NCBI GenBank assembly: GCA_030020825.1
Contig: CP125213.1
Coordinates: 24,379 to 88,378, forward strand
Direction: 5' to 3'
DNA from: Candidatus Blochmannia vicinus (nom. nud.)
GTDB taxonomy: Bacteria > Pseudomonadota > Gammaproteobacteria > Enterobacterales > Enterobacteriaceae
DNA length: 64,000 bases
Shown one piece after another: positions 1 to 64,000 of this stretch. Within the stretch, counting starts at the first letter, position 1; each line of letters begins with the position of its first letter. Both the position numbers and the translations under genes were made by a program. The notes below the pieces were generated by a model. The model ran no database searches. It was not told the origin of the DNA and worked only from the letters and a program-made list of their open reading frames with translations.

Positions 1-9240: not shown

Positions 9241-10524
9241 TTATTCCCATTTGATTAAACAATAGTGTTTTTTTCCGCGCTTTAACAAGGTAAAACGATC
9301 ATATAATTTATCAGAAGCATTAAACACATATTCTGTTTTTAATTGTTTTTTTGAGTTTATAGTAATGCTGTTAGACATAATTAATTTTCGTGCTTGTGAT
9401 CGGGAGGATGCTAAGTTAGATTCTACCAGTGCTTGTTGTAATGTAATGCCTAGCTTGAGTAGTACAGACGGCACGCCATCTTGTAATAATTGTTTGAAGT
9501 CATTTAAAGTTAGTTTATGTGTTTGTCCTGTGAAAAGATTATTAGTAATATTTTGAGCAGTTTTTAGTCCTTCTTTTCCATGAACCAATCGGGTAATATT
9601 TTCTGCTAATATAGTTTGAGCTTGTGGTTTTGTATTACTAATATTATCTTCTTGTTTTAATTTGTTAATTGTATTTGCATCTATATTGGTAAAGATATTA
9701 AGAAAATGATATACCTCTTTATCAGAAGAGTTAATCCAATATTGATAAAATTTATAAGGACTAGTTTTTTTTCCATCTAGCCATATTGTATTTTTTTCTG
9801 TTTTTCCAAATTTAATATTATCAGATTTAATGAGTAAAGGTACAGTAAGTCCGTAGACAGTGCTTTTATACATTCGATGTACTAAATCGATGCCTGAAAC
9901 AATATTTCCCCATTGATCAGAACCTCCGATTTGTAGTATTGCGTCGTATTTTTTATATAAATGAACAAAATCGTAACTTTGTAACAAATTATAGGAAAAT
10001 TCAGAATAAGAGATGCCATAATTTTTTTTTTGTAATCTTTGTTTTATAGAGTCTTTATTAATCATTTTGTTTACAGAAAAAAATTTTCCAATATCTCTTA
10101 AAAATGTTAGGAACGAGATAGAAGATAACCAATCATAATTATTAACTATACAAGCTTGTGGATGTGGGTTACAAGAACAATCTATAAATAGAGAAATTTG
10201 ATGTTTTATTTTTTCTGACCATTTTTGTACTGTATCAATTAAATTGATGTTTCGATTTGATTTTTTAAAACTTGGATCTCCTATTAATCCAGTCCCTCCT
10301 CCTATTAGAATTATAGGGCGATGTCCAAATATCTGAAATTGTCTTAAACATAATAGTGGAACTAAGTGTCCTATATGTAGACTATCAGATGTTGGATCAA
10401 ATCCACAATATAAAGTTATTGATTTTGATTTTAATATTTCAATCAATGATTTTTTATCTGTAATTTGAGCTATTAAATTACGTTCATATAGATATTGTAT
10501 TATGTTTAAATTTTTATTGTTCAT
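9241..10524 (-). CDS. tyrS: Tyrosyl-tRNA synthetase
   Basis: YCGFDPT, HIGH, QIGGSDQWGNI, KFGKT motifs; C-terminal S4-like domain. Confidence 0.98.
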   Translation of the reverse strand: MNNKNLNIIQYLYERNLIAQITDKKSLIEILKSKSITLYCGFDPTSDSLHIGHLVPLLCLRQFQIFGHRPIILIGGGTGLIGDPSFKKSNRNINLIDTVQKWSEKIKHQISLFIDCSCNPHPQACIVNNYDWLSSISFLTFLRDIGKFFSVNKMINKDSIKQRLQKKNYGISYSEFSYNLLQSYDFVHLYKKYDAILQIGGSDQWGNIVSGIDLVHRMYKSTVYGLTVPLLIKSDNIKFGKTEKNTIWLDGKKTSPYKFYQYWINSSDKEVYHFLNIFTNIDANTINKLKQEDNISNTKPQAQTILAENITRLVHGKEGLKTAQNITNNLFTGQTHKLTLNDFKQLLQDGVPSVLLKLGITLQQALVESNLASSRSQARKLIMSNSITINSKKQLKTEYVFNASDKLYDRFTLLKRGKKHYCLIKWE

Positions 10525-10645
10525 ATAGAAATATTTTAGTAAATTAAATAAGGATGTTATATGTACTTATATATTGGATGTTATTATATTAATTTGATTA
10601 TATTTCGATATATTATCAAATTTATTGGAATCATAGTAATTATAA

Positions 10646-11296
10646 TTAAGGAGACAAACGGTCAATACACCATGTATGATTATATCGTTGATATATAAAT
10701 CGGTCATGTAATCTATTTATTCCGCCTTGCCAGAATTCCATGCTATTTATATTAATTTTATATCCACCCCAAAATTCAGGAAATGGTATTTTTTTATCTA
10801 AATATTTTTTTTTAAACTCTAAAAATTTATTGTTAAGAATATTTTTAGAGGAGATAACTTTGGATTGATTGGATACCCATGTATTGATTTGGTTATTTTT
10901 TGGACGTGTATAAAATTGTTTCAAAACTTCTTTTTCTGAAAGTTTACAAACAATTCCGGTTATCAGTATTTGTCTATCTATTATATTCCAAGGAAAGCAT
11001 AAACTAACTTTTGGGTTATTAGCCAAATGTATAGCTTTACGACTATTAAGATTAGTAAAAAATATCATTTCTTTATTGTTAAATCCTTTTAATAGTACCA
11101 TACGTTGATAAGGTTGACCAGTATGATCTACTGTAGCTAAGCACATTGCAGTAGGATCAGGTACTTGCGCAAAATAAGCTTGATTTAACCACATTGAAAA
11201 CAACTGAATAGGTTGGTCAGTCAAGTCTGAATAACGCAGTTGTCCAAATGTATATTCTCGTCTGATATGAGAGATATTAGTGTTATCTACTGACAT
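10646..11296 (-). CDS. pdxH: Pyridoxine/pyridoxamine 5'-phosphate oxidase
   Basis: RMVLLKG, EFWQG..RLHDRF and RLSP C-terminus; adjacent to tyrS. Confidence 0.97.
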   Translation of the reverse strand: MSVDNTNISHIRREYTFGQLRYSDLTDQPIQLFSMWLNQAYFAQVPDPTAMCLATVDHTGQPYQRMVLLKGFNNKEMIFFTNLNSRKAIHLANNPKVSLCFPWNIIDRQILITGIVCKLSEKEVLKQFYTRPKNNQINTWVSNQSKVISSKNILNNKFLEFKKKYLDKKIPFPEFWGGYKININSMEFWQGGINRLHDRFIYQRYNHTWCIDRLSP

Positions 11297-11594
11297 AAAA
11301 TATTGATTTAATATTAATTTTTTTAAAATACAATAACATATTTTGTATTATTACTTAAAATAAATAATAGCATGGGAAAAGGTAGGAATAATAATTAATA
11401 TATTTTAGTACTTGTAATATAAGCTCGTTTATTATATAGAGGTTACAGTTTATAACTGATAAGTAATAATGATTAAGTATTTATAACAGTATAGGGCTTA
11501 AGCTGAGGAAGTTTGTTGTTATAAAGTTTACTTATTACTATATAAGTGTATAGGTACTATTGATAAATATATGTTCTAAATTTTATAGATATTC

Positions 11595-12029
11595 TTAATT
11601 TTTATTATGTAAATTTATGATATTTTTTTCTAATTTAGAAATGATGTTATTTAGAAAAATTATTTCTTCATGATTAATGCCATTAAAAATCTCGTTTCTA
11701 GTAATAGAAATGACCCGATTTACTTCGATAATAACAGGTTGAGCCTTTTCAGTTAATTTAATTCGCTTAGCTCGTCGATCATTAACACAAGTGTGTCTGA
11801 TAATTAATGCTTTTTCTTCAAGTTGGTCCAGTGTTCTTACTAAAGATGGTTGTTCAATTCCTATGGCTTTTGCTAATTGGATTTGAGATTGTTCCGGAGG
11901 TAATCGACAAATATTATGTAATGTAATCCAATGTGTTTGTGTGAGTTTTAAAGGCTTTAAACGATGATCAATTAAAGCGCGCCATATTCTTACAAGACGC
12001 GCTAAATCTGATCCTAATGGTGATTCCAA
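11595..12029 (-). CDS. slyA: MarR-family regulator SlyA/RovA (TTG start)
   Basis: [27 protein letters not shown]...[25 protein letters not shown]...DRRAKRI; AAGGA upstream. Confidence 0.97.
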
Positions 12030-12213
12030 TTTTTTTTCCTTTTAATTAAGTTTATTTTATTTAGATATGTTATTGATTATAAGTAAGTTAATTACCACTT
12101 ATATAAGTATATTGTTCATAATAATAAACATGGTATATAATGCATGCTTATGATCATAGGTTAGTAATTGTAATATGTTATTATATAGAATTTAATTCAT
12201 TAAAGTATAGCAT

Positions 12214-12281
12214 ATATTTATTATTGTAGGTAAATTATTTTAATATTTATATTAAAATAATTTACCTACAATAATAAATAT
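12214..12281. repeat. 33-bp perfect inverted repeat with 2-nt centre between divergent slyA and rnt
   Basis: atatttattattgtaggtaaattattttaatat (12214-12246) pairs base for base with 12249-12281. Confidence 0.9.
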
Positions 12282-12820
12282 TTATATAAAATGTAAAAGT
12301 AAATAATTATTAATAATTATTTAAAAAATTTTATTATATTAGCATCATTTATATTTAATTGATAAATATATGAAGTAATTAAAATTAAAATTAATAAGAA
12401 TAGTATATGTTTTTATGTATGTATAGATTAGTATTATCTATAACTTTGTATAAATAATATATATGATGTTTGTATATTTATATAAAATGAAATTATTATA
12501 GTCTATTTTTATATTTTAAATATTTTTGGCGTAAGAAATTGTAATTACTTAATTGAATAAAAATATTTTGTTAATAAATAAATAATAAATTTTAATGGTA
12601 GTGTTGTATCAAAATTTTAATTAATATTTTAAACTTGCAGGAATGTTTATGTTTATTAAATTATGTTTACAACAAGTAAATTTGTTGTTTAATAAACTGA
12701 TTGTGTGTTACATATTAATAATAAAACTGTTGTAATTTTATACAATAAATGGTGAAGATATATTAAAATCTGTGATAATATTAGTCGTTTATTTCATGTA
12801 GATATAATCTTATAATAAAT

Positions 12821-13474
12821 ATGATTTATAAAGATGATCAAAATACTCTTCGAGCGCGATTTCGCGGGTATTATCCAGTCGTAATTGATGTAGAAACGGC
12901 AGGTCTGAATGCTAATACTGACGCTTTATTAGAAATTGCTGTTGTTACTCTTAAAATGGACGCATACGGTTGGTTGTGTGTTGATGATTCCATTAATTTT
13001 CATATTAAATCATTTCCTGGAGCTATTATCCAACCAGAATCATTAGCTTTTAATAGAATTGACCTAAATAGTCCTTTAAGATCTGCAGTAACAGAACAGG
13101 AAGCATTACGTGAAATTTTTGAAATGGTACGTCAGGGTATTGAAACTCAAGAATGTAGTCGTGCTATTATTGTAGCGCATAATGCGTCTTTTGATCATAG
13201 TTTTTTAATGGCAGCAGTAGAGCGTGTAAGTTTTATGAAAAATAATCCATTTCATCCTTTTGTTACATTCGATACTGCTACTTTAAGTGGGTTAGTATTT
13301 GGACAAACTGTATTGGCTAAGGCGTGCGCTCGTGCAGGAGTTTTTTTTGATAAAAAAAAAGCACATTCTGCGTTATATGATACTGAGCGTACTGCGATGT
13401 TATTTTGTGAATTGGTGAATAGATGGAAAAGACTTGGTGGTTGGCCATTAACTCCTTGCGACTCTAATTTCTAA
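12821..13474 (+). CDS. rnt: Ribonuclease T
   Basis: [23 protein letters not shown] and HSALYDT DEDDh motifs. Confidence 0.98.
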
Positions 13475-13588
13475 TTAGACTATTGTTTAATAATTTTGTA
13501 TTTTATGGTAAAAATAAAAATTTTTAGATAATGTATATTATATTATATATAATTTGGTATTATTTTAAAAATAAGTGAACTAATCTAG

Positions 13589-13921
13589 TTATATATTATG
13601 TTGTAACTTAACTTGATCGATTAGAATTTTTAGTTCTCCTGTTCGATGCATATTAATTATTATATCTGAACCGCCTATTAATTTTCCCTTTATCCATAAT
13701 TGTGGGAAAGTAGGCCAGTTAGAAAATTTTGGTAAAGCATACCTAATATCTAAATGAACTAATACATCAACGTAAAGAAAGGATTGTATATAATAAGTAG
13801 ACAACACTTGTGCAGCTTTTGAAGAAAAGCCACACTTAGGGGCATCCGGAGTACCTTTCATATATAGGACAACGGTATTTTTTTCTATTTGATTTTTAAT
13901 TTTTTCTATTACATTATTCAT
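13589..13921 (-). CDS. grxD: Monothiol glutaredoxin 4
   Basis: LYMKGTP..PKCGFS, WPTFPQLW..G.LIGGSD. Confidence 0.96.
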   Translation of the reverse strand: MNNVIEKIKNQIEKNTVVLYMKGTPDAPKCGFSSKAAQVLSTYYIQSFLYVDVLVHLDIRYALPKFSNWPTFPQLWIKGKLIGGSDIIINMHRTGELKILIDQVKLQHNI

Positions 13922-14043
13922 TTGTATTTTTTACTAAAAGCTTAAATTATATTTGATAAATTTATTATGTAATTTTATTTATATTTTCATGTTCCAAAGG
14001 AGTTTAGTAGTTATAATCAATTTTTGAATTTAGTTATATATTT

Positions 14044-14685
14044 TTACTTATTGTCAATATAGGTACTATTTTTTAAATTAATAATTGATAATGTTCTTTC
14101 AACACTGTTTATAACAGATTTTGTGATAATGTCAATCTCAATATTTATTATATTACCTATTTGTTTATCTCCAAGTGTTGTTTTTATAGCGGTATATGGA
14201 GTTAAACAAACACGTATATAATTATTGAGTATTTTACTTACCGTAAGACTTACTCCTTCTACACCAATTGATCCTTGTTTTAGGATATATTTTTGAAAAT
14301 ATTTATTTCTTATACTAAACCATATTATTTTATTATTTCTTGAAGTAATTATTTTTTTAATTTTTCCAGTGCAATCAATATGTCCAGTCATTAAATGCCC
14401 ACCAATTTCAGAATGATAACTGAGTGGTCTTTCTATATTGATTAAGTCTCCTATTTTTAACATGTCCATATTGGTTATTTTTAATGTTTCATGTATTAGG
14501 TTAAAACTGACTAAATTGCGTTTAATTGCAATAACTGTCAAACAACATCCATTATTTGATATAGAACAACCAATTTTTAAATTTGAAAGCAAATGCATGG
14601 GTAATGTAATTGTATATGTTTTAAAATTAGTTGTTTCATTAATTTCATAAACAGGAACGATAGCTTGTATAATACCTGAAAACAT
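14044..14685 (-). CDS. ribC: Riboflavin synthase (alpha chain)
   Basis: Start set at MFSGII (14685) to match the conserved MFTGIV N-terminus, giving 213 aa; NGCCLTV, GGHLMTGH, GVSLTV motifs. Confidence 0.95.
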   Translation of the reverse strand: MFSGIIQAIVPVYEINETTNFKTYTITLPMHLLSNLKIGCSISNNGCCLTVIAIKRNLVSFNLIHETLKITNMDMLKIGDLINIERPLSYHSEIGGHLMTGHIDCTGKIKKIITSRNNKIIWFSIRNKYFQKYILKQGSIGVEGVSLTVSKILNNYIRVCLTPYTAIKTTLGDKQIGNIINIEIDIITKSVINSVERTLSIINLKNSTYIDNK

Positions 14686-15008
14686 ATTTTTCAATATACT
14701 ATCATGTATAATGTCAAATTTTATTTGATTCTCAGTATAACATACACCTTTTTTTTGTTAAACATATCTTGAAGACATTTAAATAACTATAATAAAAATG
14801 TGCTTTCATGATATAAGATATGTTCAAAATATTTGATGTGTGATAAAATTATGGGTGGTTTTATTTTTTGATGTATAGATTATTTAATTTTCACTTTTGA
14901 GGTATCTTAGTTAAGTTTTAGAAAAAAGTCAAATAATTAAAGTTAGTAGAATAACAGTAATATTGATTAGTGTAAGTAAGTAGTAATAGAGTAGTATTGT
15001 TGTTGTGT

Positions 15009-15083
15009 GCGTTCTTAGCTCAGATTGGTTAGAGCACTACCTTGACATGGTAGAGGTCGATGGTTCAAGTCCATTAGAACGCA
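15009..15083 (+). tRNA. tRNA-Val (anticodon GAC); CCA not encoded
   Basis: Acceptor stem GCGTTCT/AGAACGC, D-arm GCTC/GAGC, anticodon arm CTACC-TTGACAT-GGTAG, T-loop TTCAAGT; sits at the valV/valW position. Confidence 0.97.
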
Positions 15084-15324
15084 TTGGTTATAATAGTACA
15101 ACATTACAACATGTTAAATAAAATGATTGTAGTTATTTGTGCATATATGTGAAAATTGTTTAAACTAATGTATTATAGTAGAACTGAAATTTAAAGTAAA
15201 ACTGTGATTTTTATTTATATAAAAATATAACGTAGTTGCTGTTTTATATAAAAAATATAAAAAGTTATGGTTATATTATTGTGTTTATTGTATGAAGATT
15301 TTTTCGTTAAAAAATAGAAATAAG

Positions 15325-15348
15325 AAACATATCTTAATAGATATGTTT
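15325..15348. repeat. 10-bp inverted repeat upstream of lpp
   Basis: aaacatatct-taat-agatatgttt, 52-75 nt before the lpp ATG; function unknown. Confidence 0.5.
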
Positions 15349-15399
15349 AATACGAGTTATATATAATTTAAATATATTTAATAAAGGAGAATATTGAAG

Positions 15400-15636
15400 A
15401 TGAATCGTAATAGATTAGTATGCTCTGCAATTATTTTAAGTTCTTTTGTATTAGTTAGTTGTGCGAGTACAACTAAAATAAAAGAATTATCTTCTGAAGT
15501 ACATGATTTAAATGAAAAAATTGATCAGATCAGTAGTGATATAGATAATTTACGTCCTGAAGTAGAAAAAAATAAAAGTGAAGCAGCACGAGCTAATCAA
15601 CGTATCGATAATCAAGTCACTTCTTATCATAAGTAA
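15400..15636 (+). CDS. lpp: Major outer membrane (Braun) lipoprotein
   Basis: ATG at 15400 preferred over TTG at 15394 (AAGGAG about 10 nt upstream). Lipobox LVSC, heptad repeats, [11 protein letters not shown]-terminal YHK; 58-aa mature peptide. Confidence 0.96.
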
Positions 15637-15709
15637 TTTAAGTAGGAATGTATCAAAATATTTATATATGATTTATGGGTTATCGTTATAACGATAATAG
15701 AAAGGAAAT

Positions 15710-15769
15710 AAAACACAACATCATTAATTCCTATCAAATATTTGATAGGAATTAATGATGTTGTGTTTT
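15710..15769. terminator. 60-bp loopless perfect palindrome between convergent lpp and sufE (candidate bidirectional terminator)
   Basis: aaaacacaacatcattaattcctatcaaat|atttgataggaattaatgatgttgtgtttt is self-complementary over all 60 nt. Confidence 0.7.
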
Positions 15770-15843
15770 GATGATTTTATTATCAATTTTAAAAAATACA
15801 TAATTAATTAATCATTTATTAATGTATGTAGAAATATAAAAAA

Positions 15844-16278
15844 TTATTCTTTATATAAAGCATTAGCTTGGGAATGTATAGAGTTTAATATTAAGTATAT
15901 TCCTTGGGATCGAGATATGGTTAAGTTTTGTTTTAATTGTAATTGATCTATTAAAAATGGTTTAATATCAATGTTAATAGCTTCTTGTAAGCTTAATCCT
16001 TGGTATAAGCTGAAAATTATAGTGATGATTCCTTTGACAATAGCAGAATCACTATATCCGTGTAGTTTTATTAAATTATTGTGGAGAATTATAGAGTGAG
16101 TTAAAGCAATCCATGTTTGACTTTGGCATCCGGAAATTAAATGTTTTTTTATTCGCATATTTGTTGGAAAATCAGGTAATAGTTTTCCGAGATGGATTAT
16201 ATACATATATCTTTCTTCCCAATTGATACAACTTAAAAAATTTCGTAGTAATTGAGCTTTTGTTGGGAATTTCGTCAT
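15844..16278 (-). CDS. sufE: Cysteine desulfuration protein SufE
   Basis: WEERYMYIIHLG, ISGCQS, SDSAIVKG, SRSQG motifs. Confidence 0.95.
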   Translation of the reverse strand: MTKFPTKAQLLRNFLSCINWEERYMYIIHLGKLLPDFPTNMRIKKHLISGCQSQTWIALTHSIILHNNLIKLHGYSDSAIVKGIITIIFSLYQGLSLQEAINIDIKPFLIDQLQLKQNLTISRSQGIYLILNSIHSQANALYKE

Positions 16279-16299
16279 TATTTTGTTTTAGTATAATTA

Positions 16300-17532
16300 T
16301 TATTGATTAAGTAAATGTTGTACTTTAGTTAGTCCGTGTGCTAACTGGTCGATATCTTCTTTATTTGTATACATAGCTAACGATGCTCGGCACATACCTG
16401 GTACTTTAAAATAATTCATAATAGGTATTGCACAATGATGTCCTGTTCGTATAGCAATACCGTATTGATTTAATAACATTCCAATGTCATATGAATGATG
16501 CGTGCCTACATTAAAGGCAATAATGCTACTTTTCATGCTTTTTGGCCCATACAATATTAAACCTGGAATTTTTTGTAATATATTTGTAGCATAATGGATT
16601 AGTTGGTCTTCATAAGTATGAATTTTGTCAATTCCTATTGATTTGACATATTCTATAGCATTATTTAATCCTATAATACCACCAATGTTAGGAGAACCTG
16701 ATTCAAATTTCCAAGGAGAATCTATAAACGTCGTGTCTTGAATTAAACTTACATCTTGAACTATTCCTCCCCCTACTATCCATGGGGGCATTTTTTGAAG
16801 TAATTCTTTTTTCCCATACATGACACCAATACCAGAAGGTCCATATATTTTATGTCCGGAAAATACATAAAAATCACAATTTAATTTCTGTACATCTACT
16901 GGTTGGTGGGCAATTCCTTGCGCTCCATCTATTAGTATTAAAGCATCGCTTTTTTTTCTCACTATATTAGTTATTTCTATTAATGGGTTAATTGTTCCTA
17001 AAACATTAGACATATGTGATATCGATAAGAGTCGAGTACGATGATCTATAAGTTTTGGTAAGCTGGATATATCTAATGTGCCGTTAGGAGTTAATGGTAT
17101 ATAACGCAATATTATTTTTTTGTTTTTTGCTAATATTTGCCATGGAATGATATTGGAGTGGTGTTCCATTTCAGTTATAATAATATTGTCTCCGTAATTT
17201 GTAAAATTATGACCCCAACTATTGGCAATTAAGTTAATAGCTTCAGTAGTGTTTTTAACAAAAATAATTTCTTCTCTAGATGCATTAATAAAATTAGCTA
17301 TACGTAAGCGTGCTTTTTCCATTTGATCAGTCGATTCAGTACTTAACGTATGAATACCTCGATGCACAGCAGCATATTCATTGCGATAATAATTAGCTTG
17401 TGCGTCTATAACAATATTGGGTTTTTGAGCAGCTGCAGCGTTATCAAGATAAGTAAGAGGGTGTTGATTTATAATACGACTTAATATAGGAAAATCTGAT
17501 CTAATTTTTTCTATAGGATACATTGTTATCAT
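16300..17532 (-). CDS. sufS: Cysteine desulfurase SufS
   Basis: YLDNAA, PLP lysine SGHK, RTGHHCA; ATGA overlap with sufD. Confidence 0.97.
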   Translation of the reverse strand: MITMYPIEKIRSDFPILSRIINQHPLTYLDNAAAAQKPNIVIDAQANYYRNEYAAVHRGIHTLSTESTDQMEKARLRIANFINASREEIIFVKNTTEAINLIANSWGHNFTNYGDNIIITEMEHHSNIIPWQILAKNKKIILRYIPLTPNGTLDISSLPKLIDHRTRLLSISHMSNVLGTINPLIEITNIVRKKSDALILIDGAQGIAHQPVDVQKLNCDFYVFSGHKIYGPSGIGVMYGKKELLQKMPPWIVGGGIVQDVSLIQDTTFIDSPWKFESGSPNIGGIIGLNNAIEYVKSIGIDKIHTYEDQLIHYATNILQKIPGLILYGPKSMKSSIIAFNVGTHHSYDIGMLLNQYGIAIRTGHHCAIPIMNYFKVPGMCRASLAMYTNKEDIDQLAHGLTKVQHLLNQ

Positions 17533-18818
17533 GTTACTATCCTTGATAAAGCTTTATTTATTCTTGTCAAAACGGTATCTTGTACTACATCATTTTCAAT
17601 TGATTCTATAATTTCAACAGAAAAAGCGTAAATCAGCATTTTTAATGCATCTTTTTTTAGAATACCTCGTGTACTTAGATAAAATAGATGTTCAGAATCA
17701 ATTTGTCCTATTGTTGATCCATGACTACATTTTACATCATCGGAGTAAATCTCAAGTTTAGGAGTGCTACTAATGTTTGCATCTTGGTGTAATAGTAAGT
17801 TATTGTTTGTCATTTTTCCGTCAGTTTTAATAGAATTTGGATTTACTTTTATTAATCCATTAAATACACCAGTGCTGCAATCGCATGCAATTATTTTATG
17901 TAATTGTCTGCTTATAGCGTGTTCTTGATTGTTATGTTCTAAATAAGTTCGCATATCTCCAATATCTTGTTTTGATAGCAATATTAAGCTATTTAGTGAT
18001 AAAGATGCTCCTGAGTCATTGATCTGTGCGCTAGTTTGATGACATGTAAGTTTAGGACCAAGAATAACAAAGATACTACTGTCTACATTTGCATACTGTC
18101 CTACGTTAATATCATTATGTGCTATATGGTAACTTTCACGATTTTCAAATACTAATTTAATATGGTGTAATTTAGCGTTATTTCCTATTTTCATAGATGC
18201 ACGTGCACCACTAAAGTGTGCATTTTTATTTACACTAATAAAATGTTCTATAATACAGGTATTGGAATGACGTCCGATTTCAAGATAGTGATAATAATGC
18301 GATGTAATTAATTTATTTTTTGTATTAGATCCTTCATTAATATATAATAAATACAGTGGTTTTTTTGTTATTTTTTTCGCAGGCAAAGTTATATGTATTG
18401 TTGCATCACTTAGGCATTCAGTTAAATATAAGAACATTTCCGGTTGAATTGGATTAGGTAATGCATAACGATTGGAATTACGATTGATTTTAATTATCCA
18501 TGGATCAATGTTCTTATCACTTAATTCCGGCGAGAATTTACCGTTGATAAATGTTAGACGATAGGAATCTATAGAAAGTCCTAGTTTTTTATATTTAGAT
18601 TCGTTAAATTCAATATTTTTGGAGGAGTCGAAATTGTAGGTTAACAATTCTTCAAGTGAAGTGTGTTTCCAATTATCACTTTTGAGATCTGGTAATCCGA
18701 GCGTTTCAATGTGTTTCCAGTGCTTATTTATTAGATTTGAATTATTACTATTTTTTTGTTTAAATAATTGGTACCACTCATTTAGTACTCTATTTTTATT
18801 ATCAAGATAACCAGCCAT
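17529..18818 (-). CDS. sufD: Fe-S assembly protein SufD
   Basis: Start set at MAGY (18818) by analogy to the E. coli MAGL N-terminus; KTDGKMTNNNLLL, PKLEIYSDDVKCSHG. Confidence 0.94.
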   Translation of the reverse strand: MAGYLDNKNRVLNEWYQLFKQKNSNNSNLINKHWKHIETLGLPDLKSDNWKHTSLEELLTYNFDSSKNIEFNESKYKKLGLSIDSYRLTFINGKFSPELSDKNIDPWIIKINRNSNRYALPNPIQPEMFLYLTECLSDATIHITLPAKKITKKPLYLLYINEGSNTKNKLITSHYYHYLEIGRHSNTCIIEHFISVNKNAHFSGARASMKIGNNAKLHHIKLVFENRESYHIAHNDINVGQYANVDSSIFVILGPKLTCHQTSAQINDSGASLSLNSLILLSKQDIGDMRTYLEHNNQEHAISRQLHKIIACDCSTGVFNGLIKVNPNSIKTDGKMTNNNLLLHQDANISSTPKLEIYSDDVKCSHGSTIGQIDSEHLFYLSTRGILKKDALKMLIYAFSVEIIESIENDVVQDTVLTRINKALSRIVT

Positions 18819-19539
18819 AGCCTTTTTCCTCAAGCTTTTTGACTAAATCGATATTTCCAGATCTTATAATATGACCTTTGTGTAGTACATGAACATAATC
18901 TGGTTTAATGTATTCTAAAATTCTTTGGTAATGTGTGATTATGATAAATGAACGTTTTTTATTACTTAACATATTAAGACCGTTATAAACAATTTTTACT
19001 GCGTCTATATCTAAACCAGAATCTGTTTCATCAAGAATACATAGTAATGGTTCCAGCATTATCATTTGAAGGATATCATTGCGTTTTTTTTCACCTCCAG
19101 AAAAACCAACGTTTACTGATCTAGTTAAAAGATCAGAGGGCATTTTTAATAATTTCATATTTTTTTGAACAAGTTGGATAAAATCAAATCGATCAATAAG
19201 AGATTGATTCCGATATTTCCGTACGGCATTAACAGCACTGTGCAAAAATAATTGATTGCTAATTCCTGGAATATCTACTGGATGCTGAAATGCTACAAAA
19301 ATTCCTTCACCGGCACGTTCTTCTGGTTTTAGAAGTAATAAATTTTTATCTTTAAATAAAATTTCCCCATCAGTAACAACATAATCTTTTTGACCAGATA
19401 GTGTAGCAGATAATGTGCTTTTTCCGGATCCATTAGGTCCCATGATAATATGTATTTCACCTGGATTAATTTCTAGATTTAGTTTTTTCAAAATAGATAT
19501 ATCTTTTACACTGACATTCAAATTTTTTATTGATAACAT
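18802..19539 (-). CDS. sufC: Fe-S assembly ATPase SufC
   Basis: GPNGSGKS, FSGGEKKR, LDETDSGLDID. Confidence 0.97.
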   Translation of the reverse strand: MLSIKNLNVSVKDISILKKLNLEINPGEIHIIMGPNGSGKSTLSATLSGQKDYVVTDGEILFKDKNLLLLKPEERAGEGIFVAFQHPVDIPGISNQLFLHSAVNAVRKYRNQSLIDRFDFIQLVQKNMKLLKMPSDLLTRSVNVGFSGGEKKRNDILQMIMLEPLLCILDETDSGLDIDAVKIVYNGLNMLSNKKRSFIIITHYQRILEYIKPDYVHVLHKGHIIRSGNIDLVKKLEEKGYGWLS

Positions 19540-19592
19540 TATTATTTCTCCTTTTTGAATGACTATGTTTTACGATACTTAAAGTAAAAATT

Positions 19593-21092
19593 TTATCCAA
19601 TACTGTGTTCTAGAGTAATTTCCAGCAATTTTTGTGCTTCTATAGAAAATTCTAAAGGTAATTTAGAAAATATATCTTTACAAAATCCATTTACAATCAT
19701 GGAGATTGCATCATCTTCATTAATACCTCGTTGTCTACAATAAAATAGTTGATTATCGCTTATTCGTGAAGTTGTAGCTTCGTGTTCTAGTTGTGTACTA
19801 TTATTATTTGATTCTATGATTGGAAATGTATGAGAACCGCACTGTTTACCTATCAACATTGAATCGCATTGTGTAAAATTACGTGAATTTGAAGCAGTTT
19901 TTTCAATTTTTACTAATCCTCGATAAGTATTTTGACTATTTCCAAGCGCAATTCCTTTTGAAATGATGGTTGAGTGTGTATTTTTTCCAATATGAATCAT
20001 TTTTGTCCCGGTATCTGCTTGTTGTATGCCATTAGTAATAGCAACGGAAAAAAATTCTCCAATAGAATTATTTCCTTTTAGGATTACACTTGGATATTTC
20101 CAAGTAATGGCAGAACCAGACTCGGATTGAGTCCAAGACATTTTGGCATTTTCTCCAGCACATAGTGCTCGTTTAGTAACGAAGTTTAAAATCCCACCTT
20201 GAGAACGTTGATTACCAGAAAACCAATTTTGTACTGTTGAATATTTTACTTGGGCATCTTTTAGTACGATAACTTCTACAACTGCTGCGTGAAGTTGATA
20301 ATTATTGTGTATTGGAGCCGAACATCCTTCAATGTAGCTGACATAACTGCCTGTATCGGCAATTAAAATAGTGCGTTCAAATTGTCCAGTTTTTTTAGAA
20401 TTCATACGAAAATAAGTTGATAATTCCATAGGGCAGCGTACATTTTTAGGAATATATATGAACGTACCATCAGATACAACTGCAGCGTTGAGTGCAGCAA
20501 AAAAATTATCTTTAAAAGATACTACAGTTCCTAAGTATTGACGTACTAAATCTGGATAATCACGAATGGCGTCGTAAAATGAACAGAAAATAATGCCTTT
20601 TTTTAATAAAGTAGTACGGAATGTAGTAGATACAGAAACTGAGTCAAAGATAGCGTCAACTGCTACATTTCCTTTTTCTTGTGTTGGTATACCTAGTTTG
20701 TTAAAGGTATGCTTTACTTCTTTGGTTAAGTATTTTGATTTATTTAAAAGAGCATCTGCATTTTTTTTTGTTTTTTGATTTTTTTTATTTTCGATGCATG
20801 CTGGAGCGGAAAAATAACTATAAGAATTATAGTCAAGTTTTTGATAATGTCCTTTTAACCAATGTGGTTCTTTCATATTGGACCAGGCATGATAACCTGC
20901 AAGTCTAAATTCTAACATCCATTTTGGTTCTGATCTTTTTTCTGAAATAGCACATACTACATTTTCGTCAATACCTTTTTTGAGTTCTTCATTTTTTAAT
21001 TTAGTAAAAAACCCTTCTTTATAATACAAATTGTTATTTTTGGTTAAATTTTTATTAATATCGTCGTATATGTTAAAGTTATTGCGTATCAT
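19593..21092 (-). CDS. sufB: Fe-S assembly scaffold SufB
   Basis: DSVSV, GQFERT, YIEGCSAP, QADTGTKM, LEHEAT motifs. Confidence 0.97.
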   Translation of the reverse strand: MIRNNFNIYDDINKNLTKNNNLYYKEGFFTKLKNEELKKGIDENVVCAISEKRSEPKWMLEFRLAGYHAWSNMKEPHWLKGHYQKLDYNSYSYFSAPACIENKKNQKTKKNADALLNKSKYLTKEVKHTFNKLGIPTQEKGNVAVDAIFDSVSVSTTFRTTLLKKGIIFCSFYDAIRDYPDLVRQYLGTVVSFKDNFFAALNAAVVSDGTFIYIPKNVRCPMELSTYFRMNSKKTGQFERTILIADTGSYVSYIEGCSAPIHNNYQLHAAVVEVIVLKDAQVKYSTVQNWFSGNQRSQGGILNFVTKRALCAGENAKMSWTQSESGSAITWKYPSVILKGNNSIGEFFSVAITNGIQQADTGTKMIHIGKNTHSTIISKGIALGNSQNTYRGLVKIEKTASNSRNFTQCDSMLIGKQCGSHTFPIIESNNNSTQLEHEATTSRISDNQLFYCRQRGINEDDAISMIVNGFCKDIFSKLPLEFSIEAQKLLEITLEHSIG

Positions 21093-21106
21093 AATAATAC
21101 CTGTTT

Positions 21107-21487
21107 TTAAATTCCAAAACTTTCACCGCATCCACAAGAAAATTGAGCTTTAGGATTATTAAATTTAAACATATGATTTAATCCTTCTTCTACATAATCT
21201 AATTCAGTTCCATCAATAAATGGCATTATATCTAATGGTATAAATAATTTAGCTCCATTACGTTCAAATATTAGGTTATTGTCATTTAACGATACAACTT
21301 TAGACATAATATATGTAAATCCCGCGCACCCTGATTTTTTTATGGTTACTTTTAATCCTAAAATGTCAGGATCTTTATTTTTTACATAAAGAATTTGTTT
21401 CACTGCTGCATCAGTTAAGGTTAGACCACTCCAAGAAACGTGGTTTTTAAGCATATAATGTGTATTTTGTTTGATATTATTTTTCAT
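21107..21487 (-). CDS. sufA: A-type Fe-S carrier SufA
   Basis: SGCAG and CGCGESF motifs; first gene of the suf operon. Confidence 0.95.
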   Translation of the reverse strand: MKNNIKQNTHYMLKNHVSWSGLTLTDAAVKQILYVKNKDPDILGLKVTIKKSGCAGFTYIMSKVVSLNDNNLIFERNGAKLFIPLDIMPFIDGTELDYVEEGLNHMFKFNNPKAQFSCGCGESFGI

Positions 21488-21882
21488 TATAAATTACCTT
21501 TTAAACTTATTGTGTAATATTTTTATTGTTTTTAATGTATTAGATATTTATAATCGTAAAATATTCTCATGTATTATATGGTTTATTTACATACTGTATT
21601 ATGTCAACATATAACACAATTTTTATAAAGAGCATAGATTTAATTTGTTTAATCAGTGTTTTTAAATTAATTTTTATACTTTCAAATAGTAAATCTAATT
21701 TATTTAGAAGCTATATTATATACATACTGTGATGTATATATGATCTCTTTTGTAAGGTCAATGGAAGTATATTGTGTATAATTTCATTATATTCAGTAAG
21801 TATAAATATATATATGTAATTATATTAAAATTAATAAATATATCAGTTAGTGATGAAGATCAATAATAAAACTAATAACAAA

Positions 21883-22899
21883 TTATGATATATTCTTAAT
21901 TAACCAATCAGAAGCTTCTAATAATTCTTTTTTATGTTGAGGCCAGTTTTTTATCCATTGTTTGCAGCAATATGAAACACTTTTAGAATTGTATGCTATA
22001 CCTATTAATTTTTTTTCTAACATTTCTAAAGGGTCTGGGTCTAAACAATCGGTAAAAATGTGGCAGCAATCAATTATTCCGCGTTTTATATTAAGATGCA
22101 ATGTTATACTACCCCAATCAAAATGGGTGTCTAGTTGATGTGTAAATATAGGAGTATTGCCAAAATTCCAGTTCCAGTCACGTTGTTTATTGAATTGATC
22201 AGAAAATCCTGGCATATGATAAAAATTATCTATAGAGAATATTTCTGGTTTTACTCTCATTTTGTAATAATCGAAGAATGCTTCTGTTAATCCTTGACAT
22301 ACTTCTTCATGATTAATATCAGGTTTTAATTTATTTAAATTAGCAACACGAGATTGAATAGAGGTAATTCCTTTAGTCTCCAATTTTTTAAGATCTGGAT
22401 TAAGATAATAAGTAAGCTTAGTAATATCAACATGTAGGAGTAATGTCCCGTGATGAAATTGACATCCAGGTGTTTTACGATATGCAGAGCCACTAATTTT
22501 ACGTTCTCCTTCTGTTGTATTGATGACAATATCATTTCTTCCAGAGAAGATAGCTTTAATTCCAATACGATTTAATCCATCTAAAACTATATTAGTGGAT
22601 AGGTTTTTGTTATAATTCTTTTGAGTAGATATAAAAGTAAAACAAGTATTACCTAAGTCATGAAACACAGCGCCACCCCCACTGCTTCTTCTCGCTAATT
22701 TAATGCCATCTCGTTCCATACGGCGAGTGTTACATTCTTTCCATGCATTTTGAGCGCGTCCTATTACCACTGTGTTTTGATTTCTCCATAAAAATAGTAT
22801 AGACTGTTTTTTAGGTATATTTTTAAACATATATTCTTCAAGTGATAAATTAAACCATGGATCATAAGAGTTAGATAATAATAATCTTAAATAACACAT
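21883..22899 (-). CDS. lplA: Lipoate-protein ligase A
   Basis: DPWFNL, RRSSGGGAVFHDLGN, RKISGSA, HHGTLL. Confidence 0.97.
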   Translation of the reverse strand: MCYLRLLLSNSYDPWFNLSLEEYMFKNIPKKQSILFLWRNQNTVVIGRAQNAWKECNTRRMERDGIKLARRSSGGGAVFHDLGNTCFTFISTQKNYNKNLSTNIVLDGLNRIGIKAIFSGRNDIVINTTEGERKISGSAYRKTPGCQFHHGTLLLHVDITKLTYYLNPDLKKLETKGITSIQSRVANLNKLKPDINHEEVCQGLTEAFFDYYKMRVKPEIFSIDNFYHMPGFSDQFNKQRDWNWNFGNTPIFTHQLDTHFDWGSITLHLNIKRGIIDCCHIFTDCLDPDPLEMLEKKLIGIAYNSKSVSYCCKQWIKNWPQHKKELLEASDWLIKNIS

Positions 22900-23253
22900 A
22901 AATCTTCCTCTATCAGGATTGAATATTTAATATATGAACTTTTGTATATTTATACATATATATAAACAGAGTACTATATTATTTTAATAATAATAACTTT
23001 TTTAAATTATTTTTATCGAATCATTAGTATTGTAAATAACTTTTATATATTTTTTAATTTTTTTTATAAATTCAAAATGCTTATTTAAATGATTCATATG
23101 AAACTTTTTTGTTAAAAACTGTGTAACTAAACAATCAAAATACTTGTGCTTATTTTTATAAAATTTATTTAAAATAATTTTTTAATCTATTTTATTTATT
23201 TACTGCTCTGTTAGCAATATTTTAATAAGATTTATATAGGACAATATTTGCTC

Positions 23254-25644
23254 TTATCTTAAGGTGCCATGAAAACGTTTTATTAAAATTATTGAGTATT
23301 TATTAACAATATCAGAAATTTCTTCTTCTTTTAAAGTATGAGTTTTACTTTGTAAAAATAATTTAATAGTAAAACTTTTAAAACCTTTTGGTATACCTTG
23401 GCCTTTATAGACATCAGATAACTTAATTTCAACTAAGTGGTTTTTATGGGTAATTTTTCTACATTCGGTAATAACAGATTCTGCAGAAATATTTTCCGGT
23501 ACTATTATAGAAATATCTCGGTAATTTTTCGGAAATTTAGAAATGGTAGTAATTTTAGATAATGTGGATTTAGAAATCATATTCCATGACAGTTCAAATA
23601 CTAGTGTGTGTAATCGTAAATTTAGTTTCGTTTGTATAGCAGGATGAACCATGCCAATATATCCAATACATATATTGTTTAAATAAATTGCTGCGCTTTG
23701 TCCAGAATGTAGTGCGGGATGCATGAATTTTTTAAATTTTACATAATTTAATTTATTGGTTATGTTTAGTAGTGATTCTACGTCTCCTTTTATATCGTAA
23801 AAATCTACCGGATGTTCTGTTAAATCCCAATGTTCATTAAATCTAAAACCAGATCGTATTCCAGCTATCATAAAATTTTGATGCACTTTGTTTTCAGCAG
23901 TTTTTTCTGGAATAAAACACATACCGCTTTCAAATAATTTAATTTGTTTTTGTTGTCTATTTTGATTATAAATCATTGATTTGATTAATCCGGGCCATAA
24001 AGATAGTCTCATGGTAGACATGTCTGATGTGATTGGATTTTTTAAAATTAATGGAGTTTGTTGTGGGTGTAATAATTTTTGAATGTTAGCATTTACAAAA
24101 CTATATGTTATTATTTCTTGATAACCACGATCTATTAATAGGTTTTTTACCCTTGATAATGATACAGTTGATGTGTAGTTATGATTTGTTATTAATTTTG
24201 TAGGAATGAAAACATGAGGGATGTTGTTGTATCCATTAATACGTATTATTTCTGCTATTAAGTTTTCTTCTATAGAAATATCAAAACGCCAAGTGGGCGT
24301 TAGTACCTTCCAGTTATTATTTAAAAATTCAGTTTTAAAACCAAGTCGTGTTAAAATATGTGTGATTTCCTTATCCAGAATACTAAATCCAAGAATTTTT
24401 TTTAATTTAGTACGATTTAATATAATATTGCTTGGTTTCGGTAATATATCATTATTTATCATGCTTATTATTGGACCGGGATAACCACCACAGATTTTTA
24501 ATAATAATGATGTAACGCGATCTAAAGCTAATTTAGATATGCTTGGATCAACTCCTCTTGCATAACGAAAAGAAAAAAGATCATGCATATGATACAGTTT
24601 CGATTGACTCGCGATAGTAGATGGTTTAAAAAAAGCAGATTGTAACATGATGTGACAAGTGTTGGAGCAAATGCAGTATTGATTAGGAATAGTTATTCCG
24701 GCTATTGATAATGGTTTTTTAAAATCAGAGATCACTATTGTATTGGGAAATAATTTTAAATTATTGTTATTAGAGAGTTTTAATGTTTCTCCGATTTGTG
24801 AAAATCGTATGCGTATTATATTACCTTCAATTTTTTCATAATCGATAATATAAACTGGATGCCCCAGTTCTAGTAATACATAATTGGCAATATCAATCAC
24901 TACATTTACTGAACAGATTCCGCAACGACGTAGTTTTTCTGCTATCCATAAGGGCGTAGGAATAGCGATATGAATGTTTTTTAAAATTCTTCCTAAAAAT
25001 TGTGGACATGCATCAGGAACTTCAATAGCAATTGGAATAGTTTCATGGATTGTTGGTGTAATTGAATTAATTTTTATTTTTTTTAATTTTAGATGATTGA
25101 TGGCTGCTATTTCTCTAGAAATTCCGATTATATTAAGACAATCTCCTCTATTAGGAGTAATATTTATTTCAAAGATATTATCATTAAGGTGTAAATAATC
25201 ATAAAAGTCTTGCCCAATAGGTGCATCCATAGGTAATTCTATTATACCTGCTGTGTGATGAATTATTCCTAATTCTGAAAAGGTACATAGCATGCCCTCT
25301 GATTGTTGTCCTTGTATAATAGTTAGTTTAACTTTATGTCCATTTGGTAATATTGATCCCATATTAGCAACAACTGTTCGGATATTTTTACGACAATTAG
25401 CAGCATCACAAACAATATTCAATAATTTATTACTACCGTTATTTACTTTTGTTACCCATACATTATTGAAGTTTGGATGTATTTTACATTCTACAATTTC
25501 ACCAATAACTACTCCATGAAAAATATTAGAAACAGGTTTTACTTCATTAACTTTAAATCCAGCCATAGTTAATTGATTAACTAATTCGATACTACTAATA
25601 GATGGGTTCGTCCATTCTCGTATCCACATTTCACTAAATTTCAT
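23254..25644 (-). CDS. pheT: Phenylalanyl-tRNA synthetase beta subunit
   Basis: [33 protein letters not shown] and [10 protein letters not shown]. Confidence 0.97.
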
Positions 25645-25659
25645 TCTAACATCTCTACA

Positions 25660-26652
25660 TTATTGAAATTGATTAAGAAATTGTAAATCATTTTTAAAAA
25701 AAATACGCATGTCGTTGATGTTGTAAAATAACATTGTTAGTCGTTCTATTCCTATTCCGAAAGCGAATCCTGAAAACTTTTTTGTATTAATATTTGCTTG
25801 GTTTAAAATTTTAGGATGTATCATACCACATCCTAATAGTTCTAACCAATTTCCTGTCTTTTGGTCTATTACATCTATTTCTGCAGATGGTTCTGTAAAT
25901 GGAAAATAAGATGGTCTGAAACGTAAAGCAATTTTTTTTCCGAAGAAATTATATAAAAAGTCATATAATATTTTTTTTAGGTGACATAAATTAATGTTAT
26001 AATCTACCATTAAACCTTCCATTTGATGAAACATAGGTGTGTGTTTTTGATCATAATCTTTACGATATACTCGTCCAAAAGAGATAATTCGAATAGGAGG
26101 ATTTGTATTAGCCATGGCACGTATTTGAATACCAGAAGTATGTGTTCGAAGTAATCTTTTTTCATCAAACCAAAAGGTGTCGTGTTCGTCTCTGGAAGGG
26201 TGGTATATGGGGATATTTAGTGCATCAAAATTGAAATAATCATCGTCAATTTCTGGTCCGTGTGTTATGGAAAATCCTAAAGTGTTGAAAAAAAGCTTCA
26301 TACGTTTTATGGTACTTGTTATTGGATGATGTGTGCCTATATCTGATAGGCGTCCTGGTAAAGTGACATCTAGCGTATTAGTAGTTAAGGTTTTTTTTAT
26401 ATTTTTTGATTTTAAAATATTTTTTCGTTCAATGAACAATGTGTATATATCTTTTTTTGCTTGATTAATAGCTGTACCTAATTTAGGTCGTATATCTAAT
26501 GAATAATTGTTAAGAGTTTTAATTTGTTGATTTAAGTATCCTTTTTTACCTAAAAATTTAACACGTATCGATTCTAAAGTATCTATGCTATTAGATTGTA
26601 TTATAGCTGATTGTGCTTGCATAACTAGTTTATGTATAAGATCTAATGACAT
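25660..26652 (-). CDS. pheS: Phenylalanyl-tRNA synthetase alpha subunit
   Basis: [40 protein letters not shown]. Confidence 0.98.
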
Positions 26653-26891
26653 ATGTAAATCCTTGTGCTATTATTAATTATATATAGCATTATTTACAAT
26701 TAAATTTAATTAATATTATATAATGCATGATTGTGTATAAATCTAATTTTTTAGGAAATTATATTTGTATATAATCATTTATTAGTGATTTTTTTATTTG
26801 GATTGTTCAAAAAAAATTACTATTGAATGGAAATTTAAAAAATTTAATGTTTAATTAAAATTGTATTTATACTGTAATGGAATACAGATGA

Positions 26892-27245
26892 TTATAAATT
26901 AATTTTTGCTTTGTCGACTAAAACAGAAAACGTTTCTTTATCGTAAACAGCTATTTCAGCAAGCATTTTTCTGTTGATGTAAACATCAGATTTGTGTAAT
27001 CCATTTATTAAATAATTATAAGAAATACCACATATTCGTGACGCAGCGTTGATACGATTAATCCATAATCTACGAAATAAACGTTTCTTCCGACGACGAT
27101 CCCGATAAGAATATTGTCCAGATTTTATTACTGATTGATAGGCAACACGATACGTACGAGACCTAGCGCCATAGTAACCTGCTGCTTGTTTTAATATTTT
27201 TTTATGGCGAGCACGTGCCACTACACTATTTTTGACGCGCGTCAT
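26892..27245 (-). CDS. rplT: 50S ribosomal protein L20
   Basis: MTRVK...[19 protein letters not shown]...LWINRINAA. Confidence 0.98.
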
Positions 27246-27324
27246 ATGTATTATTCTCCTAATAATGCAAAGGATGTGGCATGATATTTAAAACAATCTC
27301 TATAATAAGTCAAATTAGATTGTT

Positions 27325-27522
27325 CTATATATATGGCAAGCATCTCATAATTGTAGTTAAATAAATTTTAGGAAGTATAGATTTTTGACGTAAATGACGT
27401 TTATGTTTGGTAGATTTTTTAGTTAAAATATGTCGCATATGAGCATGTTTATATTTATATTTTCCTAAAGCTGTTATTTTAAATCGTTTACTAGCTGCTT
27501 GAAGTGTTTTAATTTTAGGCAT
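27325..27522 (-). CDS. rpmI: 50S ribosomal protein L35
   Basis: MPKIKT..AASKRFK...RHILTKK...RCLPY. Confidence 0.97.
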
Positions 27523-27616
27523 AAATCAGTCCCGATAATCTCTTTTAAATTGTATGTTTTAACACTAATATGTAAATAATATGATTATTATTTAATCTTT
27601 GGATTTTCGTGGCTTA

Positions 27617-28159
27617 TTATTTCTTTTTTGGATTTAAAATCATAGTCATTTGACGCCCTTCAATTTTATTTGATAAAAATTCTACTGTTGTTAATTCATT
27701 TAATTCATTACGTATACGGTGTAACATTTTTGTACCAAGTTGATGGTGAATTAATTCACCGCCTCTAAAGCGTAACGTTATCTTTACTTTGTCTCCTTCA
27801 TTTAGAAATTTAATTAAACTGCGTAATTTAATTTGATAATCTCCTTCATCGGTAGCTGGTCTGAATTTTATTTCTTTAACATGAATCACCTTTTGTTTTT
27901 TCTTTTGTTCTTTTGTAGATTTATTTTTTTCATACAGAAATTTACCGTAGTTCATAATTCTACATACAGGTGGATCAGAATTAGGACTGACTTCAACTAA
28001 ATCAAGACCAATATCTTCAGATTGCTTCAGTGCTTCATGTAAACTAACTACACCAATTTGCTTTCCGTCTACTCCAGTTAAACGAACCTTGTGAGCATTA
28101 ATTTCTCTATTGATACGATTCAAGCGTATTGATTGTATTTTTTTTCCTGATTTAATAAT
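27617..28159 (-). CDS. infC: Translation initiation factor IF-3, ATT start
   Basis: Frame extends upstream of the ORF-track TTG as ATT ATT AAA TCA GGA AAA AAA ATA CAA (cf. E. coli MKGGKRVQ). The first ATT is 3 nt after the thrS stop and 8 nt after [17 protein letters not shown] and KEIKFRP motifs. Confidence 0.95.
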
Positions 28160-28162
28160 ATG

Positions 28163-30094
28163 TTATTCCTCCATTTGATGAAAACTGTAATTGTTAATTT
28201 CACATAGTAATTTTTTTATAAATACATCAATATTATAGTTAATTAATTTTTTACCACGATAAGTACGTATGGCTACTGTATTTTGATTCATTTCTTTATT
28301 ACCACAAATCAGCATATAAGGTACACGTTGTAAAGTGTGATAGCGAATTTTAAATCCTATTTTTTCATTTCTCAAGTCTACTTTTGTTCTTATTTGTTTA
28401 TTTATTAGTTTTTTTTCTATAATAGAAATATACTCAGATTGTTGACTAGTGATATTCATCAGGACAACTTGTGTTGGGGCTAGCCATGTTGGAAATAATC
28501 CTGCATATTCTTCTGTAATTAAACCAACAAATCGCTCCATGGAACCAAGGATTGCTCTATGAATCATTACGGGAGCTACACGATTATTGTTATGATCAAT
28601 ATAACGCGCATTTAGTAAATTTGGCAAAGAAAAATCCAGTTGTATTGTACCACACTGCCAAGTTCTATCAAAAGAATCTAGTAAAATAAATTCTATTTTA
28701 GGACCATAAAATGCACCATCATTAGGTTGATATTGAAATGAGATATTATTATGCTGAAGTGCAGTAGATAGATATTGTTCTGCTGTATCCCATATTGCAT
28801 CTGTTCCAATCCGTTTTTTTGGACGAGTAGATAGTTTTACTAAAATTGTTTTAAATCCAAATATATGGTATACATCATACATCATTTTAATACAATGGTT
28901 TAATTCATCGAATATTTGTGTTTTTGTGCAAAAAATATGGCCATCATCTTGGGTAAATTCTCGTGTTCTTAATAATCCATGTAAAGATCCAGATGGTTCA
29001 TTTCTGTGACAATTTCCAAATTCAGCTACACGATAAGGTAAATCTTTATAAGATCTAATATCTTGGTTAAAAATTTGAATATGTCCTGGACAATTCATTG
29101 GTTTAACGCAATACTCATGATTTTCTGAAGAAGTAGTAAATATGTGTTCATGATAATTATCCCAATGACCTGTTTTTTTCCATAACGCATGATCAATCAT
29201 AATAGGGCTTTTAACTTCTTGGTATTTATATATTTTAAGTTGTGTTCGTATAATTTTTTTTAATTCTTGTAACAAAATCCATCCATTTTCATGCCAAAAT
29301 ACCATGCCGGAAGCTTCTTTTTGTATGTGATATAAGTGTAGTTGTTTAGCAAGGTTTCGGTGATCATGTTTTTTATTATTTTGTAATGTATTATGTTTTA
29401 ACATTTTTAATTGTTGTTTGTTGGCCCAAGTAAAACCATAAATACGTTGTAATTTTTTATTTTTACTACTTCCTCGCCAATAAGATGTAGAAATCTTGTA
29501 TAATTTAAAATTTCGACAAAAACTAATATTAGGTACATGTGGTCCAAGACACATATCTATATATTCTTCATGATAATATAATCTAATATGTTCAGTTGGA
29601 TTAATATTATCATTGAGTATGGATACTTTGTATTTTTCTTCAATGGATAAGAAAATTTCTTTGGCTTGGGTCCAATTAACGCTTTTTTTTATAATATTGT
29701 AATTTTTATTAGCAAGAAGAATCATGTGTTTTTCTAGAATTATCAGGTCGTTATTAGTAAGGTGATAATCAAGATCTATATCGTAATAAAATCTTGTATT
29801 TATTACTGAAGCAATCACCATTTTGGTTACAGGCCATAGTTGTTTTATGGCACGTCCTAATAAATGTGCGCAAGAATGGCAAATTATATTCAATCCTGTA
29901 TTGTCTTCTGAGCTGATAAATTCTAATGTTGAATCGTGATATATTAAATCTGTAATGTCAATAACTTTACCATTTACTCGTGCAGCTATGAAATTTTTAG
30001 ACAATGTTGAATCTGTATCTTTAGCAATTTGCAAAGGAGATACCGGATGATTATATTGATATTTATTTCCGTTATTTAGAATGATTACAAGCAT
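28163..30094 (-). CDS. thrS: Threonyl-tRNA synthetase
   Basis: [40 protein letters not shown] motifs. Confidence 0.98.
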
Positions 30095-30113
30095 TGATGA
30101 TTCCCTTATATTA

Positions 30114-30153
30114 TTAATATCTTATACGTGTTTGTTATCGTATAAGATATTAA
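30114..30153 (-). promoter_or_regulatory. 15-bp hairpin in the thrS leader, just upstream of the Shine-Dalgarno
   Basis: ttaatatcttatacg-N10-cgtataagatattaa at -20 to -59 from the thrS ATG. A regulatory role is inferred from position only. Confidence 0.45.
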
Positions 30154-31449
30154 CTTTTTAAGTTTATTTTTTAATTTTTTCATCGTATGTCATTTTATGA
30201 TGTAGAATCACCAAGCATTATGTACCTTATCATATTTTTATTTTATTTTATATATAGACGATATCTATTATGCATTAAATAATTGAAAATCTTATATAAG
30301 ATTGTAAATTATCGTTGATAATTGTAATAAATTTATTATTATTATTATGTAATATATTTTTAATATAAAACTGAATAATTCTAACATATTATTATTATGT
30401 GTAAAAAGTATAAATGTGAAAATTATATTTGATTTAATTGATATAATTTTTAAAATTAATTAATAATGATGATATTAATATGATTTTTATATCTTATAAT
30501 ATAAGATATTCAGATAAATATTCGGATTAAATTACTTTAATATTATATTAAGTACTTATTATTAAGTAGCATTATAATTTTCGTTCAATAAATTTATTTA
30601 AAATAATTTTTATGATTTGTATTATTTTGAGGATATAGGAGTTGTTTATTTTTATCTAAATCATTATCAATTTTAATAATTAGTTATTAATTAAATTTAG
30701 TTTTTTAAAGTTTTTAATTTTTTGATTGAGATTTTTATTAGATATAAAAACCTTTAAATCTTGAGTAATTCTAACAATAGAACACATTAGAATTTATAGA
30801 AAAAGATAATATTTATAGTAATTAGTATTTTTTTATATTTAAACTGTAATGTATTTTTTATGTAAGGGAGAAAGTATAAGTATGTGTTTGTTTTTTGTTT
30901 TAATATATTAATATGTAATATAACTTTGATTATATTTTTTATTTGAATTTTTATTTCAAATTATATTATGGGACTTTTAATGTCTATATTTATATAGTAT
31001 TGTTTAGTATTATAGATATTTTTATTGTATAAAATATGTTTTGTTGTAGAGTTTGGTGAAATTAATAAAAAATTTAAAATATGTATAGTAATGTACATTT
31101 GTTTTCTAATATTAGAAAACATGATCGAATATTTGTCAATATTAATTTTAATAGACTTTATTTTTTTAATAATTTAGGCAACTTAAATTAATGATTATTT
31201 AATAATTATGCTTTTATATTTATTGTTTGTCTTGATTTAGGATTAAAATTTAATCTTTAAGATGTTGAGTGTTTTCTTTAATTATATTGAACTTATAATA
31301 TTATTTATCGGTTTTCATAAAAATTATCATGACGTTGTCTTTTTAATCTTCAAGAATTTTTAATTAGATTAAAATAAGATTAATTTACAATTAATTTTTA
31401 GTTTAAATAATGTTGTTTTTCGTTATTATTTAATGTAGGTATATAACTT

Positions 31450-32283
31450 TTAAAAGGATTTAATTAGTTCATCGATAGCTTTCATTTGTTTTAAAAAATG
31501 TTCTAGCTTATTTAAGGGTAATGCAGAAGGACCATCGCATTTAGCATAATTTGGATTTGGGTGCGCTTCAAGAAATAATCCAGCGATACCTACTGCTGTA
31601 CTGGCTCTAGCTATATCATAAATCTGTATGTTCCTGCCTCCAGAAGTAGGACTTAAAGGATTACGTGTTTGCAAAGAATGTGTAACGTCCACTATTATTG
31701 GACAACCTTTAGAAATTTGATTCATTATATTAAATCCTAATATGTCTACTATTAAGTTATCATAGCCAAATAAAGTACCTCGTTCACATAAAATTGTCTT
31801 GTTATTTTTAAATGAACGACATTTATTAACAATATTTACTATTTGTGTTGGACTCATATATTGTGGTTTTTTTATGTTAATTGCTAGTCCAGTTTTTGCT
31901 ACAGATTCAATTAAATCTGTTTGACGAGCTAAAAATGCTGGAATTTGTAATACATCTACTACTTCTGATGCAATATTTGCTTGATTAATTTCATGTACGT
32001 CAGTCATAAGCTTGACTCCAAACATTTTTTTTAATTCTTGAAATAGGAGTAAACCCTTTTCTAATCCTGGTCCACGATATGAATTAATTGATGAACGGTT
32101 TGCTTTGTCGAAAGATGCTTTAAATATATAAGGTATATTTAATTTTTGAGTTATGTGAACATAATGTTCACAAACTTTCATAACTATGTCTCGTGACTCT
32201 AAAACATTCATTCCTCCAAATAGTACTAACGGTAAATTATTTGATACTTTTATATCGATAATATCAACTGTTAACTGTTGCAT
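31450..32283 (-). CDS. kdsA: Kdo 8-phosphate synthase
   Basis: Start set at MQQLTV (32283) by analogy to the E. coli N-terminus; [30 protein letters not shown] motifs. Confidence 0.96.
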
Positions 32284-32480
32284 GTATTTCGTTTCCAAAT
32301 GGTTTAATTTCAAATGTACAGTATTAATTAGATTTTTAAAATTAAATATGTTCTATTATATATTTATACATTTTATTTTTTAAATTTAAATTTTAATAAT
32401 TTATTTGTAGTTATTTTTAAAATTTGTTTACTTATAATTGTATTATTGTAATAAATAAGATATGTGTGCGATATAAAATA

Positions 32481-33320
32481 TTAATGGGATATCCATTGTC
32501 CATATGTTACACGTTCATAATGATGATAATCGCGTATTGTATGGATATGAGTAAATCCAAATTTATAAAATAATGTGCGCATATATCTTCCTTGATTCCA
32601 GCCATGTTCTAAAAACAGCCATCCATTTTGATGCAAATGTTGAGTAGAAAGCTTGCAAATTATTGTTAAATCCGATAAACCTGATTGTCCTGATATTAAT
32701 GCATGTTTAGGTTCAAAATTCATGTCCCTAATTTGTAGACATGAATCATGTTTAGCAATATATGGCGGATTACTGACAATAAGATTAAATTTTTTCCTTA
32801 CTAGATATTTAAACCAGTTTCCATATATAAATTTTACGTTTTTTAAATTCAGAAAAATTTTATTTTGGCAAGCAATAAATAATGCTTGTTTTTGGCAATC
32901 TACTCCTGTAATACTCCAATTTGGTCTTTCTGATGAAAGAGCTAAAGCTATTGTTCCTACTCCAGTACCTAAGTCCAAAACATTTAATCTAGTAGGTGTA
33001 TATAGTAAGTCAAGAACGTGTTGTACTAAGCATTCAGTGTCTGATCTAGGAATGAATACACCTGGAGCTACTTTAAAATTTAAGGACCAAAATTCTTTTG
33101 AACCAATTATATAAGCTATAGGTTCCCCTTTTTTTCTACGATCAATTAATGATTTTAGTTGAATGATGGTATCATACTTTAATAAAGTTTCTCCAAACGC
33201 CAACAATTGGGCACGAGGTTTATTTATAACTTTTTCTAAAATAATTTCAGCGTCTCTTTTTGGGCTTATAGATTTTTTTAGATTTAAACTAGCCCAATAC
33301 AACCACTGATCCCATGTCAT
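32481..33320 (-). CDS. prmC: Release factor glutamine methyltransferase
   Basis: GEPIAYI.G.KEFWSL, DLGTG.G, VSNPPY, LEHGWNQ. Confidence 0.97.
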   Translation of the reverse strand: MTWDQWLYWASLNLKKSISPKRDAEIILEKVINKPRAQLLAFGETLLKYDTIIQLKSLIDRRKKGEPIAYIIGSKEFWSLNFKVAPGVFIPRSDTECLVQHVLDLLYTPTRLNVLDLGTGVGTIALALSSERPNWSITGVDCQKQALFIACQNKIFLNLKNVKFIYGNWFKYLVRKKFNLIVSNPPYIAKHDSCLQIRDMNFEPKHALISGQSGLSDLTIICKLSTQHLHQNGWLFLEHGWNQGRYMRTLFYKFGFTHIHTIRDYHHYERVTYGQWISH

Positions 33321-34402
33321 TATTCTGACTCTAATAGTTTATCAAGTTGATTAGCTTGATTTTTATCAAATATTGACTGCATCAAAATATCTAAATCTCC
33401 GTTCATTATATCATTTAGTTTATATGATGTGAAAGAAATACGATGGTCAGTAATACGACCTTGTTGGAAATTATATGTACGGATGCGATCAGATCGGTCT
33501 CCAGTACCTAGTAGGTTACGTCGGGTGCAAGACACTTCTTTTTGTCGACGTTTCATTTCAATAGCATGTAATCTAGAACCCAGTACTGATAATGCTTTAG
33601 CTTTATTTTTATGCTGCGATCGTTCGTCCTGGCATTCTACAACTAATCCGCTTGGTATATGGGTAATACGAATTGCCGAATCAGTGGTGTTTACATGTTG
33701 TCCTCCTGCACCTGATGATCTAAAAGTATCAATTCTTAAGTCATTCAGATTAATATCAGGAAGTTTAATATTTGGTATTACTGGAATTACAGCGATTGTG
33801 CAAGTAGAAGTATGAACCCGACCTTGGGATTCAGTGTGAGGGACTCTTTGTACACGATGCCCTCCAGATTCAAACTTTAATTGCCCATATGTTCCTTTGT
33901 CAGGAATCTTTGCAATTATTTCTTTATAACCACCGTATTCGCCATAAGTAGCATTGATAATTTCTATTTTCCATCGACGTATCTCTGAATAACGAGCATA
34001 CATTCGGAATAATTCTCCTGCAAAAATTGCTGCTTCTTTCCCACCAGTCCCAGCTCGCAATTCTATAAAACAACCTAATTTATCATTAGGGTCTGTAGGT
34101 AATAATAGTATTTTTAAATTTTTTTCAAGGTTATACTGATTTAAATAAAATTCTTTTAATTCATCTTGTGCAATGTCATGCATATCTGTATCTGCAAGCA
34201 TTTCTTTTATATTAGCTATTTCTTGTTGCATATTTAACCAACGTTTAAAACAAATAACTATTTCAGATAAGCGTGCATGTTCTTTAGATAAAACACAAAA
34301 ACGTTTTTTATCACAAATAACATCAGGTTCATTGAGTAATTTTTCTAATATATTAAAACGTTCTTGTAATACTATTAGTTTTTTAGTAATAGCAGGATTC
34401 AT
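33320..34402 (-). CDS. prfA: Peptide chain release factor 1
   Basis: [36 protein letters not shown]. Confidence 0.98.
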
Positions 34403-35089
34403 ATATATTTATGTTAGAGTGATACTTATTTTTTATTTATATGAAAATTATTGATATTAATAACTATCAGTATAATTGAAATTTATATTTTTTGTTTAAA
34501 TAATATGTTGTAGTTATGTTTGTATGAAATAAATTGTATCTTAATTATATTTATATATAACCTTGAATAGGTATTGTATATTTATTATGAGTAGTATTAA
34601 AATAATTAATACTAATGAAATAATATCATATATGTACATGTTTATGTAAAAATTTTAAAAATTTTTTATTTTTTAGATATATAGCAATCAAATTTCTGTT
34701 TATTTATATAGTCTACAAAATATTTTTATTAAAGGCTGCACCTGTGTGTATACATATGTTTTTTACTAAAATAGTGTAAATTTTATTACTTAATTTAAAC
34801 ATTTAATTATTATGGGTATTTTACAATGTAATTTATATTATATGATATGTTTCAGTAAATATTTAATAAAGAAAATATTGAGATTTAAAAATTAAATAAA
34901 TTAATTATATATCGTGTGCTATTATTCAGCGCCTGTTTAAATATTAGATTGGATTAATATTTAATATGATTAAAAGTTGTATTTATGATTAATAGGTGGA
35001 TGATTTTATGTGAAATATAGTATTAAATATACGTGCAATAAATAAAATCTGAATTTTACATAAAAACACTTTTAAAATTTAATATTTAG

Positions 35090-35707
35090 ATGTATCGACA
35101 TGTATGTTTTCGATTGTTTGGAATAGCTGTTTTTATTTGTGTTTCTTGCGTTCATCATCGGAATTTTAGCCTTCATGAAGACAAATTAGTAGCGTATATG
35201 TGGAATAATCATAAGGAATTAATATCCCATATGCTTAACTATCAAGCACAAGGAGCTATTATTTATATGATTAACAATCAAAGAAAAGGGTATATTCCAT
35301 TTATTTGGACTAAAGACAATGACAATTGTCATATAAAGTTATTTAATGTTTTTGGATTGACTATAATTTCTATATCTGTAGAAAATGGAGTGGTTTCTAT
35401 CTTCAGTAATATATCCAGTCAAAATAATAATTTAAAAAATGAAGTTCAAAAATGGTTTGTAGATATTAGTTATTTTTTAGAACAATTACAAAAATGGCTT
35501 CTTGGGTTGCCTAATAGCAATTCAGAATATAATTTAAATTCTATCGGTTGTTTATCTCATATAAATTATTGTTATAATAATAAAAATATATCTATACATT
35601 ATCGTTATTATCATACTAATAGCATACCAATTTTACCTAAAGTTTTGGATGTATATTATGATCAATACTACATAAGGGTAATAATAAATAACTGGAGTAT
35701 ACGATGA
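35090..35707 (+). CDS. lolB: Outer membrane lipoprotein LolB (diverged)
   Basis: Signal peptide ending CVSC; YQAQGAIIY, F.W, QLQKWLLGLP and I.I.Y..Y, W at C-terminus; ATGA overlap with ispE. Confidence 0.85.
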   Translation: MYRHVCFRLFGIAVFICVSCVHHRNFSLHEDKLVAYMWNNHKELISHMLNYQAQGAIIYMINNQRKGYIPFIWTKDNDNCHIKLFNVFGLTIISISVENGVVSIFSNISSQNNNLKNEVQKWFVDISYFLEQLQKWLLGLPNSNSEYNLNSIGCLSHINYCYNNKNISIHYRYYHTNSIPILPKVLDVYYDQYYIRVIINNWSIR

Positions 35708-36576
35708 ATTATAAATGGCCATCTCCAGGAAAACTTAATTTGTTTCTATATATTACTGGGTATCGTGTAAATGATTATCATTACTTACAGACCTTATTTC
35801 AATTTATTGATTATGGTGATAGCATCGAAGTATTAGTAACAGATAGTGGTAGAGTTAGATTGTTTACTGAGATGGATGATTTAGTACACTGTGATAATTT
35901 GATTGTGCGTGCGGCAAAGTTGTTACAAGATTATTGTTGGCCTGATAAAAAATCATTGTTTGGTGCAGATATTTTTCTTAATAAAGTGTTACCTATCGGT
36001 TCTGGTTTAGGTGGGGCTTCTTCTAATGCTGCAACTGTGTTAATGATACTTAATCAGCAATGGCGTTGTTATTTGAATAAAAATATTTTAATGCGTTTAG
36101 GTTTGATGTTAGGATCTGATGTACCATTTTTTATATATGGATATTCAGCATTTGCTGAAGGAATTGGCGATGTTCTTACACCAGTTTTTATACCTGAAAA
36201 GTGGTATCTTCTTGTCATACCACCGATTAATATTAGCACTTCGTGGGTTTTTCAAATGTATAAATTAAAAAATCGTTTTTATTCTCCATATCGTTCAATG
36301 CAAGAGTTATTATCTGTGTCTTTTAGTAATGATTTCGAAGAAATTGTAAAAGAGGTATTTCCTGAAATAAAAATATATTTTAAGCATTTATCACAGTATG
36401 CATCCGCACGAATTACGGGAACAGGTTCTTGTATTTTTTCTGAATTTAATACTGAATATCTTGCTTATCAAGTTCAAAGTTATTTGCCATCATGGATAAA
36501 AAGTATTGTAACACGAGGAATAAATTTGTCTCCATTACATCAAAAATTATTAAATTCTAATACATTAGTATTATAA
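35704..36576 (+). CDS. ispE: CDP-ME kinase (MEP pathway)
   Basis: WPSPGKLNLFLYITG, YH.LQTLFQF, GSGLGGASSNAA, LGSDVP, ITGTGSC. Confidence 0.97.
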   Translation: MNYKWPSPGKLNLFLYITGYRVNDYHYLQTLFQFIDYGDSIEVLVTDSGRVRLFTEMDDLVHCDNLIVRAAKLLQDYCWPDKKSLFGADIFLNKVLPIGSGLGGASSNAATVLMILNQQWRCYLNKNILMRLGLMLGSDVPFFIYGYSAFAEGIGDVLTPVFIPEKWYLLVIPPINISTSWVFQMYKLKNRFYSPYRSMQELLSVSFSNDFEEIVKEVFPEIKIYFKHLSQYASARITGTGSCIFSEFNTEYLAYQVQSYLPSWIKSIVTRGINLSPLHQKLLNSNTLVL

Positions 36577-36667
36577 TTTTTATTTCGTTAATAAACGTTG
36601 TTATTTTATTATATAACCTGGAGCATTAATAATATTGTTGAATATAAAACTATGAGATGTTGCTAAT

Positions 36668-37606
36668 ATGAAACTTTTTACTGGGAATGCTATTCCAGAG
36701 TTGGCTCGATGTATTGCTAATAGATTATATACTAATCTTGGAAAGGCTTCTGTTGGCCGTTTTAGTGATGGCGAAGTAAGTGTGCAAATTAATGAGAATG
36801 TACGTGGTGGAGATGTATTTATTATTCAATCTACTTGCGCTCCAACAAATGATAATTTAATGGAATTGATTGTCATGGTAGACGCACTAAGACGTGCATC
36901 GGCTGCTAGAATTACTGCTGTAATTCCTTATTTTGGTTATGCTCGTCAAGATAGAAGAGTGCGCTCTTCTAGAGTGCCTATTACTTCTAGAGTTGTAGCA
37001 AATTTTTTATCTAGTGTAGGAGTGGATCGTATTTTAACAGTAGATCTACATGCTGAACAAATACAGGGGTTTTTTGATGTACCAGTAGACAATGTTTTTG
37101 GAAGCCCAATCTTATTAGAAGATATGATGCAACAAAATTTTAATAACCCTATTGTAGTATCTCCAGATATTGGAGGGGTAATACGTGCTCGCGCCATCGC
37201 AAAATTACTTCATGATACTGATATGGCAATCATAGATAAACGAAGATCTCGTGCTAATGTTTCTCAAATTATGCATATTATTGGAGATGTATGTAATCGT
37301 GATTGTATATTGGTAGACGATATGATTGATACTGGCGGAACTTTATGTAAAGCTGCAGATGTTTTGAAAGAAAAAGGGGCCCGCCGGGTGTTTGCTTATA
37401 TTACTCATCCAATTTTTTCTGGTAATGCTTATGAGAATATCCAAAATTCTATGATTGATGAAATTATTGTGTGTGATACTATTCCATTAAAACCAAAAAT
37501 AAAATCTTTACCTAATGTGCGTGCATTGACTTTGTCTGGTATGCTTGCTGAAACAATTCGTCGTATTAGTAATGAGGAATCTATTTCTGCTATGTTTGAG
37601 CATTAA
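36668..37606 (+). CDS. prs: Ribose-phosphate pyrophosphokinase
   Basis: [34 protein letters not shown]. Confidence 0.98.
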
Positions 37607-37811
37607 GTGAATGTTTTATATATTTTTATTTTAAAGTATTCTGTTAGTATTTTAAAATGGCTATAAGGGGTTATTAATATTCAGTAGAAGGAAGTATAAA
37701 ATTGTTTTAAGAAAATATTTATACTTTAATTAATAATTATGTTAGTTATTTAAGTAATAATGTTAAATAAATCTTAATTTATAAGACTGAATAATAATTT
37801 GTGTGTACAAG

Positions 37812-38402
37812 ATGACTATTAAACTTATTGTTGGTTTGGGTAATGTTGGAGCAAGTTATTTTAATACTAGGCATAATTTTGGTTCTAAATATGTTGAATT
37901 GTTAGCTAAAAAATACAGAGTAATGTTGAGTAAAAGCAATATATTATGTGGGTATATCGGGAAATTAAAATTAGAAAATAATGTTGTGTATTTATTAATA
38001 CCAGATTTATATATGAATAATAATGGGCTTTCAATATCTAAATGTGTTAATTTTTATCAATTATACATAGAAGAAATTTTGGTAGCGCATGATGAGCTTG
38101 ATTTACCACCAGGTGTGATACGTATTAAATTAGGTAAAAAAATTAATGATAGTCATAATGGATTAAGGGATATTGTTACTAGATTGAATAATAAATTTAA
38201 TTTTTATCGATTACGTATTGGAATAGGTCATCCTGGTAAAAAAAGTAAAGTGATTGATTTTGTGTTAAATAAACCATCCATTTATGATCAATTTAGAATT
38301 GATAGCGCAATTAATGAAGCAATACTACATACTGAAAGTATAGTGACTAAAAAATTTGTTAAAGTTATGAATCAATTGCATTCTTATAAGTCTGATTTTT
38401 AG
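37812..38402 (+). CDS. pth: Peptidyl-tRNA hydrolase
   Basis: Start set at MTIKLIVGLGN (37812); TRHN, HDELD, HNGL, RLRIGIGHPG. Confidence 0.96.
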   Translation: MTIKLIVGLGNVGASYFNTRHNFGSKYVELLAKKYRVMLSKSNILCGYIGKLKLENNVVYLLIPDLYMNNNGLSISKCVNFYQLYIEEILVAHDELDLPPGVIRIKLGKKINDSHNGLRDIVTRLNNKFNFYRLRIGIGHPGKKSKVIDFVLNKPSIYDQFRIDSAINEAILHTESIVTKKFVKVMNQLHSYKSDF

Positions 38403-38492
38403 GAAAATGTTTATTTAGAAAATTTTATTAATTTTTTATAAAATATTGATGATAATGTTTTATTGTATTTAAATTTTAATTATTTAAGTATT

Positions 38493-39569
38493 ATGCAAAT
38501 TGATTGTGGTATAATTGGCCTGCCTAATGTAGGTAAATCTACATTGTTTAGTTTATTAACTCATGTATCTGTTAAAGCAGACAATTTCCCTTTTTGTACT
38601 ATCCAACCTAATATATCTATAGTTCATATACCTGATGTGCGTATATATCAGTTAACAGATATTTTTCCGTCACGTAAAACAGTGCATGGCGCGGTAAGAT
38701 TCATAGATGTTGCCGGTTTAATAAAAGGAGCTGCTCAAGGGGTTGGAATGGGTGTTCAAGTTTTAAATCATATTCGTGCAACAAAAGTGTTGTGTCATGT
38801 GGTGCGTTGTTTTGATAATAATCAAATTATTCATGTTTTTAATGATATAGATCCTTGTAGAGATGTTAGTGTTGTTAATACTGAATTAATCTTATTTGAT
38901 ATTTTTCAGTGTGAACAAAGTGTTTGTACTTTGCAAAAAAAGTGTAAGATTGTTGATGATCGTAATAAACAGCAGTTATTTTTATTAAAAAAATGTTTGG
39001 ATTGTTTGTATAATGGTGTTTTTTTAAGAAAAATACAGTTTTCTAATATAGAAAAAATAAATATTGAAAAACTTAATCTTTTAACTGTTAAGCCAATTAT
39101 TTATATTGCCAATATTGATGAAAAAACTGTTACAGATAATATTTATTTAAATAGGCTGCGTGCATTAGCATCTAATGAACAAGTACCATTGGTTTCATGT
39201 CGCGTAATGTTGTCTTTATTAAAAAGTGAAAATAATTGCATTGAAGTTGCTATGGAACAGAAAGAATGTGTATTACATGATATAAATAATACTATTTTTT
39301 CTGTATTGAATTTGTGTACTTTTTTTACTATTAATTTAAATATGACACGGGCTTGGGTATGCATTATTGGAACTACTGCGTTGGAAGCAGCCAAAAAAGT
39401 ACATAGTGATTTTAAAAAGGGTTTTATTCGTGTTCAAGTTATTAAGTTTAATGATTTTATCATTTATAATGGAGAATTAGGTGTAAAGAGAGCTGGTAAA
39501 ATATATTATGAGGGGAAGGATTATTGTGTAGAGGATGGAGATATATTGAAGTTTTTATTTAAAATGTAA
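38493..39569 (+). CDS. ychF: Ribosome-binding ATPase YchF (diverged)
   Basis: Start set at ATG 38493; GIIGLPNVGKST, FPFCTI.PN, DVAG, HVVRCF, HSDFKKGFIR, EGKDY.VEDGD. Confidence 0.94.
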   Translation: MQIDCGIIGLPNVGKSTLFSLLTHVSVKADNFPFCTIQPNISIVHIPDVRIYQLTDIFPSRKTVHGAVRFIDVAGLIKGAAQGVGMGVQVLNHIRATKVLCHVVRCFDNNQIIHVFNDIDPCRDVSVVNTELILFDIFQCEQSVCTLQKKCKIVDDRNKQQLFLLKKCLDCLYNGVFLRKIQFSNIEKINIEKLNLLTVKPIIYIANIDEKTVTDNIYLNRLRALASNEQVPLVSCRVMLSLLKSENNCIEVAMEQKECVLHDINNTIFSVLNLCTFFTINLNMTRAWVCIIGTTALEAAKKVHSDFKKGFIRVQVIKFNDFIIYNGELGVKRAGKIYYEGKDYCVEDGDILKFLFKM

Positions 39570-39582
39570 TGTGCGATATATA

Positions 39583-39661
39583 AGAATACATAATTGGCAC
39601 ATTTGTATTTAAACTTATTTATATAATAAGTTTAAATACAAATGTGCCAATTATGTATTCT
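39583..39661. terminator. 37-bp perfect hairpin, 5-nt loop, between convergent ychF and ybhL
   Basis: agaatacataattggcacatttgtatttaaacttatt-tatat-aataagtttaaatacaaatgtgccaattatgtattct. Confidence 0.75.
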
Positions 39662-39665
39662 ATAA

Positions 39666-40376
39666 TTAACGTCGATTTCCAAAAATACGAACTATCATTA
39701 AAAATAAATTAATGAAATCTAAATACAAAGTCAATGCGCCTATAATTGAATATTTACGGAACTGATCTTGATTATCTATAGATAAAGAAGCTCCTATAGA
39801 TTTTAGTTTTTGAGTATCGTATGCAGTTAAACCAACAAAAATTATTACCCCAACATATGTAATTAACCACATTAAAGCTGTGTTTTTTAACCATATATTT
39901 ACTATTGAAGCTAATATTATTCCAATTAATGCCATGAATGATAAATTGCTAAAACTACTTAAATCCCGCTTAGTAGTATATCCATATAATGTCATAACTC
40001 CGAACATACCAGATGTTACTACGAATGCGCTAGATATAGAAGACGTAGTATATAGTATAAATATGCTAGATAAAGTTAATCCTGTTAGCATGGAATATAG
40101 CATAAACAATGTAGTTGCTAGAGAACCATTTAATCGTGATACCATGCCAGATAGAACAAATACCAGTGCTAATTGTCCAATAATTAAACTGAAAAATACT
40201 ATTTGATTGGAAAAAAGTAATTGAAGTATTGCTGGAGTCCTAGAAGCGTACCAAGCAACAAAAGCAGTTAACAATAATCCACAAGACATCCAACCAAATA
40301 CTTGTGCGATATATGGTTGGATTACATTATTAGCTCGTTCCGATACTGTATTTTGAAAACGGGTAAATCGATCCAT
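39666..40376 (-). CDS. ybhL: Bax inhibitor-1/YccA (TMBIM) family membrane protein
   Basis: Start set at MDRF (40376; AAGGTG 6 nt upstream); AQVFGWM..GLLLTAFVAWYA, AYDTQKLK, GALTLYLDFINLFL. Confidence 0.93.
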   Translation of the reverse strand: MDRFTRFQNTVSERANNVIQPYIAQVFGWMSCGLLLTAFVAWYASRTPAILQLLFSNQIVFFSLIIGQLALVFVLSGMVSRLNGSLATTLFMLYSMLTGLTLSSIFILYTTSSISSAFVVTSGMFGVMTLYGYTTKRDLSSFSNLSFMALIGIILASIVNIWLKNTALMWLITYVGVIIFVGLTAYDTQKLKSIGASLSIDNQDQFRKYSIIGALTLYLDFINLFLMIVRIFGNRR

Positions 40377-40623
40377 ACTCATCACCTTCAGAAATAATTG
40401 AAATATAAAACACTTTTATGAAGTATATCGTAAGCGAATCATGTGAGCAACAAAATGTTGCATAACATTATTTTAAAAACAAATTAAAAGTTAAATTTAT
40501 ACACAATAACACCTATATCTTAAAAGTACGAATGTTATTGTAGTTAGCTTATCTTTAATAAATATTGAATATAGTATAGTATGTTTGTTTAGTTAAGATT
40601 TATGTATAATTCAATATTGTTAT

Positions 40624-41325
40624 TTAATAGTTGTTTAAATAGTAATATTGAATGAGATTTGTATTTTTATCAAATTCATATATTAATGGAACACCAGTTG
40701 GTACGTTAATTTGAAATATTTCTGATTCGTTTAAATTATTTAAAAATTTTATTATAGCGCGTATAGAATTACCATGGGCAACAATGATAAGATTTTTATT
40801 ATTTTTAATATGAGGAACTATAGAATCATTCCAATACGGGATTACTCTATTTAAAGTTAACGCTAAACTTTCACCTTTAGATAATTCGTTAGTATCTATA
40901 TTATGGTAACGGTTATCATTTGTTGCAATAAATTGGTTATTTTCGCAAATATTAGGGGGAACGACATCAAAACTACGACGCCATTTTTGAATCGTTTCAT
41001 AGCCGTATTTTTTTACGGCTTCATCTTTATTCAATCCTTGCAGTGTTCCGTAATGTCGTTCATTTAATCTCCAAGATTTTTCAACTGGCAACCATACTTG
41101 ATCTAGTTGATCTAGTATAATCCATAGAGTATGAATTGCTCGTTTTAATACTGAAGTATATCCATAATTGAAAAAAAAACCATTTTTTTTTAATGTTTGA
41201 CCAGCGCATTGTGCTTCAGTACGTCCTTTGTTTGATAAATCTATATCAACCCATCCAGTAAATCGATTTTCTTTGTTCCATTGACTTTCTCCATGTCTTA
41301 TGAGAGCAAGTTTAGTGACATTCAT
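40624..41325 (-). CDS. gpmA: 2,3-BPG-dependent phosphoglycerate mutase
   Basis: [23 protein letters not shown]; 233 aa, without the E. coli C-terminal tail. Confidence 0.97.
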
Positions 41326-41628
41326 AATTTTATTCTCTTATTTTTATTAATCAATATGTAAATAAATTATATACTGCTTGTTTTAGATTGGCTATGTTAT
41401 TAGTATATGTAATATTGAGATAATTCTTGAGAATTAAGTTACTTAGTTTATAGTAATATATGCATAAATTAACAATATTTTTTAGAATAGTTAGAAATAA
41501 CAATTTTTCTCGTTAAATTATATAACTATTTAGTATGGTTTTGTAAGTTTTATATCTGTATATGATATAATGGAAAATGTAATTTCATAATTTGTACGTA
41601 GCATATTGTCATAAAAATAAACGAATAT

Positions 41629-42642
41629 ATGATGCAAATTGTTTATGTAGCAAGTCCGGAAAGTCAACAAATTTATGTTTGGAAATTGGATAATGTTCAT
41701 GGATTACTAGAATTAGTTCAAGTAATATCTACTTTTGGAAGTGCCCAGCCTGTAGTAGCGCACCCTAATAAACAATTTTTATATGTTGGGGTACGTCCTA
41801 ATTTTGGAATTACTGCTTATCATATAAATAAGGAGGGGTTGTTAACAGATGTTGGAACAGTTGAATTACTCAGTAGTCCTACTCATTTGATTAGTGATGC
41901 ACAAGGTAAATTTTTGTATTGTACATCCTATAGGAATAACACAGTAAGTGTTATTCCTATAGGCGGATCAGGAATACCTGGGCGTCGCCCTGTACAAATT
42001 ATAGAAGGTTTATTAGGTTGTCATTCTGCTAATATAGATAATAAATGTGCAAATTCACTTTGGGTTCCATGTTTAAAAGAACATTCTGTTAGATTATTTA
42101 AAATAAATTCGTTTGGTATTTTAACACCAGATAATCCATATATGATTAAAACTAATATTGGTTCTGGTCCTCGTCATATGATTTTTCATGATTTTAGTTA
42201 TTGTGCGTATATAATCAATGAATTAACAAGCACTGTTGATGTCATCAAATATGATAATTTACAGAAAATTGCAAGTGTTGTGCAAACAATAAGTATAATA
42301 CCTGAAGATGTAAGTTTTGAACGATATTGGGCAGCTGATATACATATTACTCCTAATGGCCGTTGGTTATATTGTTCTGATAGAGCGGCTAATATCATTA
42401 GTTGTTTTGAGGTGTCAAAAGACACACAAGAATTAAAGTTTGTTCATTATCAATTTACTGAGGAGCAACCACGTGGATTTGCAATTGATTATAAAGGAGA
42501 ATTTTTGGTTGTTGCAGGGCAAAAATCAAACTATATTTCCTTGTATCAAATTGATATAAATAATGGAAAATTAACTATATTATCTCGTTATTTATCAGGA
42601 AGGGGTCCTATGTGGGTTAATATAGTGCCTTTTTATGAATGA
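41629..42642 (+). CDS. pgl: 6-phosphogluconolactonase
   Basis: VYVASPESQQI.VW, GCHSANI, GPRH, WAADIHITP.GR.LY, PRGF, GPMWV. Confidence 0.96.
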   Translation: MMQIVYVASPESQQIYVWKLDNVHGLLELVQVISTFGSAQPVVAHPNKQFLYVGVRPNFGITAYHINKEGLLTDVGTVELLSSPTHLISDAQGKFLYCTSYRNNTVSVIPIGGSGIPGRRPVQIIEGLLGCHSANIDNKCANSLWVPCLKEHSVRLFKINSFGILTPDNPYMIKTNIGSGPRHMIFHDFSYCAYIINELTSTVDVIKYDNLQKIASVVQTISIIPEDVSFERYWAADIHITPNGRWLYCSDRAANIISCFEVSKDTQELKFVHYQFTEEQPRGFAIDYKGEFLVVAGQKSNYISLYQIDINNGKLTILSRYLSGRGPMWVNIVPFYE

Positions 42643-42667
42643 ATGTAGAAATTGGTTATGTTATTGC

Positions 42668-42704
42668 ATATCTTCATATGTAATCTTATTACATATGAAG
42701 ATAT
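42668..42704. terminator. 17-bp perfect hairpin, 3-nt loop, after pgl (convergent with cpoB)
   Basis: atatcttcatatgtaat-ctt-attacatatgaagatat. Confidence 0.65.
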
Positions 42705-43070
42705 AGATTATTGTAATTATTAACATGTTTATATTGTTGTGGTTGTTTCAATTTGAATTGAATTATAAAAATAATGGATGTGTATAATATAATTAAATTT
42801 AATTATAGATGTATTAAGTAATAGTATGTACTTAAAGGTAAAAATAGGGTTTGTAGTTATGGATTGAGATAGATTTGTGCTGTATTATTACTACAAGTGT
42901 AATGATAGTTGTGGATAATGTTAGATTTCTTTATTATTATTTTTATGTTATTTTGTTATTATTTAGTGCATTTAATGTTAATTAAATTTAATTATTGTTT
43001 GTGATTGTATATAAGATTGTATAATTTCTACATAATATTTTGTTTTAATATAGTGTTTTGTTGTTTTGTA

Positions 43071-43856
43071 TTATAAATGTATTAGGCGTTTTTGAGCTTG
43101 TTTAGCTGCGTCACTATTAGGGTATAATTTACCTACTTGTCTATATATTGTTTTAGCTTTATCTTTTTGCTCTGTTTCTTGCATGATGATACCAATTTTT
43201 AATAATGCGTCTGATGCTTTTATTGATTTAGGATAATTTTTTACTACTAAAGCGAAATGATAAGAAGCATCATCTTTATTTCCTTTATTGTAATAAAGTT
43301 GTCCTAACCAGTAATGAGAATTAGATTGATAAATTGATTTTGGATATTTTTTTATAAAATTTTGAAAAGCTTCTATTGCTTGATTGTATTGTTTTTTTTC
43401 TAATACTAATAATACTGCTTTTTTGTAAGCAGTATCTGCATCAATTATTATTGTATTATTAATTTCTTTATTTTTTTTAGTGTTTGAGCTAATGGATGAT
43501 TTATCAGATTCATCAGTAGAATAATGTATATTGTTATGTTGTTTTAAGATATTATTTATTTTTTGACATGATTCATTTTGATTATTTATAATTTCTGATA
43601 TGTGATGTTGCATGTCTTGAATATATCCACGTAATGTGTCAATATCTTGCTGATTTTCAGCTAGTTGTTGTTGTATTTGAATTAAGCATTGACTGTGAAC
43701 ATCGGAAATTTGATGTAATTGATTAATACTTTGATTCCTGTATATTTTATTGTTTGAGTCTTTGGCGTATATAACATTATAATTTGTAATATTCACATAT
43801 TCAGTGATTAGCATGATGCTTATGTGAAATTTAAATAAAAATGGTAATAATTTCAT
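43071..43856 (-). CDS. cpoB: Cell division coordinator CpoB (YbgF)
   Basis: Coiled coil (QQQLAENQQDIDTLRG) followed by a TPR domain (F..FIKKYP.S.Y..N..YWLGQ, KASDALLKIG); directly after pal. Confidence 0.92.
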   Translation of the reverse strand: MKLLPFLFKFHISIMLITEYVNITNYNVIYAKDSNNKIYRNQSINQLHQISDVHSQCLIQIQQQLAENQQDIDTLRGYIQDMQHHISEIINNQNESCQKINNILKQHNNIHYSTDESDKSSISSNTKKNKEINNTIIIDADTAYKKAVLLVLEKKQYNQAIEAFQNFIKKYPKSIYQSNSHYWLGQLYYNKGNKDDASYHFALVVKNYPKSIKASDALLKIGIIMQETEQKDKAKTIYRQVGKLYPNSDAAKQAQKRLIHL

Positions 43857-43867
43857 TATATTAAATA

Positions 43868-44392
43868 TTATTTATATATTAATACAGCACGTCTATTTTT
43901 AGAATAAGCTGCCTCGTTATGTCCTAGTACAGCTGGTTTTTCTTTTCCATAGGATACAGTAAATATTTGATCAGATAATATACCTTTACTTTGTAGATAT
44001 AATTTTATCGAGTTAGCTCGGCGTTCACCTAATGCAATATTATATTCTGGAGTACCGCGTTCATCGGCATGACCTTCAATTTTAATACGATATGATGGAT
44101 TATTATATAAAAAATTAGCATGAATGTTTAATGTATAAAAAAATTGAGAAGAAATATCATACTGATCTAAAGGAAAATAAATAATATTATTAGATTTTAA
44201 TTCTTGTATTTTTAGTTCTAATTTTTCATCGGTTACTTTATTATTTTTTGTGTTAATCTGTGCAAACGGATTTAGTTCAATTTTTTTTTGATTATGAATG
44301 GTAGTGTGTTTGGGTAACACAGAACATGCAGTTATAATTATACTTATACTTATTGCAAATGTTAATTGTCTAAAAAAATTGTTTAATTTCAT
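43868..44392 (-). CDS. pal: Peptidoglycan-associated lipoprotein Pal
   Basis: Start set at MKLN (44392), 174 aa; lipobox [40 protein letters not shown]. Confidence 0.96.
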
Positions 44393-44453
44393 TATACGTT
44401 TATTATTCATGATTTTGTCAAATTTTTGATTGTAATGAAAACAGCTGAAGATT

Positions 44454-45839
44454 TTATTCTGCATATAATGGAGACCAAGTCGGGAATCTTATATCTCCTT
44501 GCCCTCCTTTTATATGAGCTTTAAAATGTCCATCTGCAGAAATTAATTCTAAATTAGATGTTGTTGTGCAATCTTTAATACTGCTATATACTACCATGGT
44601 ATTGTTAGGCGCTATACTAGGAGTATCAGCTAATAATACATTTGTTAATATTTCTTCTTGACCAGTTAATAAATTCAATCTAGCAATATTTTGTTTCCCT
44701 TGATGTCTATTTATCATTATTATAAATGTTCCGTCTGAACTAACTTGTGGATTTTGATTGCTAGTGTGTAGCCAAGATAATCTTTGGGCATCAGCAGTAT
44801 TTATATTAATTTTATATATTTGTGGCTTTCCTCCCTGATCAGAAGTATAGGCTATATTTTTATTATCTGGAAACCAACTAGGTTCAGTATTATTGTTTCT
44901 GTTTTTAGTTAATTGTCTAATTTCTCCAGATTCTAAGTCCATAATATATAAGTTTAAGCTGCCTGTTTTGGATAAAGCAAAAGCTATTTTTTTACAATCG
45001 GGAGAAAAAGCAGGTGCTCCATTATGATTTGGAAAATTAACAATATTATTAATTAGTCCAGTTTGTAATGTTTGGATAACAAGCTCTGAATGGCCAGAAG
45101 CAAAAGTGACATAAGCAATTTTTTTTCCGTCTGAAGACCAGGCTGGAGACATTAATGGTTCAGTTGATCGGCAAACCGAAATTTGGTTATGGCCGTCGTA
45201 ATCAGAAATATGTAATTCATAGGGGTATTTATTATCTTTGATATGCGATATATAAGCAATACGTGCACAAAATGCACCTTGTATACCGGTTAATTTTTCA
45301 AAAATTTCATTACTTATAGTGTGAGCTGCGTGACGCAGCCATTTTTTTTCTACTGAATATTGATTTTCTGAAATTATTAATGCAGGATTTCTAGAGGTGT
45401 CTATTAGGTGATATGAAATAATATAATTTCCATCGTAATTTATATGTGTTGTTCCTAATACAATAGTATTAATACCTAATTTTTCCCAAAAAGTTGGGAT
45501 TATATCAGATATTTTAGTGGGTTTATGTGGTAAATATTCTACAGGTACAGTATTAAATTTACTACTATTTCGTAAATCAGAAGCTATTATTAATGCTATA
45601 TCTTCATCTAGGTTAGATTTACCATTTTGATTATTAATATATTCAAAGGGCATTACAGCAATGGGGTGTCCAGTGTTTACTCCACATGTAATTTCAATAT
45701 GCATATCTGCTGCAAGCAATGAAAATTGGTACAAACATAATATCAACATTATTGATAGAGATGTTCGTATTAACCAGGTTTTCCATATTGGTGGTGTATT
45801 AATTTTTTTTATTATTAAATGCATTGAAAAATTTAGCAT
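44454..45839 (-). CDS. tolB: Tol-Pal protein TolB (start uncertain)
   Basis: [41 protein letters not shown] repeats of the beta-propeller. Confidence 0.95.
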
Positions 45840-45901
45840 GAAAATTAAATTTATTTAATAGATTAATATATTCTTATTTTATGAATGTGTAAATATTTTG
45901 T

Positions 45902-47482
45902 TCATTGGGGAGAAAAATTTAAAATTATGTTTTTAAAAACTTCATATACATCTGTATTTGGTGGTTTAGGTATTTTTGCTGATTTAGCAGCAATAATTGC
46001 TGCTTGACATAGCGAAATATCTCCAGATATGGCGGTTATTGATAACAATGTACCATCAGGTGCTAATTTGATGCGCAGGTTACATTTTTTACCAATATAA
46101 TTAGAAGCATTGTAAAATTTTTGTTGAATTGATTCGCTAATCATGCGTTTATATGTATTAATTTCATTATTTTTAATTATATTTCCTGTAATATCATTAT
46201 GATTATTATTTGTTTTTATTATAAAGTTTAATTTAATTTTTTCGTTATTTTTTACAGACTTTTGTTTATCAATCAGTGTATTTAATAGATTGCTTAATAC
46301 GTTAGAATCATGAGGTGTGTCATTTAGTTCATTATGTACTAATGTATTTTTTGTGGATATAGTAGTGTGTTGATGTTTCTTTTTTTCAGGGATGTTATTT
46401 ATTGTGTGTCCTTCCAATGGACGTTGTGTTTCTGCAATTTTGAATCGATTTGATTGATCTTGATGTTTCTTTTTTTCAGGGATGTTATTTATTGTGTGTC
46501 CTTCCAATGGACGTTGTGTTTCTGCAATTTTGAATCGATTTGATTGATCTTGATGTTTCTTTTTTTCAGGGATGTTATTTATTGTGTGTCCTTCCAATGG
46601 ACGTTGTGTTTCTGCAATTTTGAATCGATTTGATTGATCTTGATGTTTCTTTTTTTCAGGGATGTTATTTATTGTGTGTCCTTCCAATGGACGTTGTGTT
46701 TCTGCAATTTTGAATCGATTTGATTGATCTTGATGTTTCTTTTTTTCAGGGATGTTATTTATTGTGTGTCCTTCCAATGGACGTTGTGTTTCTGCAATTT
46801 TGAATCGATTTGATTGATCTTGATGTTTCTTTTTTTCAGGGATGTTATTTATTGTGTGTCCTTCCAATGGACGTTGTGTTTCTGCAATTTTGAATCGATT
46901 TGATTGATCTTGATGTTTCTTTTTTTCAGGGATGTTATTTATTGTGTGTCCTTCCAATGGACGTTGTGTTTCTGCAATTTTGAATCGATTTGATTGATCT
47001 TGATGTTTCTTTTTTTCAGGGATGTTATTTATTGTGTGTCCTTCCAATGGACGTTGTGTTTCTGCAATTTTGAATCGATTTGATTGATCTTGATGTTTCT
47101 TTTTTTCAGGGATGTTATTTATTGTGTGTCCTTCCAATGGACGTTGTGTTTCTGCAATTTTGAATCGATTTGATTGATCTTGATGTTTCTTTTTTTCAGG
47201 GATGTTATTTATTGTGTGTCCTTCCAATGGACGTTGTGTTTCTGCAATTTTGAATCGATTTGATTGATCTTGATGTTTCTTTTTTTCTATTTTTGTATTA
47301 GGCGTTTGTATAAAAGTATTGATTGAGCTTTTATTGTCCGTGGTATTAATAGTATATTGCTGTTTTTTTGCGATTATGTGTCTATTTAATAGTAAACACA
47401 TAATCGCATGTATAATAATTGATATTATAATAGCAAATTTGAATTTTTTATTATATTTATTGAGTAAATGCACTAATTTCAT
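45902..47482 (-). CDS. tolA: Tol-Pal protein TolA with tandem-repeat central domain
   Basis: N-terminal TM helix AIIISIIIH (S..H retained); C-terminal domain KFYNAS.Y.GKKC.LRIKLAPDG...LCQAA..AAK.AKIPKPP..VYEVFKN; between tolR and tolB. Confidence 0.95.
   Translation of the reverse strand: MKLVHLLNKYNKKFKFAIIISIIIHAIMCLLLNRHIIAKKQQYTINTTDNKSSINTFIQTPNTKIEKKKHQDQSNRFKIAETQRPLEGHTINNIPEKKKHQDQSNRFKIAETQRPLEGHTINNIPEKKKHQDQSNRFKIAETQRPLEGHTINNIPEKKKHQDQSNRFKIAETQRPLEGHTINNIPEKKKHQDQSNRFKIAETQRPLEGHTINNIPEKKKHQDQSNRFKIAETQRPLEGHTINNIPEKKKHQDQSNRFKIAETQRPLEGHTINNIPEKKKHQDQSNRFKIAETQRPLEGHTINNIPEKKKHQDQSNRFKIAETQRPLEGHTINNIPEKKKHQDQSNRFKIAETQRPLEGHTINNIPEKKKHQHTTISTKNTLVHNELNDTPHDSNVLSNLLNTLIDKQKSVKNNEKIKLNFIIKTNNNHNDITGNIIKNNEINTYKRMISESIQQKFYNASNYIGKKCNLRIKLAPDGTLLSITAISGDISLCQAAIIAAKSAKIPKPPNTDVYEVFKNIILNFSPQ
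46370..47287. repeat. Tandem array: 10.2 identical copies of a 90-bp unit (30 aa, EKKKHQDQSNRFKIAETQRPLEGHTINNIP)
   Basis: Units start at 46371 + 90n (n=0-9) and a 17-bp partial copy starts at 47271. I found no mismatch between copies on line-by-line comparison. Confidence 0.98.
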
Positions 47483-47510
47483 TGAGTAATATAGAGCGTT
47501 TAATATATAT

Positions 47511-47936
47511 CTAAGTGGCAGGATTTGTTATCATTCCAATAGAATGTACACCAATGTTACTTAGTAAACTTAATACTTTAATTATTTCATCATACGCTAT
47601 AGCTTTAGATGCAGCAATCAGACATGTTATATTAGGAGTAATATATATTTGATGACCTATTTCTGATGAAATTCGATCGAGACATATTTGCTTTATGTGT
47701 TTATTATTAATTATAAGATTATAAAGTCCCATCCCTAAAATTTCAATGGTCATTATAAGTTTTTCATTATTAATAACATTTGATGCTACTTCACTATTTG
47801 GAAGATTTACTTCAAAGCTTTGTATTAATTTAGATGGTATTATCATAAAAATTATTAAAAGAACTAATAATATATCTAAAAACGGTATGATGTTGATATC
47901 TGATTTAATAGCGCGTTTTATTCTCTGTTTCTTCAT
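47511..47936 (-). CDS. tolR: Tol-Pal protein TolR
   Basis: DINIIPFLDILLVLLIIFM with the conserved Asp; VNLP; Y..II..L.LL...GV..IG. Confidence 0.93.
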   Translation of the reverse strand: MKKQRIKRAIKSDINIIPFLDILLVLLIIFMIIPSKLIQSFEVNLPNSEVASNVINNEKLIMTIEILGMGLYNLIINNKHIKQICLDRISSEIGHQIYITPNITCLIAASKAIAYDEIIKVLSLLSNIGVHSIGMITNPAT

Positions 47937-48648
47937 GTTTATTTTCCTTATTTAGTACAGCGTCAATGTTAAAAAAAATCTGACGATATAGAATTGTGAT
48001 AAATTCTTCTATAAAATTATTATAATTTTGATCTAAATTATTTATTTGTGTAGTTAAATAATTAAATGCCATAACTGCTGGAATAGCTACGAATAAGCCA
48101 ATTGCTGTAGAAATTAATGATTCAGCAATGCCTGGTGCAATGATTTGTAAATGAATCATTTGAGTAGCAGTATTATTGGTAGTTTTACCCAATTCGATAA
48201 AAACATGCATAATTCCTAGTACGGTTCCAAATAAACCAAGATATGGACTAATGGATCCTATTGTACCAATTAATGGGATATAATCTTCTAATGTTTTTAG
48301 TTCTACATTTATTGCAGTATGCATAGTATCTAGTGTTCTGGAGATTATTATTTCAGATGAACAATTTTTTATTTGATATAGCTTATAAAATTCTTTAAAA
48401 CCTACATAAAAAATTTGTTCAGCGCCGTGTAATTTATTACGACGAGATGAAGATTTTTGATATAAACTAGCTAAATCTATTCCAGACCAAAATTCATTCT
48501 CAAATAATTTTAATTTTTTATGAGCTGTATTAAGCGCGAAAACACGATGAAAAATAATACTCCAAGATAAAATAGAGAAGCCAATTAGTATGAATATACT
48601 AATTTGTACTAAAATATCAGCTTCTAAAAATAAATCAAAAATATTCAT
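47905..48648 (-). CDS. tolQ: Tol-Pal protein TolQ
   Basis: FENEFWSG.DL..LY, GTIGSISPYLGLFGTV.GIM, IAPGIAESLISTAIGLFVAIPAV. Confidence 0.96.
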   Translation of the reverse strand: MNIFDLFLEADILVQISIFILIGFSILSWSIIFHRVFALNTAHKKLKLFENEFWSGIDLASLYQKSSSRRNKLHGAEQIFYVGFKEFYKLYQIKNCSSEIIISRTLDTMHTAINVELKTLEDYIPLIGTIGSISPYLGLFGTVLGIMHVFIELGKTTNNTATQMIHLQIIAPGIAESLISTAIGLFVAIPAVMAFNYLTTQINNLDQNYNNFIEEFITILYRQIFFNIDAVLNKENKHEETENKTRY

Positions 48649-48945
48649 ATTGATTATTAATTTTTATGTTGCATACGGGTTTATAATATAAATTATTACA
48701 GAAAATACTTTTAATCATATTAAAGGTGATTTAGGACTGACATGGTATAATTATATATATAATAATTGTAAAAATAATAGCTTTTATAAAAGCTGTTAAT
48801 ATTAAACATTTTTTAAAAAATATAGTAAAATGTAACTTACATGTTTAGCTAAACATAAAATAATTAAGTTCTTAAAACTACAATTATTATAAAATAAAAT
48901 CATTATACTTAAAGTATAATATATATTGTATGTGAATGTTATTTT

Positions 48946-49818
48946 TTATTGTATATCAATAGATTTGATATATTGACCAATGTTAGTAAAGTTATTAACA
49001 ACATGCACTCCCGATTTAGACAAAATTGCACATTTTTCGTAAGCAGTACTACCAATTCCAGAAATAATGGCTCCTGCATGTCCCATACGTTTCCCTTTAG
49101 GGGCTGTAGCTCCAGCAATATATGCAATGACTGGTTTTTTAATATATCTTTTAATATACATCGCTGTTTTTTCTTCGGATCTTCCTCCGATTTCACCAAT
49201 CATTACCATTAATAACGTTTGGGGATCTTGTTCAAATAAGGATAATATATCGATAAAACTAGAACCGAGTATTGGATCTCCTCCGATACCAACACATGTA
49301 GATTGACCTAATCCAAGATCAGTTATTTGTTTTACTACTTCATATGTTAAAGTACCTGATCTAGATACAAGCCCTACATAGCCTGGTTTATGAATATCAC
49401 TTGGCATTATCCCAAGCTTGCATTGGCCTGGAGTAATAACTCCCGGGCAATTCGGTCCAATCATACATGTATTATGTTTTTTTAATTGTTGTTTTATTAA
49501 TAACATGTCTAATATTGGAATTCCTTCGGTAATGCAAACTATTAATTTAATACCTGCATGAATTGATTCCAAAATGGCATCTTTACAAAAAGGAGCTGGT
49601 ACATAAATAATAGAAGTTGTTGCATGAGTATTATTTATTGCTTCATTAACAGTATTAAATATTGGTACTCCAAGATGAACATGCCCTCCTTTTCCTGGAG
49701 TGACTCCGCCTACAATTTTCGTGCCATATTTTAATGCTTGCTGAGAATGAAAGCTAGCGTGTTTACCAGTAAATCCTTGACAAATTATTTTTGTATCTTT
49801 GTTAATTAATATTGGCAT
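48946..49818 (-). CDS. sucD: Succinyl-CoA synthetase alpha subunit
   Basis: [29 protein letters not shown] (phospho-His). Confidence 0.98.
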
Positions 49819-50992
49819 TTTTTAGTTTTACCGCGGTTACAATTTGTTGAATTGCATAAACTAAGTTATTAGTAACAGTAATGTTGTATTTGCTATCAAT
49901 TAATCGATTAGTACCTAACTCAGAATTGTTGCCTTCTAATCGAACTACGATAGGAATATGTGTTGTGTTATACGTGGATAATACAGTTATAATGCTGTCA
50001 GCAACTAAATCACAGCATACGATACCTCCAAAGATATTTACGAGTATCGCTTTTACTTTAGGATCTTTTAAAATCATATAAAAAGATGACATTATACATT
50101 CTTTATTAGCATTTCCTCCGATGTCTAAAAAATTGGCAGGCATTCCACCTAATGATTTAATTACATCCATAGTAGCCATCGCTAATCCAGCTCCGTTGAC
50201 CATACAACCAACATTTCCATCTAGTGGAACATAATTGATAGAATCCCATTGGTTATTGGACAATGTATTATAGGTTTTATTTATAGTACATATATTTAAT
50301 AATTCTGATTGTCTAAATTTAGCATTATCATCCATAATAATTTTGGCGTCTAAACAAAAAAATTGATCATTATCAGTGATAGCCAATGGATTTATTTCTA
50401 TTAACATGAGATCCTTTTTAAGAAGCATATGTGTTGCATCAACGATAATTTTAGCAAATTTATTTATTTTGACTCCAGACAAACCTAATTTGCATGCCAG
50501 AATCCGTCCTTGATAAGGATATATTCCGACTAAAGGATTTATGGCTATTTTATGGATAAGATTAGGTGTTTTTTGTACTATTTTTTCAATGTTTATTCCG
50601 CCTTGTGTAGAGGCTATGCATATTATTTGTGATTCATCTCTATCAATAAGTATGCTTAAATACAGTTCTTGAACAATTTTAACGGATGGCTCTATTAAAA
50701 TATGATTTACTAATTCTCCGGTATCAGTTGTTTGATATGTTATTAAATTATTTCCAAGCCACTTAGTAGCAAAAGATAATATATCTGTTATATCGTGTAT
50801 AACGCGCACTCCTCCAGATTTTGCACGTCCGCCTGCTTGTATTTGACATTTTGCTACCCATGGGCCGTTTTTTATATTACATGATGATATATAATGCTCT
50901 ATATCACTTAAATTAGCGCACAGGCAACCTTTTAAAACAGGCAAATTATACTTTGATAATAGTTTTTTTGCTTGATATTCATATAGATTCAT
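49802..50992 (-). CDS. sucC: Succinyl-CoA synthetase beta subunit
   Basis: Start set at MNLYEYQAK (50992); [39 protein letters not shown]. Confidence 0.97.
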
Positions 50993-51111
50993 AATATGCA
51001 ACCATTTTTACTGTTTTTTGAGGATTTATATAATAATCAAAACTAATAATACTAATTTGTTAATTATATACGCATGTTATACGATTATATGTGTATATGA
51101 TATAATTATAA

Positions 51112-52365
51112 TTAAATTTCTAAAAACAAACGCATTGGATCTTCTAATAATTCTTTAATATATACCAAAAAGCTTACTGAATCTTTCCCGTCTATTAATC
51201 TATGATCATAAGATAAGGCTAAGTACATCATAGGTAAAATTACTATTTTTCCATCTAAAGCTATAGGTCGGTCTTTGATTGCATGCATGCCGAGAATAGC
51301 ACTTTGAGGAGGATTAATAATAGGGGTGGAAATCAATGAACCAAAAATTCCACCGTTAGTAATAGTAAAATTACCACCATTTAATTCTTCAATTGTTAGT
51401 TTTCCATTTTTTCCTTTTTCAGCTAAAGTTTTTATATTTTTCTCGATTTCAGATATACTTAATGTATCAATATTTCGTAATACTGGTGTAATTAATCCAC
51501 GTACTGTGGATACTGCAATACTTACATCAAAATAATTATAATATACTATTTCTTCTCCATCAATAGATGCATTGATTATGGGAAAATTCTTTAAACCTTC
51601 TAAAACTGCTTTTACGTAAAAAGACATTAGTCCTAATTTAATTCCATAACGTTTTTCAAATAATTCTCCATATTTTTTCCGTAATATCGTAATGGGTTGC
51701 ATATTTACTTCATTGAAAGTAGTCAGCATAGCTGTAGTGTTAGTGACGGCCAGTAGACGTTCTGAAATTTTTTTTCGTAAGCGACTCATCAAGATACGTT
51801 TTTCTTTACGATCATTTTTTATATTGTTTATTTGATGATGATCTGTATCTATATAATTTTTTTGATCAGTATAGTGTGTCTTTTTGGTAGAATGAATATG
51901 TGTTTCTATATCTTGACGAGTTAGACGTCCTTTTGTTCCGCTGCTTTTAATATTTTGTGGTTGTAAATTGTGTTCTGCTATTAATTTTCGAATAGATGGA
52001 GTTAAAATTTTATGGGTTTCCTCCTTGTTTTTTTGGATGATGATACGTTCTTGAGATGCTATTGGTTTAACAGATTTTTGATTTTGAATCATTTGTTGTA
52101 TATCTTTTTTATCAACAATTTGATCAATAATATTTAGATGGGCTAGAATTTGACCAGATATTACTATTGATCCTTCTTGTTCTAAAATTGATTCTAACGT
52201 TCCTGTGTTTGGAGCAGGTACTTCCAGCATTATTTTATCTGTTTCAATTTCAAGTAAAATATCGTCTTGTTTAACTTTATCTCCTGCTTTTTTATGCCAA
52301 ACAGCAACAGTGGCGTCTGCAACTGATTCGGGTAAATTTGGAACCACAATGTCTACACTACTCAT
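51112..52365 (-). CDS. sucB: 2-oxoglutarate dehydrogenase E2
   Basis: Lipoyl motif [34 protein letters not shown]. Confidence 0.98.
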
Positions 52366-52383
52366 TTTATGTCCTTTTAAAAA

Positions 52384-55242
52384 TTAATTTAGATTTAATG
52401 CATCATCAATTATTTTTTTTTGTTGTTGTTGATGTATTGAAAAAAATCCTACTGCAGGCGCAGCAGAATCAGGCCGCCCTATATAATTTAATATGCCATG
52501 TGAAGGCATTATGCTGTAAAGATAATGTTGTATATAATTCCAGGCTCCTTGATTTTTAGGTTCTTCTTGACACCAGGTAAAATTTTTTACATGCAAATAG
52601 GAATTAAGAATAGTCCGTGCATTTTCATAAGGAAAAGGATATAGTTGTTCAATGCGAATAATAGCTATATTATATTGTTTATTTTTACGTCGTTGACTTA
52701 ATAAATCATAATATATCTTCCCGGTGCACATTATCACATGATTGGTTTGATGTGGGATGATATTATTATCTATTTCATTAAACACTGTTTTAAATGATCC
52801 GTGTACTAAATTTTCTAATGAAGTTGTTACCATAGGATGTCTTAATAGAGATTTTGGAGATATAATAATTAGTGGTTTTTTAATACTATATGTTGCTTGT
52901 TGACGTAATACGTGGTAGAGCTGATCTGGAGTAGAAGGTACACAGATATATATGTTATGTTCAGCGCATAATTGTAAATATCGCTCTATTCGAGAAGAAG
53001 AATGTTCTGGTCCTTGACCTTCATATCCGTGAGGTAAAAGCATTACTAATCCACATATTTGACCCCATTTTTGTTCGCTTGAACTAATAAATTGATCAAT
53101 GACGATTTGTGCTCCATTAGAGAAATCTCCAAATTGTGCTTCCCAAATTACTAACATATTATTTGATACACTGGCGTAACCGTATTCAAATGCTAAAGCT
53201 GCTTCTTCAGATAAGACTGAATCCCAGACGAAAAAGGATCCTTTTTCATTTGATTTTTTATTAAAATGTGCTAAGGGAGTATATTTTATGCCATTATTTT
53301 GATCATATATTATAGCATGTCTATGAAAAAATGTTCCTCGCCCAGCATCTTCTCCAGATAAACGAATAGAAATTCCTTGATCTAATAAAGTCGCATATGC
53401 TAGAATCTCTGCCGCTCCCCAATCAAATAATCTATTACCTAACGCCATTTCTATTCTTTCACGGTATATTTTTTCTACTCTAGAATGCATGGTGATACTT
53501 GATGGAATATCGTTGATGCTGTAAGCTAAATTTTTTAAGTATTGGTCATCTATTTTATTAGAATGCAGCGTGGTCTTATTATTATTTAAATTATTTGTGC
53601 ATAGGGAGTTTCGAATATGAATTGGCTGCCATTTTTGTAGAACACAACATTTTTTGTCTAATTTTTCACGATATGCATTAATTATGTTAGAGGTTTCATT
53701 TATATTTAGTATTCCATTTTTATTTAAAATATTGGAATAAATATTAAGTAAAGTTGGATGATTGCGAATTTTTTTATACATAAGAGGTTGAGTGACACTT
53801 GGTTCATCAGCTTCATTGTGTCCATGTCTACGATAACAAATTAGATCAACCATTACATCACGTTTGAAAGTATTACGAAAATTTAATGCAACACGAGTAA
53901 CATAAATAACGGCATCTACATCATCAGCATTAACATGGAAAATAGGAGCTTGAATCATTTTTGCAATATCTGTACAATACTGTGTAGAGCGAATATCGCG
54001 GATATTAGATGTTGTAAATCCTACTTGATTATTGATAATAATATGTATTGTTCCTCCTACGTCATATGCATCAGTTTTAGACATATTAAAAGTTTCTTGA
54101 ACTATTCCTTGAGCACTAATTGCTGCATCTCCATGTATTGAGATTGGAAGTACTATATTATTTTCTTTTTTATTATTGTTATGGTTCGATTTTTTTAGTA
54201 GCTGATCAATTTGTGCTCTAGCGCACCCCATGACTACTGGGCTAACGATTTCTAGGTGAGAAGGATTGCATAATAAAGATAAATGTATGATTTGTTTATT
54301 AACTGTAATATCTGAGTAAAATCCTTGATGATATTTTACATCTCCACTGCCAAATGTAGTTTGGTGTTTATCGGAAAATTCATTAAATAAATCTTTAGGG
54401 TTTTTACCTAAAATATTAATTAAAACATTTAGGCGCCCCCGATGAGCCATTCCTAAAAATATTTCTTGAATATTGTGATGATAAACGGAATAACGTATAA
54501 TTTCTTTTAACATAGGAATTAAAGCATCACCTCCTTCTAATGAGAATCTTTTAACTCCTGGAAATTTTGTTCCTAAATAGCGTTCTATCCCTTCTGCTGC
54601 AATGATTTCTTTAAGAAATTGTTTTTTTTCGTTAGAATTAAAATTGAAAATTCCTGCTGTGGATTCAAAATAATTTTGAATCCACAGCATTGTATTTATA
54701 TCAAGAATATGCATATATTCTATGCCTATAGAGTTGCAATAAGTTTTTTTAAGGAATTGATATATTTCTGACAAAGTCATTGATCCTTTGTTTATCCCAA
54801 AAAGCTTCATATCGAATTTTTTGTGAATATTTTGTAAGGAGAAGTTATAATTTTCTAAGTTTAAAAGATTATTTTCAGATTTATGGTTCCATAATTTTAA
54901 AGGGTCTAATGTAGAATGTTGATGTCCGTATGTTCTAAAAGAGTGTATCAATTGTGCTATCTGTACGTAAGTAATATTGCTACAATACGTATCAGTTGGT
55001 ATGTATGATTCATTAGGTGTAGTATTATTTTTTAGTTGAATATAAGTATTATTTGTTAAATTATCAAAAGATTCGTGTTTAGATTTTTTTTCAATAAATA
55101 ATTGTGTAAAGATTTTTGCCCAACTAGAATCTATAGAATTAGGATTTTTTAAAAAATCCTCATAAATTTGCTCTATGTAAGATTGATTATTTTTTGACAA
55201 ATAAGAAGAATCTAACCAATTTTTTAGTGTGTTATTATGCAT
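52384..55242 (-). CDS. sucA: 2-oxoglutarate dehydrogenase E1
   Basis: RFSLEG, GMAHRGRLN, GDVKYH, HGDAA, YRRHGHNE, WEAQFGDF, LLPHGYEGQGPEHSS. Confidence 0.98.
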   Translation of the reverse strand: MHNNTLKNWLDSSYLSKNNQSYIEQIYEDFLKNPNSIDSSWAKIFTQLFIEKKSKHESFDNLTNNTYIQLKNNTTPNESYIPTDTYCSNITYVQIAQLIHSFRTYGHQHSTLDPLKLWNHKSENNLLNLENYNFSLQNIHKKFDMKLFGINKGSMTLSEIYQFLKKTYCNSIGIEYMHILDINTMLWIQNYFESTAGIFNFNSNEKKQFLKEIIAAEGIERYLGTKFPGVKRFSLEGGDALIPMLKEIIRYSVYHHNIQEIFLGMAHRGRLNVLINILGKNPKDLFNEFSDKHQTTFGSGDVKYHQGFYSDITVNKQIIHLSLLCNPSHLEIVSPVVMGCARAQIDQLLKKSNHNNNKKENNIVLPISIHGDAAISAQGIVQETFNMSKTDAYDVGGTIHIIINNQVGFTTSNIRDIRSTQYCTDIAKMIQAPIFHVNADDVDAVIYVTRVALNFRNTFKRDVMVDLICYRRHGHNEADEPSVTQPLMYKKIRNHPTLLNIYSNILNKNGILNINETSNIINAYREKLDKKCCVLQKWQPIHIRNSLCTNNLNNNKTTLHSNKIDDQYLKNLAYSINDIPSSITMHSRVEKIYRERIEMALGNRLFDWGAAEILAYATLLDQGISIRLSGEDAGRGTFFHRHAIIYDQNNGIKYTPLAHFNKKSNEKGSFFVWDSVLSEEAALAFEYGYASVSNNMLVIWEAQFGDFSNGAQIVIDQFISSSEQKWGQICGLVMLLPHGYEGQGPEHSSSRIERYLQLCAEHNIYICVPSTPDQLYHVLRQQATYSIKKPLIIISPKSLLRHPMVTTSLENLVHGSFKTVFNEIDNNIIPHQTNHVIMCTGKIYYDLLSQRRKNKQYNIAIIRIEQLYPFPYENARTILNSYLHVKNFTWCQEEPKNQGAWNYIQHYLYSIMPSHGILNYIGRPDSAAPAVGFFSIHQQQQKKIIDDALNLN

Positions 55243-55453
55243 TAAAAAAATCCTTATATTCTGTTACATTTATATTTTAATACCTAATGTTTAGTTAATT
55301 AACTTAATCAAGTATTATACTATTAATAAATTAATTCTTAACTACATTAATTGTTATAATCATGCATAGATATTTTGATATTTTCATTAAATTGTTATCT
55401 GTATGTTATTTTAAATCATTTTTATAATTATTATTACTGTTTATTATATTGTG

Positions 55454-56194
55454 TTATGTAATGCCTATTACATCTTTTGCTAACATTCGTTTAATGTGAC
55501 CTATAGCCTTAGCTGGATTTAATTTTTTGGGACATACATTAACGCAATTCATAATATTATGGCAACGAAAAACGCTAAAAGAATCTTTAAAATTCTTCAG
55601 CCTTTCTTTCTGATTGGTATCACGGCTGTCCATTAAAAAACGATATAATGCTAATAATCCAGCAGGCCCGATGAATTTATCTGGATTCCACCAAAAAGAG
55701 GGGCAAGAACTGGAGCAACACGCACATAATATACATTCATAAGATCCATCTAATTTAGATCGTTCCTCTGGAGATTGTAAGTATTCATGTGGTAATTTAG
55801 GTTGTTGATTAGAGTAATCATTAATTAGAAATGGTTGCACTCTTTCATATTGAAGATAAAATTGACTCATATCTACTACCAAATCACGAATTACTGGAAA
55901 CCCAGGTAATGGACGTACTACAATTGTGTTACGATGATTATCATCATATAATTTTGTTAAGGAAGTGATACATGCTAGATTGTTTGTGCCATTTATATTC
56001 ATTCCATCGGAACCACATACTCCTTCTCTGCAAGAACGACGAAATGTTAAAGTTGAGTCCTGTTCTTTTAATTTAATTAAAGCATCCAATAATGTCATGT
56101 TTTTTACATGTAATAAATTAAGAGTATAGTTTTGCATATAGGGACTTTTATTGAATTCAGGATGATAACGATAAATAGAAAATTTAATTTGCAT
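55454..56194 (-). CDS. sdhB: Succinate dehydrogenase Fe-S subunit
   Basis: SCREGVCGSD, CILCACCSSSCP, CHNIMNCVNVCP. Confidence 0.98.
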   Translation of the reverse strand: MQIKFSIYRYHPEFNKSPYMQNYTLNLLHVKNMTLLDALIKLKEQDSTLTFRRSCREGVCGSDGMNINGTNNLACITSLTKLYDDNHRNTIVVRPLPGFPVIRDLVVDMSQFYLQYERVQPFLINDYSNQQPKLPHEYLQSPEERSKLDGSYECILCACCSSSCPSFWWNPDKFIGPAGLLALYRFLMDSRDTNQKERLKNFKDSFSVFRCHNIMNCVNVCPKKLNPAKAIGHIKRMLAKDVIGIT

Positions 56195-56211
56195 ATTTTA
56201 AGACTCTATTT

Positions 56212-57996
56212 TTAATATATACGGATTTTTGGAGGAAAAGGAGAACGAAATTTTGGTTGCATATTTACATTACGGCGAATCATAATGTCATTTTTTGGTA
56301 AATATAACGTATGACATAGCCAATTTTTATCATCACGCATAGGAAAATCATAACGACTATGAGCTCCTCTGCTTTCAGTTCTAAAAATTGAAGCCATGGC
56401 AGTTACATAAGCAGTTTCTAATAAATTATCCAGTTCTAAACATTCAACACGTTGTGTATTAAATGTGTAAGATGTATCGCCTAAAGTAGCATAATTTAAT
56501 CGATTACGTATTTCTTTTAGCTCTGATAAACCTTTCAACATTTTTTCTTTTTCTTTAAAAACAGAAAAATTATTTTGCATACACAATTGTAAATCCTGAC
56601 GTATTGTTACTGGATTTTCTTTTGTTCCTGATTTACTATTATTATTCCAACGAATATAACGGGCTAATGATATTTCTATATCAGAATTGGTAGGGCCACG
56701 AACTGGCCATTCTTCTTCTGACAAGTATGATTGTATATATGTTCCGGTAGCATGTCCAAATACGATCAAATCTAGCAAAGAATTTCCACCAAGTCGATTT
56801 GCTCCGTGTACTGATACGCAAGCAGTTTCTCCAACTGCAAATAAACCTGGTACTGTTGTATCAATTCCTGCATTATTTATAGTGATTACTTCTCCATGTA
56901 CTGTCGTAGGGATACCACCCATCATGTAATGACAAGTTGGAAATACTGGAATTAATTCTTTTACAGGATCTATACAGGAAAAAGTACGTACTAATTCTAA
57001 AATACCAGGTAATCGTAATTCTAGTAATTCTTTGCCCAAATGATCTATCTTTAATTTGACATGTGGTCCGCATGAGCCCGAATAACCTCTGCCTTCTTGA
57101 ATTTCTAGCATAATTGCTCGAGCTACTACATCTCGACCAGCCAAATCTTTCGCTTTAGGAGCATATCGTTCCATAAATCTTTCTCCTAAAATATTTAAAA
57201 GATATCCTCCTTCACCACGACATCCTTCGCTTACTAAAATTCCAACGCCAGCTATCCCAGTAGGATGAAATTGCCACATTTCCATATCTTGAGCAGGAAT
57301 ACCTGCACGCAATATCATTCCAATTCCATCACCGGTGTTTATATGAGCATTGGTAGTGGATTGATAAATACGGCCTCCTCCTCCAGTCGCAAGTACTGTA
57401 GCGCGTGCTTTGAAATATACTAATTCTCCTGTTTCAATAGAAAAGGCAGTACAACCAAGTATTCTCCCGTCTTGGTTTTGTACTAAATCTAATGCGTACC
57501 ATTCTGAAAATATAGTTGTTTTATTTTTTAAATTTTGTTGATATAAAGTATGTAACAATGCATGTCCAGTACGATCAGCAGCTGCAGCAGTACGTGCTGC
57601 TTGTTTTTTGCCATAATATAAGGTTTGTCCTCCAAATGGACGTTGGTAAATACGACCGTTTTTTGATCTAGAAAATGGTAATCCCATATGTTCTAATTCT
57701 AAAACTGCTTTAGGTCCTGTTTTACACATGTATTCAATAGCATTTTGATCACCTATGTAATCAGATCCTTTAATAGTGTCATACATATGCCATTGCCAAT
57801 CATCTTCGTGATTATTACCAAGAGCAACTGTAATTCCTCCTTGAGCCGACACTGTATGTGAACGCGTAGGAAATACTTTAGATATTAGGGCGCAAGAGAA
57901 TCCCATTTTAGAAACTTGCAGGGCAACGCGCATACCTGCTCCGCCAGCTCCAATGACAACAGAAAAAAATTCTTTAACTGGTATATGATGGCGCAT
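56212..57996 (-). CDS. sdhA: Succinate dehydrogenase flavoprotein
   Basis: [16 protein letters not shown] (FAD His), [21 protein letters not shown]. Confidence 0.98.
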
Positions 57997-58344
57997 CTAC
58001 ACACTCCAAATAATAATTATTCCGAATAATAGGTACATGAATAGTACAGAATTAGTTATCCATATGCTTATTTGTTTTAATACAATTAATTTTATATAAT
58101 CTTCTAAAACATGACGTATGCCAATCCAAGTATGACTTAAAGCAGAAATTAAGGCTATTATGCTAAAAATTTTAGTGATATTTTTGCTAAAAAAATTATA
58201 CCATTCATCATAGGATAAAATGTTAGTAAAAATAATAAAGGTGGATATATACATAATATATAATAATATTAGAATGGCGGAAATCCGAACTAATAACCAT
58301 TCATATACTCCATGACATTTTAAGGTCGATTTAATGGGTACCAT
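57997..58344 (-). CDS. sdhD: Succinate dehydrogenase membrane anchor D
   Basis: Start at MVPIKS (58344), 115 aa; GVYEWLLVR.SA, SHTWIG, LEDYIK. The 169-aa ORF-track entry is an upstream over-extension. Confidence 0.93.
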   Translation of the reverse strand: MVPIKSTLKCHGVYEWLLVRISAILILLYIMYISTFIIFTNILSYDEWYNFFSKNITKIFSIIALISALSHTWIGIRHVLEDYIKLIVLKQISIWITNSVLFMYLLFGIIIIWSV

Positions 58345-58727
58345 ATTAAAATTCCACTTAGAACAGATAACAAAATAGTTAAGGTAAATATAATTTTTAC
58401 GCTTATTTTTCCTATTAGTAGTGTTTGCTCCAAATATCCAAAATCCATTAAAATTTGACGAATGCCAGCAGCTATATGATAGATCGTCACTATTGTAATT
58501 ATCCAAAACAAAAATTTTAAAATATAATAATTCATTAATAAACAGTTATAAATTTTATAAAATTCGTTATTGGAAGATAAAGATAATTTTAACAGCCAAA
58601 GAATTGGTCCAATGATTATGAATAATAAAATTCCCGAGATTCTATGTAAAATGGAAGCAATAGCAGTGATAGGAAATCGTATGGTCCTGATGTTTAAATG
58701 TATTGGTTTTTGATGTTTTTTGATCAT
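58320..58727 (-). CDS. sdhC: Succinate dehydrogenase cytochrome b556 subunit
   Basis: QKPIHLN..TIRFPITAIASILHRISG, YHI..GIRQ..MDFGY. Confidence 0.95.
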   Translation of the reverse strand: MIKKHQKPIHLNIRTIRFPITAIASILHRISGILLFIIIGPILWLLKLSLSSNNEFYKIYNCLLMNYYILKFLFWIITIVTIYHIAAGIRQILMDFGYLEQTLLIGKISVKIIFTLTILLSVLSGILIWYPLNRP

Positions 58728-60289
58728 ATAAATACTCTTAAGTTATATAATGATGAGTTTTATATCTAAAAAATCATACAACAAAAGATAACCAATTATG
58801 TAATAATTGATTATTATTATGATTTATATTGCAAATACAATTTTTTAATAATATATCATTTTTTAACCTGAAATCTTAAGGTTACGTTAATCTCTATCAT
58901 ATTATAACAAATGACAAGCCTATATGTAATACTATATCTTGTATATTATTAACAATTTAATAATATTATAAAATTTGAAATGGATTCAGTTATTTGTTAT
59001 GCTTAAGAAATAATATATTTTACAACAATAAGGTAAGATTAATTATAAATTTTATTTTTAGTCTATATCATAGACTAATTTAGTATTATTGACTTTTTTA
59101 ATATCTACGATACTTCATTGGAAGTATCGTAGATATTAAAAAATGAGGATTATATATATTATTTTGTAAAAAATTGATGTATTTATCAGTCTTCTTAAAG
59201 AGAAGATATATACAGTTTAATAGGATACTAGTGAATAAATAGTTTTGGGCATTTTATTTGGTAATTTCTTTTATACTTATCTATTTTATAGATTTTAAAA
59301 ATTTATTGTTTATGGATGAAAAATTAATTATATCAATAGTAGATTTGTAACGAATAAATAGTATTAATGTATTTCATTAAATTTTTTATAAATTATTAAA
59401 GTTATAGAATCATTAAACACCACAAAATTTGTAATTGTTGTAATGAAAATAAAATGTATTATAAATAGGTTCGTTTAAGAATGTTTTAAGTTTTTATTTA
59501 GTATTAATATTTTTGTTATTTTTTAATACATTAAGTAAAGGTTGTACGTTTTATTTATTCTTAAAAATAAGTTGTTATATTGATTTTAATTGTATAAACG
59601 TTGTATTTTTACCTGTCCATGAATATTATTAATTTGATTATTAATAAATATGTTTATGGTCATTTAAATAGATATATATAGATCATGATTATTTAGTATA
59701 GTGGTTCAAAGCATGTACAATATTATTTATGAAAATAATAATAAATTTATTTATCTATTTATTGAAAATATTATCGATAAAATATGTATGTTTTAATATA
59801 TAGATGTCATTGATTATAGTAATAATTACAGCATTAAGATAGGTTATTTGAATGATTGTATTATATTATATAAAAATTATTTTAGCACTAATTTTTATAT
59901 AAAGATTGTTTTAAAAGATATGGATATTTTAAATATTCATATTTACTATGGTTTCATATAATTAATTTTTATAGGGTGAATAATAGATTTGATAAGAATA
60001 AGAAATGATACTAAAAGATATATATTTTCATAAAAATGAAAATATATATTAATTATGTGTTGTATAATGATTATGGAAAATCAATAAAAATGGCATTAAT
60101 GATTGTTATAATAGCTGAACTTTTATTCCAAAACAATATATGTAAAGAATGGACTACTAAATAGTAAATATCTATGATATAGCAATGACCGGGCGTAAAT
60201 TATTACGTGTGAAGATATTATTGAATAATGATAATAATAGTAACCAATGAATAGTTATTTATTTTAAATCATATGTTATACGCATTTTA
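58728..60289. other. 1.56-kb non-coding AT-rich spacer where E. coli has gltA and neighbours
   Basis: No ORF of 60 aa or more in the ORF track; lies upstream of sdhC, the gltA position in enterobacteria. Confidence 0.6.
59094..59143. terminator. 23-bp perfect hairpin flanked by T6/A6 (bidirectional terminator architecture)
   Basis: ttttttaatatctacgatacttc-attg-gaagtatcgtagatattaaaaaa. Confidence 0.65.
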
Positions 60290-61948
60290 TTAGGATGTAT
60301 TTATTATAGTATAGACGGTGTCTATTATTTCTCTTTCAATTTTTTTTCTATGAGAGACATGTAAAAAACTTTCGCAATAAATTTTATATACTGGCTCCGT
60401 TCCAGATAATCTACATGCTGCCCAGCCGTTTTGAGTTATTATTTTTACACCATCCATGGATATGTGATGTTTTAATGGTATTATATTTAAGATTCTAATG
60501 ATAGGATCGTCCGCTAATTCTGGCATATTAATTTGATTAAACAAAGTATTAGAAATAAGAGATTTTTGTGCGTAATTAATAGGTAATTGAATACGATTGT
60601 AACTAGACATATCAAAATTTTTGATTAGCTGATCATAATACTTCTGTAAAGATTTGCCGCTAACAGCAATAATTTCAGCTGCTAATAAACACATAATAAT
60701 TCCATCTTTGTCAGTAGACCATGGAGAACAAGAAAAATCTAAAAAGGATGCTCCTGCGCTGTCCTCTCCTACAAAACCTAAATAATTATTAAATAATCCT
60801 TTTACAAACCATTTAAAACCCACTGGTACTTCTAATAGTTGACGATTAAGATTATGTGCTACCCGATTGATCATAATACTAGATACATAAGTTTTTCCTA
60901 TAGATAATGAACAATTACACCATAATGGACGATTATTGAAAAGATAATCAGCTGCGATAGTAAGGTAATGATTGGGTTTAATTAGACCAAAAGGAGTAAT
61001 GATGCCATGTCTATCACAGTCGGGATCATTAACTAAAGTTAGGTCAAAATTTTTAGATGATTTTAATACCCCAGTCATTGCAAGTTCCGAAGAGCAGTCC
61101 ATTCGGATACAGCCGTCGTAGTCAAGATGCATAAAACTAAAGGTTTTGTCAATTTTTTTACTGATTAAATTTAAATTTAATTGATAATATTGGGCAATAT
61201 TTTGCCAATAATCTATACTTGATCCACCTAAAGGATGTACTCCTAACTTTAAACCAGATGTTTGTATAGCTTTCATATTAATTATTGTAGATAGTTTTTT
61301 TACATAATTCAAAACAAAATCTTGTGTATGTATATACCCGCTTTTCCAAGCGTTATCTAATGTCATACGATGTACATTTTGTAAATTATTTGTTAGAAAC
61401 TGATTAGCGGTTTGTTCAATTTTACGAGTAATATTAGTAGAAGCTGGCCCTCCATATATTGAGTTATATTTTATTCCACCATCTTCAGGCGGATTATGAG
61501 AAGATGTAATAATAATGCCATCAGCTTTTTTTGTATGATTATTATGATGATTTTTGTTGTATTGAGTAATAGCATGAGAAATAGCAGGAGTTGGAGTATA
61601 ACCGTTTTTTTTTTGTACAATAACGTCAATATAATTAGCTGCTAATACTTCAAGTACAGATATAAATGCTGGTTCGGAAAGAGCATGAGTGTCTTTTCCG
61701 ACGTAACATGGTCCAGTTATACCTTGTTGTGTACGTATTTGTACAATTGACTGACTAATTGCTAATATATGTGCTTCATTAAAGCTGCATTTTTGAGAAC
61801 TTCCGCGATGACCCGATGTACCAAATATAACGTTATGAGTATTATTGCTTGGATCTGGAGATAAAGCGTAATATTGCGTTATTAATCGAGATGTATTAAC
61901 AGTTTCATTCTGTGATGCGGGTTTTCCCGCACGAATGTGATTCTTCAT
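60290..61948 (-). CDS. pgm: Phosphoglucomutase
   Basis: FGTSGHRG, TSSHNPPEDGGIKYN, NDPDCDRHG, GEDSAG, DKDG, R.SGTEP..KIYCESF. Confidence 0.97.
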   Translation of the reverse strand: MKNHIRAGKPASQNETVNTSRLITQYYALSPDPSNNTHNVIFGTSGHRGSSQKCSFNEAHILAISQSIVQIRTQQGITGPCYVGKDTHALSEPAFISVLEVLAANYIDVIVQKKNGYTPTPAISHAITQYNKNHHNNHTKKADGIIITSSHNPPEDGGIKYNSIYGGPASTNITRKIEQTANQFLTNNLQNVHRMTLDNAWKSGYIHTQDFVLNYVKKLSTIINMKAIQTSGLKLGVHPLGGSSIDYWQNIAQYYQLNLNLISKKIDKTFSFMHLDYDGCIRMDCSSELAMTGVLKSSKNFDLTLVNDPDCDRHGIITPFGLIKPNHYLTIAADYLFNNRPLWCNCSLSIGKTYVSSIMINRVAHNLNRQLLEVPVGFKWFVKGLFNNYLGFVGEDSAGASFLDFSCSPWSTDKDGIIMCLLAAEIIAVSGKSLQKYYDQLIKNFDMSSYNRIQLPINYAQKSLISNTLFNQINMPELADDPIIRILNIIPLKHHISMDGVKIITQNGWAACRLSGTEPVYKIYCESFLHVSHRKKIEREIIDTVYTIINTS

Positions 61949-62085
61949 ATAGAGATTTCCTTAATTGATTATTTTAAAAAATAACTGCATATATTGATTA
62001 AATGAGCACTTTTGTATATATATAAATATATGTTGTTTGATTGTGATTAATAAAATATTTAAACATAATTATTATAATATATATT

Positions 62086-62850
62086 ATGCAGCTTAATTAT
62101 AGATTACGAATTTTTAAAACTATATGTCAGAGAATACCAATAGTAATGATCCATGGACTTTTTGGTAATCTTAGTAATCTTGGAGTAATTGCTGAAAGTT
62201 TAGCTCGGTATTGCTGTGTTGTGCAAGTTGATTTACGTAATCATGGTCGTTCTCCCCATGAAAAATCTATGACTTATTCTATAATGGCAAGAGATATTTT
62301 GGACTTACTTGATCAGTTATTAATAAAGAAATGTATAGTTATTGGTCATTCAATGGGTGGAAAAGTTGCGATGAAACTGTGTACGTTGGCACCTACACGT
62401 GTAAGCAAGGTTGTAGTTATTGATATAGCTCCGGTAAAATATAATATCCTCAAGCATGATAATGTTTTTAATGCGATTGAGTGTGTTAATTTATCCGGAG
62501 TAAAAAATAAAGATGAAGCTGCATACCTTATGCAGCAGTATTTTATTGATCAAACATTAATATTATTTCTATTAAAATCTTTCCGTCAAGGATCTTGGAT
62601 GTTTAATTTTTCGTCTATTAGAGATAATTATAAGAATATTAGTGATTGGAATACATACCAAACTTGGTGGGGTCCAATATTATTTATTAAGGGTTCATTA
62701 TCTTCATATATTAATGATTGTTATTTACATGATATATATCATCAATTTCCTCAGGCATGTATTCGTATGATATCTAATGCAAGTCATTGGGTACATTGGG
62801 ATAATCCCTTACATGTATTAAGTACAATTAATGAATTTGTTATTCATTAA
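62086..62850 (+). CDS. ybfF: Esterase YbfF (alpha/beta hydrolase)
   Basis: HGLFG...NL, DLRNHG.SP, GHSMGGK, IDIAP, HWVH. Confidence 0.95.
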   Translation: MQLNYRLRIFKTICQRIPIVMIHGLFGNLSNLGVIAESLARYCCVVQVDLRNHGRSPHEKSMTYSIMARDILDLLDQLLIKKCIVIGHSMGGKVAMKLCTLAPTRVSKVVVIDIAPVKYNILKHDNVFNAIECVNLSGVKNKDEAAYLMQQYFIDQTLILFLLKSFRQGSWMFNFSSIRDNYKNISDWNTYQTWWGPILFIKGSLSSYINDCYLHDIYHQFPQACIRMISNASHWVHWDNPLHVLSTINEFVIH

Positions 62851-62852
62851 TT
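62826..62852. repeat. 11-bp hairpin built into the last codons and stop of ybfF
   Basis: aattaatgaat-ttgtt-attcattaatt spans codons INEFVIH*. Confidence 0.55.
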
Positions 62853-63080
62853 TTGGTAGATATCTAAATATATATATTTGACTTTACCGTTTCGTTGCAA
62901 AGATTTAATTTAATTATAAATACTGATATAAGTAATTATTGAATTGATTAGATATTGTATTAATGGTATTATGCAGAATTACAGCAATATTAATACTTTA
63001 ATGTTGTAGGGTTAGGTACGTGATTAATTTGATAATAGAGAAACGTATTTGTGTACAAATAAATATAAGGTTGGAATATT

Positions 63081-64000: not shown

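Follow-up and report, generated by a model that had tools for sequence, protein, structure and literature searches.

Probable loss of Tyr-tRNAPhe proofreading by the phenylalanyl-tRNA synthetase of Candidatus Blochmannia vicinus

Does the phenylalanyl-tRNA synthetase (PheRS) of Candidatus Blochmannia vicinus still proofread Tyr-tRNAPhe, or has its editing site been dismantled, as an earlier note on this DNA proposed from substitutions read by eye in the beta subunit? The gene in question, pheT, is located at 23254..25644 on the minus strand of the window (the whole stretch of DNA analyzed here, 64,000 nucleotides of contig CP125213.1, to which all coordinates refer). Its open reading frame and translation give a full-length phenylalanine--tRNA ligase beta subunit of 796 aa, which scores 779 bits against TIGR00472 (pheT_bact, cut-off 403, 1-796 of 798 covered) and contains the Pfam domains tRNA_bind, B3_4, B5, CLM and FDX-ACB, each above its cut-off. 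This score and the five-domain architecture identify the protein as a beta subunit of the bacterial (alpha-beta)2 PheRS. The gene order is thrS-infC-rpmI-rplT-pheS-pheT, with pheT as the final gene, directly downstream of pheS (infC, rpmI and rplT were called by ORF size and order alone). The genome, which belongs to Enterobacterales, is a single contig of 780,225 bp with an estimated completeness of 99.99% and about 28% GC, and the genomes of 15 congeners are of 0.7–0.8 Mb each; from the reduced genome and the low GC content we infer that the symbiont is host-restricted.

In E. coli PheRS the editing residues are R244, H265, G318, E334, T354 and A356, of which R244 contacts C75 of the tRNA, and the signature motifs of editing are QPxHxFD and GVMGGxxS/T (Yadavalli & Ibba, PMC3553970). 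The B3/4 (editing) domain of the symbiont protein comprises residues 212-386 (24487..25011, minus strand; Pfam PF03483, E = 2.5e-49). According to the alignment it carries, all on the minus strand, a Cys (codon TGT, 24913..24915) at the position of R244, a Tyr (TAT, 24850..24852) at H265, Ile-Pro (ATT CCT, 24685..24690) at G318-G319, a Gln (CAA, 24640..24642) at E334, and Asp-Leu-Phe (GAT CTT TTT, 24574..24582) at T354-D355-A356, where HTDAS of E. coli is replaced by HDLFS (T354D at 24580-24582, A356F at 24574-24576). None of the six residues of editing competence is kept (C, Y, I, Q, D and F are found instead), and both signature motifs, invariant among 20 free-living relatives, are lost: QPxHxFD has become HPVYIID, and G(V/I)xGGxxS/T has become GITIPNQY, with GITIP in place of GxxGG. 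The strings CGICS, HPVYIID, GITIP and MLQSAFF, from which the earlier note had derived R244C, H265Y, G318I, G319P and E334Q, are all present in the translation, and the interval it gave, 24640-24915, runs exactly from the codon of E334 to the codon of R244. Its picture of a dismantled pocket stands, as all six published residues are replaced, and needs extension by T354D and A356F, which it did not list and which lie outside that interval.

At two of these positions (G318I and A356F) the side chain has become bulkier. The substitution A356W reportedly blocks PheRS editing, a result attributed to Roy et al. 2004. The statement that a bulky residue at 318 blocks the site agrees with the E. coli mutant G318W, in which editing is reduced more than 70-fold (PMC4066437). 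Neither the Ile nor the Phe found here reaches the size of the Trp introduced in those mutants, which would count against full blockage. In PheRS editing the substrate itself assists in part, and a single substitution in the E. coli enzyme often does no more than weaken the activity; given such a mechanism, the symbiont enzyme may have kept some residual editing activity.

The phmmer alignment of the symbiont PheT to its E. coli counterpart (PDB 3pco_B) extends over the whole length (E = 9e-265), is free of gaps for residues 1-277 and then accommodates one additional query residue; residue numbers are those of E. coli PheT, as confirmed on the extracted 3pco_B sequence. The equivalences R244C, H265Y, G318I, G319P and E334Q were unchanged in two MAFFT alignments, the first with 30 relatives and the second with 40, so that what had been read by eye proved secure in formal alignment. 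Could the pattern nevertheless be an artefact, i.e. the outcome of misalignment or of random substitution in an AT-rich gene that evolves fast? The identity to free-living homologues is just 47–49%, and of the 158 (among 794) PheT positions at which 20 free-living Enterobacterales do not vary, in an alignment of 40 genomes plus E. coli, 42 (27%) are changed in the symbiont, 20 of 51 in the case of B3/4. However, there is only a single one-residue indel, the conserved flanks AFF and RYxRGVDP anchor the alignment, the motif-2 segment of PheT contains no GG dipeptide anywhere, and the editing residues are changed far more often than the background predicts (6/6 vs 38/154 other invariant positions, Fisher p = 3.3e-4; within B3/4 alone 6/6 vs 16/47, p = 0.003). 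These two comparisons indicate that the erosion of PheT is concentrated on the editing pocket, and we regard an artefact as having next to no probability.

We consider it likely that post-transfer editing of Tyr-tRNAPhe and m-Tyr-tRNAPhe no longer works in this symbiont, or works very poorly, as a result of an ancient loss by relaxed selection, and that the B3/4 domain has been kept for another reason. In all 16 genomes of the genus 4–6 of the 6 PheT editing residues are replaced, by residues that differ between lineages, and 4–5 of 6 are replaced in five other Enterobacterales with reduced genomes (0.3–2 Mb: G021, G022, G023, G036, G037). The 20 free-living relatives show 0–1 replacements, the sole changes being A356S or one R244E. 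Mapped on a maximum-likelihood tree of the genus built from four proteins, the states are specific to lineages: several still have His at 265, where Tyr, Asn or Arg has taken its place elsewhere, E334 persists in the two species that branch deepest and has given way to Q, K or G in the remainder, and F, Y, H, S or L is found at A356. None of the 11 pocket positions is constant within the genus, compared to variation at 57% of the other formerly invariant positions (p = 0.003), which is the signature of a site long freed of constraint.

An alternative is that the pocket has been remodelled, and that Cys244, Pro319, Gln334, Asp354 and an aromatic residue at 356 still hydrolyze Tyr-tRNAPhe or edit another mischarged product. 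C244, P319, Q334 and D354 are indeed fixed in the ten crown species, N254 is kept in 15 of the 16 genomes, and in comparisons with close congeners dN/dS of B3/4 (0.06–0.23) is no higher than that of other domains (0.16–0.26 for the entire PheT). Yet the crown species would be expected to share these residues by common descent, as dS among the nearest congeners is just 0.1–0.3 (and hence unsaturated), while outside the crown quite different residues are found (N, Q or M at 244; K or G at 334; H, N or S at 354; S, L or Y at 356). Together with the variability of all 11 pocket positions and the replacement of the two glycines of GG, on which access to the site depends, this makes a remodelled pocket quite improbable. 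Decay of B3/4 as a whole domain has also been ruled out, since its dN/dS equals that of the rest of PheT. The purifying selection on B3/4 implies that the domain is maintained for a role other than editing, plausibly a structural or allosteric one.

If editing has been lost, the fidelity of Phe codons depends on the alpha subunit, PheS (330 aa; 25660..26652, minus strand; E = 2e-122 in the alignment to E. coli PheS). Its A294, which the earlier note had singled out as a specificity residue, is unchanged with respect to E. coli (25762-25764, minus strand), and so are Q174 (26125-26127), E210 (26017-26019) and T251 (25894-25896), all on the minus strand, as well as F248 and F250; at these six residues none of the 16 genomes of the genus, and none of the other small symbionts, departs from E. 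coli. This bears on the possibility that editing was lost without a cost in fidelity because selectivity increased at the synthetic site or during transfer, so that Phe-to-Tyr errors have not been raised. Precedents exist in yeast mitochondrial PheRS and in those bacterial ProRSs that have no editing domain (PMC11415595); moreover, the PheRS of Mycoplasma mobile exerts kinetic discrimination at transfer, and changes in a defunct editing domain can shift the specificity of the synthetic site (PMC3553970), an influence from which the purifying selection on B3/4 could also stem. Against this stand the unchanged pocket residues of PheS, in which substitutions have hit 20 of the 123 positions that free-living relatives keep invariant, mostly as conservative swaps of the V/I/L type that give no hint of a tightened pocket, and the fact that the enzyme of M. 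mobile, the sole tested case, is less rather than more specific. We consider a loss free of cost rather unlikely. Compensation by a trans-editor was rejected, because the genome contains no B3/4-bearing gene other than pheT, no free-standing AlaX (tRNA_SAD is restricted to AlaRS and ThrRS) and no YbaK/ProX (tRNA_edit is restricted to ProRS).

The earlier note contrasted the dismantled site of PheRS with an intact one in ThrRS, encoded by thrS (28163..30094, minus strand; N2 editing domain at 29420-29908). In this genome the contrast holds: the 643-aa protein is full-length, its motifs HSCAH and DMCLGPH are present in the translation, and all six N2 editing residues (H73, H77, K156, D180, C182 and H186) are retained, so that on the evidence of translation and alignment it belongs to the editing-competent ThrRSs with a full-length N-terminal module. 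R72C and R183L, which adjoin the editing residues, occur in this genome only. Beyond this genome the contrast fades. Only four congeners share a full-length ThrRS with all catalytic residues (N2 omega 0.18–0.25 within the clade), and 11 of the 16 members of the genus have lost the N-terminal module of TGS and editing domains, five of them possessing stop-riddled remnants and six no trace of it genome-wide. On the tree these losses correspond to at least five independent events; ThrRS editing is not strongly protected in the genus and has been lost repeatedly. Further editing sites are eroded too: in LeuRS TTRPDT has become ITRLDI (T247I, P250L, T252I), accompanied by D342N and R344Q, with D345 retained, and in ProRS we found H369Y and an eroded GPGSLGP loop, with K279 and D350 retained. 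The editing motifs of IleRS (WTTTPWT and GTGxVHxAPxHGxDD), ValRS (TTRPET and GTGCVKITPAHDFND, in an alignment from which rows G016 and G024, representing an antisense ORF, were left out) and AlaRS (HSATH and CGGTH) are intact across the genus.

What would follow from the loss of PheRS editing? The E. coli active site rejects p-Tyr about 3000-fold and m-Tyr only 35-fold (Bullwinkle et al., PMC4066437). Owing to the former, E. coli cells devoid of PheRS editing show normal growth across about 1920 conditions, even at a Phe:Tyr ratio of about 1:9; PheRS editing becomes necessary under oxidative stress (PMC4066437). Since the residues of the PheS pocket are the same in the symbiont, modest Phe-to-Tyr errors and weak protection against m-Tyr are to be expected. 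The earlier prediction that Tyr and meta-Tyr are misincorporated at Phe codons thus appears overstated for p-Tyr, whose contribution is probably modest, and by analogy with E. coli m-Tyr is the more plausible hazard.

We propose the following course of events. PheRS editing would have been lost around the base of the genus, when purifying selection was relaxed in the sheltered intracellular niche and drift and AT-biased mutation acted on the gene, after which the former catalytic positions would have drifted freely. B3/4 may have been retained for folding or assembly of the (alpha-beta)2 enzyme, for tRNA handling, or for allosteric tuning of the synthetic site, and the fidelity of Phe codons would now be borne solely by the unchanged amino-acid pocket of PheS. 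If the kinetics of the E. coli enzyme can be borrowed, Phe-to-Tyr errors would occur at about 1/3000 times the Tyr:Phe pool ratio, and discrimination against m-Tyr would be weak (about 35-fold) at any time when Phe becomes oxidized. A neutral loss of this kind is plausible.

The earlier note also attached significance to the supply of tyrosine to the ant host. In the symbiont genome tyrA, encoding chorismate mutase/prephenate dehydrogenase, is full-length and pheA is present; provisioning of tyrosine by Blochmannia has been reported, with its tyrosine genes up-regulated in host pupae (PMC2206011). The Tyr pool of the symbiont may thus be large; to judge from E. coli, however, a large pool would have little effect by itself. 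These observations are also the ones that would speak for an adaptive loss tied to the symbiosis, in which editing is a futile burning of ATP at high Tyr, or 'statistical' proteins with Tyr in place of Phe are useful; we find such an adaptation highly improbable. Very unlikely, too, is its specific form in which loss of proofreading was selected for sparing the ATP cost of futile charging and hydrolysis in a Tyr-flooded cytoplasm, with a PheS of E. coli grade being kept. If this were true, editing loss should track Tyr-provisioning symbioses specifically and would represent an energetic adaptation to provisioning. However, the PheRS editing site has also been lost in other reduced-genome Enterobacterales, decay of editing is described in PMC10057733 as widespread in host-restricted bacteria of unrelated lifestyles, the replaced residues drift on without convergence, and LeuRS, ProRS and ThrRS, editors unrelated to Tyr, decay in parallel. 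Moreover, loss of editing in E. coli is silent even at high Tyr (PMC4066437), which leaves little to select. The genus-wide loss and its recurrence in small-genome Enterobacterales point instead to relaxed selection, and a link to tyrosine provisioning is speculative; the idea that editing loss interacts with provisioning is tempered by the genus-wide pattern and by the unchanged PheS.

The kind of decay seen here is already described in host-restricted bacteria, and Blochmannia is one more genus under the documented rule that such bacteria let the proofreading of their aminoacyl-tRNA synthetases (aaRSs) decay. Our literature search found no paper linking Blochmannia with PheRS editing or mistranslation; what is added here is the genus-level detail, the analysis of selection, and the deletions of the ThrRS domain. 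The 16 related genomes form a natural series, in which the PheRS site is lost, IleRS, ValRS and AlaRS editing is kept, and the ThrRS editing domain is variable, giving a ranked picture of the proofreading steps that a minimal cell can drop. Matched pairs of species from this series could serve to gauge what the loss of a single editing activity costs the proteome.

Among known systems, the monomeric mitochondrial PheRS (FARS2, or MSF1 in yeast) works without editing of Tyr-tRNAPhe, as we propose for the symbiont. It differs in that it has neither a beta subunit nor B3/4 and has a synthetic site of higher specificity, whereas the symbiont has kept its beta subunit and a change of specificity is not visible. 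The E. coli mutants pheT(G318W) and alphaA294G/betaG318W (Roy 2004; Ling 2007; Bullwinkle 2014, PMC4066437) share with the symbiont a residue other than Gly at 318, which hinders entry into the editing site, and, in the case of pheT(G318W), a PheS pocket and a remainder of the enzyme as in the wild type; in such editing mutants excess p-Tyr is harmless to growth, and sensitivity is observed to m-Tyr and to oxidative stress (PMC4066437). They offer the best estimate at hand of what editing loss would entail for the symbiont. The mutant carries one engineered Trp, while the symbiont carries a natural Ile and five further substitutions, A356F included, in a genus in which the loss is fixed.

A close parallel is PheRS of Mycoplasma mobile (Li et al. 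2011 PNAS; PMC3553970), the documented case of editing loss in Mycoplasma to which the earlier note had pointed. Like the symbiont enzyme, it is a full-length (alpha-beta)2 protein from a reduced, AT-rich, host-restricted genome, in which B3/4 is kept and the editing motifs are degenerate. Experiments showed that it lacks post-transfer editing, and that Tyr appears at Phe codons with a frequency of up to 0.7% (PMC3553970). M. mobile retains the His of QPxHxFD and usually has a Lys at R244, whereas the symbiont has lost all six residues, including H265; relative to E. coli, the specificity of the M. mobile synthetic site is lower by about 14-fold, whereas the pocket residues of the symbiont PheS, as far as sequence tells, equal those of E. 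coli. The symbiont PheRS shows two features of the editing-defective aaRS class of the Mycoplasma type, namely a reduced genome and an editing site that is changed while the synthetic core is conserved. The survey published by Melnikov et al. in 2018 (PNAS 115:E11505) is said to have covered 10,423 genomes and editing by LeuRS, IleRS, ValRS, ThrRS, AlaRS and PheRS, and the genus is probably within its data. As this survey is summarized in PMC10057733, PMC7373986 and PMC11415595, editing sites are degenerate in most host-restricted bacteria, and our sample of 41 genomes matches this pattern, with 0–1 of the 6 PheT residues replaced in free-living bacteria vs 4–6 of 6 in genomes of at most 2 Mb.

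The CP1 editing site of LeuRS, whose gene lies outside the window on the plus strand of the genome contig (C1:99068-101680, locus L044), is eroded throughout the genus: TTRPDT has become ITRLDI (T247I, P250L and T252I), GTGAV has become GIGAA, and D342N is accompanied by R344Q, with the universal D345 retained. Editing by the E. coli enzyme is blocked by bulky residues at T252. The insertion (editing) domain of ProRS, also encoded outside the window (C1:132593-134326, plus strand, locus L074), carries H369Y across the genus, and its GPGSLGP loop reads HPNLLGA in B. vicinus; K279 and D350 are retained. A genome search in B. vicinus did not find YbaK/ProX.

G023, a genome of the same family, is only moderately reduced (about 2 Mb; loci L021 and L067). 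Just 15 of the 158 PheT positions that are invariant in free-living Enterobacterales are changed there, yet four of the six editing residues are replaced (R244S, H265N, G318N and T354N), and in its LeuRS even D345 is replaced, by H. Loss of editing sites seems to come early in genome reduction. Apart from A356S, the single exception at a PheT editing residue among the free-living genomes is G040 (4.3 Mb, locus L041), whose PheT has R244E and the remaining five editing residues intact.

Full-length AlaRS with HxxxH and CxxxH kept is present in 16/16 genomes of the genus. Two of the smallest Enterobacterales genomes, G021 (locus L164) and G037 (locus L163), encode an AlaRS shortened to about 543-637 aa, without the editing or C-terminal domains. 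We also observed that the match to IleRS in G004 (locus L175) begins only at residue 137, in an open frame of 815 aa, and that ValRS of G014 (L203) and G005 (L204) has 4-5 in-frame stops near its C-terminal end; these anomalies may be frameshifts, assembly errors or terminal-domain decay.

Outside the window, pheA (C1:246145-247047, plus strand, locus L134) encodes prephenate dehydratase and the ACT part only, in a 301-aa frame whose match to the P-protein model (386 positions) spans positions 104-378; neither a chorismate mutase (CM) domain nor a remnant of one was found upstream. Because tyrA (C1:247345-248511, minus strand, locus L133) is a full-length bifunctional CM/PDH, it appears to be the sole chorismate mutase found.

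ThrRS (thrS, window 28163-30094; congeners' loci L114, L115, L121, L122 and L124-L131) has an intact N-terminal TGS and editing module only in B. vicinus and the congeners G012, G010, G007 and G005. The B. vicinus protein has two private substitutions adjoining the editing residues H73 and C182, namely R72C (window 29879-29881) and R183L (29546-29548); all other full-length ThrRS sequences analysed have Arg at both positions, and these changes may represent a first step of erosion. In five congeners, remnants of the module interrupted by 3-11 stop codons lie immediately upstream of a truncated thrS, whose product of 411-448 aa begins near residue 235 of the E. coli protein. Six congeners have no trace of the module anywhere in the genome, and the ML tree requires at least five independent losses. 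The truncated ThrRS equals the laboratory form known as delta-N ThrRS.

Follow-up and report, generated by a model that had tools for sequence, protein, structure and literature searches.

A ten-copy, 90-bp tandem array encodes a predicted disordered TolA spacer in the Blochmannia symbiont of Camponotus vicinus

Reports of tandem repeats in the tolA gene of ant symbionts go back to 2010-2015. They first surfaced in B. vafer, whose assembly had a gap at the tolA repeat that was closed by Sanger sequencing (Williams et al. 2010, PMC3017870), and were later described at 80-100 bp and 4.4-6.5 copies in five of six Blochmannia species (Williams and Wernegreen 2015, PeerJ 3:e881, PMC4389277). In Table 2 of the latter report, the units measure 81-102 bp and the start of the array lies between nt 199 and 215 of the gene. 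Two sister species, B. chromaiodes and B. pennsylvanicus, have 6.0 copies each, and the finished genome of B. obliquus has no tolA array (PMC4389277). In E. coli, the tolA tract is composed of imperfect 15/18-bp units that code for Ala and Lys and lie in the C-terminal part of domain II (Zhou, Michiels and Aertsen 2012, PLoS One 7:e47766, PMC3477136).

The bacterium studied here is the carpenter-ant gut symbiont (Blochmannia/Blochmanniella) of Camponotus vicinus. The DNA analysed was a window of 64,000 nt (contig CP125213.1, positions 24,379 to 88,378), to which all coordinates given below refer. The genome is a single contig of 780,225 bp with a GC content of 28.31%. The Camponotus vicinus Blochmannia genome (780,225 bp; C 13.94% and G 14.37%) was published as a HiFiasm assembly from PacBio HiFi reads (PMC10838126), and the contig agrees with it in size and base composition. 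The word "tolA" has no occurrences in that paper, and the array is not mentioned there.

The open reading frames and Pfam matches of the region gave the gene order tolQ-tolR-tolA-tolB-pal-cpoB (Table 1), and the array-bearing gene was identified as tolA within this cluster, as the initial annotation had proposed. The protein is a member of the TolA family: the PF06519 match scored 105 bits, the cut-off being 25, the gene order is that of the tol-pal cluster, and Ser21 and His25 of the anchor were invariant when aligned with free-living TolA, where they are S18 and H22. The long Ala/Lys-rich alpha-helical domain II of the family was not found in the predicted structure. This departure is genus-wide and leaves the family membership unaffected. 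The initial annotation had described the periplasmic domain as replaced, which holds for the central domain II but not for the C-terminal domain III, found intact by both its Pfam match and its pLDDT values (Table 1). A Speriolin_C Pfam match (E 1e-12) was rejected as a low-complexity/repeat artefact since no stretch passed on its own.

Table 1. Features of tolA and the surrounding tol-pal genes, in window coordinates
Feature	Position	Strand	Evidence
tolA CDS, 526 aa + stop	45902..47482	-	ORF; Pfam TolA C-terminal PF06519, 105 bits, E 2.5e-30; between tolR and tolB
Tandem array, 90 bp x 10.2, TolA residues 66-371 (EKKKHQDQSNRFKIAETQRPLEGHTINNIP x10 + EKKKHQ)	46370..47287	-	Tandem Repeats Finder; AlphaFold2 pLDDT <50, without secondary structure
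TolA domain I, N-terminal membrane anchor with Ser21/His25, then SINTFIQ segment	47288..47482	-	AlphaFold2 helix 3-45, pLDDT 76-88
Non-repeated rest of domain II, residues 372-430, predicted short helix 393-412	46193..46369	-	AlphaFold2; LLN.L segment conserved in the genus
TolA domain III, globular C-terminal, residues 431-526	45905..46192	-	PF06519 at 437-523; pLDDT 83-93, mixed helix/strand fold
tolR	47511..47936	-	PF02472 ExbD/TolR, E 1.3e-13
tolQ, 3' end overlapping tolR start by 32 nt	47905..48648	-	PF01618 MotA/TolQ/ExbB, E 4.6e-30
tolB	44454..45839	-	TolB_N + PD40 beta-propeller repeats
pal	43868..44464	-	OmpA-family domain, E 1.5e-17; lipobox-like ITAC in ORF
cpoB/ybgF	43071..43856	-	TolA_bind_tri PF16331 + TPR repeats

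The array itself was characterised with Tandem Repeats Finder (TRF), which reported a period of 90 bp, 10.2 copies, 100% matches, 0% indels and a score of 1836. In a script comparison, 10/10 of the 90-bp copies were identical, with 0 differences across 918 bp, and the ten identical 30-aa repeats noted earlier at this position were thus confirmed by both methods. The unit translates to EKKKHQDQSNRFKIAETQRPLEGHTINNIP, containing two Pro and one Ala in 30 residues, and has a GC content of 33.3% against 28.3% for the whole genome, in keeping with the composition first reported for it. Of the six reading frames, that of tolA alone runs through the array without a stop; each of the other five has 1-2 stops per unit. 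The final 18 bp of the array were found by script to be the initial 18 bp of the unit. The 18-bp direct repeat encoding EKKKHQ that had been taken to bound the array is therefore present, but it is a partial eleventh copy rather than a separate footprint. Genome-wide, the second-best tandem repeat scored 113, which bears out the view of an otherwise repeat-poor genome. The tolA array is the sole substantial tandem array of the 780,225-bp genome and stands far above chance and background.

To place the array within the genus, 16 genomes of 700-800 kb were surveyed, consisting of this one (G000) and 15 from the same genus. TRF analysis of G006, G011, G003 and G009 reproduced the published values. 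The periods differed by lineage (81, 87, 90, 96, 99 and 102 bp) and were all multiples of 3, and the arrays of finished genomes were 99-100% perfect. Copies were near-perfect within species and diverged between species. In a one-unit alignment, the units of all lineages fell on the same homologous segment, with the shared core [DE]Q[ST][ND]R[FL]KI[TAS] (DQSNRFKI-like). The unit of the nearest species differed at 5/90 positions, comprising four non-synonymous changes and one synonymous change, and the flanking tol genes of that species were 92-94% identical. Since 0/918 internal differences were observed against 5/90 between the nearest species, the array must either be young or have undergone repeated homogenisation, as the initial annotation had suggested. 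The idea that only this lineage had expanded its array, and had done so very recently, was considered and withdrawn because the low-copy relatives appear to be short-read assemblies prone to breakage or collapse. A likeness between the unit and the E. coli TolA segment QQQETDAKRAEQQR, just after the anchor, was likewise set aside; it had been noted by eye only, and MAFFT aligned the unit elsewhere.

Relative to the published Blochmannia arrays, the present one is alike in genus, gene, start site (nt 196 of tolA), unit size class, near-perfect copies and the homologous peptide that is amplified. All the characters of the Blochmannia tolA repeat class, namely the genus, an in-frame repeat of ~80-100 bp near nt 200 and a homologous unit, were thus found here. 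The differences are that it has the highest copy number (10.2 compared with 4.4-6.5) and the longest TolA of the genus (526 aa compared with 256-434), and that among the lineages only the C. vicinus group has a 90-bp period. The feature is the longest member of an already published repeat class, and no new category is opened. The suspicion that such repeats had already been reported in ant symbionts was correct (PMC4389277).

Further relatives were sought by sequence search. A tblastn search with the N-terminal part of TolA gave no matches beyond the two nearest clades, and a whole-TolA query against genome contigs gave no match to related loci; the relatives were therefore taken from a separate genome search. 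In the protein collection, neither homology search nor exact look-up found same-species length variants. Apart from the TolA of B. pennsylvanica, the only proteins returned were two TolA sequences of free-living bacteria, and these were used as controls.

The structure of the spacer was predicted with AlphaFold2. Residues 46-433 of TolA were modelled as coil with pLDDT <50 and no secondary structure, while a free-living TolA control, modelled with the same 10-sequence alignment, gave one long helix at 57-189 with pLDDT 82-96. The repeat-built domain II is accordingly predicted to be disordered in place of the helix, a prediction that rests on a shallow alignment of n=10 sequences. This agrees with the non-helical, possibly disordered linker that had been envisaged.

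From these data, it is considered likely that tolA of the C. vicinus symbiont carries the longest known Blochmannia array, that the array is renewed by slippage without RecA, and that it acts as a flexible and loosely constrained tether. The long Ala/Lys-rich helix joining the anchor to domain III has been lost in Blochmannia, leaving in its place a polar, predicted-disordered segment. Tandem amplification of a piece of this segment, ~30 residues in length, has produced the ten identical copies seen here. The initial duplication may have arisen when replication slipped between short direct repeats, rich in A (lysine codons), on either side of the unit, and such repeats of 7-10 bp, 87-114 bp apart, were observed around the unit in the one-copy assemblies. 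Recurrent slippage would then expand and contract the array so that the copies stay uniform within a species as the unit drifts between species, the outcome being concerted evolution without RecA. The anatomy of the array and the absence of recA both point to this mechanism: the RecA domain was not found in G000 or in 10 congeners (0/11, with controls positive in 14/14), and MutS was not found. Rearrangement of tandem repeats can proceed independently of RecA, and such a route is assumed here. Against it stands the finding that contractions of the E. coli tolA repeat were RecA-dependent (PMC3477136).

At the level of the protein, TolA retains both parts with known roles, the membrane anchor, which couples through its Ser/His motif to the TolQ-TolR proton motor, and domain III, which contacts TolB/Pal at the outer membrane. 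The array would form a flexible tether of loosely constrained length between them. A length that is not tightly constrained was deduced from G013 and G015, which have a TolA of ~250 aa without the array, and from the published absence of an array in B. obliquus, with all six tol-pal genes kept. Since the protein tolerates 0 to 10 units, drift of the copy number is more probable than tuning. This interpretation is opposed by the observation that all reliably assembled Camponotus-hosted Blochmannia, whether Sanger-closed or HiFi, carry at least five copies (5.1, 6.0, 6.5 and 10.2), the low-copy cases being matched to, or presumed to be, short-read assemblies. The multi-copy state could therefore be selected rather than merely tolerated.

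The count of ten units was weighed against an assembly artefact, in which the true copy number would be far lower (or higher) and the identical units would come from loop-walking by the assembler. Perfect tandem arrays are a classic site of such errors, and 4/15 of the related genomes visibly break at tolA. Contigs end inside the gene in G005, G007 and G014, and 31-bp duplicated joins were found there in G012, G007 and G014, the tolA copies of G007 and G014 containing in-frame stops. In G012, which corresponds to BSEQ, two SPAdes scaffolds merged by hand, the duplicated join produces a frame shift and stop codons. One copy only was found in G008, G004 and G002, and two in G010; G004 corresponds to one of the assemblies of Manthey et al. 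2022, which were made from Illumina reads with MinYS/Minia, and G002, G008 and G010 are presumed to be of the same type. It was concluded that assemblies of Blochmannia from short reads fail systematically at the tolA array, by breakage or by collapse. For the present genome, however, the length of HiFi reads exceeds 918 bp many times over and their accuracy suffices for counting 90-bp units, the tolA frame is unbroken through all copies, and Sanger-finished relatives show 4-6.5 perfect copies at the same site. An artefact is therefore deemed very improbable, and the ten-unit count, which rests on the published HiFi assembly method, is probably correct. The distortion of copy number that the initial annotation had feared is largely removed here by the HiFi origin of the data, although for the relatives assembled from short reads the concern is fully justified.

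If the count is accepted, the variation in length could still be adaptive, with frequent copy changes within and between colonies and with TolA length tuning the stability or constriction of the outer membrane. This would be in line with E. coli, where tolA repeat numbers of 2-39 modulate deoxycholate tolerance and phage fd sensitivity and change at 6.9e-5 (PMC3477136), and with the differing copy numbers of the reliably assembled Camponotus-hosted genomes, all of which carry arrays. Very close relatives also differ in their assemblies, with at least five copies in G014, six in G006 and one in G008 and G002, but the one- and two-copy cases appear to be short-read graph assemblies that collapse at tolA. 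Moreover, 6.0 copies are shared by B. chromaiodes and its sister species B. pennsylvanicus, the protein collection holds no within-species variant, and an intracellular, vertically inherited symbiont faces no bile, colicins or filamentous phage. Since every unit length is a multiple of 3, copy change cannot switch the gene on and off. An adaptive, length-variable locus was thus judged unlikely. The repeat might instead multiply a linear binding motif, the shared core, for a Tol-Pal partner such as CpoB/YbgF, through its TPR domain, or TolR, through its periplasmic domain, the tandem copies raising avidity once the helical domain II had been lost. This proposal draws on the conservation of the core, which from the anchor to the LLN.L helix is higher than that of any other stretch across lineages whose surrounding sequence no longer aligns, on the retention of the adjoining cpoB with its TPR repeats and TolA-binding trimerisation domain, and on the binding of a 31-residue piece of TolA domain II by the E. 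coli YbgF TPR domain (cited in PMC3477136). It is nevertheless quite unlikely, as the B. obliquus-type TolA of G013 and G015 has no recognisable core, yet the whole system is kept, and the four non-synonymous changes against one synonymous change between the two closest species do not suggest strong constraint. A broader proposal, that selection, acting through concerted evolution without RecA, has kept a multi-copy disordered TolA spacer in being over tens of millions of years, is regarded as doubtful; the selection could act on reach across the periplasm after the loss of helical domain II or on the multivalent display of a DQSNRFKI-type motif.

With the trustworthy HiFi count, the known upper limit rises to ten perfect copies and a TolA of 526 aa. 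Since assemblies from short reads are broken or collapsed at the array, such Blochmannia data are unfit for evolutionary inference from the length of tolA, from its calling as a pseudogene or from minor differences in genome size. The arrays present among the 11 recA-less genomes are near-perfect and would provide a clean example, in nature, of concerted evolution that does not depend on RecA. They also present a Tol-Pal machine working with a predicted-disordered spacer in place of the canonical helix. Should selection prove to be involved, the system would be a natural test of whether force transmission by Tol-Pal needs a rigid helix.

The slippage-renewed tether proposed here can be compared with three kinds of known system. 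Frame-shifting by copy change, which is a trait of bacterial contingency loci, is absent from Blochmannia tolA. The E. coli tolA repeat is also in frame and in domain II and also alters the length of the spacer between the anchor and domain III, so that it provides a precedent for TolA both tolerating and being modulated by a change in spacer length. It differs in that the present array consists of ten perfect 90-bp units, is polar and predicted to be disordered, and lies at the N-terminal end of domain II; furthermore, the support of rearrangement by RecA does not apply to a genome without recA. TonB is the paralogous energy-transducing anchor protein, ExbB/ExbD-TonB corresponding to TolQ/TolR-TolA, and its spacer is likewise non-helical, repetitive and tolerant of length change. 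The TonB spacer, however, is built from runs of Glu-Pro and Lys-Pro dipeptides that form a rigid polyproline rod, whereas the present unit has only two Pro in 30 residues and no dipeptide repeat.

The tandem array in tolA was recovered by Tandem Repeats Finder (TRF) with a period of 90 bp, 10.2 copies, 100% matches and no indels (score 1836). Script comparison found all copies to be the same, as the initial annotation had claimed for ten of them, and the observation of the array is confirmed. The 18-bp direct repeat said to bound it was also present, but since the final 18 bp of the array are identical to the start of the unit, it was deduced to be a partial eleventh copy rather than a separate boundary repeat. 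The unit has a GC content of 33.3%, compared with 28.3% for the genome, and encodes the peptide EKKKHQDQSNRFKIAETQRPLEGHTINNIP in the only one of its six frames that is open throughout, that of tolA. Its translation contains two Pro and one Ala, as described earlier, and is polar in composition, with 6 Lys/Arg, 4 Asp/Glu, 2 His and 5 hydrophobic residues. Across the genome containing the window (G000; one contig, 780,225 bp, 28.31% GC), the runner-up tandem repeat scored 113, and the tolA array was therefore deduced to be the sole real tandem array of the chromosome.

Pfam matched the TolA C-terminal domain (PF06519) to residues 437-523 of the ORF (105 bits, E 2.5e-30), and every gene of the cluster, ordered tolQ, tolR, tolA, tolB, pal, cpoB/ybgF, was likewise backed by Pfam. 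In E. coli, TolA is coupled to TolQ-TolR through Ser and His residues of the membrane anchor, and these were found to be invariant in the alignment, S21/H25 here corresponding to S18/H22 in free-living TolA. Both ends of the protein are canonical, and the central spacer, domain II, alone is unusual. The claim that the periplasmic domain had been replaced thus holds for domain II but was overstated, since the anchor and the globular C-terminal domain III are canonical and domain III is intact. AlphaFold2, supplied with a 10-sequence alignment, confidently predicted the anchor helix (residues 3-45, pLDDT 76-88) and domain III (residues 431-526, pLDDT 83-93), while residues 46-433 were modeled as low-confidence coil throughout apart from a short helix at 393-412. 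When a free-living TolA (P0002) was modeled as a control with this ten-sequence set, domain II formed a single helix (57-189, pLDDT 82-96), so the contrast between coil and helix cannot be put down to the small depth of the alignment. The predicted coil agrees with the non-helical, possibly disordered linker proposed earlier. By a rough polymer estimate, the 388-residue spacer would measure about 16 nm end to end, compared with about 8 nm for a spacer with one unit.

Coordinates in the window of tolA, its repeat array and neighboring features
Feature	Position	Strand	Remark
pal, longest ORF	43868-44464		198 aa
tolA	45902-47482	-	526-codon ORF containing the array in frame
Array	46370-47287		90-bp unit
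tolQ stop region/tolR start	47905-47936	-	32-nt overlap
sucD	48946-49818		next gene upstream of tolQ

From the position of sucD it follows that the genes found ahead of tolQ in E. coli, ybgC and the cyd genes, are lacking here; according to the literature they are missing in all Blochmannia. The longest pal ORF carries about 25 extra N-terminal residues ahead of a typical lipoprotein signal (MKLNNFF...IITAC), and the true start is probably an internal ATG. The cumulative GC skew of G000, with a minimum near 605 kb and a maximum near 220 kb, puts tolA (70-72 kb, minus strand) on the lagging strand with transcription head-on to replication, a position that could bear on slippage rates.

G000 was compared with fifteen relatives of the same genus (700-800 kb each), each array being collapsed to one unit before alignment between species. 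The same homologous segment was found to be amplified in every lineage, with a conserved core of [DE]Q[ST][ND]R[FL]KI[TAS]. The TRF periods were 81, 87, 90, 96, 99 and 102 bp; as these are lineage specific and all multiples of three, it was deduced that the arrays were founded or remodeled several times and that copy-number change is frame-safe. Arrays in the finished genomes are 99-100% perfect, while the units diverge strongly between species. Between the units of G000 and the nearest species, G012, 5 of 90 sites differ, compared with 0 of 918 within the array, which bears out the description of the array as very recent or continually homogenised. The flanking tol genes of these two genomes show 6-8% divergence, similar to that of the unit. 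By our own calculation on these difference counts, assuming equal rates, the common ancestor of ten independently diverging copies would be no older than about a tenth of the age of the G012 split, and under a ladder-like copy history this limit is relaxed to about half of that age. As near-perfection is shared by the arrays of all finished genomes that have one (about five lineages), ongoing turnover is a more plausible explanation than many coincident recent events. In the one-copy assemblies, A-rich direct repeats (lysine codons) of 7-10 bp flank the unit 87-114 bp apart and provide the microhomology that slippage requires to found a duplication.

The possibility that the ten copies are an assembly artefact, raised in the initial annotation, is unlikely for G000, as it corresponds to the published Blochmannia genome of Camponotus vicinus, which was assembled with HiFiasm from PacBio HiFi reads (PMC10838126, which does not mention tolA). 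Since the length of such reads greatly exceeds 918 bp, ten copies are very probably the true dominant allele of the sequenced sample. The concern did hold for the low counts of short-read relatives. Apparent copy numbers were two in G010, one in G008, G004 and G002, at least five in G014 and six in G006, genomes separated by a few percent protein distance within their own clades. A first reading of these numbers as rapid copy-number change was dropped in view of contig ends, 31-bp joins, in-frame stops and assembly methods. Both contig ends lie inside the tolA repeat in the one-contig genomes G005, G007 and G014 (loci L005, L008, L010 and L021-L023); these "circular" assemblies were linearised at the unresolved tolA array. 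An exact 31-bp duplication was observed at the join in G012, G007 and G014. In G012 tolA (L003, G012:C1:514377-518051, about 1507-1568 in tolA orientation), CAAATCGATTCAAAATAACAGAAACACAACG occurs twice inside the repeat, producing a frame shift and stop codons, and this disruption looks like a join artefact rather than a pseudogene. In-frame stops were also present within the "imperfect" terminal copies of G007 and G014. We take G012 to be the published BSEQ genome and G004 to be one of the Manthey et al. 2022 genomes. The former consists of two SPAdes scaffolds joined in Geneious; for the latter set, Illumina reads were assembled with MinYS/Minia/MindTheGap and graph paths were combined manually. 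Given these signs and methods, low copy numbers in such assemblies are unreliable; wherever the tolA assembly of a Blochmannia from Camponotus is trustworthy, 5-10 copies are present. This warning on short-read tolA assemblies in Blochmannia is among the most useful by-products of the analysis.

No RecA domain was found in G000 or ten congeners (G001-G010), while control genomes were positive in 14 of 14 cases, and no MutS domain was found in G000. Three UvrD-family helicase frames are left in G000 (675, 1177 and 641 aa), with sizes fitting Rep/UvrD, RecB and RecD. RecA-independent slippage and misalignment are well documented in E. coli genetics for tandem repeats of the ~90-bp class. The array was probably founded by slippage between the A-rich microhomologies; further rounds of RecA-independent slippage, or misalignment of sister strands, would keep its copies alike, and it would serve as a flexible tether under loose length constraint. 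An adaptive length locus that switches often is unlikely, there being no obvious selective agent within the bacteriocyte. A multivalent motif, in which a partner binds the repeated core, is suggested by the conservation of the core and the retention of the TPR protein CpoB but is also unlikely: the YbgF site of E. coli lies at the opposite end of domain II, the core is missing from B. obliquus-type TolA, and the unit changes relative to the closest species are mostly non-synonymous. The initial interpretation is partly supported, with the flexible tether preferred.

Contractions of the E. coli tolA repeat required RecA and arose at 6.9e-5 (PMC3477136), so the route in Blochmannia must be another one and is probably slower. 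A moderate, not hypermutable, rearrangement rate fits, because B. chromaiodes and B. pennsylvanicus share an equal copy number. The tolA arrays offer a case from nature of RecA-free concerted evolution, a further useful by-product. The suspicion that such repeats had already been noted in ant symbionts was correct. Williams & Wernegreen 2015 (PMC4389277) tabulated tolA arrays in B. turneri (81-bp unit, 4.4 copies), B. chromaiodes and B. pennsylvanicus (both 87 bp, 6.0 copies), B. floridanus (99 bp, 6.5 copies) and B. vafer (102 bp, 5.1 copies), with no equivalent in B. obliquus, where TRF gives just a 17-bp, 2.1-copy match. For G006, G011, G003 and G009, our TRF values agree with the published ones in period, copy number and score. 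Williams & Wernegreen also noted that the E. coli repeat occupies a different part of TolA and that its units are shorter (PMC4389277). The G000 array, which starts at nt 196 of tolA compared with nt 199-215 in published Blochmannia, joins this class with the highest copy number seen; its significance, as the longest member of a published class, is modest.
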